Virus record (IMG/VR): IMGVR_UViG_3300022752_000037
Location: 1 to 64,000 of that record
Origin: a virus
DNA length: 64,000 bases
Direction: 5' to 3' (one strand)
Positions within the stretch are counted from its first letter, which is position 1, and each line of letters starts with the position of its first letter. The translations under genes were made by a program, and so were the position numbers. Below, in pieces: positions 1 through 64,000 of the stretch. The notes under the pieces were generated by a model that made no database searches, was not told the DNA's origin, and saw only the letters and a program-made list of their open reading frames with translations.

Positions 1-56
1 AAATGGATTGAGAAAACTTGGCAGGAGTGCCAAGAGTCTGCTTGGAAGGAGCAGGT

Positions 57-233
57 ATGAAATCCATATACAAAGGTGCTGAATACTTTGTGATCAGCAC
101 CCTGGGTGACATGATCGAACTGGCACCCACAGCACACGGTGCAGGGTCTTTTATTGTTCATAAGGACTTTGTCATTGAGTGGGATCCCACTGACACAACC
201 TACGAGCAAGAAGCAGGTAGCCGCTACAGATAA
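57..233 (+). CDS. small early hypothetical protein
   Basis: The track ORF is 18..233; the likely start is ATG at 57, after RBS AAGGAGC (46-52). Confidence 0.6.
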   Translation: MKSIYKGAEYFVISTLGDMIELAPTAHGAGSFIVHKDFVIEWDPTDTTYEQEAGSRYR

Positions 234-255
234 AGTGTGGCAAGAACGCAACAGG

Positions 256-284
256 TTGACAAGGCCCGATCTTTTTGCTATTAT
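256..284 (+). promoter_or_regulatory. sigma70-type early promoter with extended -10
   Basis: TTGACA (256-261), 17-bp spacer, TG-C-TATTAT (-10 at 279-284). Confidence 0.8.
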
Positions 285-314
285 ACGACTATGATGAACA
301 CAACGGAGCACAAG

Positions 315-485
315 ATGGAACAAGGCTTTTTGATAGCAGAGATCATAGACATACTGGACCGTTTGGACCGTTATGACCACGTGTTTGCCGCTAAGATGAT
401 CCAGCAGTATGACCACACGGGCCGCTTGAGCCCTAAGCAGGTCGCAGTCTTGGAGCACATAGTGGCCAAAGCCTGTTTTGCATAA
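315..485 (+). CDS. small early hypothetical protein
   Basis: ATG at 315 is in frame with track ORF 237..485, follows RBS GGAGC (305-309) and lies downstream of the promoter. Confidence 0.65.
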   Translation: MEQGFLIAEIIDILDRLDRYDHVFAAKMIQQYDHTGRLSPKQVAVLEHIVAKACFA

Positions 486-495
486 AAGCCACAGG

Positions 496-524
496 TTGAC
501 AGACCACAATCTTCGTGCTATACT
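496..524 (+). promoter_or_regulatory. sigma70-type early promoter with extended -10
   Basis: TTGACA (496-501), 17-bp spacer, TG-C-TATACT (519-524); same ACAGGTTGACA context as the promoter at 256. Confidence 0.8.
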
Positions 525-554
525 ACACAGACACTAGCAAACAAGGAGCGTGAA

Positions 555-761
555 ATGGGTTACAAGGTATTGGGCCGCTACGAAGATGTCATGCAGGGAT
601 TCACTGCTCGCAAGGGCTTAGAAGGCCCATTCAATTTTAACGGTCGCATACTCTACTACGATGCAAAAGAGGGTAAGTATTATGACCCGCGCAGTGACTT
701 CTATGTCAGTCATAGCGAATACTTTGAGATTGTGGGTTTTATGTCAGGAGCGAAACAATGA
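555..761 (+). CDS. small early hypothetical phage protein
   Basis: 68-aa ORF with RBS AAGGAGCG; Tyr-rich motif LYYDAKEGKYYDP. Confidence 0.75.
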   Translation: MGYKVLGRYEDVMQGFTARKGLEGPFNFNGRILYYDAKEGKYYDPRSDFYVSHSEYFEIVGFMSGAKQ

Positions 762-970
762 TTGAAATACAAGGTTTGACCAAGAACCAAAGAATTATAG
801 CAGACTTCCTCTACCATCGGTGTGACACTCAACGTGATGTTGAAGCCGTGCTTGAGCACTATGGTAGGGATGCTCGTACAGTCTATGAGCTATTGACTGC
901 GGCTACTCTAGACCAGTATATGGCTACAGATTTGGCTGAAGAACTTATTGACTACATCAAATCTCGATAG
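758..970 (+). CDS. small early hypothetical protein
   Basis: 70-aa ORF with ATGA overlap and RBS AGGAGCGAA (746-754). Confidence 0.75.
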   Translation: MIEIQGLTKNQRIIADFLYHRCDTQRDVEAVLEHYGRDARTVYELLTAATLDQYMATDLAEELIDYIKSR

Positions 971-976
971 TATAAT
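948..976 (+). promoter_or_regulatory. sigma70-type promoter
   Basis: TTGACT (948-953), 17-bp spacer, TATAAT (971-976). Confidence 0.75.
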
Positions 977-1003
977 ACAGACATTAATTACACGGAGCGA
1001 ACG

Positions 1004-1879
1004 ATGACCAAGGCATACAAAGTACTAAGCTTAGACACTGTAAAAGGCAGTGTGGCCACACTGGCACAAGATCCTGTGGTCAAAGACCTACGCAATGAGA
1101 CTGATGAGGACATACTGACTCGTCTGCGCGAACGCTTTGAAATCTTAGACGACATGACTCGTGCTGTAAAGAAAGGCGATGTAAGGGCTATGATTGTCAC
1201 TGGCCCTCCAGGTGTGGGCAAGAGCTACGGTGTGGAAAAGGTATTGAGCAAGCATGACGTTTTTGCCAATGTAGCACAAAATGAAAAGCTTAAGAAGTAT
1301 GAAGTAGTCAAAGGTGCTATGAGTGCTTTGGGTCTCTACTCCAAGCTCTATGAGTTCCGCGCCAAGAAGAACATTCTAGTGTTTGATGACTGCGACAGTG
1401 TGCTCTTAGATGATCTTAGCTTGAACATCTTAAAGGCAGCACTGGACACGTCAAAGAAAAGAACTATACATTGGAACACGGACAGTCGTCTGCTTAAGAA
1501 CGAAGGCGTGCCCAACAAGTTTGACTTTGAAGGTGGTGCAATTTTTATAACCAACATTAAGTTTGACAACGTTAGGTCTAAGAAGCTGCGTGATCACTTG
1601 GAAGCATTGGAGTCACGCTGCCACTACTTGGACTTGACCATTGACACAGAGCGTGAGAAGATGTTGCGTATTAGGCAGGTAGTGCAGGAGTGTGGCATGT
1701 TAGATAGCTATGAGTTTGATGATGTAGCCAAGGACACACTGTTGGACTTTGTAGATGACAACAAGAAGAAGCTGCGCGAGCTTAGTCTAAGGACTGTGCT
1801 TAAAATAGCAGACTTGAAACGTAGCATGCCTAGCAACTGGCGTGCTGTAGCAGAGGTTACGTGTATGCGCCGCTCCTAA
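1004..1879 (+). CDS. P-loop NTPase (AAA+-like)
   Basis: Walker A GPPGVGKS, Walker B ILVFDDCD, FITN sensor-like and SRC Arg-finger-like motifs; RBS GGAGCGAA. Confidence 0.8.
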   Translation: MTKAYKVLSLDTVKGSVATLAQDPVVKDLRNETDEDILTRLRERFEILDDMTRAVKKGDVRAMIVTGPPGVGKSYGVEKVLSKHDVFANVAQNEKLKKYEVVKGAMSALGLYSKLYEFRAKKNILVFDDCDSVLLDDLSLNILKAALDTSKKRTIHWNTDSRLLKNEGVPNKFDFEGGAIFITNIKFDNVRSKKLRDHLEALESRCHYLDLTIDTEREKMLRIRQVVQECGMLDSYEFDDVAKDTLLDFVDDNKKKLRELSLRTVLKIADLKRSMPSNWRAVAEVTCMRRS

Positions 1880-1897
1880 GGCACACAGACTAGATGC

Positions 1898-1990
1898 AGG
1901 CCGATTCGCTCCCGGCCGTGTATTTAGCAACCTCTGCATATAAAACATCGCAATGATGTTTTGGATCCTCGAGGCCGATTCGCTCCCGGC
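1898..1990 (+). repeat. 19-bp direct repeat AGGCCGATTCGCTCCCGGC (1898-1916 and 1972-1990)
   Basis: Exact duplication read directly from the sequence. Confidence 0.95.
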
Positions 1991-2009
1991 TGTCGAGGAT
2001 TTTTTTTTT
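1963..2009 (+). terminator. intrinsic terminator closing the early region
   Basis: Stem ATCCTCGA...TCGAGGAT followed by a T-run (2000-2009). Confidence 0.8.
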
Positions 2010-2202
2010 CATTACGGTGATGAGATAATTTTAGATAACGGTCCGAGGTGGGTCGGGATATAATTATAATTTTATATTTTTTATAGCGCAACGCTAACGC
2101 CCATAGGTGCAAAATCACCACCATGTGAGAAAAATACCCTACTTTAAAAATTTTCGTGACGCAGATTTTTTTCCATGCAGGACCCTTTCGGGCACGTTAC
2201 TG

Positions 2203-2739
2203 TTATTTTACCATTGACTGATCGTAGTTAATGATTGGAGCAGGTTCTTGTGCGTCAATTCCAGCTAGTCTACGCAGATCTTGAAGACTCTTTCCACTAG
2301 CTAGGTTTTGACCCATGTTATAGCCTTTGACCATTTTTCCCGCATGACCACCTAGACTCTGCACTGCCTGTAGGGGATCGTTCTGACTCAGTGCATGAGC
2401 AACATTAACGCCTTTAGCCAAAGTAGCTACATTTCCACCTACCACACTGGCCACACTGTTTAGAGCCTGTTTATAGTCACCCTGTTCCAGTGCGTCTATA
2501 GCTCGAGCCACTGCTTTTACCATGCGTGTTTGTGGTATGAGATCTGTCACACGATCTATAATGGGATGTTCTTTCATCCAAGTTGTCAGCTTGTTCACTA
2601 GACTCTGTGCTGTTTCTTGTTTGGAATCTATAGTGCCTATAAGCTGTTCAATTTCGTCAATATCTTGTGGTGTGGGTTGGGATTCAGGAGCAGATATTTG
2701 ACTGGGTGGTAGTCTATCGGTAACTTCTCGTATCAGCAT
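2203..2739 (-). CDS. hypothetical, probable internal head/virion protein
   Basis: 178 aa, N-terminus MLIREV, LRRLAGI motif, TAAATA box at 2746-2751. Confidence 0.6.
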   Translation of the reverse strand: MLIREVTDRLPPSQISAPESQPTPQDIDEIEQLIGTIDSKQETAQSLVNKLTTWMKEHPIIDRVTDLIPQTRMVKAVARAIDALEQGDYKQALNSVASVVGGNVATLAKGVNVAHALSQNDPLQAVQSLGGHAGKMVKGYNMGQNLASGKSLQDLRRLAGIDAQEPAPIINYDQSMVK

Positions 2740-2748
2740 GATGTATAT

Positions 2749-3180
2749 TTAGTCTGCCCACATACTGCGAAAGTCGCCATAGTGTCTTATAGCCGTGTAA
2801 GCAGTTTCAGCCAGAAATTCAAAATGATTTCTCATAGCCTCCAGTACTGGACTAGGCACTGAACTAGTTCTAATAACATAGTCATAGCAGCTCTGTCCCA
2901 AGTCTGTGTAGTAACGTTCCGTTAGGCCTCGACGTTTACCCAGTTCAGGAAATACAGCACGAGTAAACCAACATACATTAGCAAAGGACAAGGCTTGTCC
3001 TACGGTTTGTATTCTCATGTAATGTTCTGCATAGCTAGGTCCAGGTTGCCAATCAGGTTTTTTCAGTCGATCACCAAAGATTTCAGCTTCATATTTCACT
3101 ATGTATTGAGGTATAGCCCATCCATGCAGTTCGTTAGTGTCTGTGAGTAATTGTCTAAAGATTTCGGTATGAGCTCTCAT
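2749..3180 (-). CDS. hypothetical protein
   Basis: 143-aa ORF with RBS AAGGAG and TAAATA box at 3203-3208. Confidence 0.7.
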   Translation of the reverse strand: MRAHTEIFRQLLTDTNELHGWAIPQYIVKYEAEIFGDRLKKPDWQPGPSYAEHYMRIQTVGQALSFANVCWFTRAVFPELGKRRGLTERYYTDLGQSCYDYVIRTSSVPSPVLEAMRNHFEFLAETAYTAIRHYGDFRSMWAD

Positions 3181-3208
3181 AGATTACTCCTTTATTACAG
3201 TATATTTA

Positions 3209-4603
3209 TTAGGTCATGTTGTTCAGTAGCTGTCTTAATTTTGTGCTTTCAACCTGCGCTGTGCTTCGCACAGTCGTGCCTTCTCTTGGGTCCACAGCAG
3301 CAGTTCTTTGTAGGTTGTTCAGTATGGAGCCAGCACGACTCTGTGTGTTCTCATCTGTCTGTGCATCTTCGCCTGGGTCTGTGATTCTCAATGTATCCAC
3401 GTTGAACTCAAGATCAATCTTCTGTCCCACACCGCTTGAACTACGTGTTTTCATCAGCTGTATTTGGTATCGTCCACGTTCACGCATAGCTCTTGATGTA
3501 AAGATGCCAAAAACGTTGTCCGCAGTCTGTATCTTGCTTAGTCCGCCACTGATATGGCTATGATCAAATTCCACTTCTTCCACTGCGCCGCGATTAAGCT
3601 GACTGGCCGTTACCAGTATGCAGTTCTTTTCCACAGCTAGGTTTCTAAGCTCTTCGCTCACATACTTGTCTTTAACAAACAAATTCTCCGCACTGATTCT
3701 CTTACTGATTGGCATCAATAAGTCCAAGTAGTCTACCAGTAGCACATCTACTCTGCGAGCTAGCTTGATTTCATATTCTTTTAGATAGCTGCGTATGTCA
3801 TTAGCAGTCTTACCCGATGGCATGTATTTGACCTGATAAGTTCCGGACTTCTTACCAATTACTCGTACACGCATTTCAACTTCGTCGATCTGTCGAAAAA
3901 TGTCTCTACTGGCTATTTCAGTAACCATACTGTCCACACGCATACTCACAAGTTCTTCGCTCAGTTCCAATGTAAGATAAACTACATTTAAACCTTGCAG
4001 TGCCCAGTTTACACCGAGATTGGCCAGGAACAAGCTCTTACCCGCACCCGATCCTCCTGCAAAGATGTTCAGTTCTCCCTTGTTCATACCTCCGAACAGT
4101 CTCTTGTCCACAGTAGTCCAGCCTGTGCTAATCTGTCCGTTTTTGTCTTTAATACGCAGTAGCCTAGCACGAGGGTCAGCAAAGTAGTCTGTGCCCATGT
4201 CTTTGGTCAGACCCACTTGTACAGCCTGCTTGACTAGATCTTCCACTGGACCATATTCTCCCTTTTCCAGTAGGTCTGCACTCTTTAGAATAGCACGTTC
4301 TAGACCTTTATGCCTAATGAATGTTTCAAAGTCCTGTAGCAGCCAATCATAGTGTTCTTCTCTCAGTTCGCCAGGGTTTGAAAATTTATTCACTGTGGCT
4401 GCATTAACGATGTCAAAGGTAGGTAGTATGTTATGTTCTACCACATAGTCGTTTATGAACCTAGCTGCTGATTGTAGTCGTCGATCAAACAGTTCCGGAT
4501 CAAAAATGCTTTGGCAGCGTACAAAAGTCTCTGCATCAGTCAGCATCATTTCGATGTATAATTTCTGTATGTCATAGCCGTAGTCTGCGTTTTGTTTTGT
4601 CAT
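3209..4603 (-). CDS. gp41: DnaB-like replicative helicase (T4 gp41-like)
   Basis: Walker A GGSGAGKS, YLTLEL, VDYLDL, TASQLNR and KTR SF4 helicase motifs. Confidence 0.92.
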   Translation of the reverse strand: MTKQNADYGYDIQKLYIEMMLTDAETFVRCQSIFDPELFDRRLQSAARFINDYVVEHNILPTFDIVNAATVNKFSNPGELREEHYDWLLQDFETFIRHKGLERAILKSADLLEKGEYGPVEDLVKQAVQVGLTKDMGTDYFADPRARLLRIKDKNGQISTGWTTVDKRLFGGMNKGELNIFAGGSGAGKSLFLANLGVNWALQGLNVVYLTLELSEELVSMRVDSMVTEIASRDIFRQIDEVEMRVRVIGKKSGTYQVKYMPSGKTANDIRSYLKEYEIKLARRVDVLLVDYLDLLMPISKRISAENLFVKDKYVSEELRNLAVEKNCILVTASQLNRGAVEEVEFDHSHISGGLSKIQTADNVFGIFTSRAMRERGRYQIQLMKTRSSSGVGQKIDLEFNVDTLRITDPGEDAQTDENTQSRAGSILNNLQRTAAVDPREGTTVRSTAQVESTKLRQLLNNMT

Positions 4604-6054
4604 GTAAAAACCTTTGTGTTGTATTGTTTTTCAAAGCGTCGAGCATCTAGCCTATCATTTACCATAGGTTCTCCTCGAATATTAAGACTAGTATTAAGTA
4701 ACATAGGGCACCCTGTAGTATCATGCCATAATTCCAATAATCGTCTTATACGACTGCCATCCTTGGGCACCGTTTGAACTCGACTAGTTCCGTCAGCATG
4801 GATTATAGCAGGAAACAGTTCGGGATGTCTACACTTACTGGTGAACTGCATATACCTATGATGCTCGGCTCGGCCTCTTATATCAAAATGTTCTTTGGCA
4901 TATTCTTCTAACACCACGGGAGCAAATGGCCTAAACTGTTGTCTTTGTTTTATACCATTAACACGATCTTTAACATCGGGACCTCTTGGGTCGGCCAGTA
5001 GGCTACGATTACCAAATGCTCTAGGTCCATATTCGGCTGCTCCTTGTGCCACTCCACAGATTCGGTGTTGTTGTAAGTATAGAACAATATCTTCAATGGT
5101 GTCTTGTGGTTCTATCGCATAGCCTAAAAACGGTGTAGTCCATGGTATATGCTCTTTGGTCACTGCTAAGACTGATCCTACTGCTGAACCAGCATCACCA
5201 GGGTTAGGCAAGATCCAAACATCGTCAAATAGGCCAAATGCTAGACTATTAGCTGAACAATTAAGGGCGCAGCCGCCCATTAATACAAGATTCGTGCTAT
5301 TAGTAAGATGTTTTCCTAAGTATAAAATATTTTTAAATAGCTCTTCGTAGACACGTTGAGTTCCTGCTGCTATGTCATAGATATCTGCAATACCTAATTC
5401 CGGTGCCCAATCCCTACATCCTCGATGTAAGTTCTGTCGAAAAGTAAAATTTTCAAAACTTTCCACAAAGTCTGATCCGATACGCGGTGCCAATTTTCGA
5501 GCTTGACCATAAGCAGCCATGCCCATTAAAATATATTCTTCTTCATTAGGTTTGAGTCCAATACGTTGCGTCATTGCACTATACCATAGACCTATACTAT
5601 GAGGATATCGTTGGCTGTAAAGTTTTTTAAGCATTCGGCCCTTGGCCTGCCAAATAGTTATAGTTTCAAATTCGCCAATAGCGTCTATGACAATCACACA
5701 GGCTTCTTCAAATTGACTGGTATAGTAACCAGCCGCAGCATGGCTATGATGATGGTAAACTGTTTGATAAGGGCAGGTAATATTATATCGTTTAAGATAA
5801 GGAGCTACTCTATTGTCTTTAAAACCCTGTCCTGCTTGGAATTGCCGTAGTGTTTTAATCCATGGACGTTCATACCAAATAACTTTATCTGGTTCTCCGA
5901 ATTGTTTGGCATGATTAACGAGATCTAAACATAGATCGGGGTCGTTTTTTACTCTACTGAATCTTTCACTGTGACTAGCAAAGACAAGATCATGTTCTTT
6001 AAAAACAGCCAGAGCAGCATCATGGCTGTTAGCACTTATGCCCCAAGTAATCAT
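4600..6054 (-). CDS. carbamoyltransferase (NodU/CmcH/TobZ family)
   Basis: HDAA, ERFSR, HHHSHAA, DAIGE, GGCALN, GPRAFGNRS, RPFAP, HADGTSRVQ and LNTSLN motifs. Confidence 0.92.
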   Translation of the reverse strand: MITWGISANSHDAALAVFKEHDLVFASHSERFSRVKNDPDLCLDLVNHAKQFGEPDKVIWYERPWIKTLRQFQAGQGFKDNRVAPYLKRYNITCPYQTVYHHHSHAAAGYYTSQFEEACVIVIDAIGEFETITIWQAKGRMLKKLYSQRYPHSIGLWYSAMTQRIGLKPNEEEYILMGMAAYGQARKLAPRIGSDFVESFENFTFRQNLHRGCRDWAPELGIADIYDIAAGTQRVYEELFKNILYLGKHLTNSTNLVLMGGCALNCSANSLAFGLFDDVWILPNPGDAGSAVGSVLAVTKEHIPWTTPFLGYAIEPQDTIEDIVLYLQQHRICGVAQGAAEYGPRAFGNRSLLADPRGPDVKDRVNGIKQRQQFRPFAPVVLEEYAKEHFDIRGRAEHHRYMQFTSKCRHPELFPAIIHADGTSRVQTVPKDGSRIRRLLELWHDTTGCPMLLNTSLNIRGEPMVNDRLDARRFEKQYNTKVFT

Positions 6055-6167
6055 TTATAAATGAAAGGATCCTGTTCCTGTAGTTCTTTTAGTCTACGTT
6101 CAGCTAGTTTGCGTCTTTTATATTGTTTATACGGATAGCTAATCCAATCCCAAAATTTCTTAAACAT
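6051..6167 (-). CDS. 38-aa small protein ending DPFIYK, translationally coupled to the carbamoyltransferase (not in ORF track)
   Basis: Reads MFKKFWDWISYPYKQYKRRKLAERRLKELQEQDPFIYK; RBS AAGGAG; ATGA overlap with the downstream start. Confidence 0.75.
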   Translation of the reverse strand: MFKKFWDWISYPYKQYKRRKLAERRLKELQEQDPFIYK

Positions 6168-7173
6168 TTAAATCTCCTTTCAACCACTGTTTCATATGTA
6201 GTCTTATCTTTAGTTCTGTTCTGTATGTTGACGTTAATATCATATGTAATGTTTTTAATCTTCCGTATTTAACCACTGCTTCATTTATATCTTTACAAAG
6301 TTGCCAATCAGGAAAACTCACTGTCCAATCGTGTTCAATGGCCTGTTTAATAATTTTAGGGCCTTCGTGATCCTTATCTGGAACCACAATGACTTCGCGA
6401 TCTAGTTTTTTTATTAGTTGGATCTGTTGTGGGGATAATTCGCTGCCAAGTATGGCCACACCATCAATGCTAATGGCGTCAAATGGTCCTTCACAGACTA
6501 TGACAAATTTTCGTTGATAGTTTTGATTATCAAGATTAAAAACAAAGCCAGGTTGTTGTTCACTGATATACTTGGGTTTATGATCGTAGATTCGTCTAGC
6601 TGTATATCCTACAATTTGTCCTTGATATCGAAATGGAATAATGATTCTATCTGCATAATTAGGTGACCAATAGAAGTCCCAGTCAAATGGGTCAGCAAAT
6701 CCTCTATTGACTGCGTAGTCAATGATGCTGAGATATTGAGCTCCCAGTTCTTGTTCTATTTCTCCCTGCATAATATCTGTCCAATCTTTTAGAGTCATAG
6801 ATAATTGAGGTAATTCTCTAGAGGAAAATTGTGGAATACTAGTTGTATAGGTATTTTTTTTTAATTCATCTTTTAGTTTAAGACTTTCCAATGAGCATTT
6901 ACTGATCAGATCATCTGACACATTGAGCCAATGTAAGAATTTTTTAAATTTGCTAGTTAGAGGTCTGCCTGGTTGCCAACTTGTTTTAAACTGACAGTTA
7001 AAGCAATGGTAGCTTACACTGTCTGCGTTAAATATAACGCCACCACGTTGTCTAGTATCTTGGCCAGTACCATTATGGTGACAGCACACCGCGTTGAAAC
7101 TGTGCCATCCACTGGGTGTACTTTTATGTCTATAAGGTATATGTTGTCTTACAGTGTCTATGATTAGGCTCAT
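6160..7173 (-). CDS. gp61: DNA primase (T4 gp61-like)
   Basis: Zn-binding Cys motifs (CC..., CFNC), RIIIPF, and TOPRIM motifs CEGPFDA, DKD and KDINE. Confidence 0.88.
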   Translation of the reverse strand: MSLIIDTVRQHIPYRHKSTPSGWHSFNAVCCHHNGTGQDTRQRGGVIFNADSVSYHCFNCQFKTSWQPGRPLTSKFKKFLHWLNVSDDLISKCSLESLKLKDELKKNTYTTSIPQFSSRELPQLSMTLKDWTDIMQGEIEQELGAQYLSIIDYAVNRGFADPFDWDFYWSPNYADRIIIPFRYQGQIVGYTARRIYDHKPKYISEQQPGFVFNLDNQNYQRKFVIVCEGPFDAISIDGVAILGSELSPQQIQLIKKLDREVIVVPDKDHEGPKIIKQAIEHDWTVSFPDWQLCKDINEAVVKYGRLKTLHMILTSTYRTELKIRLHMKQWLKGDLNV

Positions 7174-7178
7174 AGTAC

Positions 7179-7207
7179 ATTTTAACGTCTCAAGTTAATT
7201 TTGTCTA
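7179..7207 (-). promoter_or_regulatory. sigma70-type promoter of the primase operon (probably leaderless)
   Basis: Minus strand TAGACA-17 bp-TAAAAT, ending 5 nt before the ATG. Confidence 0.55.
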
Positions 7208-7988
7208 TCTTTCCATTAGTCAAAGGCGCCAAGACATATTGAACTCTAGCATAGATTGTACGAGTAGAATAGTAAGGGTTACCATAGTTTTTTGTCAGTG
7301 TAGTTGTAGTATTGGCCACATTAAATGTTTCAGCGGTAGTCCAAACTGTTTCATTATGTATAACTGAATCCTGTGTGAACTGTACAGTAATAGTGCCTTC
7401 AAAGTTATTGAAATAAAAATCCAAAATAACATTAGGATTTGACACAAGGTCATTAAGAGGATTTACCAATGCTGCTTCGCTGTAGTAGCGTTTTACAGCA
7501 GGACTCACGCTGTCATCATAGAGATAGTTAAAGGTATCTATTATTAGTTCTTTTTGAGCTACGGGAACACTATCTTCTATTAGGTCGAGATGTCCTCCCA
7601 ATCCAAATTGTGTATCACCATAAAGTGGGCTACGACTGCTATCATTATTCTGTATATACACACTAAATTTTAAGAATTGTGGTTTCAGTTGTTCAAATGC
7701 GCTGGCAGGAATAGACACTGTAGCTAGACCTGGTGTAGAACTATGAGCAGCAGTGGTCAAATAAACTTCTTGATTATGTTGATCCAGTACACTAAACTTA
7801 ATTGTTTTATCACTGACATTGATTCGTTTTTGTTCGTTATTCTTGATGTCCAGTAAAAGATCGTTACGAAATCCTTTATAGACTTTAAATCTTCGTTGAT
7901 ACACGGTCCTATACTCCGTTGAATGTACAGCCAAATCAGTAGTTAATTCAATTCTGTTTGGATATAAATAATTTGAAATTTTTTGCAT
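7182..7988 (-). CDS. hypothetical, probable virion protein
   Basis: 268 aa, beta-rich; TATAAATA box at 8007-8014. Confidence 0.6.
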   Translation of the reverse strand: MQKISNYLYPNRIELTTDLAVHSTEYRTVYQRRFKVYKGFRNDLLLDIKNNEQKRINVSDKTIKFSVLDQHNQEVYLTTAAHSSTPGLATVSIPASAFEQLKPQFLKFSVYIQNNDSSRSPLYGDTQFGLGGHLDLIEDSVPVAQKELIIDTFNYLYDDSVSPAVKRYYSEAALVNPLNDLVSNPNVILDFYFNNFEGTITVQFTQDSVIHNETVWTTAETFNVANTTTTLTKNYGNPYYSTRTIYARVQYVLAPLTNGKIDKINLRR

Positions 7989-8013
7989 TGGTGATTCGCC
8001 TTAAAGTATTTAT

Positions 8014-8391
8014 ATGGTTAAATTAAGACAAAACATAACAGACCAGCTACCTTTTATATCAGTTTTAAATTATGGAGATGAAGAATACGTTGGTATAATA
8101 ATTAATCAAGATCAATTTGTCACATGTTTTTTTGATCTTTCTATGCTACGTAGTCCCGAAGAAAAAAGTAATCTATTAGAAATAGGTGAGATATGGTGGT
8201 GGGAAAGTAATCGTCAAATACCTATAAGTATATTTTGTCGTAAAGAAGTGGAACCCTTTAAGTATGCCATTAAAACTTTCAATAGTAAAGATGTACGAGT
8301 TATACTAGGACCCACGGTCAATCTTATGAACATGACTCTCAAACGAGTAAAACGTCGTCAAGTTCAATTAATAAGAGCCATAAAAAAGTAA
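8014..8391 (+). CDS. hypothetical phage protein (WWWESNR motif)
   Basis: 125-aa ORF with TATAAATA at 7963-7970 upstream. Confidence 0.7.
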   Translation: MVKLRQNITDQLPFISVLNYGDEEYVGIIINQDQFVTCFFDLSMLRSPEEKSNLLEIGEIWWWESNRQIPISIFCRKEVEPFKYAIKTFNSKDVRVILGPTVNLMNMTLKRVKRRQVQLIRAIKK

Positions 8392-8967
8392 TTAGTATTC
8401 ATAGCTAATAGATTCGCAGATAAGATTCATTTGAACCACGATAGCTGTAGCATAAGCAACGGCGTGAGATTTTTTAAAGTAGTATTCATCGTTATCGGGT
8501 TTTATCCATACTTCGTTCATCACCGTGGTCCATTCTTTGCCAATCAGATAGCGTTTCGCGGGGCGTATCAGGGCCAAAACTGCCGCTAGTTGGTCTATCG
8601 TTCTTGGCTTCATTTTTCTTAGGATTGAACCATGTCCGTTGACGTGAAATAGCAAGTTGACGAAATCGTCCTGTTCCAGTAAATCCCATAGTGGTTCAGT
8701 CTCCATAAGTTGAATAAGATGTTGTTCATTCTTAACGCCTTTATAGATGTTAACATTGAGAAAATCAATTTTAAAGTATCCTCTTTTCTCTGCCTGTTTA
8801 TAGTCAATATTAGCCAAATTTGTTATAGGGTTATAGGGAATGTCAGTAAAGTAAACACCTGTATTATGTTTTCGCAACGATTCATTATCATTAATACTTG
8901 CTGTGATATGTTTAAAGTGTGCCAATGCCTTCGATCTGTCAGCAAAATCTATGTCAATATCGGGCAT
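8392..8967 (-). CDS. miniature DNA polymerase III alpha (DnaE)-like protein
   Basis: PDIDIDF, KHNTGVY, GYFKIDFL, ALIRP and YFKKSHAVAYA are C-family polymerase motifs, here in only 191 aa. Confidence 0.8.
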   Translation of the reverse strand: MPDIDIDFADRSKALAHFKHITASINDNESLRKHNTGVYFTDIPYNPITNLANIDYKQAEKRGYFKIDFLNVNIYKGVKNEQHLIQLMETEPLWDLLEQDDFVNLLFHVNGHGSILRKMKPRTIDQLAAVLALIRPAKRYLIGKEWTTVMNEVWIKPDNDEYYFKKSHAVAYATAIVVQMNLICESISYEY

Positions 8968-9149
8968 TAGTGTTTTACCTCTGAGTGGAATAACATCAAG
9001 GGCAAATGATCTGTTAAAAATTCTGCATAATCATCAGCATCTTCTACAGTGTTAAAACCAGTTAATTTTACGTATAAAGTTTTGTCTGTCTCTGAAAGTA
9101 TAATTTCCATACTTATATTAGCTTCTACAAGATCTGTTGCAACGTTCAT
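8967..9149 (-). CDS. hypothetical protein
   Basis: 60-aa ORF with overlapping stop/start junctions on both sides. Confidence 0.6.
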   Translation of the reverse strand: MNVATDLVEANISMEIILSETDKTLYVKLTGFNTVEDADDYAEFLTDHLPLMLFHSEVKH

Positions 9150-9838
9150 AGATCTGCCTCCTGGACTATACGTCTCACTAGATCCAAATCAAATGTTTGA
9201 GTTTTAAACTTTTTTACCCAAACTGTAGGATCTATAATATTACTTATAGAAGATAGCTGATCATCTCTTAGACTAGATAATAATTCTTTGCCAGTTGGTG
9301 AATTTAGAATAAGCCAAGGACTAACTTTGCCGTCTTTTATATCGTATGAAGCTCGATTACTGCTCACATATCTAAAGTAATGATTCCATAGACTATTATT
9401 ATCCTTAGCCCAGGATTCCATGTGAGTGATGGATCTTTCCAAAGCGGTTTCTACACTTTCTGTATGTATTAAATTTACCACATACTTTTCATATAATTCC
9501 TCTCTGCACCAGTGATCTAATTTAACTCCACTTTTTACTACATAGTCTATAAATTTATTCGGATACAAGGGATTTACATTAGATACAAAGCTACCAAATT
9601 TTACAAAAGCGTTATAGTATTGACTTCGAGCAAATTCATCAAAGGTCTTATTTTCTTTAGAGTTTTGAGTAAGTTGATAAAATCTATTGTAAGTTTGAAA
9701 CCCTGCCACAGTTGCTCTATCGTTTTTAGCATAGTATCTTCTCTTAGTTTCACACATATGAACAGTAAGAGTTTTTTCTTGTGTAAAACTGCTTTTACAA
9801 TATTGACAGGTATATTTGCTCACACTTAAGTTTAACAT
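9146..9838 (-). CDS. hypothetical protein with N-terminal Zn-finger-like motif
   Basis: CQYCKSSF...HMC motif; within an operon. Confidence 0.65.
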   Translation of the reverse strand: MLNLSVSKYTCQYCKSSFTQEKTLTVHMCETKRRYYAKNDRATVAGFQTYNRFYQLTQNSKENKTFDEFARSQYYNAFVKFGSFVSNVNPLYPNKFIDYVVKSGVKLDHWCREELYEKYVVNLIHTESVETALERSITHMESWAKDNNSLWNHYFRYVSSNRASYDIKDGKVSPWLILNSPTGKELLSSLRDDQLSSISNIIDPTVWVKKFKTQTFDLDLVRRIVQEADL

Positions 9839-9840
9839 AG

Positions 9841-10317
9841 TTAAAATAGTTTAGCAATATCGCTATCACTATATCCATGTTCTTTAGCCAATGATTGTAG
9901 TTCTTTTTTATTTGATAATTTTGCCATAAGTTCAATTTCATCATCTTTATGGCTTGGATAGATTTGAGATAAAAACTTTACTGCCTTTGAGTTAGAAGAA
10001 TCTTTCTTTTTCATACCGATCCATTCGTGATAGAATATTTGTTTAGATTCGTGCCCACACATGGAAAGTAATAGCCACATGAGTTTAGGATGTTTTTGTA
10101 GATCATTCCAGTACTTATTAAAGAATTCGTTCACTGCCAAGACATAGTGCTCTTTAACATCTCTATTAGAGCTCTTTACATTACTTACATATCGATTCAA
10201 TATAAAGAATTCAGATTTTAGTGCCTTACGTTGTTCATCGTTCATGTCGTCCCAAAGATTTTTAACATTGAGATCCACTGCTGCTAATTTTTCTTTCAAT
10301 TCAATTTTATCATTCAT
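9841..10317 (-). CDS. putative clamp-loader small subunit (T4 gp62-like)
   Basis: Size, FILNRYVS / HPKLMW / HEWI pattern and replication context. Confidence 0.45.
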   Translation of the reverse strand: MNDKIELKEKLAAVDLNVKNLWDDMNDEQRKALKSEFFILNRYVSNVKSSNRDVKEHYVLAVNEFFNKYWNDLQKHPKLMWLLLSMCGHESKQIFYHEWIGMKKKDSSNSKAVKFLSQIYPSHKDDEIELMAKLSNKKELQSLAKEHGYSDSDIAKLF

Positions 10318-10583
10318 TTTGGGTCATCTTTAGACAGTCTATAGATAAGTTTAACACGATCAATGGCCTTTTGTAAAGCGGGATTGGTTTTCGCAGCCTG
10401 TCTTATTTCATTCCAAAGAACATGATCTTCAAAATCTCTTATTCCGTCGGATATGTGATAAGAACCTTCACCTTCATAGGTATATCCAATTAATTTTCTT
10501 TCTGAGGAATTAAATTCACGAGCGTAGACTTCACTACCGTTACGCTCGTAGACATAAGTGGCATCAGGTTTAAGTGTTCCCAT
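10314..10583 (-). CDS. hypothetical protein
   Basis: 89-aa ORF coupled to its neighbours. Confidence 0.65.
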   Translation of the reverse strand: MGTLKPDATYVYERNGSEVYAREFNSSERKLIGYTYEGEGSYHISDGIRDFEDHVLWNEIRQAAKTNPALQKAIDRVKLIYRLSKDDPK

Positions 10584-11134
10584 TATTTTTCAATTATTAC
10601 GATATATTTTGTTATTAATAATTCTGGACCTTTTTTAGGTTGAGTAGTATATTCCTTTACTTCGTCACGGACAATTTTAAAATTCAATTCTTTTAATTTT
10701 TTACGCCACCATTCGGGAGATTCTATAATAAGATGAGCATTTCTTCCATCTGATAATCCTTTTTTTGCAGGGTGACATGCTATTAAATGATACATGCATT
10801 TCGTTGTTCTATTATGAAGATCTATTAATGTCTTATCCAACAAATGAGGTTCAATATGTTCTAAAACATCTGATGAATAGATTAAATCCACAGAGTTTGG
10901 TAAGCTATTAAATCCCTCTCTGCCAGGATCATATCCATGGCAATCTATGTCCGGATATTTAGATTTAACTGCCGCCAAAGTTAGACCTTTACCACAACCA
11001 AAATCTAAAAGAGATTTTATATAATATTTTTCTATACAATTTATTACTTCGGCAGGAATTTTAGAACTAATTCCGAAGGATTTTTTTTCATGGAGTGTTC
11101 TGAGTTCTTTAACATATTCTTGAGAAATATTCAT
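10583..11134 (-). CDS. class I SAM-dependent methyltransferase
   Basis: LLDFGCGKG, GYDP and DVLEHI motifs. Confidence 0.85.
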   Translation of the reverse strand: MNISQEYVKELRTLHEKKSFGISSKIPAEVINCIEKYYIKSLLDFGCGKGLTLAAVKSKYPDIDCHGYDPGREGFNSLPNSVDLIYSSDVLEHIEPHLLDKTLIDLHNRTTKCMYHLIACHPAKKGLSDGRNAHLIIESPEWWRKKLKELNFKIVRDEVKEYTTQPKKGPELLITKYIVIIEK

Positions 11135-11137
11135 TTT

Positions 11138-11875
11138 TTATACCTTGAACAATTTTTTATCTTGATGTGCATCTATATTAACGTATCTTCTATAAGTAGA
11201 AGCACCAAGTCTTGGTGTAACACCGTGTAGTGTATCTTTAGTGTTTAAAAACAATACCATAGAATTTTCAGCATAGGGGATAGTTTTAGCAACTTCTACT
11301 TGTGATATATTAACTTCTCTTGTGCCTTCATAAAAATCTGGATTTTTCACCGTTGATTTAAATATTTGAAAATCTCCACCTTTAGAATTATCATTGGAAT
11401 ATCGCATATATAATAATCCGGCAAACAATTCTCTGGTATTATCTAAATGTGCTGTTCTAACAGTTTCTGATTGTTGCCCATTTAATACAAATTGTACTTC
11501 CATTTGAATTTTATTTTTTTCTCCGCTGTGTCTTAGTGTGACTTTTGAAGATTTAAATTCGTCAATACTATCTTTATAGTATTTTTCTAATGCAGGTTCA
11601 AATAACGATAGAACTCTATCTTTATAAATTTGACCAGAGTGAAACTCAATAAATTCTTTCCATAAAGGAGTTATAGAACCTTCTATAAATTCATGAGGAC
11701 AATATCTACGAGCTTGAAAAAATATTTTTCCGTCTTCTAATATATATTTTTCTGGATATTCGGAAACAAGCTGATTATAAATTCCAATCGGCAATACATT
11801 CTTAACATGAAAATAAGGACAGGGGTCTAATACTAAATCGTCTACAGTTATTGTTTGGGTTACATCTAAATTCAT
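11138..11875 (-). CDS. 2OG-Fe(II) oxygenase
   Basis: HLD...HGV...R facial triad and GGDF motif. Confidence 0.75.
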   Translation of the reverse strand: MNLDVTQTITVDDLVLDPCPYFHVKNVLPIGIYNQLVSEYPEKYILEDGKIFFQARRYCPHEFIEGSITPLWKEFIEFHSGQIYKDRVLSLFEPALEKYYKDSIDEFKSSKVTLRHSGEKNKIQMEVQFVLNGQQSETVRTAHLDNTRELFAGLLYMRYSNDNSKGGDFQIFKSTVKNPDFYEGTREVNISQVEVAKTIPYAENSMVLFLNTKDTLHGVTPRLGASTYRRYVNIDAHQDKKLFKV

Positions 11876-12600
11876 TTATACTTCTCAGAAATATTTTCAT
11901 CAGAAATGTTATCACCACCATACAAAAATTGAATCGGGATTTCAAAATTAAAATTGTTATTCTTTTTCAAAATTGCCGCAATCATCGGATCGCTTTCCCA
12001 AGAATCTAAGTTAAAACTATGTCTATATCCCTTATTCCTTGAAAGATTTTTTGGATCAAGTTTTTCTAAATTAACAGTATCACTAGTACCTATCCACAAT
12101 TCAATAAGATCATAATTATTTTGATTTGCTAAACATGGAAATAGATTTGGATTATAATTAAAAAATCCATGATCAACCCATCTATAGAAAGGTAACACAT
12201 GAATCATGTATCCTCCAACTTTACATAAATTATGTGAATTTTTAAATACCATATATTGGTTAAAAATATGTTCCCCAGTACCATTATTTGTTACAAGATC
12301 ATATTGTTCTTTAAAATTATATTCTTTAACAATGTCTAAGTTTAAATCCATTGCTATAGCATCTCTTTCAGTATTAACATCTATAGCAATATATTTTGAA
12401 AATCCCAAACTCAAATAAAAATCTTTAGTGCTACTTAATTCTTTTGGTTGAGATATACCAAGTTTTGAATATATTTCACTTCTAGATTTTGAATTTTTCA
12501 GTGTTTGATTACCTAGCTCGCAGACTGTAGCATCTTTATTTTTTAAAATGTCATTCGTAACTTCACTAACTGCTTTTGTTATTAAATTACTATACCCCAT
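11872..12600 (-). CDS. methyltransferase-like protein
   Basis: VCELGNQ, IDVN, YDLVTNNGTGEHIFNQ and HGFFNY motifs. Confidence 0.65.
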   Translation of the reverse strand: MGYSNLITKAVSEVTNDILKNKDATVCELGNQTLKNSKSRSEIYSKLGISQPKELSSTKDFYLSLGFSKYIAIDVNTERDAIAMDLNLDIVKEYNFKEQYDLVTNNGTGEHIFNQYMVFKNSHNLCKVGGYMIHVLPFYRWVDHGFFNYNPNLFPCLANQNNYDLIELWIGTSDTVNLEKLDPKNLSRNKGYRHSFNLDSWESDPMIAAILKKNNNFNFEIPIQFLYGGDNISDENISEKYK

Positions 12601-12603
12601 AAA

Positions 12604-12951
12604 CTATCCTTTATTGAATCCAACTGTCTCTCGTTCTATATCATCGTGATCAAACTGAGCCCAGTATAGCTCAAATGCTGTAGTGTCTAATAAAGCCTCG
12701 AACTGATGATATTCACCAGGTGCCACTTTTGTATATTGTCCTTCTCTTACAATGGTCTCGTCAACTAGATCGTAATTATTTTTCCAAACACGTATTAGTA
12801 AACATCCTCGCTCAACAAAAAAACCATTCCATTTGTGTTTGTGTTTGTGTTTACTACAGACACCACCCTTTTTAATTTCGATGCGATGAAATTCTAGTAC
12901 TCCATTAGCTTCTATTAATTCAGTTTTGCCCCATACTTTTCCGGCTATCAT
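12604..12951 (-). CDS. cupin protein (sugar isomerase-like)
   Basis: KVWG, CSKHKH and PGEYHQF cupin motifs. Confidence 0.75.
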   Translation of the reverse strand: MIAGKVWGKTELIEANGVLEFHRIEIKKGGVCSKHKHKHKWNGFFVERGCLLIRVWKNNYDLVDETIVREGQYTKVAPGEYHQFEALLDTTAFELYWAQFDHDDIERETVGFNKG

Positions 12952-13454
12952 AATATTTTACTCAGATTAATTAGTTCGTTTTGTCTACTTATCTCTTTTA
13001 CAAAGTAAGAACATAATGGCTGCTCGTTGTTATCTAATGGTACAGCCAATAATTGATTATTTTTCATTTTTGGAAAATACCATTTGACATCATTATAAAA
13101 ATTTACTATTTCTATGCGATAAAATTCAATTTTAAAACTAGTTAAGGGATTAAAGCAAAAAGCTTCAAACCCTCTATCATTGAGACTGGTCAAGGGTAAT
13201 ATTTCTATATCACAGGCACTGGAACTATCTCCTACTGCTATACACCAGTCTATGGGCATCATGACTTCACTATTTCCGATTTTAAGAACCATGGCCGGAC
13301 TATTAAAACTTTCCAGAAAGATCAAGGGCATAAAAAAGAAATCTGGATTAGCTATATCGCTATTATCCAATACAGCGAATCTCATATCATCTTCTATTTC
13401 ATTTGGAAGATCATTAAGATCGAAAGGTGTGTTATTTAAGGTAAGAATCTGCAT
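12948..13454 (-). CDS. hypothetical protein
   Basis: 168-aa ORF directly downstream of uvsW. Confidence 0.7.
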   Translation of the reverse strand: MQILTLNNTPFDLNDLPNEIEDDMRFAVLDNSDIANPDFFFMPLIFLESFNSPAMVLKIGNSEVMMPIDWCIAVGDSSSACDIEILPLTSLNDRGFEAFCFNPLTSFKIEFYRIEIVNFYNDVKWYFPKMKNNQLLAVPLDNNEQPLCSYFVKEISRQNELINLSKIL

Positions 13455-13456
13455 AA

Positions 13457-14917
13457 TTAGTTCCAGTTGTTTTTTTCTTGTGTAAAAGGATATCTTGCTT
13501 CCTTATAGAATTTCTTTCTATGTGTGAGATGTTTTTTAGCAAATTTACAGGTACTGGTAATGTCCCAGATTTGTACGAAGTCTTTGTCTTCAGCTCGTCT
13601 AATGCCTCGCCCAATACTTTGTATAACCCTAACAAAGCTTTTTCCGGGCTCCAAAAGAACCAAATTAAAAATACGAGGGATATTAATACCCACAGCGGCC
13701 ACACCATAAGTCGCCACAATAATCTTGTTATTAGCAATCGCCACTTCATCGTATTCTTCTTTTCTATCCTTAGTTTTTACTTCGCCTGATATAAAAACAC
13801 TATCTTTTACGTTATCGATTAGGAATTTGCCTGTGTCTATTCTATTGACCAATATTAAAGTATTCCCGCTTTGACTAATTATTTCAATTAATTTACCAAT
13901 ATAGGTCATCCTATCTTTATTAGTGACAAGATATTTGAGTTCTTCTGCATAACTTTTAAATTCCGGTAAATCTACTAACTGTATAATATTAACATGACAG
14001 TTACTTAGTACTCCTGTTTCTTGTAATTCATAAGCTGTCACTCTATGAATTACAGGACCTATACTAGCAAAGATAGCTTGATTCTCATAATCTTCTTTAG
14101 GAATAGTTCCTGTGAGTCCCCATCGAATAACTGCATTGCATAAGTTTTGAGTCAGTAAATTTTTTAATACGGCCGCTTTGGCCATATGAACTTCATCTAC
14201 GATAACTGTGATAACACCGTCTAAAAATTCTGCCAATGTTACTATGTCTGCTTCATGTTCTTTGCTTTTTTTATCTAATATATTAAGACTTTGCCAAGTA
14301 CAGATTGTATGTGTTCGACCCAATTCTTTACGGTCCCCATAGTATACACCAACATCTAATCCTACATTTATAAAATCTTCTTCTGTTTGTTCAACCAAGC
14401 TTTTATTAGGAACTATGGTAATAGTTCTTCCGTAGGATTCACAAATTTTACTCAGTGTAGCAGTAGTGATAGTTTTTCCAAATCCTGTGGCAATTTCCTG
14501 TAAACATTGTGGATTTTCTAAAAATTTATTGATAACTTCTACTTGGTCTGTTCTTAATCGAATAGGTTGTCCTTCGAATCGATGTCCTTTAGGCCAAGTT
14601 CTTTCTCCCCAAAAATCTTCTGTAACAGGAGAAAATTTTAAATTTATTGTAGTTCTGTGATCATCAATTTCTTCTACATCTACATTACATTTTTCAAGAA
14701 CTTCTAATATTTTAGGCAGATGATGTAGATATCCATTACCACCTAATCCAAACAAGCTGATGGTTCCATCCCATCGACCTAATTTGTATGCTGGTCGATA
14801 TCGTGCAGTCGGATCTGTATATTTAAATGTATTACTGAGCTTTCGTCTTATTTCAACAGGAAGCCCTTCTAACTTAAGATTTACTTCATCTTTAATGATT
14901 AATTTACATGTCGGCAT
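13457..14917 (-). CDS. uvsW: UvsW-like SF2 helicase
   Basis: ATGFGKT, DEVH, GLTGT and QSIGRGIR motifs; the start may be 14917 or 14926. Confidence 0.9.
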   Translation of the reverse strand: MPTCKLIIKDEVNLKLEGLPVEIRRKLSNTFKYTDPTARYRPAYKLGRWDGTISLFGLGGNGYLHHLPKILEVLEKCNVDVEEIDDHRTTINLKFSPVTEDFWGERTWPKGHRFEGQPIRLRTDQVEVINKFLENPQCLQEIATGFGKTITTATLSKICESYGRTITIVPNKSLVEQTEEDFINVGLDVGVYYGDRKELGRTHTICTWQSLNILDKKSKEHEADIVTLAEFLDGVITVIVDEVHMAKAAVLKNLLTQNLCNAVIRWGLTGTIPKEDYENQAIFASIGPVIHRVTAYELQETGVLSNCHVNIIQLVDLPEFKSYAEELKYLVTNKDRMTYIGKLIEIISQSGNTLILVNRIDTGKFLIDNVKDSVFISGEVKTKDRKEEYDEVAIANNKIIVATYGVAAVGINIPRIFNLVLLEPGKSFVRVIQSIGRGIRRAEDKDFVQIWDITSTCKFAKKHLTHRKKFYKEARYPFTQEKNNWN

Positions 14918-16076
14918 GTTTTTCATTTCTATTCACGATTAATGGTTCAACATCAGTATAATAAATTGTTAAGTCTGCTGTGTTGGCCCAAACACTAGTT
15001 TTAGTATTAGCAAAACTATTAGTAAAGCTAATTACAGTTTTAGGTAACCATCCTGAATTAATTAAAAATTTCGGTAGTTTTGTATGATTAAGTATAACAG
15101 AATCTGCTGTGCTAGTCAAGTATTGATTTAATTTATGTTCACTAATATATAAATTAAATTCGTTTCCAGTATCAGTGTCAAGCCGAAAATAAACATTAGT
15201 AGTTTTTTTAAATTTTGATAGATTTTCGTAAATTTCTTTCAAAAATTCTAATGAGTTCAATGAGTTATTAGAGTCGATGATAAACAATATAGGAAATCTT
15301 TTTAATTCATATATCGATGATATTAGATTTTCTAAATCTTGTTGTTTTCTATCAATCCAAATTCTAGTACCAGATCTATTAGCTATAATTTCTGTCAAAT
15401 TTTTAGGATTTTTTTCTAAATCTATATGAATTCCATACCGTGCTCTTCTATCTCTTAAAAAGGTGTAGTTATTAATATTATCTTTACCAATATCTTCCGT
15501 TATAAAACTACCGACATGATCTATAAAGTTAAATTTTTCTAAATAAAAGTCTTTGTTATCTAAAATTTTTTGAATTTCTTCGTAAAAATTGTATAAATTT
15601 TCTTGAATTTCAAATCCTAATGACTTACAAGTTTTAAGAGTTACTGCAAGATTAATTTCTTTAAGAGGAATAGAAATTAAACTATTATTAAGTTGCTTAT
15701 ATTCTATATTATTTTTATTAAATGTTTGCTCCAGTTGATTTTTTATTCGTTTATTCCATGAGAATTCAATGTAAAAAGAATAGATATCATTTTCCTTGGT
15801 ATATACTTTTTTATAAGTTTCAATAATTCGAAAGGGTTTTGACCATGTAGGAGAATCAAGTTGATTGTTTAGATTTTCTATATAGTTTGATAGCAGTTGA
15901 GAGTTTTCTTTAAAAATTTTAATTAAAAGTTTTCCTTGATTTTCAGTTATAAAATTTTTTGTATTAATTTTATTATAAAGATTAGTCATGATACTTTTAT
16001 TAGACGGGCTAATCTTAAGAGTTTTAAAAGTATCTGTATTTTGACCGATATGAAGTAAAATTTGATCTATATTCAT
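14904..16076 (-). CDS. hypothetical protein
   Basis: 390-aa ORF, first gene of the uvsW operon. Confidence 0.7.
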   Translation of the reverse strand: MNIDQILLHIGQNTDTFKTLKISPSNKSIMTNLYNKINTKNFITENQGKLLIKIFKENSQLLSNYIENLNNQLDSPTWSKPFRIIETYKKVYTKENDIYSFYIEFSWNKRIKNQLEQTFNKNNIEYKQLNNSLISIPLKEINLAVTLKTCKSLGFEIQENLYNFYEEIQKILDNKDFYLEKFNFIDHVGSFITEDIGKDNINNYTFLRDRRARYGIHIDLEKNPKNLTEIIANRSGTRIWIDRKQQDLENLISSIYELKRFPILFIIDSNNSLNSLEFLKEIYENLSKFKKTTNVYFRLDTDTGNEFNLYISEHKLNQYLTSTADSVILNHTKLPKFLINSGWLPKTVISFTNSFANTKTSVWANTADLTIYYTDVEPLIVNRNEKHADM

Positions 16077-16082
16077 ATAAGT

Positions 16083-16111
16083 AGTATAAAGGTAAATTCA
16101 CAAGAAGTCAA
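16083..16111 (-). promoter_or_regulatory. sigma70-type promoter (probably leaderless)
   Basis: Minus strand TTGACT-17 bp-TATACT, 6 nt before the ATG at 16076. Confidence 0.65.
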
Positions 16112-16952
16112 GCATTTTAGCCAAGGGTGTACCGTTTTTAATTTCATGCTCTAACCATTCACAATGAGTCATGGCTATTAGCCATTGTGATCTATCAGGT
16201 AAAATTGGATTTTCGATAAGTTCTAAATTTTTATTACTAATTGGATAGGCCAAACTATCATTTTCTGTAAAAACGGGAATTCCTGCTATTGCTGCCTGTA
16301 TTCCGGTATTGCTACTAGGGTTTATTACAATCCAAGCATTTTTAAAATCATCTTCATGATTAAAATCGTCATATGTTCCATCGATCTTCGTAGGTATTTT
16401 TATATCAATATCTAATTTGGGTAAAAAGTTTACCCAATTATAATCTCTTGGGTGTGGTCTGAATATAATTTTACGTGTAGAATACTTTCTAATAGACTTT
16501 ATTAAGTCAGTTAACCAAATTATAGGATCGGGTCGATTAACCCACTGTTCACTTTTGCTGTGTTGACCGCAAATTAGAATATTTTTACCATTTATTTTAC
16601 GAGGAAGCAATTTAATTCCTAATTTTTCTGGTCTGTTTGAGTCATAATCAGTTTCTTTATAAAATTTTCCTAAATTGTTTATGTGATTTAAGCCTATACG
16701 CCAAGTTGTTCCTCTAATCAAACCCCCTACTTCTAAAATTATCAGTTTTTTTCCTAGTTTTTTTGCCAAATTCCAAATTTCTTGATTAGGCTTCATTCGT
16801 CCTTGCCATAAAACCGACCATATTACAAAAATATCAGCATCTGTGCTATTTTCGATCACCGAAAAACCTAATTTTTCTGCTCCTTGCTTAAAAGCTTGAA
16901 AAACCGGCCCACTGTTTAATGATCCGTATTGAGTAAAAATAGATATTTTCAT
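16098..16952 (-). CDS. KpsS/KpsC-like (GT-B) glycosyltransferase
   Basis: ILICGQ, IFRPHPRD and SSNTGIQAAIAGIPV motifs. Confidence 0.65.
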   Translation of the reverse strand: MKISIFTQYGSLNSGPVFQAFKQGAEKLGFSVIENSTDADIFVIWSVLWQGRMKPNQEIWNLAKKLGKKLIILEVGGLIRGTTWRIGLNHINNLGKFYKETDYDSNRPEKLGIKLLPRKINGKNILICGQHSKSEQWVNRPDPIIWLTDLIKSIRKYSTRKIIFRPHPRDYNWVNFLPKLDIDIKIPTKIDGTYDDFNHEDDFKNAWIVINPSSNTGIQAAIAGIPVFTENDSLAYPISNKNLELIENPILPDRSQWLIAMTHCEWLEHEIKNGTPLAKMLDFL

Positions 16953-16988
16953 AAGATATATAATAATATACTATTTAACAGGAAATTT

Positions 16989-17831
16989 ATGACCAATTAT
17001 GCGGTAGTAAGCACCTTCAACCAACAAGGTTATGATCAATATGCTCAAAAATTTATAAAAACTTATATTGAAACATGGCCGCAACAAGTTACACTATATG
17101 CGTATGCTGAAAATTGTCGAGTTTTTGAAAATTCATCAAATCTTGTGGTAGTTGATCTTGAATCAGAGTGTCCGGATCTGGTAAACTTTAAAAATAAGTG
17201 GAAAGATGTACCTAAGGCCAATGGAGACATCAGTCAAGATCCTATACGACGATTAAGAAAAGACTATTTCAAGAGTTTTAAGTGGGATGCAGTAAGATTT
17301 AGTCATAAAGTTTATAGTATTTTTCATTGTGCTCAAAATTCAGACATAGATATATTAATTTGGATGGATGCCGACATGATTTGTCATAGTTTGTTAACAT
17401 ATTCTCAATTGACTAATTTAATACCCAATGATAAGGACATATGTTACTTAGGAAGAGAGGGAAAATTTCCAGAATGTGGCCTATATAGTCTTAATTTACG
17501 GTCTGAAATAGTGAAAAATTTCCTAAAAGAATTTCAACGAGTCTATGATCACGCAGAACAAGGAATTTTCCTCATGGATGAGTGGCATGATAGTTTTGTA
17601 TTTGAAGAAATAAGGAAAAAATTTCCTAATTTAAATCTTTTAAACTGGAGTCATGATTTAGGAGACATAAGACCACATAAAGGTAACAGTATAGGCGAAG
17701 GACATCCTCTTATTAACAGTGCCTGGGGAGCGTTTCTTGATCATTTAAAAGGAGATCGTAAGGTTGAAGGTAAAAGTCGCCAAATGGATCTAAAAGTCAC
17801 TAGAAACGAATCTTATTGGTCTAATTTTTAG
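16989..17831 (+). CDS. GT-A glycosyltransferase-like protein
   Basis: RFSHKV, WMDAD (DxD), WHDSFVF and HLKG motifs; start refined to ATG 16989. Confidence 0.7.
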   Translation: MTNYAVVSTFNQQGYDQYAQKFIKTYIETWPQQVTLYAYAENCRVFENSSNLVVVDLESECPDLVNFKNKWKDVPKANGDISQDPIRRLRKDYFKSFKWDAVRFSHKVYSIFHCAQNSDIDILIWMDADMICHSLLTYSQLTNLIPNDKDICYLGREGKFPECGLYSLNLRSEIVKNFLKEFQRVYDHAEQGIFLMDEWHDSFVFEEIRKKFPNLNLLNWSHDLGDIRPHKGNSIGEGHPLINSAWGAFLDHLKGDRKVEGKSRQMDLKVTRNESYWSNF

Positions 17832-18735
17832 CCCATTTTTTCATGTGTTTCCAAACTGCTCCTGATTTCATATCTTTAAAATTCCAATGACACTGGGCCA
17901 AGTCTAAAATCCATTGAGATCGGTCAAATTCACTATGATTGTTGATAAAATCTAATTTATGATGACTAACATTAGCCGCAGGACTTCTATCCGGATCTAA
18001 AACAAAGGTAGGCACTCCTTCTATAGCACTAGCCACAGCTGGACTCGAGTTATAGTTGATAAGACAGTTGGCATTGAGTAAATCATCAAGGAGATTTTGA
18101 CCGTTACTCACAGAAATATTCTTTTTTACAAACATTTGAGCGATACCAGCACTTTGTTTATCTCCAGGATGTGGTCTAATTACTATTTTTCTATCAGTAA
18201 GGCTGACTATCTTAGAAATTGTGCTTTCTAACCAAGATCTAACACCTAACCCTCTCATACTCCATCCTCCTTCTCTTTGTAAGCAGATTAGAATATATTT
18301 TCCCTGGTTTAATTTCCAAGGTTTAAGGTCAAAATTCATATTTGAACGAATTTTAATCCAATTTTCTGAAGTTGAGTTTTGGTTACAGTATTCGCCTGTA
18401 TTAGGAAATACACCATCGTAGCTAAACCTAAAAAATTTAGTTTTTAATTCTCTATAAAGGAAAAGATTACTATCTATTATAATAGTTCTTTTATTATTTT
18501 GTTTCTGGTAATCTAAAACATCTTGCCTTAGACGTAAATGTGGTAAATTTTTACTCTGCTCATGAACGTACCCTTGTAGAATAGCCACATCGCAGTCTTC
18601 TAGTGTGTAAGATTCAGATAGTATGCCCTCGTCGCCTTCACTACAAACTCCTGCAATGAAATCCTTAAGCATTTGAGGTTTTTCGGGTTTTGAATTGGAA
18701 GCAGGTATACCTTTAAGGTATGCTATGACTTTCAT
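17821..18735 (-). CDS. KpsS/KpsC-like (GT-B) glycosyltransferase
   Basis: ILICLQ, IRPHPGD and NSSPAVASAIEGVP motifs; start at 18735 after GGAG. Confidence 0.65.
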   Translation of the reverse strand: MKVIAYLKGIPASNSKPEKPQMLKDFIAGVCSEGDEGILSESYTLEDCDVAILQGYVHEQSKNLPHLRLRQDVLDYQKQNNKRTIIIDSNLFLYRELKTKFFRFSYDGVFPNTGEYCNQNSTSENWIKIRSNMNFDLKPWKLNQGKYILICLQREGGWSMRGLGVRSWLESTISKIVSLTDRKIVIRPHPGDKQSAGIAQMFVKKNISVSNGQNLLDDLLNANCLINYNSSPAVASAIEGVPTFVLDPDRSPAANVSHHKLDFINNHSEFDRSQWILDLAQCHWNFKDMKSGAVWKHMKKWAKN

Positions 18736-20350
18736 TGACTGTTCTCCAAGCATAACCATTTTTAAGTTCTTCCACAGTAAATTGACAATAGCTTAAATGT
18801 GCCATAAATGCCATAACTTCATCTTTGCTTGGATAATAAGGGCTATCTATTTCCTCTAAATTTTGTTTAGTAACGCAAGCAGCAGCATTGGGACCTGTAG
18901 TAAAGGCTGGTTTCCCATACATTATTGCTTCTGTAGCCGCAATGCTATTAAAAGTTACTAAACAATGAACATCGTCAGCTAAGGCTTGTTCAATAGTGTT
19001 AATTGTTGTTCTTTCCGAGCGTGTACCTTTAAGCCTAAGTTCTATGGGTCTGCTGGTATACCTTTTAATTTTTTCTACGGTTTCTGTGACCCAAACATCC
19101 AAGTCTTGATCAAATAATTTCATAACTTTTTCACTTGGTGGGCAAATTAAAATTTTCGAACCTGTAGTAAATTTTTTAAACTTATAACCAATTTTGCTTA
19201 ATCTATCAAAGGGTCTTTCTACTATAGGCCCAAGATGCTGTAAACTATTTTTAGTCAATCTATGGTATTCTTTTAGTTTTACATGATTACCAAAGTATCC
19301 AGTATCTATGGCATAAAATGTTCTACCTGTTTTCCAGCAGTGATGTATGGCTTTTCTACTACTTCCTCCTAGTCCTCTAATAATTAATGGAGAATCTTTG
19401 CTCTCTTCTTTATCCCAAGTTGATAGATAACCATTACAAGATAATGCCAAGCACTCCAATATTCCATCAAACAAACGATTTTTAGATATAACTTCTGATT
19501 CTATGGCAGCGACCTTATTCCCCATTAAATTCTCCATTTTTTTAATTACGTCGTCTTTATTTAATGAATAGTAATTATTATAGGGATCAATAATAAAGTT
19601 GATTAGGTCATTAAATAATTCTTCAACAGACTCAGGTAAATGATTTAAAGTAGGATTATTTTTTTCTATAATTTTTTTAATTTCTAAAGATGACTTCTCT
19701 CTTTCCCATAGAGCACCATATTCGCAATTTACATAGTTGTCAAACCAAGGTCCTCCTTCAGTATAATGTAGAGCCTTAGGTTTTCCATCAGTGGGTTCTT
19801 TATACCAGTTAACTAACCAATTCCATTCGTGATGTATTTCTCCTATGTCACTGTCATCTAACCATGTAAAACGATGTAAAAAGGATCCTAATTCAGTGTT
19901 AACAACTTCTAAAGTTAAGTTTTGATTTTTGATGTGGCCGCAATTCCATAAAACTAAAGAACTCCAGTTTTTTCTTGGATAAGGTAATTGTTGTTTACCG
20001 TCCATTTTTAATCCTTCTTTGGGTTGATAATTATGTTTAACAACCATAACGGCATAGTTTGGATCGGCTAATTTAAAAAGTTCTTCTATATCATCTAAAA
20101 ATAAAAAGTCGCAGTCTACAAATAAAGCCCAACCTTGATAATTCATTAGATAAGGAACTAAGAATCGTGTAAACGTAAATTCTGTAGAAGATAAAGTATC
20201 TCGTTCTCTCCTGTATATTTTTTCTTGTTTTAGCTTGTGCTGTTTTAAAGGAATAACTTCTACTTCAGCATTGGTATGTTTTAAAATACTGTGCTTACAT
20301 ACTTGATAGGCTATATCTTCTCTTGAATCCCATCCAACAAATATTTTCAT
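18713..20350 (-). CDS. two-domain glycosyltransferase (GT8/CDI-like GT-A plus KpsS-like GT-B)
   Basis: N-terminal STEFTFTRF, FVDCD, KNWSS, HYTEGGPW; C-terminal NSIAATEAIMYGKP. Confidence 0.75.
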   Translation of the reverse strand: MKIFVGWDSREDIAYQVCKHSILKHTNAEVEVIPLKQHKLKQEKIYRRERDTLSSTEFTFTRFLVPYLMNYQGWALFVDCDFLFLDDIEELFKLADPNYAVMVVKHNYQPKEGLKMDGKQQLPYPRKNWSSLVLWNCGHIKNQNLTLEVVNTELGSFLHRFTWLDDSDIGEIHHEWNWLVNWYKEPTDGKPKALHYTEGGPWFDNYVNCEYGALWEREKSSLEIKKIIEKNNPTLNHLPESVEELFNDLINFIIDPYNNYYSLNKDDVIKKMENLMGNKVAAIESEVISKNRLFDGILECLALSCNGYLSTWDKEESKDSPLIIRGLGGSSRKAIHHCWKTGRTFYAIDTGYFGNHVKLKEYHRLTKNSLQHLGPIVERPFDRLSKIGYKFKKFTTGSKILICPPSEKVMKLFDQDLDVWVTETVEKIKRYTSRPIELRLKGTRSERTTINTIEQALADDVHCLVTFNSIAATEAIMYGKPAFTTGPNAAACVTKQNLEEIDSPYYPSKDEVMAFMAHLSYCQFTVEELKNGYAWRTVNESHSIP

Positions 20351-21096
20351 CGTCGTTCAATGTCCTCTTCTACACATTGCTCACCGAATTGTATTTCTAA
20401 AATATGACAAGGTTCATCTGTATCATTACTGCACTGATGCCATACTTCACGACCGATGATATAAGTTTCATTAGATTTTTTGTGTATAGTATTTTGAATC
20501 TTATTAAATTCAGTTAATATAGCACATTGACCTTTTAGAATAAACCAATGTTCATTTCTATGAAAGTGTCGTTGAAAAGACAGACTTGAATGAGGATTAA
20601 TGACTAATTCTTTTACTTTGTATCCGGGTTCAGATCTTATCACACCATACCAGCCCCATGGCCTGTCTGTTCGATTTATAGTCCAATTATCCAATATCCA
20701 ACTGCTCGAGTTTAGTTTTTCTTCTCCGCCTACTCCAAAGACAAATTCAACATCATCAAACACCATTTCTGGACAGTTACTTTTATTACGGTCGCCGCCG
20801 TTAGCAAATATTAATTGGTGTTTTTTAGGATACATCTGCTTGACCGTTTCTATAGCTTTTATAGAAGTATTATCGTCATCTTTAAAGGTAATAACCTGAT
20901 CAACCATTTTCAAACTGTTTATAAGTTCTGTTCGTTCCCAACAGGCAAGAAATGGTCTACCTTTTTTCCTACTAAGCCATGCATCGCTGTTGACGCCGAC
21001 TATGAGTTTATCCCCTAATTTTTTTGCTTCTTTAAAATAGTTTAAATGACCTGAGTGTAAGGGGTCAAACCCTCCAGTAACTAATACGATTCTCAT
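20347..21096 (-). CDS. cytidylyltransferase fused to a mannose-6-P-isomerase-type cupin
   Basis: TGGFDPLHSGH, FANGGDR, RPWG and SFQRHFHRNEHW motifs. Confidence 0.85.
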   Translation of the reverse strand: MRIVLVTGGFDPLHSGHLNYFKEAKKLGDKLIVGVNSDAWLSRKKGRPFLACWERTELINSLKMVDQVITFKDDDNTSIKAIETVKQMYPKKHQLIFANGGDRNKSNCPEMVFDDVEFVFGVGGEEKLNSSSWILDNWTINRTDRPWGWYGVIRSEPGYKVKELVINPHSSLSFQRHFHRNEHWFILKGQCAILTEFNKIQNTIHKKSNETYIIGREVWHQCSNDTDEPCHILEIQFGEQCVEEDIERR

Positions 21097-21104
21097 GGCT
21101 GTAT

Positions 21105-21560
21105 TTACAATGAAGCGTCCTCCATACCGGCAACTCTGAGTTTAACGATATTGGTAATCATCCATTGTTTTTGATCAAGTGCCTTGGTAACACCCAACCA
21201 TTTATTACGTATAAGAGCGAAGTCATTGATAATTTTTTCGAAATCAACAACATCATCTTCGCCTTCTACGTATTTTTCACAGTCTCTACTACTTAGAGCA
21301 CGTTGATAATTTTCAAGATACTTACGAAAATATTGGCTTTTCAGTCGACGAAGTTCAATATTTAGATATTCAAGAATAGCTTCAATTTCTTGTAACTGTC
21401 CATACCGATGTTCCACAATACCGGGCATATTTGCCGCGGCTTTTTCTATATTACCCGTTATACGGCTGTCTACTTTTGCTGCCTGTAATTCAGCTTCATA
21501 GTATTCGACGGCATCAGGAATATGACTGATATCCTTGGATATCTTTGTATACCAGTTCAT
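21105..21560 (-). CDS. uvsY: UvsY-like recombination mediator
   Basis: Helical protein with KYVEGE...KQWMITNIVKLR pattern, next to uvsX. Confidence 0.75.
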   Translation of the reverse strand: MNWYTKISKDISHIPDAVEYYEAELQAAKVDSRITGNIEKAAANMPGIVEHRYGQLQEIEAILEYLNIELRRLKSQYFRKYLENYQRALSSRDCEKYVEGEDDVVDFEKIINDFALIRNKWLGVTKALDQKQWMITNIVKLRVAGMEDASL

Positions 21561-21805
21561 TCGTCGTCTTCGTAGTTCCAGTTATCTTCTTCGTAATCTT
21601 CAATTTCTTCATCTACTTGATCTAAGTAGTATTCTATGGCTGTGTCTAAGTCGTCGTCAATGCCAGTGGCAGACTCCATTACCTTATCTGAGATACCATG
21701 ATCGGCAAGTAGATCAACATATCGTTCTGCAACAGCTTCGATATTTTTCTTATCTACATATTCTTTAAACAGCATCCAGATATCGGCAATTTGATTCTCA
21801 TTCAT
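21557..21805 (-). CDS. acidic hypothetical protein
   Basis: 82-aa ORF between uvsX and uvsY. Confidence 0.7.
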   Translation of the reverse strand: MNENQIADIWMLFKEYVDKKNIEAVAERYVDLLADHGISDKVMESATGIDDDLDTAIEYYLDQVDEEIEDYEEDNWNYEDDE

Positions 21806-22856
21806 TTTCTACAGGCTCCTCAGGTTGTTCAACAATAGTTTTCTTATGGTTGTGATAATCATTCATTATCATAAGTAATTTATCATCTTTCCACTCTTTT
21901 CTATAGTGTAAGTGTTCTTGACCACTACTGTCAACAAACTTGAGTCTGTTTCCTTGTTGAACTAATAGGCCTTCTTTTTCAAAAAGATCCACTAATCCAC
22001 TAAAAATATTCATACCTGTCTTATAGGGAATTTCTACTTCCATTGTTTCAAAAGGTTTAGCGTAACGAGTCTTCATTACCTTACAGGCGGCACGAATACC
22101 ATGCACCTGACTGGTCTTGTTGCCGTCTGCATCCGTTTTAAGTTTTAGTTTACGCATAGCTACCACAATACTTGATGCATAGATAAAACCTTGACCACCA
22201 CTGATCTTATCGTCTGGATCAAACATATCCTGACTGGCATAGGTATGATTTGTAGCAACTAATCCTACATTATGACTGCCAAACATATTAACACAGTTAC
22301 GAACAAGTGCCGTCAATGCTTTGGGCTTACGACCCATATCACCTTTTAAGTCACCTGCTTCGAACTGATTAACATCTGTAGGTGTCAATAACATTCCAAG
22401 ACTATCAATAACAAATAATACTTTAGGACGAGTTTCTTCAGGCATAGCCTTGAACTCTTTCATAAACTCGTTGATCGTTTTAGCTACGTCATCAATCATA
22501 GCCATGTTGAGTTTGAGTAGTTTTGACTCGTCTGTGTTAACACCAAGTCTATCTAACCAATCCTTATCTAAGGCATTTTCGCTGTCAACGAGGACCACAT
22601 AGATACCTTGTTCTTGTGCGTGTTTGATAACGTTACCTGAGCAGATATAACTTTTACCTGCTCCACTTTCGCCGGCAAACACTGTGACCTTGCCTAATGG
22701 GATACCTTTGTGAAAGTCTCCACTGATAAGATAGTTTAAGGCATAGTTGCCTGTGCTAACCCAGTCTGTAGGATCATTAAACCCAACACCTAATCCTTCA
22801 ATACTCTTAGTAAGAGTTTTTCTAAATTTGCTTAAATCAAAAGGTTTTGTTGCCAT
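21798..22856 (-). CDS. uvsX: UvsX/RecA recombinase
   Basis: GESGAGKS, VDSENA, VIDSLGML, TNH and SGG motifs. Confidence 0.92.
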   Translation of the reverse strand: MATKPFDLSKFRKTLTKSIEGLGVGFNDPTDWVSTGNYALNYLISGDFHKGIPLGKVTVFAGESGAGKSYICSGNVIKHAQEQGIYVVLVDSENALDKDWLDRLGVNTDESKLLKLNMAMIDDVAKTINEFMKEFKAMPEETRPKVLFVIDSLGMLLTPTDVNQFEAGDLKGDMGRKPKALTALVRNCVNMFGSHNVGLVATNHTYASQDMFDPDDKISGGQGFIYASSIVVAMRKLKLKTDADGNKTSQVHGIRAACKVMKTRYAKPFETMEVEIPYKTGMNIFSGLVDLFEKEGLLVQQGNRLKFVDSSGQEHLHYRKEWKDDKLLMIMNDYHNHKKTIVEQPEEPVENE

Positions 22857-22885
22857 TCATATCTCCAATTATTAATTTGCCTATC

Positions 22886-23488
22886 CTATTTAAATTTTGG
22901 TCCGCTTATCCATCCAACAAGACTATACCTTATTCCTGAAGTTACTGGTGTAACCTCATGTAACGCCCAAGAAGGGAAAAATAATACGGTTCCTCTTTGT
23001 TTTTTAAGAATATCAGGACATTCAGAAAAATGTAACAATAGCTCTCCTCCTGTGTATGAAGCAGGATCAGACAATTGTACTGTAAAACTAAGTTTTCTTA
23101 TAGTAAAACCTGAATGAAACATATCAATATGTTTTTTATAACATCCTTGATTAGCAGAATCATATTCAGTAAGTTGTAAACAATCAATTTGACTTAATTC
23201 AAAATCAAAAAACTTTTTGTTAGTGAAATTTATAGCATCAGCTAATTTTTCAAAAATCCAACCAGAACGATCATCTGCTAATATAAATCCTGTGCGACTA
23301 CGTCTGTAATCGTTATCTACATTATTGACATTGTTAATAGTAGCATCTATCATTTCTACATGCTTAGATAAATTTAAATTGATTATTTCTTCACATTCTG
23401 CCTCGTCAAAAACATTGTCAATATAAGCCCAAGGTTCTGTACCTTTTTTATAATTCAGATACCAGGAAGTATACTTAGGCGTGTTCAT
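22886..23488 (-). CDS. PKHD/prolyl-hydroxylase-type 2OG-Fe(II) oxygenase
   Basis: HID, RKLS, YTGGEL and FPSWALHEVTPVTSGIRYSLVGW motifs; start at 23488 after GGAG. Confidence 0.88.
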   Translation of the reverse strand: MNTPKYTSWYLNYKKGTEPWAYIDNVFDEAECEEIINLNLSKHVEMIDATINNVNNVDNDYRRSRTGFILADDRSGWIFEKLADAINFTNKKFFDFELSQIDCLQLTEYDSANQGCYKKHIDMFHSGFTIRKLSFTVQLSDPASYTGGELLLHFSECPDILKKQRGTVLFFPSWALHEVTPVTSGIRYSLVGWISGPKFK

Positions 23489-23552
23489 TTTTATTCTCCA
23501 AGATGGGGACTCGAGCGTAAGAACCATGCCTCAGAGGCCCGAGCCATACTAC

Positions 23553-24527
23553 TTATTGTTTGTTGCGATTTTTGATCATTGCTAAAATATCAGCTGCTTT
23601 ACTACCGGCTGCTGCTGAAATTTTTTCTTCAGTTTTAGCCGGAGCTTCTACTTTGGCCGGAGCACTTGGCTCATCGTCATACTCATCATCTGCTACTACC
23701 GGTTTAGCACTACGGTTAGCAGGATCACCTGTAGCAGAACTCATGCCTGCTGGTTTGAAGTATTGTCCCCAACGGTCCATGTCAAATGCGTCACCGTCTA
23801 CACTTGCTTCAAACATTTCTTTGATAACTTTGACTTCTACTTCGCCTGGTTTTTTAGGCAAATAATCTTTGAGATTGAATAATCCATATTTGCTAATGGC
23901 TTCATTCTCTGTGTCGCTTAAAGGACGACTGCGACGGCTCCATTTGCTGGTGCTATAATCAGCATATCCACCTTTACTACCTTTGATTAGTTTGAAGTCA
24001 ACACCATTTATTGTGTCAGTGGGCAAGTCATCCATTTCTGGATCAAGCAATGCACCGCGAATAAGTTGGAAGATTTGGGGTCCAATGATAAACCTACGAA
24101 TTGGATTTTCTGGATGACTATCTTCTTTTAAGCCATCTTCTACTACAAAGCCTTGGAAAATATAACTACGCTTTTTCCAATATTTACGACCCATATCTTC
24201 GAGGCTCGGATCTTTGAACCACCCACGAACTTCACTGAGGATTGGGCAAGTTTCGCCATACATTTCCATACAAGGAACATTTACTACTACTGGCTTATTA
24301 TCAGTTGAACCTTTTACACCACCAAAAGGCAACTTGATCATGGTTCGTTCTACCCAGAAAAATGTGTTATCGGAATCTCCGTCAGGAAGAAAACGGACTG
24401 TTGATTCACTACCTTCCTTTAAGTTCCAGAACGGATAAATTGAATTATCGCCGCCTGTACGCTCGCCGCCTGTTGAACGAGCTTCTTGTTCTTTTAATTT
24501 TGCGCGAATTTCTGCTAAAGATGCCAT
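23553..24527 (-). CDS. gp32: single-stranded DNA-binding protein (T4 gp32-like)
   Basis: VRFLP, C..CP, YWKKRSY and GYADY motifs; acidic C-terminal region; RBS AGGAG. Confidence 0.85.
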   Translation of the reverse strand: MASLAEIRAKLKEQEARSTGGERTGGDNSIYPFWNLKEGSESTVRFLPDGDSDNTFFWVERTMIKLPFGGVKGSTDNKPVVVNVPCMEMYGETCPILSEVRGWFKDPSLEDMGRKYWKKRSYIFQGFVVEDGLKEDSHPENPIRRFIIGPQIFQLIRGALLDPEMDDLPTDTINGVDFKLIKGSKGGYADYSTSKWSRRSRPLSDTENEAISKYGLFNLKDYLPKKPGEVEVKVIKEMFEASVDGDAFDMDRWGQYFKPAGMSSATGDPANRSAKPVVADDEYDDEPSAPAKVEAPAKTEEKISAAAGSKAADILAMIKNRNKQ

Positions 24528-24658
24528 AATGTTTCTCCTATTGTTAGCCTCTATATTTTGCCTATATTGTTTAACACCTGTTAAACAAAAAACGCATATA
24601 AAATTATATGCGTTTTTATTTATCATTGCAACCTCAAAGATTGCCTAAACGTGATTTA

Positions 24659-26227
24659 TTATGCCAAACCAGCAAGACGCATGATTCTCTTAGATTCGAA
24701 CACTTGTCCAAGTTCTGCTATCACCTTTTCAGCCAACTGTCCAGCACCTTCGCCGAATTCTTTTTCTACAGCAATCTTAACACCTTCTTCTCCCTTAGGA
24801 AACTGTCCAGTATTTTCGTCGAACATACTACGAATAAATTCCACTATTTCGCCGTTGCTCTTGCCTTCTGTAAAGAACTCATCAGCATCAAGACCAATCA
24901 TGGCTGCTGCTTCACCAAGTGTCATATCCTTGCCTGCAATATTAATAACTGTTTCTTTTTTGGCTCCGGCTTTTTTAGCCTTTTCCATTGCTGCCTTGGC
25001 AAGATGTTTGGCTTGACTATGCCCACCGTGTTCTGCACCATCACCAGCAGGTTTCTTTTTCTTAGGAGGATCTGGTTCGAATGGTGGATCATTTTCGTCA
25101 TAGTCTTTTTCTGATTCTGTTACTGCTAAAGAGTTCATAAAAGATTCAAAATCATTTATTTCTTTCATCTCATTTTCTATCTCTGTAACTGGATCTTGTA
25201 CTATTAGGTCGTTAATTAAATCTTCAGCAGTTACTTCTTTTACTGGATTAATATTTTCTCCTACAAGTTTATAGATATAAGGGAATACATTTTTAAGCTC
25301 TTCATTGAAACTACGAACAGTTAATCTATCAATCCAGTCATTAACAACATCTTCTGGGATGTCAAACTTTTCTTGTTCAGTAAAACTTTCAGCAAATGAT
25401 TCATAATATCCACGACTTTGTAGGTTATGTATTTCTTTTTTAACTTCCTGTATACGCTCTAATACACGACTATTGATAGGACCCATCGCTTCATTGACCA
25501 TTTCATTGCGTTCTACATAGCCTTTGAACATACGCAGTTTGTTCAATTCTTCACTAAGACCAATAATATGTTGTCCAATGCTATCATAGCTTGTGCCACC
25601 GTGTGCTACATGCATGGCTAAGGCTCTTGCTCCATTCAGATGCTTATAAGGATAACGGAAACGTTCTCCTTCACTGCTTTCTACAAAGATGCTTTCGATA
25701 TGCATTGAACGTCCTGCTGGTGCGTTGTAGTTAACTGGTTTACTATGCTTTACAATTAATTTTGCCTCGCCCATTTCTTGAAAACTGGTTCTCGAGGTCC
25801 CCCATAATTTACTTTCACTCATTGCGCCATCTCCGCGATTATTGGCTAGATATAGTTGTTGCCTTTGATCCAGATTCGATTTCGTAATATCACGAACATT
25901 ATAGTCCATCATATTACGGCTAGCAAAGTCGCTTAAACTTTCTAAAAATCTAAACCATTGATGCTTAACTAAACTTGGTTGATTTGCTACTATATCTTGA
26001 CTATACATGACTACTAACCCATCACTTTCTCCGTCTGGATTATCGTCTATGCTAATATTAATATTGCCTAAGTTTATATTATTTTTAACGTAATTAAATT
26101 CAAAAAATCTGGCATCTTTAGGGCGATCTGTAGGATCTTCATCCTTATCTCGCAGTTTTATACTTGGGAACTGTGTTCTAAGTTTACCAAAAAGTTCTAC
26201 TGCCACATTTTCGAGGTTTTTTTCCAT
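24659..26227 (-). CDS. hypothetical, probable head/core protein
   Basis: Glu-rich, ends RIMRLAGLA, TAAATA at 26233-26238, adjacent to terminase. Confidence 0.6.
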   Translation of the reverse strand: MEKNLENVAVELFGKLRTQFPSIKLRDKDEDPTDRPKDARFFEFNYVKNNINLGNINISIDDNPDGESDGLVVMYSQDIVANQPSLVKHQWFRFLESLSDFASRNMMDYNVRDITKSNLDQRQQLYLANNRGDGAMSESKLWGTSRTSFQEMGEAKLIVKHSKPVNYNAPAGRSMHIESIFVESSEGERFRYPYKHLNGARALAMHVAHGGTSYDSIGQHIIGLSEELNKLRMFKGYVERNEMVNEAMGPINSRVLERIQEVKKEIHNLQSRGYYESFAESFTEQEKFDIPEDVVNDWIDRLTVRSFNEELKNVFPYIYKLVGENINPVKEVTAEDLINDLIVQDPVTEIENEMKEINDFESFMNSLAVTESEKDYDENDPPFEPDPPKKKKPAGDGAEHGGHSQAKHLAKAAMEKAKKAGAKKETVINIAGKDMTLGEAAAMIGLDADEFFTEGKSNGEIVEFIRSMFDENTGQFPKGEEGVKIAVEKEFGEGAGQLAEKVIAELGQVFESKRIMRLAGLA

Positions 26228-26238
26228 AACTATATTTA

Positions 26239-27831
26239 TCAAAGGGTAGATGAAATGAATATTGGCATAGGTGGTTCAAAGTCTTCCTCTTCAAATCCTT
26301 CATTTGTAGTGTAGGCATCAAAAACCCTGTTGTCCCAGTCTGCTAATACTTGGCTCATACGGACCACTAGCAGGCAGGCTGCTACCAAGTCATCATGTTC
26401 TTCCAATTTACCTTTAAAAGTTATTCCGCTAGCTATAAAGTTTTTTAGTTCACTTATTAAGGGTTTACTATTAACTTTCATCTTGTTTGACTCTATCAAA
26501 TATTTTAACCTAGCACAGGCACTAATTTTAGTCTTGTGTGTTGTATTAAATCCTTTACGAAACTTACGAACATGTCCTTTACGAATAGGTTCACTAACAA
26601 AAAGCCCAGGAAAGCTTTCTTCTCCTAAATCCCGTATACAAATAAGTCCGGCCTCACCTATATTGTTATTTTCAATACTCCAATAGATATTATTAGCATT
26701 ATCTTCTCCTATACACTCTAAAATGTATTTTAGAATATCTTTCATTATTTTAACTTGTTGACTTATTGGAGTTAAATTGTGTTGCCATTCTCCTACTTGA
26801 GTAAAACTAGGAAGTTCGAAAATTTCAATAGCAGCATTATTACCGCCTGTTCCAAGACTTGGATCAAGTGCCACAGCGTAGATAGAATCTTTGTTGGGTT
26901 TTTTATACCAACGTATCTGTCCTACATTAAAAATAGGAGCAGAACCTTCCATACCAGCAAGATGAATACTGTTAATTAATGTTTCATCGTAGACTAAAAA
27001 TTCGCAGTTATATTCACGACGAAATCTTTCCTCTCCAATACGACCTCGTTCTTCTGTGGCCCATGCTTCATCTCTATCCGGATGTTCATCCCAGTTACAA
27101 GTAAATGGATAAAAACCGTTAGCTCCAACTTCTCGTTCGTTCCCAAATTCATCAAACTTTTTGTTTGCTTCCTTCCATATACTGGCAAAGGTATCCTCGT
27201 CACTGTTGGGTGTGCTGGTTATTATACACTTACCACCAGTTGCTAATGTGGGGCTTATAGAAGTCCAAAACTCAGCCGCTATATTAGGTGGCACAAAGGC
27301 AAACTCATCACAATACAATAAGGAAATACTCATACCACGACCTGTGTTTTCTGTTGTGGTTGTGCTGACTATACGACTATTATTATCAAATTCTATACTG
27401 CCTTTGTTATAGTTTGTGACACCGCATCGAATATGATCAGGACATAATTCATAAGCATATCTAATACGCTGCATGATTTCTTGAGAACCAGTGTATTTGT
27501 GTGCTGAAATCAATATGGTTTGATCAGGATGAAACATAGCATACCACAACAAATATCCAGCGGCACAGGTAGTTTTACCCATTTGGCGAGGTAACAGATT
27601 TACGTTGAATCTATGATAATGATAAGCATCTAATAATCTTGTTTGATAATCATAAGGCTCGAATAACAATTTACCTTTTACTGGATGTTGTATATAAAAA
27701 AAGTTATCGCAAAAAAAATGATAACCGTTATCGGCACTACATTTTAACAAATCATTGACTTGCTCTTCTGTATATTTTACTTGCTTGTGTGCCTTTTTAA
27801 TTAGCACACCATCTAAACTTTTTCCTGCCAT
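26239..27831 (-). CDS. gp17: terminase large subunit
   Basis: PRQMGKTT Walker A, YCDEFAF Walker B, ITSTPN, nuclease DPSLG...HDD motifs. Confidence 0.95.
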   Translation of the reverse strand: MAGKSLDGVLIKKAHKQVKYTEEQVNDLLKCSADNGYHFFCDNFFYIQHPVKGKLLFEPYDYQTRLLDAYHYHRFNVNLLPRQMGKTTCAAGYLLWYAMFHPDQTILISAHKYTGSQEIMQRIRYAYELCPDHIRCGVTNYNKGSIEFDNNSRIVSTTTTENTGRGMSISLLYCDEFAFVPPNIAAEFWTSISPTLATGGKCIITSTPNSDEDTFASIWKEANKKFDEFGNEREVGANGFYPFTCNWDEHPDRDEAWATEERGRIGEERFRREYNCEFLVYDETLINSIHLAGMEGSAPIFNVGQIRWYKKPNKDSIYAVALDPSLGTGGNNAAIEIFELPSFTQVGEWQHNLTPISQQVKIMKDILKYILECIGEDNANNIYWSIENNNIGEAGLICIRDLGEESFPGLFVSEPIRKGHVRKFRKGFNTTHKTKISACARLKYLIESNKMKVNSKPLISELKNFIASGITFKGKLEEHDDLVAACLLVVRMSQVLADWDNRVFDAYTTNEGFEEEDFEPPMPIFISSTL

Positions 27832-27844
27832 AATATTATTTAAA

Positions 27845-27872
27845 GAAAAAAATAGGCTCTATGAGCCTATTT
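27845..27872 (-). terminator. intrinsic terminator
   Basis: AAATAGGCTC-TAT-GAGCCTATTT hairpin with a T-run on the minus strand. Confidence 0.75.
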
Positions 27873-27888
27873 GAAAGTTTGAATAGCT

Positions 27889-28488
27889 TTATTTCATCGA
27901 GCTGTAAAGTTTTTCTAATGTCTCTCTAATCCTAGCTACAGCCATAGGATTATCACCTGGTTGTGTGGCTGGGTATGCTCCGTGTGGACGATGTAGATCG
28001 TCACCTGCCATAGGCAATGGCATGTTGGTTTCTTGTGGTTCGTTGGCATACTCATCCACAGGTTGATCGTCACCAATTACCAGTGTTTTTTTAGCCATGT
28101 CCATACCCGGTTCTTCATGATCGTGATCTGTGTGGTCCATATTGCCTATCATCTTACCAAGGTCGTCTTCGCCACCGTGTTCACCTTCAATGTTCTTAAG
28201 AATATCAATAAGATCTCGTATGCCGCCAGCACCACTACCGCTCATATTAACATTCATGCTCACATTGTCTTGTTGAGCTGGAGATGAGCTAGAAGCCATG
28301 TCGGGACCGCATTCATTAGCTAAAGAGTCTTCTCTCTTAATGTCTCCTGTACCTTTGCCGTTAATTTTAATTTCCTGACCTTTTGGAGTATTTTGAACAG
28401 CTTGTCCATAGGCATTACCTTCGTTAGGTTCTTCAACTACAGGCTTATCCAACTCTCTCATTCTGTTATATAATTCTTGAAAATTCAT
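27889..28488 (-). CDS. hypothetical acidic virion/head protein
   Basis: 199 aa, low complexity, structural gene context. Confidence 0.6.
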   Translation of the reverse strand: MNFQELYNRMRELDKPVVEEPNEGNAYGQAVQNTPKGQEIKINGKGTGDIKREDSLANECGPDMASSSSPAQQDNVSMNVNMSGSGAGGIRDLIDILKNIEGEHGGEDDLGKMIGNMDHTDHDHEEPGMDMAKKTLVIGDDQPVDEYANEPQETNMPLPMAGDDLHRPHGAYPATQPGDNPMAVARIRETLEKLYSSMK

Positions 28489-28497
28489 TTTATTTCC

Positions 28498-29103
28498 TTA
28501 TTTACTGCTATATGCTTTAAGGGCACTCCGAGCAGGTCCTGGTTTAACCATTTCATTAGCTTTTTCTTTATGAATCTTTTTTGCTAATATTTGGTCGTTT
28601 ACACCTTTATATTGTTGTGGCTCATTATTCTTACGTGTTTTAGCTAGTTCTTTTAGAAATTTACTGATATGTTTTTCGCCTACTAAATCTTGATGATTCT
28701 CTTTAGGGTAATCACACTGGCCAATAAGAGCCTTACCTGATTTTGTTTCTTGATTTTCTTCCACCTGTGCAGCTTCTTCTTCTCGTAGACTACGAACTCT
28801 GATATGGCTTGCTGAGATTCCTGTATGCTCCGATATATAACCACTTAGAACTGTACTAGTAGTAGGATATTTTAAATCAACATCAAATACACTTACTTCT
28901 AAATTTTTTAAGTCTGCAAAGTCAGGAAGGTGCTCTTGAATAGGCACTGTTTTACTTTTACTAAACTTCGAACATTCATATTTTTTAAGACAAGTTTCCA
29001 TTACATCATCAAAGTTATCAGGCAAATCGCCAGCGACCTTGAGTTTGAAACTATAGATTTTTTCTTCTTGACTTTCCGTTAAGTATTCTTTAAAAGATTT
29101 CAT
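28498..29103 (-). CDS. hypothetical head protein
   Basis: N-terminus MKSFKEYLTE resembles the T4 capsid-targeting sequence; TAAATA at 29122-29127. Confidence 0.6.
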   Translation of the reverse strand: MKSFKEYLTESQEEKIYSFKLKVAGDLPDNFDDVMETCLKKYECSKFSKSKTVPIQEHLPDFADLKNLEVSVFDVDLKYPTTSTVLSGYISEHTGISASHIRVRSLREEEAAQVEENQETKSGKALIGQCDYPKENHQDLVGEKHISKFLKELAKTRKNNEPQQYKGVNDQILAKKIHKEKANEMVKPGPARSALKAYSSK

Positions 29104-29124
29104 ACCTTAATCCTATTATATTAT

Positions 29125-29595
29125 TTATTTTAAATTCTTAAGTTTTTCAATTAGGCTGTTACGATCACTGACAATCATACCTGTTCCACTAACATCTATG
29201 CTATCGTTGGTAGTTTCTTTGTCTAATTTTTCTTTTTTTATCTGTAATTCAATCATTTTAAGTTTTTTATCTATCTTTGCAGCTTTAGCATCTATAGCAT
29301 TTTTAAGCATAGCACTAGCTACTTCAAAAACACGCCCGCTATATCGTGCTTCTACATTCATTCCTAAATCCATTAAATCATCAAAAGCATCAGTGGCACG
29401 TTGAGCGAGGCTATCGAATTCACCATCGCTCATATCTCCAAGGCCCTTAACTTGTGGTAGTGCAGCAGAGATTTTATCAAACTCGCCTATATCTCTAAGC
29501 AAGGGCTGATTAGCCTGTTTTATTTCTTCTCGCTCGGCTTTTTTAATAGTTTTTTTAGTTTCAGGTAAGTTAAGTATTTCTTCAAGTTTTTTCAT
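29125..29595 (-). CDS. helical protein, possible terminase small subunit
   Basis: 156-aa coiled-coil protein near the terminase; the assignment rests on size and context. Confidence 0.4.
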   Translation of the reverse strand: MKKLEEILNLPETKKTIKKAEREEIKQANQPLLRDIGEFDKISAALPQVKGLGDMSDGEFDSLAQRATDAFDDLMDLGMNVEARYSGRVFEVASAMLKNAIDAKAAKIDKKLKMIELQIKKEKLDKETTNDSIDVSGTGMIVSDRNSLIEKLKNLK

Positions 29596-29603
29596 ACAAA
29601 TAC

Positions 29604-30035
29604 TTATCTATTGGTAAACAAATCATTTTCGGTTAAGATTCGAAATTTGATTCCTTGTTTACCGCACCATTCATAGGCCGCACGCCATTTATATTGATTC
29701 TTAGCATATTGAATTTGATTATGCTTACTACGTCCTACATTTTCTTTAAGTGTCTGGCTAGCAGGCTTAACTTCTATAAGCTCTGTATTCATTTTATTAT
29801 TTTTATCTATATATTGTATAAAGAAATCTGGTACATATATTGTTTGTCGTCCAGTAAAGGGATCTTTGTAGGAAATTTTAATTGCTTCACTAGCCCATTT
29901 CATAATATTAGGGTTTGTATCACAAAAACGCATAAAACTCCATTCCCAACTACTTCGATATGTAGGTTGACGATTGCCTACATACTTCTCCGGGTTCATT
30001 ACATTATATTTTCCCTGTGCATAGTTTCGTGTCAT
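29604..30035 (-). CDS. gp4: head completion nuclease (T4 gp4-like, TnsA-like)
   Basis: PEKYVG, YRSSWE, WASE, YVPDF and IEVKP motifs. Confidence 0.88.
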   Translation of the reverse strand: MTRNYAQGKYNVMNPEKYVGNRQPTYRSSWEWSFMRFCDTNPNIMKWASEAIKISYKDPFTGRQTIYVPDFFIQYIDKNNKMNTELIEVKPASQTLKENVGRSKHNQIQYAKNQYKWRAAYEWCGKQGIKFRILTENDLFTNR

Positions 30036-30406
30036 TGACGAATATTTCTACTTTCATAATTTTCTATTATTAAAGGATCTTTAAATCCTAGACTACTAGT
30101 TTTTTCTCTATATGCATTAAGGATTTCGGCTACTACATTACTTAATTGTAAATCTGTTAACCCCTTAAGCGTTTCTAGAATTTTAAAAATATTGATATTT
30201 TCAATTCTACTTTGAGTTAAAAGTACAATGGATACACTTTTTGCGGCTAATTCGTCGAACCCACGATTAATAAAATATCCTACTACAGCATCTATCTGTT
30301 CTGCTGGAAAAGTAATTTCATGAAGAAAATATCTATCAAAAAATTTTTTTACTTTTATATCTTTTTGGGTTTCTGTATTTAAAGGTAAGTTTTGTTTGTC
30401 AATCAT
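30032..30406 (-). CDS. hypothetical virion protein
   Basis: 124-aa coupled ORF. Confidence 0.65.
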   Translation of the reverse strand: MIDKQNLPLNTETQKDIKVKKFFDRYFLHEITFPAEQIDAVVGYFINRGFDELAAKSVSIVLLTQSRIENINIFKILETLKGLTDLQLSNVVAEILNAYREKTSSLGFKDPLIIENYESRNIRQ

Positions 30407-31479
30407 GGCCCACCTGGTTCATTGTTTCCTGAGTAAGGAGTTGTTTTAGTTACATTGGAGTTTTGGTTTGTAGGGATAGGGAATACCGTATTCCCTATAC
30501 TTCCAGGACCTGCTCTAGCAACAGTTTGTAATCCACGAATAGCTATATTTGTTAATTCTTGTTTTACGCCTGTAGTAGTTAAAGCTTTAGCATTTTGATA
30601 AGTGTTTATTGTTTGTATAGCTGTAGTTATAAAATTAGCAGGACTTTCGAAAGCTTTACCAGAAGCAACGTTACCAAATACACTGCTAACACCTGCTAAA
30701 ACACCACCAGTTCCGAATACGCTAGCAGATCCACCCCCGCTAATTGTAAGTGGACTTGGAACATGATCGTAGTGAGATGATGCAAATCCTGGAGGATTAC
30801 CTTTTGAAACTGAACCATAATCGTATGTTACTGCTTCATAAGCAACAGTCATAGAATTTTGACTTGGACTTGTATCGGCATAATTCATTGTATCGTGATT
30901 GAATGCGGTAATTACTGGATTAATTAACTTTGCCATACTCCAGTATTTTCTAGCCATAAGGTAAATGCTTATATGATTAAAAAATGGTACAGTACTTCCA
31001 TTATCAAATCCGAAAGGAGAACGTATATGGCCTGCACCTAACATAGCAGTTCTATTATAATTCCCATTGATCTTTGCTGCTTCATTGTCTGCAAAATAAT
31101 AACTATAATAATTTTCCCAGAACATTCTTACTACATTAAAATTATCTTCGTGAAATGTTATAGTCACAGGTTGATAATCTATTTTTACTTGGACAACTTT
31201 TCTACGATTATATTGATTTAAAGACTCTGTTTGAATATTAAATTTAGGCATTTCAGCAGTTTTTACTAGCATGTTAAATTCTTCTTGATGCCTGTTATTA
31301 AAATTTAAACTTTTTAATGCTTTAAGATTTATACTAAAGCTAACATGATATTGAAATTTAAATTTAGGTGCTAAACGAATATCATCATCATCGAACAATC
31401 GTGCAGCATGACGAAAATCACTTACAATACCCTTAGGGTTAGTCAAGGATTTTAGGTAATTATTAATTTTTGATGTCAT
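30403..31479 (-). CDS. tail-tube-fold baseplate/tube initiator protein (gp54/gp48-like)
   Basis: VKTAEMPKF...NQYN...YQPVTITFHED pattern paralogous to the adjacent tube gene. Confidence 0.6.
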   Translation of the reverse strand: MTSKINNYLKSLTNPKGIVSDFRHAARLFDDDDIRLAPKFKFQYHVSFSINLKALKSLNFNNRHQEEFNMLVKTAEMPKFNIQTESLNQYNRRKVVQVKIDYQPVTITFHEDNFNVVRMFWENYYSYYFADNEAAKINGNYNRTAMLGAGHIRSPFGFDNGSTVPFFNHISIYLMARKYWSMAKLINPVITAFNHDTMNYADTSPSQNSMTVAYEAVTYDYGSVSKGNPPGFASSHYDHVPSPLTISGGGSASVFGTGGVLAGVSSVFGNVASGKAFESPANFITTAIQTINTYQNAKALTTTGVKQELTNIAIRGLQTVARAGPGSIGNTVFPIPTNQNSNVTKTTPYSGNNEPGGP

Positions 31480-31523
31480 ACTATATTTATCAGCATTATA
31501 ATATGCGTAGTTTATAAGAGTTT

Positions 31524-31551
31524 AAAAAAAAGCACCGTTTCCGGTGCTTTT
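31524..31551 (-). terminator. intrinsic terminator after the tail tube gene
   Basis: AAAAGCACCG-TTTC-CGGTGCTTTT hairpin with A/T runs. Confidence 0.8.
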
Positions 31552-31564
31552 AATTTTAGGATTA

Positions 31565-32203
31565 TTAACCTAGACCAGCTGAACCGGTAGCGAATTCTCC
31601 TATTGTACGAGCTACAACTTGTCCAACACCCTGAGCAATTGGGAACTGAGTACAGTTATCCATTTGTATGGTTAAAGCTATTGTAGCTGGAGCACTGTCA
31701 GAGTAGGCAAGATTTTGATAATTTGCCTGTTGAATGTAGCAACCGACTATATCCCATGTTTCTAAGACAAATCCGGATCCATCAATACCGTTTTGACCAT
31801 CAAGTATTTCGATTAGCATTTGAAACTTATAATTACTTGCAGCAGCAGCACTACTTTGTTCTAAAAAGTCAAACTGTTTCTGAAGTTGGGCCCCTACTGC
31901 TTTGCTAATGTTTCCATTAGCATCGTCTCGTAGATTTAATGTCATCGGGTTCCATGTGTGTTTTCCTGCATAATTAACTTTACTGTTATAAACGTCTATA
32001 ACCTGATTAACAAATTGTACTGTGGGTCTGGTAACATCAATTACCTGTTTTGTTAATTCATTTAAACCATTTCCACCTGTTCCAAACGAAATAAAGCTAA
32101 CTCTAAAGCGATATTTCAGCTTAGGCATTAGCATACCTTGAGAAGTAGCACTTTGATTAGATGCTAATGGAACTGTGAATTTTGAAAGTGAAGCAATTGC
32201 CAT
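31565..32203 (-). CDS. gp19: tail tube protein
   Basis: PKLKYRFRV, AGKHTW and LRDD motifs; directly downstream of the sheath gene. Confidence 0.85.
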   Translation of the reverse strand: MAIASLSKFTVPLASNQSATSQGMLMPKLKYRFRVSFISFGTGGNGLNELTKQVIDVTRPTVQFVNQVIDVYNSKVNYAGKHTWNPMTLNLRDDANGNISKAVGAQLQKQFDFLEQSSAAAASNYKFQMLIEILDGQNGIDGSGFVLETWDIVGCYIQQANYQNLAYSDSAPATIALTIQMDNCTQFPIAQGVGQVVARTIGEFATGSAGLG

Positions 32204-32218
32204 TTATATTCTCCTAAA

Positions 32219-35200
32219 TTAGCCTAAGCTCGCAATTTCACCTGTGTTCTTAATACGTAATGGAATGTAGATAAATTCTACAGCCTTTACAGGCTCGATA
32301 GCTACATCTAACCATAGCTCATTACGATCAATTCTACTTGGTGTGTTATTAGATTCGTCACAAACAACAATATAATCATATATTGCTCGTTGACTTACAA
32401 GTTCTACAAGTAAAGATTCTGCTGCTGCTTTTAATTGATCTCTTGTAATCTTATCGTTTGGTTCGAAAATATAAGGTTTAGCTAATATACTTAATTGTCT
32501 ACGTAGGTATACAATTAATCTGGCTACATTAACGCGGTCAAGAGCACTATTTCCTCTAGCTCTTGTTTTTTGTCCATAGCATACTAAACCAGTTCCTGTA
32601 AGGAATGTAATAGGATTAATCTTTTGTTCATACAATGTATCTCTACGACCTGTGTTAAGAGCTACACTTCTAAACTCACCTTCACCTGTTACATATCCAA
32701 CTGCTGTAGCATTTGTAATACCACCACGACGCACACCTGCTGGAGCAAACCATGGATAAGAAACTTGATCGCTTAGAGCAATTGTTCTTAGCATCATGTG
32801 ACTTGGTGGGACAACAACGTTGTTACCGAAGTTGTCGCTAGTAAAGCCCCACGGATAATACATAGCTACGTATTCATCAAACGTAGTAGCACCGATATCA
32901 TTATCTTCTACAGCGACTAATTCGTTACTACTCCATCTTAGTAAGCTAGTACCATCAGATGGTAGTCTAGCTGGACTATCTCCTACTACAAAACCTGTTA
33001 ATGCACGATCGTAGTTTAGTGTAACCAATTCGCCTATTAGCTCAGGATACCCTGGGCAAGCTAATAAATTAAACACACGACGCTCTTCGTCTCTAAGATC
33101 CTCGTTACTATTAACTGCTGCTTGGAGTGCTGTTACAACAACTTTTCTTTGGGCTTTACGTCCGAAACTACCTGATCCACTATCCTGATTTCCACTGATT
33201 GTAACCCAACGATGTGGATAATATGTTCCCATTGGACTGTTGTCACGTGGATTATCTTCTGATGGATTAATATAATCACGCTTGAATTGTTTTACATTAA
33301 ATCCACTACGACGTAAATTCCATAATAACATTCCTTTTGGATACAACGCAGGGTCCGGAGCATCTGGGTCTAAAAAGTCGCTTACAAGCAAGTCTGTAAT
33401 ACTACTTGCTTCTGCTCCTGCGTTTGATCCTACATCTGTCCAACGAACATCGGCAAATAATACACCTTCTTCTGTTGTTTGATCACTAGTATCACGCTTG
33501 ACCCAACGCTTCACAACTGGAACATTTGTTAAGTTAGCATTATAGACATAAATTTGTGGAAAGTTTTCTAGATCACTAGTATCGACCCAAATGTCACCGT
33601 TAACTAATGATGTTACACCGTCACCTTGGGTTTCAGGTGCGCTTGCAGCCGCAATCGGACCATTAACACCTGAGTAAACATTTTTGTAACCTTTCCAAGT
33701 TGTTCCATTATGTACCATGATGTCTACTTCATCAATAATACTACTGTACCAAATCTGTCCATCATCAGGGATACGCTCAGGAGCTGTTCCAGAAGCAGCA
33801 TATGCTAGTGGTTCCCAATTACTCGCGATAAATTCATTTGTAGCATCTGGAGCATCGTGCAAGAAACGAGTTTTTCCTGAATTAATTGCACCTGGTTCAT
33901 AATCAAACACTGCAAAAATTAAAGGTAAAGGACTGGTTCCTGAACCGTTATCAAAACGCATTTCACCACCATTTAGATGCTTAATTACTAAACGATTTTG
34001 TGAATCTACTTCTGCTTGAACAAATTGAAATGCTGCATTATTAATTGCCGCCGCCAAAGTGTCTGCATCTAATGGAGCTTCTGTTGAATCGTCATTTACT
34101 GTTGTAGCTGCTGTAAATGTAATTGTTTTAATGGTTCCTAATGTCCCATCTAATAAACTTTCACGCATTTGAAAACTATATGATGTTCCGTCTGTGAAAG
34201 TATTTGCTAGAATAGGATTACTAGTTATAACTGTTTCTCCAACAGTTCCACGTTTCCATATTTTAAAATTTACAATTGCAGGACTGGCTTCAGTATGATT
34301 TGTTTGAGCATATAGTGCTCCGGTTAATAAATTCTTTCCGCCTCCAGTAGGATCCAAACCATAAATTGCCGAATGACCATTACTATATACTGGGCATCCT
34401 ACACGTTCCCATGCTAAAGTACCGCTATTAAAACGTTGGACATAGATATTTGCACCATTATTAGGTGTGGTAGTTTTTATCCATACACTGCCGGATGGTT
34501 TTGGAGTGGCGTCACTTGACTTCCATTCTGGAACCTGAGTATGAGGACTAACTTGTAATGCTAGACCTCCTGTTGCCCAGTTTGTTGAACCTACAGGCAC
34601 CCATCCAGTCCCTGCTTTTTTATAGTATAAACCATGTTCATAAACATCACCGTGAACAGTTGTTAATGTTGAAGTTGCTGGATCTGTATCTACAGAAACT
34701 ATTGCATAGTCTCCGAATGAACCTACTGCTGCTTTTGGAGCACCTGTAGTGATATCAACTTTACTTACTTCTGTAATAACTATGGGTGTTTTGCTTACAA
34801 ATTTTTGTCCTCCTGCTGTAATAGCAGAAGAATCCCATTCAAATATCCCAAATTTTGTAATACCTGTATGGAACCAATGTGTACCTCCTATTGGAGTACT
34901 AGCTGGTTCTGTAGCAGAGGGCTGTAATTGATTTAAATCAATATCTGCTCTTACTACATAAGCTCTATTACTTACTCCTAAAAAGCTATAGGCTGCTTGT
35001 AATCCATATTCATTTAACTCGCCAGCATGAACTGGATTTCCACTGATATCTGTCTGAAATACTGGATCTCCAAAATAATCAGCAAGGTCACGTTGACTGG
35101 TTAATAGATAAATTTGTCCGGCATTAGCTTTTAGAGTTCCTAGTGCTAAACCTGATCCGGATCCGTTAGTTTTGTTCTCAGCCGAGGCAACCACAATTAA

Positions 35201-35281
35201 AGGAACTGTGCCAGGTTCGGCTGGTGTATAAAATGACTCGTCAATAACTTTGACTTCTACGCCTGGTGAACTTAATGCCAT
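32219..35281 (-). CDS. gp18: contractile tail sheath protein
   Basis: Starts MALSSPGVEV; WFAPAG, INPI, RVNVARL and PVKAVEFIYIP motifs; RBS AGGAG. Confidence 0.92.
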   Translation of the reverse strand: MALSSPGVEVKVIDESFYTPAEPGTVPLIVVASAENKTNGSGSGLALGTLKANAGQIYLLTSQRDLADYFGDPVFQTDISGNPVHAGELNEYGLQAAYSFLGVSNRAYVVRADIDLNQLQPSATEPASTPIGGTHWFHTGITKFGIFEWDSSAITAGGQKFVSKTPIVITEVSKVDITTGAPKAAVGSFGDYAIVSVDTDPATSTLTTVHGDVYEHGLYYKKAGTGWVPVGSTNWATGGLALQVSPHTQVPEWKSSDATPKPSGSVWIKTTTPNNGANIYVQRFNSGTLAWERVGCPVYSNGHSAIYGLDPTGGGKNLLTGALYAQTNHTEASPAIVNFKIWKRGTVGETVITSNPILANTFTDGTSYSFQMRESLLDGTLGTIKTITFTAATTVNDDSTEAPLDADTLAAAINNAAFQFVQAEVDSQNRLVIKHLNGGEMRFDNGSGTSPLPLIFAVFDYEPGAINSGKTRFLHDAPDATNEFIASNWEPLAYAASGTAPERIPDDGQIWYSSIIDEVDIMVHNGTTWKGYKNVYSGVNGPIAAASAPETQGDGVTSLVNGDIWVDTSDLENFPQIYVYNANLTNVPVVKRWVKRDTSDQTTEEGVLFADVRWTDVGSNAGAEASSITDLLVSDFLDPDAPDPALYPKGMLLWNLRRSGFNVKQFKRDYINPSEDNPRDNSPMGTYYPHRWVTISGNQDSGSGSFGRKAQRKVVVTALQAAVNSNEDLRDEERRVFNLLACPGYPELIGELVTLNYDRALTGFVVGDSPARLPSDGTSLLRWSSNELVAVEDNDIGATTFDEYVAMYYPWGFTSDNFGNNVVVPPSHMMLRTIALSDQVSYPWFAPAGVRRGGITNATAVGYVTGEGEFRSVALNTGRRDTLYEQKINPITFLTGTGLVCYGQKTRARGNSALDRVNVARLIVYLRRQLSILAKPYIFEPNDKITRDQLKAAAESLLVELVSQRAIYDYIVVCDESNNTPSRIDRNELWLDVAIEPVKAVEFIYIPLRIKNTGEIASLG

Positions 35282-35290
35282 CTTGGATTC

Positions 35291-35360
35291 TCCTAAGGTT
35301 TCTGTTCTAATATTATTTATAGTATTCCTGCAAAAATAATCAGTTATAACCTTAGGAAAA
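35291..35360 (-). promoter_or_regulatory. late promoter TATAAATA within an SD-sequestering inverted repeat
   Basis: TATAAATA at 35314-35321; arms TCCTAAGGTT (35291-35300) and AACCTTAGGA (35348-35357). Confidence 0.65.
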
Positions 35361-35391
35361 GGTACAAAAAAGGGCAACTAAATAGTAAATT

Positions 35392-35730
35392 ATGCGTCCG
35401 TTATGTTTGTGTAAACTAAGACCTGCCGCCATTAATTATAAAAAAAATGGTAAAATTTATTATAGAAAAAAATGTGAAACATGCTTACGCTATGGAGGCG
35501 TAAGCAAAGGAGATCCGAAATGGTACCAAGAAGGATACAGAATAAAATTAATCTGTGATAAATGCGGTTATAAAAGTAAACATAAAGAACAATTTGATGT
35601 TTATCATATAGACGGAAACTTAAACAATAACCGGTTCGCTAATTTAAAGACAGTATGTGCGAATTGTCAACGTGTTCTGCATATTGAGCATCATATTTGG
35701 AGGCGAGGTGATCCTCAACCAGATTTTTAA
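35392..35730 (+). CDS. HNH endonuclease-like Zn-binding protein
   Basis: CDKCG...HIDGNLNNN...NLKTVCANC; TAAATA at 35379-35384. Confidence 0.75.
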   Translation: MRPLCLCKLRPAAINYKKNGKIYYRKKCETCLRYGGVSKGDPKWYQEGYRIKLICDKCGYKSKHKEQFDVYHIDGNLNNNRFANLKTVCANCQRVLHIEHHIWRRGDPQPDF

Positions 35731-36337
35731 GTTGGCCGAACAATGTGTCCATGCTGCCGTTATTATCTATAATATAGTCTATGTCTCCACCGACCCAGCT
35801 TGTTTCACTAGAGTGGATATTTAATTCTGACATTCGTTGTTTACTAATTGCCCAACTCATGTTGGTAGGGCCTTTATTCATGTTAACAGCATCATCATAC
35901 CAGTCAGGATCTGGACCACGACGAACTCTTACTACTAGACCTTTGGCATTGTGTATAGCTTGAATTTCGTTAGGAAATCTTACATCACTGATAACAATGT
36001 TATCTTTAGTTTTTCTCAGTTTATTTTCTAGACTAGCAATCCAGATATCATCGTGAAACCCTTGACGACATACTTCAGTGCCCCAATATTGTAAAACCCA
36101 ACGTGGAGTAATTTGTCTGCCTAACCGATTTGACCACCAAAAATCTACTTGATCACGCCAAGCACGACTTTCTGCTGTGCGTCCTTCTAATAGGGTTCTA
36201 TCCCAGCCAAACACTGCTGCTACAGCATCTTTTAAGGTATTGGCGAAACTGTCCCGCCTGAATTCATGAAAATTAACAAGGTAATCTGCTGCGGTATCTT
36301 TGCCAGATCCTATAAATCCAACGAAGCCAATGATCAT
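35639..36337 (-). CDS. gp1: deoxynucleoside monophosphate kinase
   Basis: GFIGSGKDT, FANTLK, LQYWGTE, SDVRFPNE and HSSE motifs. Confidence 0.9.
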   Translation of the reverse strand: MIIGFVGFIGSGKDTAADYLVNFHEFRRDSFANTLKDAVAAVFGWDRTLLEGRTAESRAWRDQVDFWWSNRLGRQITPRWVLQYWGTEVCRQGFHDDIWIASLENKLRKTKDNIVISDVRFPNEIQAIHNAKGLVVRVRRGPDPDWYDDAVNMNKGPTNMSWAISKQRMSELNIHSSETSWVGGDIDYIIDNNGSMDTLFGQLKNLVEDHLASKYDAQYAEHVDNSHILSLN

Positions 36338-36359
36338 AGTATCTCCTTAGTGATACTAT

Positions 36360-36388
36360 ATTTTATAAAATTTATTCTACATTGTCAA
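36360..36388 (-). promoter_or_regulatory. sigma70-type promoter of dNMP kinase
   Basis: Minus strand TTGACA-17 bp-TAAAAT. Confidence 0.7.
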
Positions 36389-36391
36389 GAA

Positions 36392-36748
36392 TTATACACC
36401 ATATTTGTTAGGTTTTGGCTTGGCTACTATACTCTGTTTATTTACTGATTTTAATTCTTGACTTGGGCCTTTTCCAACTATAGTTTTTCCTTTAATGCCT
36501 TGGTTTTTCTGTGCTTGGTTAACTATATCTTCTTCACCTTTACTGTACATCCAAACAGCAGGAACATCTTTAGCCGGCCCTTCTTTAGCTACTGGTTTAT
36601 CAGGAGCTCCTGCCATGGCTATACCAAATCTATACATTCCATAATATTGATCTATATCTCCGTACTGTTTAGCATGAGATCCAGATTGTTTGATATTTTT
36701 ACCTAGTTTTTTTTCTGCTTTTTCAATTAATATATCTCTAACTTTCAT
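36392..36748 (-). CDS. hypothetical basic virion protein
   Basis: 118 aa, N-terminus MKVRDILIE, ends NKYGV. Confidence 0.6.
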   Translation of the reverse strand: MKVRDILIEKAEKKLGKNIKQSGSHAKQYGDIDQYYGMYRFGIAMAGAPDKPVAKEGPAKDVPAVWMYSKGEEDIVNQAQKNQGIKGKTIVGKGPSQELKSVNKQSIVAKPKPNKYGV

Positions 36749-36751
36749 AAG

Positions 36752-37513
36752 TTAACCTATCACAAAAGTATATCCTGTGCCACCAGGTATCAAATCAAAT
36801 AATTCTTTTTCAAGCCTCTCAATATCAGCTAATCCTTGTGTTTTAAGATCACCCCCGTTAAGTTGACTACCTCCTTGGGGTCCAGCAATAGTAGCAAATT
36901 TGCTTCTTGCTTCTCCAAGTATAATTTTACAATTAGCCAAGGTATAATCTAAAATCCACTGGCGTGCATATAGATCGTTTAAAAGGACAAAATCGGGCCT
37001 AAAATTCTGTACTCTAAGCATTAGTGTTTCACCCTCTGTGAATGGACGTTGTAAAACTCTAAAAGTTCTGCTATATTGAATCCATTGAAATTCGATATAA
37101 CTTCCAAAGATTTTACCTATCATTTCTTGGTAACTAGCAAACATATAGTAAGTTGCTATGCCGCCTAACATTGTACTGTTTAAAAGATAGGTGTTAGTAT
37201 AAGCTAGATTGAATGGTTCGAAATTAGTGCCTGTTCCACCACCAGTTCTGCTTCCTAATGTTCTACGAAAACAACTTTGTACATTGATAATTTCATCGCT
37301 AAGTTTATAATCATTTTTATCTTTTTCTAAAGTCAAAAAGCAATAACTTTCTTCTACACTATTACTACTGCGTTGTCTAAATTTAGCTAGGGTACGATTA
37401 AGTGCTGTTTCATAATGTGTAGGGTCTAGTTCGACATCGATCATACCGTCGCCTAGCATTGTTCTGCAATAATCGTAAACTTTTTGACGTTCTTCTTGCG
37501 GATTATCGTTCAT
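36752..37513 (-). CDS. gp13: neck protein (T4 gp13-like)
   Basis: LGDGMIDVEL and WILDY...GEARSKF...GPQGG motifs; start at 37513 after GGAG. Confidence 0.8.
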   Translation of the reverse strand: MNDNPQEERQKVYDYCRTMLGDGMIDVELDPTHYETALNRTLAKFRQRSSNSVEESYCFLTLEKDKNDYKLSDEIINVQSCFRRTLGSRTGGGTGTNFEPFNLAYTNTYLLNSTMLGGIATYYMFASYQEMIGKIFGSYIEFQWIQYSRTFRVLQRPFTEGETLMLRVQNFRPDFVLLNDLYARQWILDYTLANCKIILGEARSKFATIAGPQGGSQLNGGDLKTQGLADIERLEKELFDLIPGGTGYTFVIG

Positions 37514-37528
37514 ACATTTCTCCATTAA

Positions 37529-37543
37529 TATTTACCATAAATA
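37529..37543. promoter_or_regulatory. back-to-back divergent late promoter boxes
   Basis: TATTTA at 37529-37534 (minus-strand TAAATA) and TAAATA at 37538-37543 (plus), between the divergent neck genes. Confidence 0.65.
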
Positions 37544-37550
37544 TATTACT

Positions 37551-38852
37551 ATGCCACGTTTATCATTATACCGTCCTGAAAAGGGTAACGATTACAAATT
37601 TTTAGACAGAAACATTAGTGAAATGTTTCAAATAGGTGGAACCGATTTATACTTTCACAAGTATATTGGACCCCTCAACACTCCAGAAGGCGAATCTACT
37701 CCTGAAAGACCTCACTATGCCAGTCAAAGTGAAACCAACATACAGGATTTACTTTTTTTAGAAAATCGAGATAGAAAGTATGATTCTAGTATATATACAT
37801 TACGTGGAATTTATAATGTAGCAGATATAGATTTTAATTTAAGTCAGTTTGGATTATGGTTAGATAATGATACTTTAACCTTAACTGTTCACATTAACGA
37901 TACAGTAAAATTAATAGGACGTAAACCTTTAAGTGGTGATGTAATTGAGTTACCACATCTACGTGATGAATTTGCTTTAAACAATTTTGATACTGCTCTT
38001 CCTAGATTCTATGTCATTGAAGATGTAGGGCGTGCTAGCGAAGGATTTAGTAGAACTTGGTATCCTCATTTATATCGTTTAAAATTAAAAAAAATCACAG
38101 ACAGTCAACAATATGCTGATATATTAAAAACGCCCACAGATAAAGATGCTAATTTTGTTGGAGATTATAGCGAAACAACTACATATCAACCTGGAGAGAT
38201 AGTTAGATTTCAAGGAGGGTTGTATACTGTATTATCTATAATTACTGGAACCGAACCACCGGATACAACATATTATATGCCCTATGTAGAAACCACCATT
38301 AGAGATATTTTGAGTACTCAAAATAAAGCATTAGAAATCAATGATGCTATAATTTCAGAAGCAGAAGAAAACACTCCAAAAAGTGGCTATGAAACTAGAC
38401 AATTTTTTACATTAGCTGCTAATGAAGAAGGAAAGCCTGCTTTAATTACAGCTGATGATACTTTACCGCCTCCTGATGCAAGTTCTACAACTATGGATGC
38501 TAGCAGAATTATGGAGCGTCCTATTAGAACTGGTTATGCAGGATATATGTTAGGAGATGGAGTACCAGATAATGGAGTACAATTTGGGTTTGGTGGGAGC
38601 TTCCCCCAGGGTGCGATAGAAGGAGATTATTTCTTACGTACTGACTATGTGCCTAATAGACTATTTCGTTATACCGGAAATCGTTGGCTAAAACGTGAGG
38701 ATAATGTACGACATACATTAACAAATACTGATACTAGAAAAACTCGTAAAACTAGCTTTATTAATAATACAAATGTTGATAATATAGGCGGTACAAATAT
38801 TGAAGAACGTCAACCAATTAGTAAGGCCCTTAAACCTAAGGCAGATTTATAA
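37551..38852 (+). CDS. neck/head-closure protein (T4 gp14-like)
   Basis: Starts MPRLSLY; QDLLFLENRDRKY, LSQFG and GDVIELPH motifs; position next to gp13 and gp15. Confidence 0.65.
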   Translation: MPRLSLYRPEKGNDYKFLDRNISEMFQIGGTDLYFHKYIGPLNTPEGESTPERPHYASQSETNIQDLLFLENRDRKYDSSIYTLRGIYNVADIDFNLSQFGLWLDNDTLTLTVHINDTVKLIGRKPLSGDVIELPHLRDEFALNNFDTALPRFYVIEDVGRASEGFSRTWYPHLYRLKLKKITDSQQYADILKTPTDKDANFVGDYSETTTYQPGEIVRFQGGLYTVLSIITGTEPPDTTYYMPYVETTIRDILSTQNKALEINDAIISEAEENTPKSGYETRQFFTLAANEEGKPALITADDTLPPPDASSTTMDASRIMERPIRTGYAGYMLGDGVPDNGVQFGFGGSFPQGAIEGDYFLRTDYVPNRLFRYTGNRWLKREDNVRHTLTNTDTRKTRKTSFINNTNVDNIGGTNIEERQPISKALKPKADL

Positions 38853-40501
38853 TGCAATTTTTTTATGATGGTCAAATAAGACGCTACCTTACTCAAATAA
38901 TGAGATTATTAAGTAATTTTGTTGTTAGGCATAGCGACGGAACTCTAGTTAGGATTCCAGTGATGTACGGGGATCCTGATAGACAAGCTGCGAATATAAT
39001 AAATCAAAATAGTGAAAATACTATTCCTAGCGTGCCCAGAATAGCTGTATATATCACTGAATATGACTTAAATCGTAATAGAATTCAAGAACCTACTTTT
39101 ATAAGTAAAATTCACCTAAGAGAACGAGCTATAGAAGTAGATGAAGATGGTAACGAGTATTATACCAGTGCTCAAGGTAGACAAGTAACAGTTGAACGTA
39201 TGATGCCTACTCCTTTTGATCTTACTGTTAAGGTAGATATTTGGAGCTCTAATACAGAACAAAAGTTACAAATTTTAGAGCAAATCCTGGTTTTATTTAA
39301 TCCTAGTTTGGAAATTCAAACCACAGACAATTTTATAGACTGGACCAGTTTAAGTGTAGTAGAACTAGAAGATGTTAATTTTAGTAGTAGATCTGTACCT
39401 ACAGGAACTAATAGTTCAATAGATATAGCCAGCATTACTTTAAAAACGCCTACATGGTTAAGTCCACCTGTAAAAGTTAAAAAGCTGGGTGTAGTAACTA
39501 GTGTTATTAGTAATTTATACACGGGAATAGATCCAGGAATTGGAGATTATCTTGAGGGATTTGGTATAGATCCCGCTGCCTATGAAAGAAGTCCTGTAAA
39601 TTTTGAATTTACTCAATACAATACTGTAGGAAATTTTGAAATAGAAGTTACTAATAATACTATACGTATGTTTGGAGTAGAAAAAGGCGAAGACGACAAT
39701 TTACCGTGGGATCAACTTCTTATGCAATTTCCCGGAACTTTTCGTAATGGGCTGAGTAAATTATTTTTATTACAAAAAGATCAGTCTGTAATTATAGGAA
39801 CTCTAAGTCGTAATCCGTTAGATCCTACTTTATTGAGTGTTACTTGGGATGTAGACAGTTATCATAGTAATAATTACATAGATGAAAACGGAAATATAGA
39901 AAACATTGATACAGATTATGATCCTAATACTGGTAGAGGAACATTTGATGCAGTAATTAATCCACAAACATTTAATCCTAAAAGACCAAATGGCGAACCT
40001 ATAGATCAACCGATTGCTGTAGGAGTAAGATACCTTTTAGTAGAAAATTGCGGAGGAGGTCTACGAGAAACATTTTTAATGCCTCGAGCATCTAAGTACA
40101 TCAATACCGGAGAAATTTTTTCCAATATAAACCATAGTCAACTAGTAATAAATGGCATAGTTGTTTCTCATATTATTCAAAATTCTAATGGTAAGTGTCA
40201 AATAAAAACTAACACAACAATTACAAAAAATAGTATTGTTACTTATGTTTTAAATTATAACGAGGATGGTCCGGACGCTTGGAAAAATTTAGATGGATCT
40301 GATACTATAGCTTTCACCAATGATATCATTATGTGGAGTGGCACAGAATGGAAAATAATATTCGATGCTCAAACAAGAGTAGATGATTTGATCTATCAGA
40401 CTAATTATTTTACAGGGACTCAATACAAATGGAATGGAATTAATTGGGTTAAAAGTTTCGAGGGCGATTATGGTAGAGGAAGTTGGAGAATACAGCTCTA
40501 A
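38852..40501 (+). CDS. tail sheath stabilizer/terminator (T4 gp15-like) with C-terminal extension
   Basis: FFYDGQIRRY, IPVMYG and QKLQILEQILVLFNP motifs. Confidence 0.75.
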   Translation: MQFFYDGQIRRYLTQIMRLLSNFVVRHSDGTLVRIPVMYGDPDRQAANIINQNSENTIPSVPRIAVYITEYDLNRNRIQEPTFISKIHLRERAIEVDEDGNEYYTSAQGRQVTVERMMPTPFDLTVKVDIWSSNTEQKLQILEQILVLFNPSLEIQTTDNFIDWTSLSVVELEDVNFSSRSVPTGTNSSIDIASITLKTPTWLSPPVKVKKLGVVTSVISNLYTGIDPGIGDYLEGFGIDPAAYERSPVNFEFTQYNTVGNFEIEVTNNTIRMFGVEKGEDDNLPWDQLLMQFPGTFRNGLSKLFLLQKDQSVIIGTLSRNPLDPTLLSVTWDVDSYHSNNYIDENGNIENIDTDYDPNTGRGTFDAVINPQTFNPKRPNGEPIDQPIAVGVRYLLVENCGGGLRETFLMPRASKYINTGEIFSNINHSQLVINGIVVSHIIQNSNGKCQIKTNTTITKNSIVTYVLNYNEDGPDAWKNLDGSDTIAFTNDIIMWSGTEWKIIFDAQTRVDDLIYQTNYFTGTQYKWNGINWVKSFEGDYGRGSWRIQL

Positions 40502-40931
40502 TAAAGAAATTAGATGTTCAGGAGCAATGATTTGCTCTAAAAAAACAAAACGTGTAATACTTTTACAAAAAGCCAATGGTAAACATAACGGATTTTGGGG
40601 ACTAGTTGGTGGTACAAACATTGGTGTTGAAACAGTTTGGCAGGGGTTATGTAGAGAAATAGAAGAGGAAGTAGGATTTTTACCTGAATTTTTAAAAATT
40701 ATTCCTTTAGAAAAATTTGTAAGTAACGATCACTTATTTCACTTTAATACATTTTTTTGTATTGTTGAAGAAGAGTTTATTCCTAGCTTAAGTAAGGAAC
40801 ATAAAGCATGGGGATGGTTTAATTTGAAATCTCTACCTAAGCCTATTCATAAAGCGTTAGACTTAAGTCTTAGGAATAAATTTTTAGAAAATAAAATTAG
40901 TACAATAATTGAACTCATCGAGATAATGTAA
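40434..40931 (+). CDS. NUDIX hydrolase
   Basis: Nudix box GG...ETVWQGLCREIEEEVG; start uncertain (possibly 40470). Confidence 0.85.
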   Translation: MELIGLKVSRAIMVEEVGEYSSNKEIRCSGAMICSKKTKRVILLQKANGKHNGFWGLVGGTNIGVETVWQGLCREIEEEVGFLPEFLKIIPLEKFVSNDHLFHFNTFFCIVEEEFIPSLSKEHKAWGWFNLKSLPKPIHKALDLSLRNKFLENKISTIIELIEIM

Positions 40932-41200
40932 TGCTTAGTTTAGAACATAGTGAAGATTTTAAAAAAGATTTTATGAAATTTAAAACAGAAATTGATAACT
41001 TAGATGATTTATTTCTTAAAGAAAAGTTAACAAATTTACTTAACTCCTTATTAGAATCAGTAAGGAAAATTGATGAACTTCATAAGGAATCTATATTCGA
41101 TAAGGCTCCTCTTTCAAGTAAAGTAAGTAGAGAAACGATTATTAAGATTAGATCTGAATTAGTAGAGCAGCTATTAATGGCCCAGTCCAGGTATAATTAA
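40931..41200 (+). CDS. hypothetical protein
   Basis: 89-aa ORF with TAATG coupling. Confidence 0.6.
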   Translation: MLSLEHSEDFKKDFMKFKTEIDNLDDLFLKEKLTNLLNSLLESVRKIDELHKESIFDKAPLSSKVSRETIIKIRSELVEQLLMAQSRYN

Positions 41201-41794
41201 TTCTGTGCTACCTTCTCTGTTTCCTAACCACCCTATAGGAAAAGTATTAAAACTTAAACTAATTCTTGCATGTTCATGTTGAACAAGATCTACTTCATGG
41301 AATAAAGAAGAAGGAAAAATTAACAATTCTCCAGTTTTTACGGGGACCCACCATGACATAGAGTTATAGATATTCCATTCATTAGGAGTAACTAAAATGT
41401 CTCGTAAACCTTGATAATTGTGAAAAAAGATTCTATCTTCGCCTTCAACTGCGTTGATATAAAATACACCGCTATATAAAGAATTCCAATGTTTATGTTG
41501 ATGATGAGACTGTCCTTTTTTAGTTATATTGATCCAACTTTGAGTAATTTCTAAATGAACTTCGTTCTTTGGATTTATAATTGCTTGAAAATATTCATCT
41601 AAACTTTTTTTAAAAAAATTATTTAAACTTTGTAAAGCTGAATTTTTTAGAATATAATTGTCTGTTGTAAAAAAATTGGTTCGATTCTCTTTAAATTGAG
41701 CCTGATTCATTACAAAATCAAGCTCAAATGTTGTTAATGGTCTATCTAATATAAATTTACCTAGAGGTATAGGGAATAAGTTTAAAATTTCCAT
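41174..41794 (-). CDS. putative 2OG-Fe(II) oxygenase (TIGR02466-like)
   Basis: SWIN, HKHWNS..SGVFY, FPSSLFH and RISLSFN motifs. Confidence 0.85.
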   Translation of the reverse strand: MEILNLFPIPLGKFILDRPLTTFELDFVMNQAQFKENRTNFFTTDNYILKNSALQSLNNFFKKSLDEYFQAIINPKNEVHLEITQSWINITKKGQSHHQHKHWNSLYSGVFYINAVEGEDRIFFHNYQGLRDILVTPNEWNIYNSMSWWVPVKTGELLIFPSSLFHEVDLVQHEHARISLSFNTFPIGWLGNREGSTELIIPGLGH

Positions 41795-41801
41795 CCATTA
41801 T

Positions 41802-44800
41802 TTACGCTTGTGCTTCACCCCATCGTAAATTTATACTGGCATTATATCCTGTACCACCTGTCAAGTAAGCATTTATTGCTAATACATCAGGGCCGTTTGG
41901 AAAAGTACCACGTCCACCTATAGTAGTATTTGTCAACTCGTTCAATTTGGACAGATCCAATGAGCTGGATCCACCGGGAGCAGCAATTAATGAAAAAATT
42001 GTTTGTCCTGGAAGTGCAGCACTGGCAGCAGTAAAGGTTATATTTGTACCTATGTTCACGTTCCCAGTAAGAGCTTGATTTATTAGAATCCTTGTTACAC
42101 CTGCAAATGGATTATTATCTGCTTTAGACTGTACAAGTGCTCCTCCTGCAATATTACTGCCACTAACTGTTTGTCCAACTACTACTCCGCTCACGGTGTT
42201 GGTTGAAAAATATAAATCAATATTTCCTCTTTGTCTATTAAAATTTGTAGTTGCTGCTGTTATAACAGTGGTTCCTGTGGTCCATGCCACAGTTCCTCCA
42301 CTAGCAATTTGGGCAAAGCTTGGTTGTCCTCCAAGTGCAGACGAATTCAAACTTGTCCAAGTTATATCAACAGGATTAGTAGGATAATTTTGAGGATTCA
42401 AGATTCCTTCAAGAACCATAGATCCTACTGCTCCAGATGTACCACCTGTAATTTCAACACCTTGTAAAAGTAACTGTGCTCGATTTATTAATTCTCTCTC
42501 ACCTAAGTCACCAATGACGCTGTTACTAACACTTGGAGCAAGTCGGATTAAAAATACTGTTTTCTTAGTTGTTGTTAGACTAACTTCAGCTGCTTGATAA
42601 TTAAAAATAAATCCTCTATCGTCATCAAAATTTCCATCTATAAGATAGGCACTACCCCAGTGACTTATAATAGGACTTGCTGTACAACTTATCAATACAA
42701 CACCTGACTTCGCTGCATGAGTAGAATTAGGACCTGCTTTATAGCTTCTTGCACTTCCTGCTGCGAAATTTGTATAGGTTGCACTTCTTGTAATTCCAGT
42801 TAGATTATTTCCAGACTTGCCACTAAATGATATTAGCTCATTATCAATGTAAACTACTCCTGAATTAGGAAATCTTGATGCATCCTCTAACGGTATAGTA
42901 GTAGATAAAAGGTTCATAGAACTAGCTAATCTTCCGTTAGAACCTTCATTTAAAACTTCATATCGTACAGGAAGGTTACCGGTTCTCATATATGCTTCGT
43001 TGTTAAGGTTGTTGCCCTTAAGTCTATGACAAAATAGATAATCTCCAGTCGAACCTCGTAACATCCAGTCAATAAATCCTGCTCCGTACCAACTAAATTG
43101 TATTCCAATCATCTGCATTTTAGTCGGATCAATATGATATCCACTAGGGCCGTTTCCATCACAAGTATCAATATTCCATTCACTCTGCGGAATAATAATG
43201 TCTATAACTTTAGCTATTTTTACTCCGCTAACTAAATTTACACCTCTAAAATCAGGACTTACTGTCATGCTTGTTTGTCCGCTGATACTTGTTACTACGT
43301 GAGTCATTCCCCTAAGAACTATACGATCCCCTGCACTTAATTGATCTTGGAATCGAGTATTATTTCCAATAACAGCATTACTGTTAGCTGCTATTGTAAT
43401 AGTTCCGCTTAATTGAAAAGTACTGCTTCTTCTGCCTACTGCCATTTCTCGGCCGTCGTATTGCCAAAAAATTCCATTTTGGTCGTCAAAGATTCCTGAT
43501 CTAACAACAGCACCCGACCAATATTTCATAGCAGCATAGCAAGGACTTCCTATGTCAGCACTAGTAGATCCTAAAGGTAAGTCTGCTTCTACAGTAAAAG
43601 CTCTTTCATCAATAATATTAGTAACAACATATTCACCATCATAACCAATAGTAGTTATACCTTCAATAACAACAGTAGATCCTACCTGTAATCCATGATC
43701 CATATCATCAGTAACAACCGTAATAGTCGATCCTGCACTAACTCCAGAAGCTATTGCACTCCGTATATCAAAACTTGGAGCAAATAAAGCTCCAGTGTTA
43801 TACATAGCTCCTTTTCCTGATTGGTATCGAATATATTTTTTACTTTGACGTATAGCTTGAGCTCCATGTTGAGCTCCACCTGTGCTTAATTGAACTCCTC
43901 CATCAAAAGGTCTATGAGTAAAATAAGCATCAGGTCTAGCATATATCAATCCTGTGATTCCTGAAGTTTGCACACTTCCAGTTCCTCTAGCTGTCCATCT
44001 TATTTGTGTCAAACTAGGAACTTCTATAACAGAGAATGGACCAGCAGCTAGAGCATGATTAGTTCCTACACTTGTTATAGATACTAATATATTTGCTCCA
44101 GGAACTAAACCGTGAGCAGAAGCAAAATCTGCTTGAAGTGTAGCGATAGCACTAAAACTTACACTACTAGCGACTCCCATACTGGCTGTAGTAGCTGCGG
44201 TTATACTTATTGCCGAGTAGACTGGTATTATGTTTCCCCTTACTGCTGTTCCTGAGCTAATAGTTAATCCATAAGCACCACCTTGTCCATAAGCACCACC
44301 TGGTAAGTAATTAGTTGTTGCGTCAATATAAAGTGCTAGATTGTTTGTTGGAGTGGTGCCTCCAAGATCTGCTCCATTAACAGTAAATCTATTACCTACA
44401 TTATATCCAGATCCTGCATAGTAAGGAATAGCTGTATAGGAGCCTCCGTTACGCTGTACAGATAATAATATTCCAGTTCCAATTGTTTCACTATTCGTTC
44501 CTGAAACATTCTGATATGTTCCTTCTGTTAAAGTGGTATGTGCTCCTCTTGCTGTAGTTACTTTTGTAACTGTGCCACTTGATACAGTATTGATATTAAT
44601 ATAAAGATCATCGTCTGGAGTCACTCCTCCTAGACTTGTACCTAAAATTTTAATTGTGTCTCCCTGTTGATACCCTGTACCTGCTTGTTGAATAGCAGGT
44701 AAAGTTCCACTACCTGTTACTGCTATACTAGCTTGATTAGTATATGTTCCATTAGCGGCTGAAACATTGTATGGGTTAACTATAGCGGTAGTAACAGCTC

Positions 44801-46733
44801 CTCCTGTTACTCCTGTGATAGAAATTCTACAATCATTAGTTCCGTTTACTCCTCCTAATAGGCTACCTAACACTTTAACTACATCACCGGAGGCATATCC
44901 TGTTCCTCCTGCGGTTACACTATCTATAGTGTAAGTTCCTCCGTTACCTGTTATTGTAAATCTTGCACCTGATCCAGTAGGAACATTAGATGCTCCTAAT
45001 GTATATACTCCAGCTGCTCCTACACTAATGTTAAATCTAGCATTGGTCCCTGTGCCTATTACTGAAACAGGACTTATAAAATAATCTTCTACATCTCCTT
45101 TAAATGCTGCTCCAATTTGATCTTGTAGAGTCGCTTGGTCTCCTGTTAAACTAGTAATAGCATTTTGTGTACCTGAATTGTTTAAAACCATATTAGAACT
45201 GAGACCTGTTACATCTGCAAAATAAATTATTGTGTCGGAAGAGATAGTACTAAATTTTACTCTGTAGTCTCCAACTTTTCCACCAGTTCCGAATACACCA
45301 GCTGTTTGAGCCCCTGACGGTATAGATGGGTGGCTTACCGGAGCTCCTATTGACGGAGCGGTTCCTGTGAAATTAATAACTGTAGATCCAGAAGGAACAA
45401 TATATGAAGTTGAGAAAGTTCCTGAGCTTCCGTTACTTGAGACGCTGATTGTGGGGTTAGCTAATTCTGACCCAGTATAAAAAGCAGCCTTTCTCAATTG
45501 AACATTTGAACCGCCGATTACTTCATTTTGACTTAAACCTACTTTTGCCTTAGCATAAAAAGTAAAGCTGGATGTAGTAGGAACAGTATTAACTAAAAAT
45601 GTACCTTCGGCTCTATTAAAACCTACCACTGTTGAATTAAGAGCCCTAATTGTAAAAGGGTCACCTATAACCAATCCGTGGGAAGATTGTGAGGTAACTG
45701 TAATTAAACTTGATCCTATACCGCCACCGCTACTACTGGCATCAGTAGTAATTGAAGTTATAGGTATATCAGTGCCTAAAACTTCATAAGTAGTAGGATA
45801 CCCTCTAGCCACCGCTATAGCCTGCCATTTTGTAGGTTGTAATCCATATTCAAAGTCTGCGTCTATCATAGCCTGAGGTTGGGATATTCTCATTCGTTCA
45901 ATAGCATCAGTTCCAAAATCATAAGGGCGAACTCTAATCTCTGATGTTTCAACAAAGATTTGAAATTTATGTGTACTAAGCATTGAGCTTGTACTGTAAT
46001 TCATAAAGATGGTTGTTACACCGTTATTAATCTGTATAGCATTAGGGAATTTATCACTATTTCCTGCGAAAAATTCTACCTCGCCGCCTTTGGTAGGATC
46101 TGTAAAATTAAAGACTACAGTATTTGTGGTTGAATTTGTTATCAGTAAAATTTCATTAAGCAACCACTTTCCAATAATTTCTATACGTCCCGGACCGCCA
46201 ATTTCCGCAGGTATAGAACTTAGCCCGTTTGTTATAACTGTGGTTATCAGACTGGATACTAGGGTTATGACATCATCTGATAAGGATTCAGCAGTCTTAG
46301 TCAAATCAATGACTTGGTCTACTGCTGTTTGATAAGCTGTGGCAGGTAAATTTTTAAAAATATAATTATTGATCAGATCACGAGCAAATTGATAACTGCG
46401 AATTTCAGGTAATCTTGTTCCATCAATAACCGGAACATTACCATTCCAATAGCCTTTAGCTGCTTTTCGTGTAGCTACATTTCCTCCATACTTTAAATCA
46501 AAAATCCAAGCATCTAACACATACCCGCTATCTCTCAGACATAAATCGGTATCATAAACATAGCCAACAAATTCAGCATCATTAGCTGCTATACGAGCAT
46601 TAATATAGCCTATTATTTCACGTTGAATAAATTCTTTATTAAGTTGTAAAAGAGCTAGAGCATTAGGGTAAACATATGATGTCCAACCAGGTCCCGGAGT
46701 AAATCTATAATTTTTAATCAGTTTCTTACCCAT
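41802..46733 (-). CDS. large virion structural protein (baseplate/fibre)
   Basis: 1643 aa, Gly/Thr/Ser-rich, repeated HGL..G modules, RYQSGKG and WYGAG motifs. Confidence 0.7.
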   Translation of the reverse strand: MGKKLIKNYRFTPGPGWTSYVYPNALALLQLNKEFIQREIIGYINARIAANDAEFVGYVYDTDLCLRDSGYVLDAWIFDLKYGGNVATRKAAKGYWNGNVPVIDGTRLPEIRSYQFARDLINNYIFKNLPATAYQTAVDQVIDLTKTAESLSDDVITLVSSLITTVITNGLSSIPAEIGGPGRIEIIGKWLLNEILLITNSTTNTVVFNFTDPTKGGEVEFFAGNSDKFPNAIQINNGVTTIFMNYSTSSMLSTHKFQIFVETSEIRVRPYDFGTDAIERMRISQPQAMIDADFEYGLQPTKWQAIAVARGYPTTYEVLGTDIPITSITTDASSSGGGIGSSLITVTSQSSHGLVIGDPFTIRALNSTVVGFNRAEGTFLVNTVPTTSSFTFYAKAKVGLSQNEVIGGSNVQLRKAAFYTGSELANPTISVSSNGSSGTFSTSYIVPSGSTVINFTGTAPSIGAPVSHPSIPSGAQTAGVFGTGGKVGDYRVKFSTISSDTIIYFADVTGLSSNMVLNNSGTQNAITSLTGDQATLQDQIGAAFKGDVEDYFISPVSVIGTGTNARFNISVGAAGVYTLGASNVPTGSGARFTITGNGGTYTIDSVTAGGTGYASGDVVKVLGSLLGGVNGTNDCRISITGVTGGAVTTAIVNPYNVSAANGTYTNQASIAVTGSGTLPAIQQAGTGYQQGDTIKILGTSLGGVTPDDDLYININTVSSGTVTKVTTARGAHTTLTEGTYQNVSGTNSETIGTGILLSVQRNGGSYTAIPYYAGSGYNVGNRFTVNGADLGGTTPTNNLALYIDATTNYLPGGAYGQGGAYGLTISSGTAVRGNIIPVYSAISITAATTASMGVASSVSFSAIATLQADFASAHGLVPGANILVSITSVGTNHALAAGPFSVIEVPSLTQIRWTARGTGSVQTSGITGLIYARPDAYFTHRPFDGGVQLSTGGAQHGAQAIRQSKKYIRYQSGKGAMYNTGALFAPSFDIRSAIASGVSAGSTITVVTDDMDHGLQVGSTVVIEGITTIGYDGEYVVTNIIDERAFTVEADLPLGSTSADIGSPCYAAMKYWSGAVVRSGIFDDQNGIFWQYDGREMAVGRRSSTFQLSGTITIAANSNAVIGNNTRFQDQLSAGDRIVLRGMTHVVTSISGQTSMTVSPDFRGVNLVSGVKIAKVIDIIIPQSEWNIDTCDGNGPSGYHIDPTKMQMIGIQFSWYGAGFIDWMLRGSTGDYLFCHRLKGNNLNNEAYMRTGNLPVRYEVLNEGSNGRLASSMNLLSTTIPLEDASRFPNSGVVYIDNELISFSGKSGNNLTGITRSATYTNFAAGSARSYKAGPNSTHAAKSGVVLISCTASPIISHWGSAYLIDGNFDDDRGFIFNYQAAEVSLTTTKKTVFLIRLAPSVSNSVIGDLGERELINRAQLLLQGVEITGGTSGAVGSMVLEGILNPQNYPTNPVDITWTSLNSSALGGQPSFAQIASGGTVAWTTGTTVITAATTNFNRQRGNIDLYFSTNTVSGVVVGQTVSGSNIAGGALVQSKADNNPFAGVTRILINQALTGNVNIGTNITFTAASAALPGQTIFSLIAAPGGSSSLDLSKLNELTNTTIGGRGTFPNGPDVLAINAYLTGGTGYNASINLRWGEAQA

Positions 46734-46741
46734 ATTATTCC

Positions 46742-47680
46742 TTATATACCAAACACAACAGCCAATGCTAGACTTGTATTATCTACATAGTTTTTATTAG
46801 TTAATTGATTAGCACTAACTACACTACTACTAGAATATATTTCTCCTGCTACATTAATATCTCCCGAAACTCCGACCCCGCCAGCTACAATCAAAGCCCC
46901 TGTCATACTAGAACTAGATGCTGTAGAATTAGTAATATTAACTGGTATGGCAAAATTTCCTGTGCTTGTTGAACTAGCAGAAATTTGTATTTCTCCGTTA
47001 ACTATCTGGTAGGTTATATTATTACCAGGTTTAAGTGTGAATTGACTTAGTTCTGTACCGCTAGCATTAAGATTTACCTTAACTCTACCATTACTCAATG
47101 AACTCGCTGTATTTGTTAATGTAGGTAAACTACTATTGATTGTTAATTTTTGATTTGTTACACTAAGAGAAATATTCGTTCCTGCTTCGATTTCTACGTC
47201 ATAATCTGTATTATTAGCATTTAGTCTTAATGTTTTACTATTAACACTTGTATTAACAAGATTAAACGTAGCGGCACCACCACCACCCTCCCCTGCTATA
47301 TCAACTCCGTTAACCCATTTTGATCCATTATATTTTAAAACTTGTCCATTGAGCGGTGATGTAACCTGTACGTCAGTTAGTGAAATTAGAGTCGAGGATC
47401 CACCGCCCCCTCCTCCGCTACTACTTATAGTAATTGTATCTGTAGTGTTATCTGTAGTAAGAGTAATTCCTGTACCAGCAGCTAATGTAAGAGTATCATT
47501 AGGCTGTTCCGCTACTATAGAAGCTTGTCCGTTTATAGCTATAGTTCTAAAAGTATCTTGACTCACTGTCGGTGGGGTCGCAGATTTTATGTCCCAAGTA
47601 GATCCAGTCCAAATCCAAGTTGTTGTATCTACTGTGATTTCCTGATTAATAGTAGGAATATTAGGAAAATTTATTGCCAT
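46742..47680 (-). CDS. tail fibre-like protein
   Basis: MAINFP...WIWTGSTW, LTDV...GQVLKYNGSKWVN and GALIVAGGVG motifs. Confidence 0.7.
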   Translation of the reverse strand: MAINFPNIPTINQEITVDTTTWIWTGSTWDIKSATPPTVSQDTFRTIAINGQASIVAEQPNDTLTLAAGTGITLTTDNTTDTITISSSGGGGGGSSTLISLTDVQVTSPLNGQVLKYNGSKWVNGVDIAGEGGGGAATFNLVNTSVNSKTLRLNANNTDYDVEIEAGTNISLSVTNQKLTINSSLPTLTNTASSLSNGRVKVNLNASGTELSQFTLKPGNNITYQIVNGEIQISASSTSTGNFAIPVNITNSTASSSSMTGALIVAGGVGVSGDINVAGEIYSSSSVVSANQLTNKNYVDNTSLALAVVFGI

Positions 47681-47729
47681 TGTTACCTCTTAATAAGAGT
47701 ATTTATTGAAAAAATTATCCATATTATCA

Positions 47730-49472
47730 CTATGAAGTGAACCTGATAACTCCTGTTCCGCTAATAAATGTAGAAATTTTATAAGCTCCTGAAGTCTGTG
47801 TAGAAATATTAAGATTTCCGGATATAGTTGTTATAGTAAGTGTATTAGGATATCTAACTTTAACAACACCTGATCCGCCTGCTCCAGCAAATGCATTATA
47901 ATGTGCTCCACCGCCACCGCCACCACCTCCAGTATTAGCAGTTCCTGCTACATTATTTCTTCCACCGCCACCAATACCTCCTGAACTATTTGCTGCACCA
48001 CGATCTGTTCTGCTATTTCCGCCACCTCCACCACCGTAGTAATTGCCATCTATAGGCCATTGTACACCATCTCCACCGTTACCTCCTACTGAACTGCCTC
48101 CACCGCCACCATTGGATCCAGCTCCAGCACCACCACCTCCACCACCGTTATAAGGTCCACCACCTCCACCATTTCCAGCTGTAAATGCTCCATATCTTGT
48201 TAACACGCCAGTGCTTTTACCTGTACTCGTTCCTGCTATGTCTGGTCCGGTGGCATTGTCTCCTCCACATCCTCCTCCAGGATTAGTGGCATTACCTCCT
48301 CGTTTACCAGGACTTGAAGTGTCATATAATGTATTTGATCCACCTCTACCTCCCCCGTTTACTGTTTCAGAGGCAAATATGCTATTTTGGCCTGTACCAT
48401 TCACTGCTCCTCCTTCACCTATAGTCACAGAATAGTTTGTCGCTGATACTAAAGATAGTGTACCGTAGGCAACTTCGCCTGCTCCGCCACCGCCACCGAG
48501 ATCTGCTCCGCCACCGCCACCGCCACCTACTACTAAAACATCTGCGGAAAAGTTTATTGTAGTAGAAACAGATAAACTAAATGTACCCGAACCCGAAGTA
48601 AATGTCACTATTTTAAATCCTCCTATAGATGATTCGGTATAGACCAAACTCGGAGATGCGGTAACTCCGTATGTTAAAGGAATTCGTAAAATAGCCACAC
48701 CAGATCCGCCATTCGAGCCCACAGCATCTCTGGCACCTCCACCACCTCCACCACCAGTGTTTGCTTGTCCTGGAGTCGATGTCTGTTGTATACCGCCAGA
48801 ATTACAAGCAGCTCCTCGGCCACCACCTCCTGTGCCGGCTGTACCTGCCACCATACCTCCACCGTCATACTGTGCGCCACCGCCACCGCCACCACTATAG
48901 TATACTGGGGATCCTGTTATAGACACTTCGTAACCGATTCCTCCGTTTCCTCCTCGACTTACTCCTCCGCTTATGGATCCATTAGAACCTGCCCCGCCTG
49001 CACCACCACCTCCTGCACCAGCTCCTGTGGCGTCACAGTTACCTCCTCCAAAACCTGTTCCTGCTGTTCCTCCGTCATAACCTTGGCCTGGAGTGCCTGT
49101 TCCTCCTGATCCATTAGAACCGCATACTGACCAGCCACCACCTCCACCAGATCCTCCATTTCCTGCACCTCCACCAGATCCTCCGTTACCGCCACCGATG
49201 GCAGTTCTGTTAACGAAAGCTCCTATTATTGAGGAGCTACCTGATGAAGCACCTCCATAAACACCTCCAAGTCCAATGGAAAGTGAATAGTTTGCTAAAA
49301 TCGCAAAAGCTTGGTTTATTTGATAAATGACTCCACCGCCACCGCCACCACCTGATTTTGTTCCAAAACCACCACCGGCACCACCACCGCCAACTAATAG
49401 GAAATCTCCACGTATTATAGCTCTATCTACGGACAATAATGCACGAGACTTAAATCGAGATAGTTTAGCCAT
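47730..49472 (-). CDS. glycine-rich virion protein with two tandem Gly-rich domains
   Basis: Repeated VGGGG..G, NTGGGGGG and GGSGV..RY motifs. Confidence 0.75.
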   Translation of the reverse strand: MAKLSRFKSRALLSVDRAIIRGDFLLVGGGGAGGGFGTKSGGGGGGGVIYQINQAFAILANYSLSIGLGGVYGGASSGSSSIIGAFVNRTAIGGGNGGSGGGAGNGGSGGGGGWSVCGSNGSGGTGTPGQGYDGGTAGTGFGGGNCDATGAGAGGGGAGGAGSNGSISGGVSRGGNGGIGYEVSITGSPVYYSGGGGGGAQYDGGGMVAGTAGTGGGGRGAACNSGGIQQTSTPGQANTGGGGGGGARDAVGSNGGSGVAILRIPLTYGVTASPSLVYTESSIGGFKIVTFTSGSGTFSLSVSTTINFSADVLVVGGGGGGGADLGGGGGAGEVAYGTLSLVSATNYSVTIGEGGAVNGTGQNSIFASETVNGGGRGGSNTLYDTSSPGKRGGNATNPGGGCGGDNATGPDIAGTSTGKSTGVLTRYGAFTAGNGGGGGPYNGGGGGGAGAGSNGGGGGSSVGGNGGDGVQWPIDGNYYGGGGGGNSRTDRGAANSSGGIGGGGRNNVAGTANTGGGGGGGGAHYNAFAGAGGSGVVKVRYPNTLTITTISGNLNISTQTSGAYKISTFISGTGVIRFTS

Positions 49473-50478
49473 ACGACGATATATTTCCTAACAGTACAAA
49501 AGCTGAACTCTTGTAGTACATTAAGAAACTTATGATATCTTTTTTACTAGCAGAAGGAACAGAATTAGCCCATTGTACTGCTGTTGCCGTTGAATTTATG
49601 GTAACTGTATTAGGATAATATGCAGTACTGCCTTGATTTACTATAATGTTAAATGATATAACACTATTTTCTATAGTTGGTACATTTATAAAATTTGCCT
49701 GCCAGTTACTGCTACGACCACTGGTATAAAATAAAAGTCCTGCATTATAATTGTACGTATTTTGAACACCTAAATCTAAGAAATTTTCGAAACTTGGATT
49801 TATTATGTTTATAGTACCGGTCATAACAGCATGAGCACCGCATACATACTTGTAAGGTCCTATGATATCAGGAGGAATATTCCAATATAATATACCCGAA
49901 GTTTTTGATTGAGCATTCGATCCTGTAGATATGACATCATTAGATCCTACGTGAACTAAACCGGTATTATAATTTGCAGAAGCAGAAGTCTGAATTACAA
50001 AAGGATGTCCGGGGGCGTTTAGATAAAAAGCCACTGTAGTTCCTGCTGTGAATGTTAAGGTCGGATTGTCTCCAGAATATGAACTAAAAGTGTAGGCTAT
50101 AGCAGCATTATTTCCCACATCTAATTTAGTTACAGCAGGGTAAACCACTGGTTTCACTATAGATGCTATTCCACCACTATCCACTGTTAAAGTAATATTG
50201 TCTGGTTTGATACCTCCTAATACAGAAGTTGTAGCTATAGGAATTTCGTCATTAGGAGAAAATGTAAATTCTCCTGTAGCACCATTATATGTTAAACTTG
50301 ATTGAGGAGCAGAACTAGCTGTTAATACACTAAGATCCGATAAAGAAATGCCACCACCACCACCGCCTCCCGATGATGAAGATAAAATTCTCCAATATTC
50401 TCCGTTCCAAATCCAAGAAGTAGAATTATATGTATAAATGTCGTCTAGTACGGGTGATGATGGGAAGCTAAAAGGCAT
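49465..50478 (-). CDS. tail fibre-like protein with cupredoxin-like domain
   Basis: MPFSFP...WIWNGEYW; ATTSVLGGIK; GHPF...YVCGAHAVMTG. Confidence 0.7.
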   Translation of the reverse strand: MPFSFPSSPVLDDIYTYNSTSWIWNGEYWRILSSSSGGGGGGGISLSDLSVLTASSAPQSSLTYNGATGEFTFSPNDEIPIATTSVLGGIKPDNITLTVDSGGIASIVKPVVYPAVTKLDVGNNAAIAYTFSSYSGDNPTLTFTAGTTVAFYLNAPGHPFVIQTSASANYNTGLVHVGSNDVISTGSNAQSKTSGILYWNIPPDIIGPYKYVCGAHAVMTGTINIINPSFENFLDLGVQNTYNYNAGLLFYTSGRSSNWQANFINVPTIENSVISFNIIVNQGSTAYYPNTVTINSTATAVQWANSVPSASKKDIISFLMYYKSSAFVLLGNISSYG

Positions 50479-50488
50479 AATCTAATAT

Positions 50489-50971
50489 TTATTCGCTAGG
50501 ATCAAGTGGCCACTGCACGTTCCACGGGAATCCTTCTTGTAGACTAACATCTCTCAGTGCTTGCCTATAATTTTTATATTCTAATTTCTTTTCTTCAGAA
50601 AGCGGACTATCGGGCAGTTGAGACCAATCTGTCATATATAATCGACCATCTCGTAATCTTCTAATAGATTCTTCCTGTTCTTTATCTTCAGCTAGGCATT
50701 CTTCAGGTGTTTTATCTACAACTTCCCAGTTTTGAAACCAAATTCCATTGTAGGGATTTAGTCGAGGAGTTCCTTCAACTATTTTTTTATACCGTTCAAC
50801 AGATGGTTGTTGACTGAATTCATAGATCCCATAACCTAAGGACTGAACCAAAGCAGGGGTAATTATTTGATTAAAATTAAAATCAGGAAATAAGTATTCC
50901 ATGTTTTCTTGGACTAAAGGATATCCCACTGCTAGTTCATTTTCTAACTTTATAAACATTGTCATTGTCAA
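50489..50971 (-). CDS. tail fibre assembly chaperone
   Basis: RRLRD..L..TDWSQLPD...YRQALRD...FPWNVQWP motif. Confidence 0.85.
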   Translation of the reverse strand: MTMTMFIKLENELAVGYPLVQENMEYLFPDFNFNQIITPALVQSLGYGIYEFSQQPSVERYKKIVEGTPRLNPYNGIWFQNWEVVDKTPEECLAEDKEQEESIRRLRDGRLYMTDWSQLPDSPLSEEKKLEYKNYRQALRDVSLQEGFPWNVQWPLDPSE

Positions 50972-51864
50972 ATATTTCCTGTGTTATTTGAAGGAAAGCT
51001 ACGATTCGGTCCCCAGATGATTCTTAACCCTCCCGCAGCAGATTGACCGGAACTTTCGCCGGCATAGGCAGCAGACGTAGAACCTCCAGCGCCGCCGCCA
51101 TACGCTCCGCCACTACCTCCTACAGCAGAATTAAATCCATTGGTGGCCTGTGTACCATTCCCTCCGCCACTGCCTCCTCCTCCACCAGCTCCTGTTCTTG
51201 TTGCGGCAGCGGCACCATCAGCTCCTTGTCCAAGTAATCCAGTACCTCCTCCTCCTCCTCCAGAGTAGTAACTAGTGTAACCTGCCATTGTAGATCCTCC
51301 ACCTCCAGCGCCGCCGGATCCAGCTGTTACTGCATCTCGATCTGATTCACCGTTTCCACCGTTTCCGGAGTATCCACCTGCTCCACCTCCCGCAGAAGCG
51401 CTAAAGTTTCCACCGCCGCCTCCACCTTTTCCTCCCGATCCACCCCCGTCTCCTGCGTATCCACCACCAATTCCGCCAAATTTTTCACCGTACGGCGCCC
51501 CACCTCCTCCTCCTCTTACCGTGGTGGTGTTAATAAAATAACTGTCTGCTCCAGCTGACAAGGTTGCCCAACGTGATCCTCCAGAACCTCCGCCGCCTAT
51601 GATTACAAGATAGCCAGTCCCAGGAACTACTGGGATATTATTTTTCCATCCTAATCCACCACCACCACCAGCACCTTGGTTAAAACCATTGTAGCCAAAT
51701 CCTGCTACAGATCCACCACCACCACCAATAGCTACAACATGCACTTTAGTTACACCCGCAGGTGCAGTAAATGTATAAGTACCTGGAGTTGTATACTGTA
51801 CTTGTCCTGTAGGACCGCCTTCAATAGAATACGATCCAAGAGCTAGTCCTAATTTTCCGCCCAT
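50968..51864 (-). CDS. glycine-rich virion protein
   Basis: TPGTYTFTAPAGVT, AIGGGG and RIIWG motifs; start at 51864 via TAATG coupling. Confidence 0.75.
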   Translation of the reverse strand: MGGKLGLALGSYSIEGGPTGQVQYTTPGTYTFTAPAGVTKVHVVAIGGGGGSVAGFGYNGFNQGAGGGGGLGWKNNIPVVPGTGYLVIIGGGGSGGSRWATLSAGADSYFINTTTVRGGGGGAPYGEKFGGIGGGYAGDGGGSGGKGGGGGGNFSASAGGGAGGYSGNGGNGESDRDAVTAGSGGAGGGGSTMAGYTSYYSGGGGGGTGLLGQGADGAAAATRTGAGGGGGSGGGNGTQATNGFNSAVGGSGGAYGGGAGGSTSAAYAGESSGQSAAGGLRIIWGPNRSFPSNNTGNI

Positions 51865-53618
51865 TAAGTAATTCCTATTCCTGTAATATACCAAATATCT
51901 TGTGCAACCTTTAGTAACGTAGCTAGCCCATTTGCTGCCATAGTCCTGTTACCGGTAGTAGTTGTATTGGCTAATTTTAGAGTTACTCCTGTACCTTGAA
52001 TTATTGTAAAAGATGACCCGCTGCTAACAATAGAAATAACAGTGCCTATTGGAAATGGTACGCTAGCATTTGGCGGCACAGTGATGTTAGATGCTAGATA
52101 TAAATGTTTTCCATTATCAGAAGCAATGAGAGTTCCGGTAGCATTTGAGCTTTGAGGCATATTTCTAAAACCTATTTCGTAGGCATTTGTACCATCTGAA
52201 ATAGTGCTAGAGTTAGAAATAGCTACTCCAGTTAAACTACCATTTGTTATTGTTGGTGTATCAATAGTTGGAGTATTAATTGTTGGGGTTGTTAAGGTCT
52301 TGTTTGTCAGTGTCTCAGTACCGGCAGTACTGACAAAATTAGCATTGCTACAAGCTGTATTAAATTCTGCTAATGTTCCTGTAAGAGTATTATTTGATAA
52401 ATTAATTGATTTATTTGTTAATCCTTGACTTCCATCTGTAATAACTATGTTATTCACATTACCTGTAAATGCATTTGTAACAGATATAATACCATTTGTT
52501 ATACTAATTGTTGTACCATCTATTTTTACGCCGCCTAACTGGGAAGTGCTAGCTGTGGGTAATGTGTAAGTAGGGCTACTAGGCTGTATCCATTCCGACC
52601 CTGTATATATTACGAAATTACCAGATCCACTGTCTAACCATGCAGATCCTATACTAGGACTAGATGGAGTATTATCACTTACAGTAATTGTTCCTCCTAT
52701 TTCTCCTTGAACTGCGCTTATTATTCCATTGCTAATAGTTATTGTAGTTCCGTCTACTATAACTCCGCCTTTTTGAGTTGTACTAGCTGTGGCCAATGAT
52801 ATAGTGCCACTACTATTATTTAATCCACTCGAAGCTACATTAGGTACAATAACTCCGCCTCTGGTTGAACTTGTAGCAGCAGGCAGTGTATATTGAGTAG
52901 GAATATCTGAAGCTAGTGGAACAGGAGTCCATTGTCCGCTGTGAGCAAAATAAATCCGACCTTCATTATGACAATGTGCTATCATTCCATGCCATGTACT
53001 AGCACTAACTTCTGATTCTAATTGTGCTAAACTGTTCCAATGAAATCTTATTTTATTCTTTTGAGCAGTAACTTGTATTCGTCCATCTACTTTAAATTCA
53101 CCGCTACTACCAGTTCCTGACCATGTTACCTGACTCTGATCACTAACTGTGTCTCCTGGAAGAGCATAATAGGCAAAGCGTCCTTCTTGCAGAGTAGGAC
53201 TAACTGTTCCACTTCCTGCTCCACCGCCTGTGCCGCCAGTAGTCCATGGAACATGACTTGGTTGAATCCATTGATAGCTATTACCATCGTAATAATAAAC
53301 ATAAAGTTTACCATTTGTAGTGTTAAGCCATATGGCTCCTGATTCTAAATCTTCTGTAGGTGCTGTATCAGAAACCGTTATACTTGCACTGCCTGTACCA
53401 CCACCTGCATCTTCTAACTTGGCTAAAAATGCTGCTGTACTTACATTGCTTAGATCATCATGGGCAAGGGCGAATCCTCCCTTGGTAGTTCCATCCATTA
53501 TGTTTAGAGTTTTTTTGGTAGTATTATACCAAATTACTCCGCTTTCAGATAAACGACGTTCAATGTCATCATCGTCTTTGCCTCGTACTCGTAGATACCT
53601 TAAAGGTAAAACTGCCAT
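51864..53618 (-). CDS. tail fibre protein
   Basis: Repeated LPxAT...GGVxxDG units, VSDTAP..G..W and TETLTNKTL motifs. Confidence 0.75.
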   Translation of the reverse strand: MAVLPLRYLRVRGKDDDDIERRLSESGVIWYNTTKKTLNIMDGTTKGGFALAHDDLSNVSTAAFLAKLEDAGGGTGSASITVSDTAPTEDLESGAIWLNTTNGKLYVYYYDGNSYQWIQPSHVPWTTGGTGGGAGSGTVSPTLQEGRFAYYALPGDTVSDQSQVTWSGTGSSGEFKVDGRIQVTAQKNKIRFHWNSLAQLESEVSASTWHGMIAHCHNEGRIYFAHSGQWTPVPLASDIPTQYTLPAATSSTRGGVIVPNVASSGLNNSSGTISLATASTTQKGGVIVDGTTITISNGIISAVQGEIGGTITVSDNTPSSPSIGSAWLDSGSGNFVIYTGSEWIQPSSPTYTLPTASTSQLGGVKIDGTTISITNGIISVTNAFTGNVNNIVITDGSQGLTNKSINLSNNTLTGTLAEFNTACSNANFVSTAGTETLTNKTLTTPTINTPTIDTPTITNGSLTGVAISNSSTISDGTNAYEIGFRNMPQSSNATGTLIASDNGKHLYLASNITVPPNASVPFPIGTVISIVSSGSSFTIIQGTGVTLKLANTTTTGNRTMAANGLATLLKVAQDIWYITGIGIT

Positions 53619-53652
53619 AAAATACTCTCTTAATAAGAGTATTTATTTGTTT

Positions 53653-54318
53653 TTAAACTACTTTTGCTTGCCCATTATAGGTCAGTTGACCAGCAGCTGG
53701 ATCATCGTAATAAAAATCAGGATTTCCATTAAAATCAACATTTAAAGTCCTACGTAATCCATCTCCTTGAGGATACACACCATGAGGAATCCAGCTTGGA
53801 AAAATTACTAAACTGCCTCTTCCTGGTACAAAATGCATAGTTCGTGTGCGTGGAATACTTAGGCTTGAATAGCTATCTGAATGAAATACAAAGTAAATTT
53901 GCCCCTCGGGATCATTAGGTTTGTCCGGAACATTGAGATATAACACACTGCTTATATTATTTGGTCCATGATCGTGTAGAGTATGATAGCTTCCCTTTTC
54001 TCCTGTTACCATCCATGCTGAATAAGCATGTATTTTTTTCCAATTATCAGGCATTTTTCCATGATGAATTAACTGTCGTTGAACCATGTTTTCTAAATAT
54101 ACTTTTAGTTTGGGCCATAACTTGGGTTCTGTAATTGTAGACCCAGGTAACCATCGTGGAGGAATTATATAATTTTGTACTGATCCTATACCTTTAGCAC
54201 TAGTGTACATATTAAAATTTGTTGTATCAACCTGTTGGGCCAACTCATCATAAAAATGTAAATCTTCAACAAAATCTATGATAACCCAGTTTAATCCTTC
54301 TTGAATTAATTGACTCAT
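53653..54318 (-). CDS. putative 2OG-Fe(II) oxygenase
   Basis: HTLHDH, ISSVLYL and FPSWIPHGVYP...RRTLN motifs. Confidence 0.8.
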   Translation of the reverse strand: MSQLIQEGLNWVIIDFVEDLHFYDELAQQVDTTNFNMYTSAKGIGSVQNYIIPPRWLPGSTITEPKLWPKLKVYLENMVQRQLIHHGKMPDNWKKIHAYSAWMVTGEKGSYHTLHDHGPNNISSVLYLNVPDKPNDPEGQIYFVFHSDSYSSLSIPRTRTMHFVPGRGSLVIFPSWIPHGVYPQGDGLRRTLNVDFNGNPDFYYDDPAAGQLTYNGQAKVV

Positions 54319-55787
54319 TATGACTCCGGGTTATCTATTATCCACTGTAATGCTGTTCTGTGATCTACTAATTTTTCGTTTTCAGGTAAATTTATAAGAT
54401 TGTGTAGATTAAATTTTATGCTTTCAATAATGTGATCAGGCTGCTCATTTAAATCTTTGAGAGCTACTTCTTTATCTATTAGACCTAATCCATGCATAAC
54501 TAAAATCCAATTAGCTTCCTTAAATAACACTTGTCTATTAGAAAAATCACTTATACTGGGCATTTTTAATTTATACAGTTCTAATTTTTCTTCTAATCCT
54601 GGAGTAAGCAAAATGTCTCCTACAGATTTCCAAAAATCTGTATCATTTCTACGACTTATATAATGAAGTTGGACAAAATCAAAAATATTTTCTACTATAT
54701 CTTTTGAATTTTCATTAAACACATTTTCGCAATAAGTTCTGTTAGGAACATAACTGTTTAACAATCTACCTAACAATAACGCTTGTTGAATACTTGTTCC
54801 GATACTACTTGCTTCTAATGGTTCTACAAAACTTGAACTTAATCCTATAGCTACACAATTTTTTGTCCAGCTTTTTTCCAAGTATCCTGCATCAAATTTT
54901 ATTTTCTTTGCAACATTGATACTGGTTCCATACAGTCTTTCTACTTCAGTTTGAGCTTGATCAAAGTTGATAAAACTGTCGTTAAAAACATAACCGTTAC
55001 CGTGTCTATCTTGAGTAGGAATTCTCCATAACCATCCTGCATTCATTGCTCTACTTATAGTATAACTGGCTATTTGTTCCGTTCTTTCTGTAGGAAAAGC
55101 TATGGCACTATTCATGGGTAAATATTTTCCATAACTAATCCATTTTACTGCTAATGCTTTTTCCATTATAAATCGATGAAAACCAGTGCTATCAACATAA
55201 AAGTCGTATAAAAGTTCTTGATCTTCCGTAGTTTTAAGACTGTGAACAAATCCTTGTTGGTTTAAATTTACTGTTTTAATCTCTGCTTTTACTATATTAA
55301 TATTTCTTTTTTCACATAGTCTATGAAGATAATCATTTAATTTAAATGTGTTAAAATGAAACTGATTAATTCCCCAATAAGGTTGTCTATGTAAACTTTG
55401 TTCTATATAACTATGTGTCAGTCCGTTTTCAGCTGCCCCGTTGGCAATAAGATAGCTGTAGATAAATTTACTTCCTGTCTGACTTTCTATATTAAAACTA
55501 CTGCTTACGTTTTGAATATAGTGTTTTCCGTCTCCTTGCCAATTAATAAAATTAATTCCGTATTTAAAAGTAGCATCAGTTTCTTTAACAAGTTCATGAA
55601 GTTTAATATCACAGTGAACCATGAACTGAGCCCAATGTTCAGTGCTGCCTTCACCTACTCCTACTATACCGATCTTATCTGACTCTACTAGGTCAATTTT
55701 TAATTTGGGGTAATCCTTTCGTAGAACAAGAGCTGTAATAAGCCCTGCTGTTCCTCCTCCTACAATGGCCAAGTTATTAATTTGCAT
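54318..55787 (-). CDS. flavin-dependent (tryptophan-type) halogenase
   Basis: GGGTAG, GVGEGS, ATFKYGI (catalytic Lys position), GWLWRIP and FVEPLEAS motifs. Confidence 0.9.
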   Translation of the reverse strand: MQINNLAIVGGGTAGLITALVLRKDYPKLKIDLVESDKIGIVGVGEGSTEHWAQFMVHCDIKLHELVKETDATFKYGINFINWQGDGKHYIQNVSSSFNIESQTGSKFIYSYLIANGAAENGLTHSYIEQSLHRQPYWGINQFHFNTFKLNDYLHRLCEKRNINIVKAEIKTVNLNQQGFVHSLKTTEDQELLYDFYVDSTGFHRFIMEKALAVKWISYGKYLPMNSAIAFPTERTEQIASYTISRAMNAGWLWRIPTQDRHGNGYVFNDSFINFDQAQTEVERLYGTSINVAKKIKFDAGYLEKSWTKNCVAIGLSSSFVEPLEASSIGTSIQQALLLGRLLNSYVPNRTYCENVFNENSKDIVENIFDFVQLHYISRRNDTDFWKSVGDILLTPGLEEKLELYKLKMPSISDFSNRQVLFKEANWILVMHGLGLIDKEVALKDLNEQPDHIIESIKFNLHNLINLPENEKLVDHRTALQWIIDNPES

Positions 55788-56232
55788 ATTCTATCTCATC
55801 TGGTGCAGGTAATTCACAAGTGTGTATGGTTTGATAGGTTAAATATAAACTGTTTATGTAATCAAACATTAAATTGAGATGCCATTCTAATCCTTGTTTT
55901 TTCCAAGGAGTTTTCCAATGATTTTTAATCAAACCAGGCACATCATATTTTTGCTCTACGATTATAACTGTGGAAGATATTAATCTTAAATTTTTAATAA
56001 GATCTACAGGATCGTCAATTTCTTCTAAAATTTCATTTAAGATCACATAATCAAATTTCATATCTGATTTATAAGTAAACTTATTGTCCTGATATAAATC
56101 ATCCATATTCACACATACATAGATATCCGCATCTTGTTCTATAAGTTTACTATGATCTTTAATAGATAAAATTTTTTTACTTTTTTTTATTTTATCTGCT
56201 AAAATTTCATCAATTGTAAGAAATTCTGACAT
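55777..56232 (-). CDS. methyltransferase-like protein (possibly degenerate)
   Basis: FDYVILNEILEEIDDP resembles a SAM-MTase motif; no clear motif I. Confidence 0.45.
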   Translation of the reverse strand: MSEFLTIDEILADKIKKSKKILSIKDHSKLIEQDADIYVCVNMDDLYQDNKFTYKSDMKFDYVILNEILEEIDDPVDLIKNLRLISSTVIIVEQKYDVPGLIKNHWKTPWKKQGLEWHLNLMFDYINSLYLTYQTIHTCELPAPDEIEYAN

Positions 56233-57882
56233 TTAGATTCCTTTTTTCCTAACCACATTAATATAAAGTCCATTCCACCAATTAACGTCAGACTCTACAT
56301 CATTTAATATTTTTCTCTCATATATCAAGTCGTAATCTGTTTTAGCCCAAGCATCTTGAGCACCATCTACTATACCTTCCCAATTAGCATCATCTAAAAT
56401 TACTATGGCTGTATCGGCAAAACAAGATGAAAAATATCTTAATGCATTAGAAGTAGATTCTTTACTGTGATCTCCGTCGTAAAAAAATAAATCAATTTTT
56501 TCCAATTCGGCACGATTGACAGATAAAAAATCACAATCGAATACTTTTACAGAATTATTTCCTTTATATTTTTTAATATTTTCGATAAATTCTTTTTTAT
56601 TATTGTCGGGTAATCCATCACGTTTTTCAGCTTGTATGTTAGTTGACCAATTGTCAACAGCATAGGCAGTCAAGCAATTATCTTTTAAAACTGAACATAT
56701 TGTAGCACCTAAGAAACTACCAACTTCTAAGTATACTTTACTGTGTTTTCCTAAATAATTTAATAACTTTTGTACTCTATTACTAGTAAGTCCTGGCAAA
56801 TTTATATCTAGATCAAGATTTACGCTTTCTACAATACTGTTTACTGCTAATTTAATTTTAGCATCTACTTCTTGATTCTTTTTTGCCGCCCAAATTTTAT
56901 CACAATAATGACAGTCCCAACACTCAAATTTACATGTTCGAATTTTTTCGCGCCAAACATTAATAGGTTTTTCAACTAGGTTAGTTTCTTGTATAAAATC
57001 TTCAAAAGTATCAAACAATATTTCTTTATTATTGGCATATCGTTTGATTATAGTGCATGTTTCGTGTAATCGAGAAATGCTTTCTCTTCCATGCATTTTA
57101 AAAACATCTATTCCAAGATTGTTTATAAAATCATCCCAGTCTTCTTTCCAAGGAGGTAAGTCTGCTGCTTTGAGCGGAGAACTAGGATCTATATTATCCC
57201 ATTTGGCACAACTTACACGACTAATAGGATCGTTAAAATATTGAGGACCAGTTGAACGAGTATTATTGAATTCATAATGCTCCTCCATATAAGCACATCC
57301 ACCCATACAGCCTTCATTGGCCAATAAGGCTATTTTGACCTTGCTATATTCCTTGGCTTTTTTAATTTCTAACAACTTTTGTCTATCTCTCATAAGATTT
57401 CGATCTATGTTAATATAGTGAAATCCTGCATTAGCTTGTTCTACTACCTCACGCGGTTCAGTAGTTTTTCGTAAAATTGTATTTTTAATCAGCAATTCAG
57501 GAAATTCTTTTTGAATTTGCTTGGTAGCTAACCAATGAATATGTGGTATAGTAGCACTTTTTACACCAGCTTGATATAAAGGTTTAAAGTTTTTTATCCA
57601 CAAATCTAAATTTTGTTGTGTAGGTCTAACTTGAAGGTTATTGAAAGTAGCACTTATGGTAATTCCAGTTTGATGTTGAATATAAAGTGCTGCTTCTATC
57701 GCAGTCATAGCATCCTGTTCTTGTAAGAAAACGTCACCCATGGCATCTTGGCCGAAAGGAGCAATACGACTTGTAAAGTACACGTCATAGACATAATTCT
57801 TGTAGTGCGAAAGAAAGTCTACAAAATTATAAAATTCTTTTTCGTTTAATTTAGGATTTAATGGTACTGAAAAAATTTTCAT
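56233..57882 (-). CDS. U32-family Fe-S protein fused to a class I methyltransferase
   Basis: NIDRNLMR, ANEGCMGGC, FKMHGR and CKFECWDCHYC; C-terminal YLEVGSFLG, FFYDGDH and ILDD. Confidence 0.75.
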   Translation of the reverse strand: MKIFSVPLNPKLNEKEFYNFVDFLSHYKNYVYDVYFTSRIAPFGQDAMGDVFLQEQDAMTAIEAALYIQHQTGITISATFNNLQVRPTQQNLDLWIKNFKPLYQAGVKSATIPHIHWLATKQIQKEFPELLIKNTILRKTTEPREVVEQANAGFHYINIDRNLMRDRQKLLEIKKAKEYSKVKIALLANEGCMGGCAYMEEHYEFNNTRSTGPQYFNDPISRVSCAKWDNIDPSSPLKAADLPPWKEDWDDFINNLGIDVFKMHGRESISRLHETCTIIKRYANNKEILFDTFEDFIQETNLVEKPINVWREKIRTCKFECWDCHYCDKIWAAKKNQEVDAKIKLAVNSIVESVNLDLDINLPGLTSNRVQKLLNYLGKHSKVYLEVGSFLGATICSVLKDNCLTAYAVDNWSTNIQAEKRDGLPDNNKKEFIENIKKYKGNNSVKVFDCDFLSVNRAELEKIDLFFYDGDHSKESTSNALRYFSSCFADTAIVILDDANWEGIVDGAQDAWAKTDYDLIYERKILNDVESDVNWWNGLYINVVRKKGI

Positions 57883-58577
57883 TAATCAATTTGTTCACTG
57901 GATGTTTTATGTTGACTTGCCAACAATTTATCAATTGTACTAATTTTTTTAGTGTTTGTCAACTCCAATTTTACATCTTCGTCCATATATCCTATTGCTT
58001 TGTTCAAACTATTGGTATAAGACAGTCCTAATCTTATAACTTCTTGTTGATCTTCTATAGGCATCATAGAAATACTATCAAGATTTCCTTGACCTATTCG
58101 TCCTAAAGCCAGCATATCTAAAGCAGCCTGTTTGCCCATTCTTAGAATCCAATATTCTCTTTCTTTTTCTTCATTGTGTCCTTTATAACTTTCTAATGAT
58201 TCTTTGTCAGGAACAAGTTCTTTGATTAGGTTACAAAACATATCTAACTCTTCCTCACAGATACGTAATTTTTTTTCGTAAACACTATTATCATATTGAT
58301 ATTGATCTAAGTCAATCAAAAGTAATTCCTGTTTTAAAGGATTGGGTTCTGCTGCTATTTCTTCTATTTTTAATTTTATCAAAATATCATTTCTTTTTAG
58401 ATTACGTTCCATTTGTTTCTTAGCAGCTATTCTTGTCTCAATTTCTAATACAGCCTGTTTTACACGCCTATAATCTGTTACATGACTGTTAACTACAAAA
58501 TATCTGCTTTGAAAGTCACTCATAGACCAATTGCCGTATGATTCGGCCAAGGATAATATATCATCATTCGTCAGCAT
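57882..58577 (-). CDS. hypothetical coiled-coil protein
   Basis: 231 aa; MSDFQSRYFV and YWILRMGKQAALD motifs. Confidence 0.7.
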   Translation of the reverse strand: MLTNDDILSLAESYGNWSMSDFQSRYFVVNSHVTDYRRVKQAVLEIETRIAAKKQMERNLKRNDILIKLKIEEIAAEPNPLKQELLLIDLDQYQYDNSVYEKKLRICEEELDMFCNLIKELVPDKESLESYKGHNEEKEREYWILRMGKQAALDMLALGRIGQGNLDSISMMPIEDQQEVIRLGLSYTNSLNKAIGYMDEDVKLELTNTKKISTIDKLLASQHKTSSEQID

Positions 58578-58578
58578 A

Positions 58579-59127
58579 TTAAAATTTTACTCCCCAGATT
58601 GGTGGATTAATACGTCTATTTTCTGAATCAATAAGGCCTGCTTCGCGAGCCAAAGGCCACGGAACTTCTCGTCCAAAATATTTTTCTAAAAACCAGCATA
58701 CCTGTTTTATTGTGGTACAGGCGTCCAGTTCTGCTACAATAGAAATTTCATTACTACGATCTTGTCTACTATCAAATTCTTCTTTTATTCTAAGCTTAGT
58801 GATTTTTTTCATCAGACTAGTTGTAATAGATTCAATCTCTGGGGTCTTATAGACCTTAGTTTTTCTTTTTCCTTGAGCTAGACTTTCCGGATCGGGTTCG
58901 AGTCCTTCCACGTCGCTGTAGGCACTACGGTACTCTCTACATTCGTCATAGAATAAAGATCCTATGTTATATTCTTCTTCTGTAAGAGCAGTATGATAAT
59001 ATATACGATAGCCAGTATATGAAGGATCTTTAATATTAATTAAAGCGAATCCATCGTGACTACTTTTAAAATCTAAAATATCAGTCGATGGAATTTCTTT
59101 CGTAAATTTCACTGCATAAAAGCTCAT
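58579..59127 (-). CDS. hypothetical protein
   Basis: 182 aa with strong RBS AAGGAGG. Confidence 0.7.
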   Translation of the reverse strand: MSFYAVKFTKEIPSTDILDFKSSHDGFALINIKDPSYTGYRIYYHTALTEEEYNIGSLFYDECREYRSAYSDVEGLEPDPESLAQGKRKTKVYKTPEIESITTSLMKKITKLRIKEEFDSRQDRSNEISIVAELDACTTIKQVCWFLEKYFGREVPWPLAREAGLIDSENRRINPPIWGVKF

Positions 59128-59133
59128 AAAAGC

Positions 59134-59163
59134 CTCCTTTAGACTATTTACTGTCTAAAAGAG
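59134..59163 (-). promoter_or_regulatory. late promoter in the loop of an SD-occluding hairpin
   Basis: Minus strand CTCTTTTAGAC-AGTAAATA-GTCTAAAGGAG. Confidence 0.75.
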
Positions 59164-59177
59164 ACGTTTAGATTATT

Positions 59178-60884
59178 TTAGAATCCGCCTAAAATCTGAG
59201 CACTGGCACTGGCCATGGCTGCTGAACTCATGCCGCCGTGCCCTTTAGGTTCTGTAGTTGAACTCATTCTAGTAAATGTAGAAGTAGCATGAGTAATTTT
59301 CCAAGTATTATTATTTTGTGCACCATTATAATTTCCAAGACAATATCCCCAATCTTGTCCTGTTTGAAAATTCTCTTCACCGCAGTTATCAGGTGTTGAT
59401 AAATTAGTGGCTAAATTAGTTCCAGTTGTATCATCTATACGCCAAATGCTAGTTGTAGTATTACCTCCGTTTTTAACATAGGCATACCCTTCTTTGGTTT
59501 TTAGTGCCTTGCCCCAACCGTCAGTACCAACAGTAAGACCAGCAGCAGTCCAAGTTTCATTACTAAATTGTATCTTATGATTACGACCACCCGCACTGTG
59601 TTTGACCCAGCCGTAGTCTTTACCATACCAAGCACAGACAAAATTTCCAGCAGTACCAGCTTGACCTCCTGAACCTGAAGAAAACATCACACCTGTGACC
59701 AAATTATGTTTATCAATATTAGCAGCTTCACCCACTATCCATGCCAATGTGAGATTACCATTCAGTATAACACCTGAATCATCAGAGCTGCTCTTGGTGT
59801 TCCAGTTTGTGGCATCTGATCTTCTTCCTGATTCAGTGGACATATCAATGCTTAGTGTAGTGCTGCTACCACCCATGCCACCGGCGTTGTAGATCCAAGC
59901 ATGATAGTCACTCATTCCGCCATCTATATAGGCAGCAGAAGTATCCATGATATCACCCAAATTAGTGGTAACATCTGTATAATGTACAGTTCGATTTACA
60001 TTACGCCATGGACTTGAATTTTGATATCCTCCGCTAACATATCCTCTGGTATATATAGTTCTATATTTAAAAGCATAATCCCTGCCGTCTTTGGTAATTT
60101 GCCATGTAAAATTACGATAGGCTCTACCATCAGAAGGTAATCCTTGTTGGCTAATTGCCACTTGGAAGCTATAAGTAGCTGCTTCATTACCGATACTCGA
60201 ACCTGTTATGACACCTGTATCTCTATTAATAGTCACATTACCTGGTAAGGCACCGTCTGTAATTTCAAAAATAGTACCACTTGCCTGTATTGTTGTGCTA
60301 TAGGTTAGACCAGAACCTAATATAACAGGTGTTAAAGCACCGGCTGCGGTAATAAATGTAGGTGGTTCAGAGTAGGCAGGAATATACTCTTCTACTATTA
60401 TATGTCCTGGAACATCCCTACCATCACCGCCTCCATCCCAGTATTGTGTGTGATATAAATGAGCATTGTGATTGCCTTCAGCATATGCACGACTTTGTAA
60501 GCCTGCCCTTGCCATTACGCCAGCTCCCCAGCTGGGTATTTCCCATTCTATACTGTTATGATTTTCCACATGATGGCCAGATCTACTAAATCTACCATAT
60601 TCATTATCATCTAAGTAAAACTTATAATGAGTAATCATGTGTTGACTTGGGCCGTATTGTCTTGTATGAATATTAAAAGTAAATCTTATACGACTATCGC
60701 CTCTTACAGGTCTAAAATAAACATATCCTCCTGCAATCCAGTTGTATGTATTATTATTTCTCCACCAACCCACACGATGAGTATAACTAACACGTTGTAA
60801 TACTCTACGTTGTAGTTGTTTAACTGGGATAGTCAAAAGGCCTGATTCATTTTGTAGTTCTTTAATAACGGCAGCACTGGTCAT
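59178..60884 (-). CDS. virion protein: Trp-rich paralog domain, Ig-like domain and repeat-rich C-terminus
   Basis: Shared N-terminal domain; GALPGNVTINRDTGVITG Ig-like motif; GYVSGGY...GYCLGNY repeats (beta-propeller-like). Confidence 0.65.
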   Translation of the reverse strand: MTSAAVIKELQNESGLLTIPVKQLQRRVLQRVSYTHRVGWWRNNNTYNWIAGGYVYFRPVRGDSRIRFTFNIHTRQYGPSQHMITHYKFYLDDNEYGRFSRSGHHVENHNSIEWEIPSWGAGVMARAGLQSRAYAEGNHNAHLYHTQYWDGGGDGRDVPGHIIVEEYIPAYSEPPTFITAAGALTPVILGSGLTYSTTIQASGTIFEITDGALPGNVTINRDTGVITGSSIGNEAATYSFQVAISQQGLPSDGRAYRNFTWQITKDGRDYAFKYRTIYTRGYVSGGYQNSSPWRNVNRTVHYTDVTTNLGDIMDTSAAYIDGGMSDYHAWIYNAGGMGGSSTTLSIDMSTESGRRSDATNWNTKSSSDDSGVILNGNLTLAWIVGEAANIDKHNLVTGVMFSSGSGGQAGTAGNFVCAWYGKDYGWVKHSAGGRNHKIQFSNETWTAAGLTVGTDGWGKALKTKEGYAYVKNGGNTTTSIWRIDDTTGTNLATNLSTPDNCGEENFQTGQDWGYCLGNYNGAQNNNTWKITHATSTFTRMSSTTEPKGHGGMSSAAMASASAQILGGF

Positions 60885-61727
60885 TTAGTCAAAAATCCTT
60901 ACAAATCCGCTGGCACCTGTAACAGTAGTGGCGGAATAAAACATAAGATCAGGAGCAGTATAGGGAACAGTAAATGTAAACAAACTGGAAGTATTTCCAC
61001 TGACTCCTGTGGTAAATGATGCACCTGTAACTGATCCTGTTCTAAACTGCCAAGGTAGTGCTGCTCCTGCATTATTAATAAAATTATAAGTGCCGCCTCT
61101 TACTAATCTCAATCCAGGATTTATTTCATTGGGATCAACATCCCATCCTGAAATTCTATACGTATTGCTTACATTAGTAAGAATATATGTGGCATCTGCC
61201 AAACCTGGTAGCCATTCTTCTGCTGTTACCCAGCTTTGTTGAGGTCTAAAACTACCACCTCCATTCCACCAGTAACTGGCATTTGTGGCTATGTAATGGC
61301 TACCCGAGGCATAATTACGCATGAGTAGGCCCATTGTTGCAGCTTCGCCTTTGCCGTAGCTAGGAATCCACCATTCATGGCTGAACCCGTCTTCCATGTG
61401 ATCCCCACTTCGACAATATCTAGCGTATTCTCTATTACCCCAACGACCTTCGGCATAAAATATCCAATGACTAATTTCATGTGCATTTCCACCGTTAGGG
61501 TAAGTCACAGGCATTTTTAAAATATATCTAATATAGCTTTGATCATATACAGGTGTTATACCTATGGTACTGCCTGGAATTTGATAATAAGTATTACCTG
61601 GATTCCATGTACCAAATTTAAAAACCAGTTGAGTTCTTTGAATAAGACGTTTTTTCATGAACTCAACATCTACACGAACAGTACCGGTACTGTTCTGTAT
61701 TTGATCAACTAATAAAATTCCCGTCAT
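60885..61727 (-). CDS. virion protein: Trp-rich paralog domain plus degenerate cupredoxin-like domain
   Basis: RLIQ...WNP...HWIFY...IPSYG; C-terminal LVRGGTYNF...FTVPYTAPD. Confidence 0.65.
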   Translation of the reverse strand: MTGILLVDQIQNSTGTVRVDVEFMKKRLIQRTQLVFKFGTWNPGNTYYQIPGSTIGITPVYDQSYIRYILKMPVTYPNGGNAHEISHWIFYAEGRWGNREYARYCRSGDHMEDGFSHEWWIPSYGKGEAATMGLLMRNYASGSHYIATNASYWWNGGGSFRPQQSWVTAEEWLPGLADATYILTNVSNTYRISGWDVDPNEINPGLRLVRGGTYNFINNAGAALPWQFRTGSVTGASFTTGVSGNTSSLFTFTVPYTAPDLMFYSATTVTGASGFVRIFD

Positions 61728-61730
61728 TAT

Positions 61731-62060
61731 TTAGACGCTTGGTTTAGGAAATTGTGTTTTAATTTGTTCTCTTCGTGCCTGTAATGCTTGAGCAGTTTCT
61801 GGACGATTTTCCACAACCATCTCCCATAGTGCCACAATCATATCATCCTTACTGGGATAATTTCCTGGCACCGCACGTTTTTGTTGAACACGACGTATGG
61901 CCACATCATCTTTAATCTGCTCCCATAGAGCAGCCAATTCTTCTGCACTGGGCTGTGGACTATCTTCTAACCAAGTTATATCTTCATATCTCGGACCACG
62001 TACACCGTATTGTCTACCAGCATAAAATCTATGCATAACTTCGCCGTAATCTATATCCAT
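61731..62060 (-). CDS. small tail-fibre-associated (XkdW-like/chaperone) protein
   Basis: YEDITW...PQPSAEEL...YPS...IKTQFPK pattern; TAAATA at 62080-62085. Confidence 0.55.
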   Translation of the reverse strand: MDIDYGEVMHRFYAGRQYGVRGPRYEDITWLEDSPQPSAEELAALWEQIKDDVAIRRVQQKRAVPGNYPSKDDMIVALWEMVVENRPETAQALQARREQIKTQFPKPSV

Positions 62061-62098
62061 GTAAAATCTCCCTATACCTTATTTAAGTAATTATAGTT

Positions 62099-63178
62099 TT
62101 AACCTCTTATTTGTACATTCGCATGAGTAATGTACATAGCTTCGTCTGTTTGAGCTGTATCAGCACCGAAATAATGAGTAAACACTGCCGATGCAGCAGT
62201 ATGATTTATCCAGCCCGTGTCTACAATAAAATAGCCATTTTGCTGGCTATTACCTCCCCATGGACTGTAACTATATTGTTGATTAAGCACAAAAGTCACT
62301 CTTTCACATAGGTTAACACTAATGCTGCCCGTATTATTATATACTTTAGTGAAAGTAAGATACCTCACTCCATCCACGTTGAGATAATTTGTTTCTCCAT
62401 CGAGGCTATCTACACAGTGCCAATAGAATGTATATCTTATTTGACTGTGTGTAGGAAGGTTAGGCACAGTTAAAATATAGTTCGTAGTAGGTGTATACCC
62501 ATGACCTGTTCCTTGACCAAATCCAGCAAAGTTAGTCATAGTATATGTAGTACTTGGAGTCCAATAACTTAAAGTAGCAGTAGGATTAAGAACTTCATTT
62601 AACACAGTGCTGGTAAAGTCAAATACAGGTTCCGGATCTTGTATACCACCAGGTTTCCAACTTGCAGGTTGATCAGTATTTTCATATTCTTCTATGATAA
62701 GTTGTCCATAGCAGTTTTGAGCTGCTCGACCTGTACCGTTCCAATAGTAAGTTGTATACAATCTGCATTCATGATTGTCGTTAGCATAGGATCTAATTTG
62801 ATATCCGATACGTCCTTGACTAGTCCCCCAACTTGGTACGTCATACTTCATAACATTGCCATCTTCTATGTGAACTCCACTTTGACTGTGTCGGTAATAA
62901 AGAATATTATTGACATAAAACTGCCAATGACTGATAACATGAGAGGCATTAGACCAAGCATGTGGAACACGCCAAATATAGCTAATTCTACTGTCTGTGC
63001 GTCTCGGTGTGAAATCTACATAACTACCTGGAGCCCATGTGTAGCTGTTATCGGGGTTCCATTCTCCAGCTATATAATTAAAAATATACTGTTGTATAAC
63101 ACGTTTAGTTAGTTCTATTGTTGGTAGAATTAGTGTGCCGTCTGGATGGTTGATTGATGTGGTTCGTAGTGTTCCCAT
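62099..63178 (-). CDS. virion protein: Trp-rich paralog domain plus C-terminal beta domain
   Basis: GEWNPDN...YVDFTPRRTDSRI; start at 63178 via TAATG coupling. Confidence 0.65.
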   Translation of the reverse strand: MGTLRTTSINHPDGTLILPTIELTKRVIQQYIFNYIAGEWNPDNSYTWAPGSYVDFTPRRTDSRISYIWRVPHAWSNASHVISHWQFYVNNILYYRHSQSGVHIEDGNVMKYDVPSWGTSQGRIGYQIRSYANDNHECRLYTTYYWNGTGRAAQNCYGQLIIEEYENTDQPASWKPGGIQDPEPVFDFTSTVLNEVLNPTATLSYWTPSTTYTMTNFAGFGQGTGHGYTPTTNYILTVPNLPTHSQIRYTFYWHCVDSLDGETNYLNVDGVRYLTFTKVYNNTGSISVNLCERVTFVLNQQYSYSPWGGNSQQNGYFIVDTGWINHTAASAVFTHYFGADTAQTDEAMYITHANVQIRG

Positions 63179-63681
63179 TATTGCATCCATTCCTCAACCC
63201 AGAGTGTACCTATAGCTATTTGTGCTGATCTTCCAGTTCCATTCCAGTAATAAGTTGTGTATAACCTAAATTCATTATTATCTTCCGCATAGCTACGTGT
63301 CTTAAGACCTATTCTTGCTGAGAACGTTCCCCAACTGGGCACTTCAAAATCATAGGTTGGAGCTCCTTCATAATGTGTTCTACTTGTTCCATAGCTATAA
63401 AATAATACGTTATTGGCATAAAATTCCCAGTGTTGTATAGCGTGACTGGCGGCTACCCATGCCAATGGTTTTCTTAAACGATATCTAATTCTACTGTCTG
63501 CACGCCTCGGTGTGAAATCTACATAGCCCCCTGGAAGCCAGTTATAGTCATTATTAGGATTCCATTCGCCTTCTCGCCAATCTTTTCTATATTGTTGAAT
63601 AATTCGATTTTGTAGTTCACGTCCTAGAACCTTAACTCCATTATCATTTGTACGTATCTGATCTAAATTTACCGAACCCAT
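63178..63681 (-). CDS. virion protein consisting of the Trp-rich paralog domain only
   Basis: GEWNPNN...YVDFTPRRADSRI...VPSWG...YYWNGTGR. Confidence 0.65.
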   Translation of the reverse strand: MGSVNLDQIRTNDNGVKVLGRELQNRIIQQYRKDWREGEWNPNNDYNWLPGGYVDFTPRRADSRIRYRLRKPLAWVAASHAIQHWEFYANNVLFYSYGTSRTHYEGAPTYDFEVPSWGTFSARIGLKTRSYAEDNNEFRLYTTYYWNGTGRSAQIAIGTLWVEEWMQ

Positions 63682-63682
63682 A

Positions 63683-64000
63683 TTATGTTGGCCTTGCTGA
63701 AATTATAATTTGTCCTGACATAGCTCCATGAAGTTGACAGATATAGTAATATGTGCCAGCTGTCACGCCTGTAGTATTCCATGTCACTGTACCTAGTTCT
63801 GTACCATTACCAGTAATTGTTCCTTGTGTAACTCCGTTGCCAGTACCAGTTGTAGCGCTAGTCTTAATCCAAAAAGGATGCCCAGTTGCAGCGATATTGA
63901 ATTTTAAAATATCTCCAACCGTGGCATAGATAGTTAAATCCTCACCGGTGACCTCGCCTTGTAATTGATAGGATGTTGAACCGTTATTAGTAACCCAAAA
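63683..64000 (-). CDS. 3' end of a virion protein with a cupredoxin-like domain (partial, not in ORF track)
   Basis: Open frame from the window edge: FWVTNNG...GHPFWIK...YYYICQLHGAMSGQIIISARPT*. Confidence 0.7.
   Translation of the reverse strand, partial: FWVTNNGSTSYQLQGEVTGEDLTIYATVGDILKFNIAATGHPFWIKTSATTGTGNGVTQGTITGNGTELGTVTWNTTGVTAGTYYYICQLHGAMSGQIIISARPT

Follow-up and report, generated by a model that had tools for sequence, protein, structure and literature searches.

The window analysed here comprises the first 64 kb of the 95,263-bp contig IMGVR_UViG_3300022752_000037, which comes from an uncultured giant lake phage. CheckV puts the completeness of the contig at 27%, which implies a phage genome of roughly 350 kb. 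Five genes are located on the plus strand within positions 1–1879 (57–233, 315–485, 555–761, 758–970, which encodes a product of 70 amino acids, and 1004–1879), and the minus strand holds almost everything from position 2203 on, including genes for a DnaB-like helicase and a carbamoyltransferase. The plus-strand block thus ends in a convergent junction, which extends from 1880 to 2200. This block is presumably transcribed early, by the host RNA polymerase; candidate sigma-70-type early promoters, each matching at 11/12 positions, are present on the plus strand at 256–284 (TTGACA-17-TATTAT), 496–524 (TTGACA-17-TATACT) and, upstream of the last gene of the block, 948–976 (TTGACT-17-TATAAT). Early promoters of this type speak against a host among the Bacteroidota. 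By homology, this last gene (1004–1879, plus strand) encodes an AAA-ATPase of the T4 nrdC.10 type. Among the cultured relatives of the ATPase, gp126 of the jumbo Pseudomonas phage PA5oct comes closest, with 49% identity. Among cultured phages, no close relative was found by megablast or blastn, the ATPase being common only to PA5oct-like phages, and PA5oct itself does not contain the hairpin motif described below.

Between the ATPase gene and the minus-strand genes, the exact 18-mer GGCCGATTCGCUCCCGGC (equivalent to GGCCGAUUCGCUCCCGGC) occurs twice, at 1899–1916 and 1973–1990, where chance would give no repeat; further copies are absent from the 64-kb window and from the whole 95-kb contig. 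RNAfold of the plus strand of 1855–2015 gives −56 kcal/mol (z = −3.8). The two 18-mers form the tops of two hairpins of like architecture, as predicted from the sequence at the outset. Hairpin 1 (1890–1927, plus strand) begins 11 nt past the ATPase stop codon and has a lower stem CUAGAUGCA/UGUAUUUAG with two G-U pairs, an upper stem GGCCG/CGGCC, a bulged G on the 3′ side and an unpaired 9-nt loop, AUUCGCUCC, at 1904–1912. Hairpin 2 (1965–2000, plus strand) has the stem AUCCUCGA/UCGAGGAU, the upper stem GGCCG/CGGCU, again a bulged G on the 3′ side, and the same unpaired 9-nt loop AUUCGCUCC at 1978–1986. Between them, folding confirms a plain spacer hairpin (1942–1962, plus strand; AAAACAUC/GAUGUUUU, loop GCAAU) that lacks the loop of the other two, and the module closes, as had also been proposed, with a run of nine U residues at 2001–2009, immediately 3′ of hairpin 2. 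Hairpin 2 and this U9 (together 1965–2009) thus constitute an intrinsic terminator of the early unit; hairpin 1 has no U-run. A third hairpin that the original prediction had placed at 1861–1886 has to be discarded: it is coding sequence for the C-terminus of the ATPase, its GCUCC is missing in relatives and it does not belong to the element.

The U-run and the position directly behind plus-strand genes assign the module to the plus strand. The argument that G-U pairs favour this strand is valid in the window, but not for the family, in which the two strands have the same mean energy. No promoter-like site is present on the plus strand at 1472–1890, and the module lies 0–70 nt 3′ of the stop codon, where a promoter would not fit. 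Given the plus-strand U-run, this short distance and the lack of space for a promoter, we regard the module as a 3′ UTR element; like 3′ UTR-derived sRNAs, it follows closely on a coding gene, ends at the terminator of the mRNA and lacks a separate promoter.

Related loci were collected in four scans, with the ATPase as anchor, from IMG/VR, which contains more than 545 ATPase relatives; the ATPase gene and the hairpin module are linked in most relatives. The loop AUUCGCUCC is unchanged in 168 different hairpins from about 140 loci, in which the ATPase is 64–96% identical, and its variants (AAUCGCUCC, GUUCGCUCC and ACUCGCUCC) are rare. Each of these loci has one to three motif hairpins (the window has two), with a plain hairpin of differing sequence between or after them. 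In a first group of relatives (group 1) the motif hairpins directly follow the ATPase gene, and nearly all have a U-run 3′ of the last one; in a second (group 2) they are found one further gene on, about 800 nt downstream of the ATPase, and there is no U-run. Loop 1 extends over the stop codon of the ATPase gene in some relatives.

The lower stems of the relatives have unrelated sequences and are always paired. The mean hairpin energy is −14.1 kcal/mol for the real hairpins versus −6.2 kcal/mol when the 3′ flanks are swapped between copies. In 20 gaplessly aligned copies, all seven lower-stem pairs (7/7) are changed on both sides, with 98% of cells paired, and the co-variation score is 0.636, versus 0.169 for shuffles and at most 0.145 for slid controls. 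The compensatory variation that had been noticed between the two stems of the window therefore extends to the relatives, as does the conservation of the loop. Stems that differ yet pair, and that co-vary, indicate that the hairpin module is a structured RNA under selection. Rfam gave no relevant match, either to the whole window at the gathering score or to 1800–2250 at E ≤ 10. A covariance model (R1) of 20 type-1 hairpins, intended for the discovery of variants, was too specific and elsewhere found only the bare loop. A scan of viral_contigs with the 14-mer CGATTCGCTCCCGG returned mostly single matches, many of them group-2 relatives; the match count cannot be interpreted alone, because chance matches are expected. 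The twin-loop pattern GTCGCTCC N18–48 GTCGCTCC found nothing but collagen-like coding repeats.

The loop matches the ribosome-binding sites of the early genes. Its positions 2–9 are the exact complement of GGAGCGAA, which consists of the Shine-Dalgarno (SD) core GGAG and a 4-nt extension. All five plus-strand genes have GGAGC sites, at the positions listed in the original prediction, but the statement that the loops match the whole early regulon needs qualification: in the window it is true over 8 nt for two of the five sites, those of gene 758–970 (747–754) and of the ATPase gene (994–1001), the other three being partial matches. These are GGAGCG of gene 555–761 (545–550; 6 nt complementary) and GGAGC(A) of genes 315–485 and 57–233 (305–309 and 48–52; 5 nt complementary in each case), all on the plus strand. 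Elsewhere in the 95-kb contig, GGAGC is present at 6/53 other candidate GGAG sites and GGAGCG at 0/53 (Fisher p = 1e-4). The duplex of loop and tag, as at 747–754, is calculated at −12.6 to −13.9 kcal/mol; the 3′ end of 16S rRNA on tagged sites gives −5.8 to −7.6 kcal/mol, and the loop on GGAGA or GGAGG sites −6.0 to −6.7 kcal/mol.

In relatives, the early ribosome-binding sites are much more uniform than in the window, with GGAGCGAA(A/C) dominant. GGAGCGAA is the top early 8-mer, with 110/253 unique contexts in group 1 and 45/134 in group 2, and it is spaced 5–9 nt from the start codon, as expected of an SD. About 35–45% of the GGAG sites of relatives match the loop over 8 nt, more than half of the early sites being not fully tagged. 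One relative, with a 356-kb contig that is 96% complete, has the hairpin motif nowhere but at the end of its early region (this region runs across the contig ends), and GGAGCGA is found at 9/19 sites in the early region versus 6/92 elsewhere (p = 5e-5). A second motif site in this genome, at 278.9 kb, was rejected, as it forms no hairpin and corresponds to a GGAGCGAAU ribosome-binding site on the opposite strand. The sequence GGAGCGAAC is also similar to the 5′ strand of 16S helix 24 of many phyla; this likeness was set aside as a coincidence, since the clade B tag differs.

Clade B is a well-supported sister clade (L200, L216, L230, L238, L239 and L241, extended to 40 loci) in a quick tree of the ATPase that serves for description only. 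Its hairpins are in the same place behind the ATPase, in L238 for example ~50–110 nt past the stop codon, with a U-run on the last one, and their loops read (G)UGCCCUC, AAUGCCCUC or AUUGCCCUCC. Its early genes have (A)GAGGGCA(A) before the start codon (tag B, GAGGGCAA); AGAGGGCAA alone occurs in 62 unique contexts. Clade A (140 loci) has 412 GGAGCGA tags and one GAGGGCA, with 168 UCGCUCC loops and no UGCCCUC, and clade B (40 loci) has four GGAGCGA tags and 124 GAGGGCA, with no UCGCUCC loop and 38 UGCCCUC, counts that are phylogenetically non-independent and represent in essence one concerted switch plus some losses. Several positions are altered in both tag and loop, as base-pairing predicts. 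Loop and ribosome-binding site thus co-vary between phages, a check that had been suggested beforehand. Clade A loops contain a U-turn (YUNR, UUCG) that clade B loops lack, and it was dropped as evidence.

In line with the correspondence between loops and tags, neither tag is in use in clades without the hairpins (about 4/150 sites); no loops complementary to the local tags of these clades (GGAGAAACA, GGAGCAxxA) were found in the loci or in a 259-kb contig. The correspondence also has exceptions. In one of these clades (L227) the early unit ends in a plain GC hairpin followed by U8; it has a conserved extended early ribosome-binding site, CAACGGAGAAACAAA, nine times clustered in the early region, and a sequence complementary to it is absent from the whole 259-kb contig. 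A clade can thus keep extended early tags in the absence of any complementary loop. The sub-clade of L193, L367 and L368 has kept UCGCUCC-type loops and has very few GGAGCGA tags, and at loci with AAUCGCUCC loops no matching GGAGCGAU tags were found.

The invariant loop, the co-varying stems, the early tags and the switch in clade B support the core idea of an anti-SD RNA. The comparative data strongly support the loops as anti-SD elements matched to a private ribosome-binding site of early genes, and the module is best read as an anti-SD element borne on a 3′ UTR or terminator. From the co-variation we infer that loop and tag very probably pair in vivo. We think it probable, with room for doubt, that the module is a conserved anti-SD device, the loops of which pair with the tagged early SDs, most likely shutting down their translation. 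That the tagged early sites are repressed is probable by analogy with known RNAs, and the same analogy suggests action in trans and a role in the timing of the early-to-late transition.

In the proposed mechanism, the many sigma-70-type promoters would give early transcripts that co-terminate at the module and so carry it; since every early transcript reaching the terminator would do so, the module would build up as early transcription proceeds, whether it stays on the mRNA or persists as a stable, nuclease-resistant 3′ fragment. The loop AUUCGCUCC would pair with GGAGCGAA, occupy the tagged ribosome-binding site and out-compete the 16S anti-SD. Binding of the 30S subunit to tagged early genes would be blocked and their translation shut down, while the GGAGA, GGAGG and GGAGU sites of later genes would be spared. 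There are two or three loops per transcript versus up to about 20 tagged sites; an effect in trans would therefore require a 3′ fragment that outlasts the mRNA bodies.

The pairing may also be real and have another effect. The loops could shield early mRNAs against host RNases or a RegB-like nuclease that cuts SDs, or fold the 3′ end of the mRNA onto its own 5′ sites in cis, with consequences for stability or coupling; either way, the module would not be a shut-off RNA working in trans. Complementarity and co-variation serve such a reading equally well, the ATPase is a T4 nrdC.10-type gene, module and targets are on one transcript, and the position of loop 1 over the ATPase stop codon in some relatives suggests translation coupling. 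A search of five contigs for RegB (PF10715) gave no match, a result to be read alongside the partial state of the contigs and the equal silence of the control genomes. To our knowledge, wherever anti-SD RNAs have been characterised, ribosomes are shut out by an 8-bp duplex that covers the SD, so protection would cost translation too. Altogether, we judge an effect of this kind unlikely.

A quite different reading needs no RNA pairing at all: tag and loop would be one double-stranded DNA site, GGAGCGAA/TTCGCTCC, for a phage DNA-binding regulator, for instance a roadblock repressor acting after each early promoter and at the end of the unit, and the clade switch would reflect a changed protein specificity. 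A duplex site is orientation-neutral, so the joint change in clade B would be expected here too, and the tags are indeed 20–40 bp downstream of sigma-70-type promoters. However, the inverted copies always fall precisely on the apical loop of hairpins with co-varying stems (7/7 pairs; 168 + 38 hairpins), a context that a duplex operator does not need, and the last copy belongs to an intrinsic terminator; the tags, moreover, hold an SD-like spacing of 5–9 nt to the start codon, and a palindromic or dimeric arrangement is absent. We therefore consider a DNA site very improbable. Least probable of all, by a little, are ordinary tandem terminators or RNA-stability elements with a loop that binds a phage or host protein and only incidentally complements the ribosome-binding sites: hairpin 2 with its U-run is a canonical intrinsic terminator, the loop flanks are also conserved within hairpin types (CCAACG...CGGCAA and UAAGCCCG...CGGCA) and some sub-clades hold loops with few tags, but an incidental 8-nt match is improbable and recurs in other letters in clade B, hairpin-less relatives close the early unit with a plain GC hairpin and U8, and termination is not the role that has been conserved, since the hairpins of group 2 lack a U-run.

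In architecture, the putative anti-SD module comes closest to the cuckoo/CcsR1–4 (alpha-r14) sRNAs of Alphaproteobacteria. [quoted passage not shown] Adjacent hairpins, a single loop, varying stems and a 3′ UTR location are shared with the phage module. The loops differ: that of cuckoo/CcsR is CCUCCUCCC (PMC4615179), whereas the phage module has AUUCGCUCC or, in clade B, UGCCCUC. The cuckoo/CcsR RNAs are bacterial and follow a DUF1127 gene, whereas the module is found in a phage, behind an AAA-ATPase gene, and, unlike them, has targets marked by a private SD extension that differs between clades and is restricted to early genes of the phage itself. The Rfam model of cuckoo/CcsR has no match over the element, either at the gathering threshold or at E ≤ 10.

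The closest phage RNA is c4 of P1/P7, with which the P4 CI RNA is listed. c4 is processed to a discrete RNA of ~77 nt that blocks translation. It is phage-encoded and in the same transcription unit as its targets, its loops complement sites that include a ribosome-binding site, and its specificity differs between P1 and P7 (PMC12197685). The module resembles it in that the loop complements the ribosome-binding sites 747–754 and 994–1001, which are upstream and on the same strand. c4, however, belongs to temperate phages, where it serves immunity and precedes its one target operon (icd/ant), whereas the module is at the 3′ end of its unit, in large phages of virulent type, and would address many unrelated early genes. 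There is no cmscan match between the module and the c4 model RF01695, and no sequence similarity. Because the defining sequence and model tests of both cuckoo/CcsR and c4 failed, the module is, on comparative grounds, a new RNA family, predicted to work like these two.

Other RNAs share single features with it. Among C-rich-loop sRNAs of Firmicutes, such as RNAIII and the Rsa RNAs with UCCC loops of S. aureus and RoxS of B. subtilis, UCCC or CUCC loops prevent initiation on several mRNAs by pairing with their SD regions. They target the generic SD of host genes, whereas the loop of the module reads 4 nt past the SD core, which amounts to a private address. Enterobacterial 3′ UTR-derived sRNAs (CpxQ, DapZ, SroC, MicL) end at the terminator of the mRNA from which they derive and lack a separate promoter; they have a single-stranded seed, involve Hfq and serve host regulons, whereas the module presents tandem loops. 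In phage T4, an extended SD motif of early genes, GGAGRAYARAA, marks them for post-transcriptional shut-off by RegB and S1, and middle and late genes are spared (PMC3014915). There, the tag is cut by a protein, the endonuclease RegB, whereas the reader of the tag in the present phage appears to be an RNA loop. We found neither the motif nor phage anti-SD sRNAs of early genes described in the literature.

By analogy with the heteroimmunity of P1/P7 c4, the code of tag and loop might also act between phages. The hairpin RNA of a resident phage would silence the tagged early genes of any relative that superinfects and shares its tag, an RNA-only superinfection exclusion, and phages that switched jointly from GGAGCGAA/UUCGCUCC to GAGGGCA/UGCCCUC would evade it as a specificity group in their own right. 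We regard this extension as speculative and rather improbable.

The module defines a structured-RNA family absent from Rfam, with an invariant loop and co-varying stems, and its tag could serve as an easily applied sequence rule by which to call early genes in phage genomes from metagenomes. Should loop and tag indeed pair, the uncultured aquatic phages of ~350 kb that make up this large family would mark their early genes by a private extension of the SD, and the mark would be read by an RNA loop borne on the early transcripts themselves, an RNA-only counterpart of the T4 RegB shut-off. Tag and loop would then form a natural orthogonal SD/anti-SD address, which has diverged into at least two specificities.

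In one sub-clade of the relatives (loci L079, L191, L192, L194 and others), the first of the hairpin loops complementary to the early ribosome-binding sites (RBSs) starts at the stop codon of the early AAA-ATPase gene (..GCUGAUUCGCUCCCAG..); therefore, a ribosome terminating on this gene would unfold or occlude loop 1. Availability of the loop could thus be coupled to translation of the ATPase gene in these phages. Natural variants of the loops were also observed. In L190, the second hairpin after the ATPase gene, which is the terminator hairpin, carries the variant loop CUAGGCUCC, while in L193 both hairpins have a shortened, 7-nt loop, UCGCUCC. The RBSs of L190 and L193 show no clear change matching their variant loops.

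Beyond the early region, at 2395-2470 of locus L161 (about 278.9 kb in this 356-kb relative), a 194-aa gene on the plus strand has the RBS GGAGCGAAU, and its leader contains a second GGGAGCGAAUCG 40 nt further upstream. This gene, which is oriented divergently from a gene for a phage cold-shock protein (CspA-like), could also be targeted by the anti-Shine-Dalgarno loops.

The interval that separates the early terminator from the 3' end of the convergent gene (2010-2205 in the window) contains a non-coding module kept in relatives. It consists, in this order, of G-rich GGGGTCGGGG/GGTGGG repeats, TATA(C/T)A in an AT-rich stretch, ATAGGTGCAAAATCACCAC (around 2104-2125) and a block similar to TTTAAWTTTTTTRCGCGGCAATTTTTTT..CTGCAGGACCCATTTCGGGC (around 2140-2205), the last being present in two copies in some relatives. 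The module could act as an origin, as a regulatory site or as a promoter specific to the phage. On the minus strand, at 4600-6054, a carbamoyltransferase gene with Carbam_trans_N and Carbam_trans_C domains adjoins the DnaB-like helicase gene; its product could be an auxiliary or modification enzyme.

In a clade without the hairpins, (A/G)UUCGCUCC occurs in unstructured form (at 129 in L225, 314 in L233 and 1154 in L228) with a conserved hairpin, CCUGGGGGUAGUGUCCCAGG, behind it; the ATPase stop codon lies 3.5-4.7 kb further downstream. Phages of this clade do not use GGAGCGA tags. A related hairpin-less clade, represented by L227, has a different, equally uniform early leader, CAACGGAGAAACAAAAUG, at 220-231 kb of its 259-kb contig (G004), with nine copies within 11 kb and just one elsewhere in the contig. 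One possibility is that this leader is maintained by a protein reader, for example a nuclease like RegB, the T4 endonuclease that inactivates early mRNAs via an extended Shine-Dalgarno motif.
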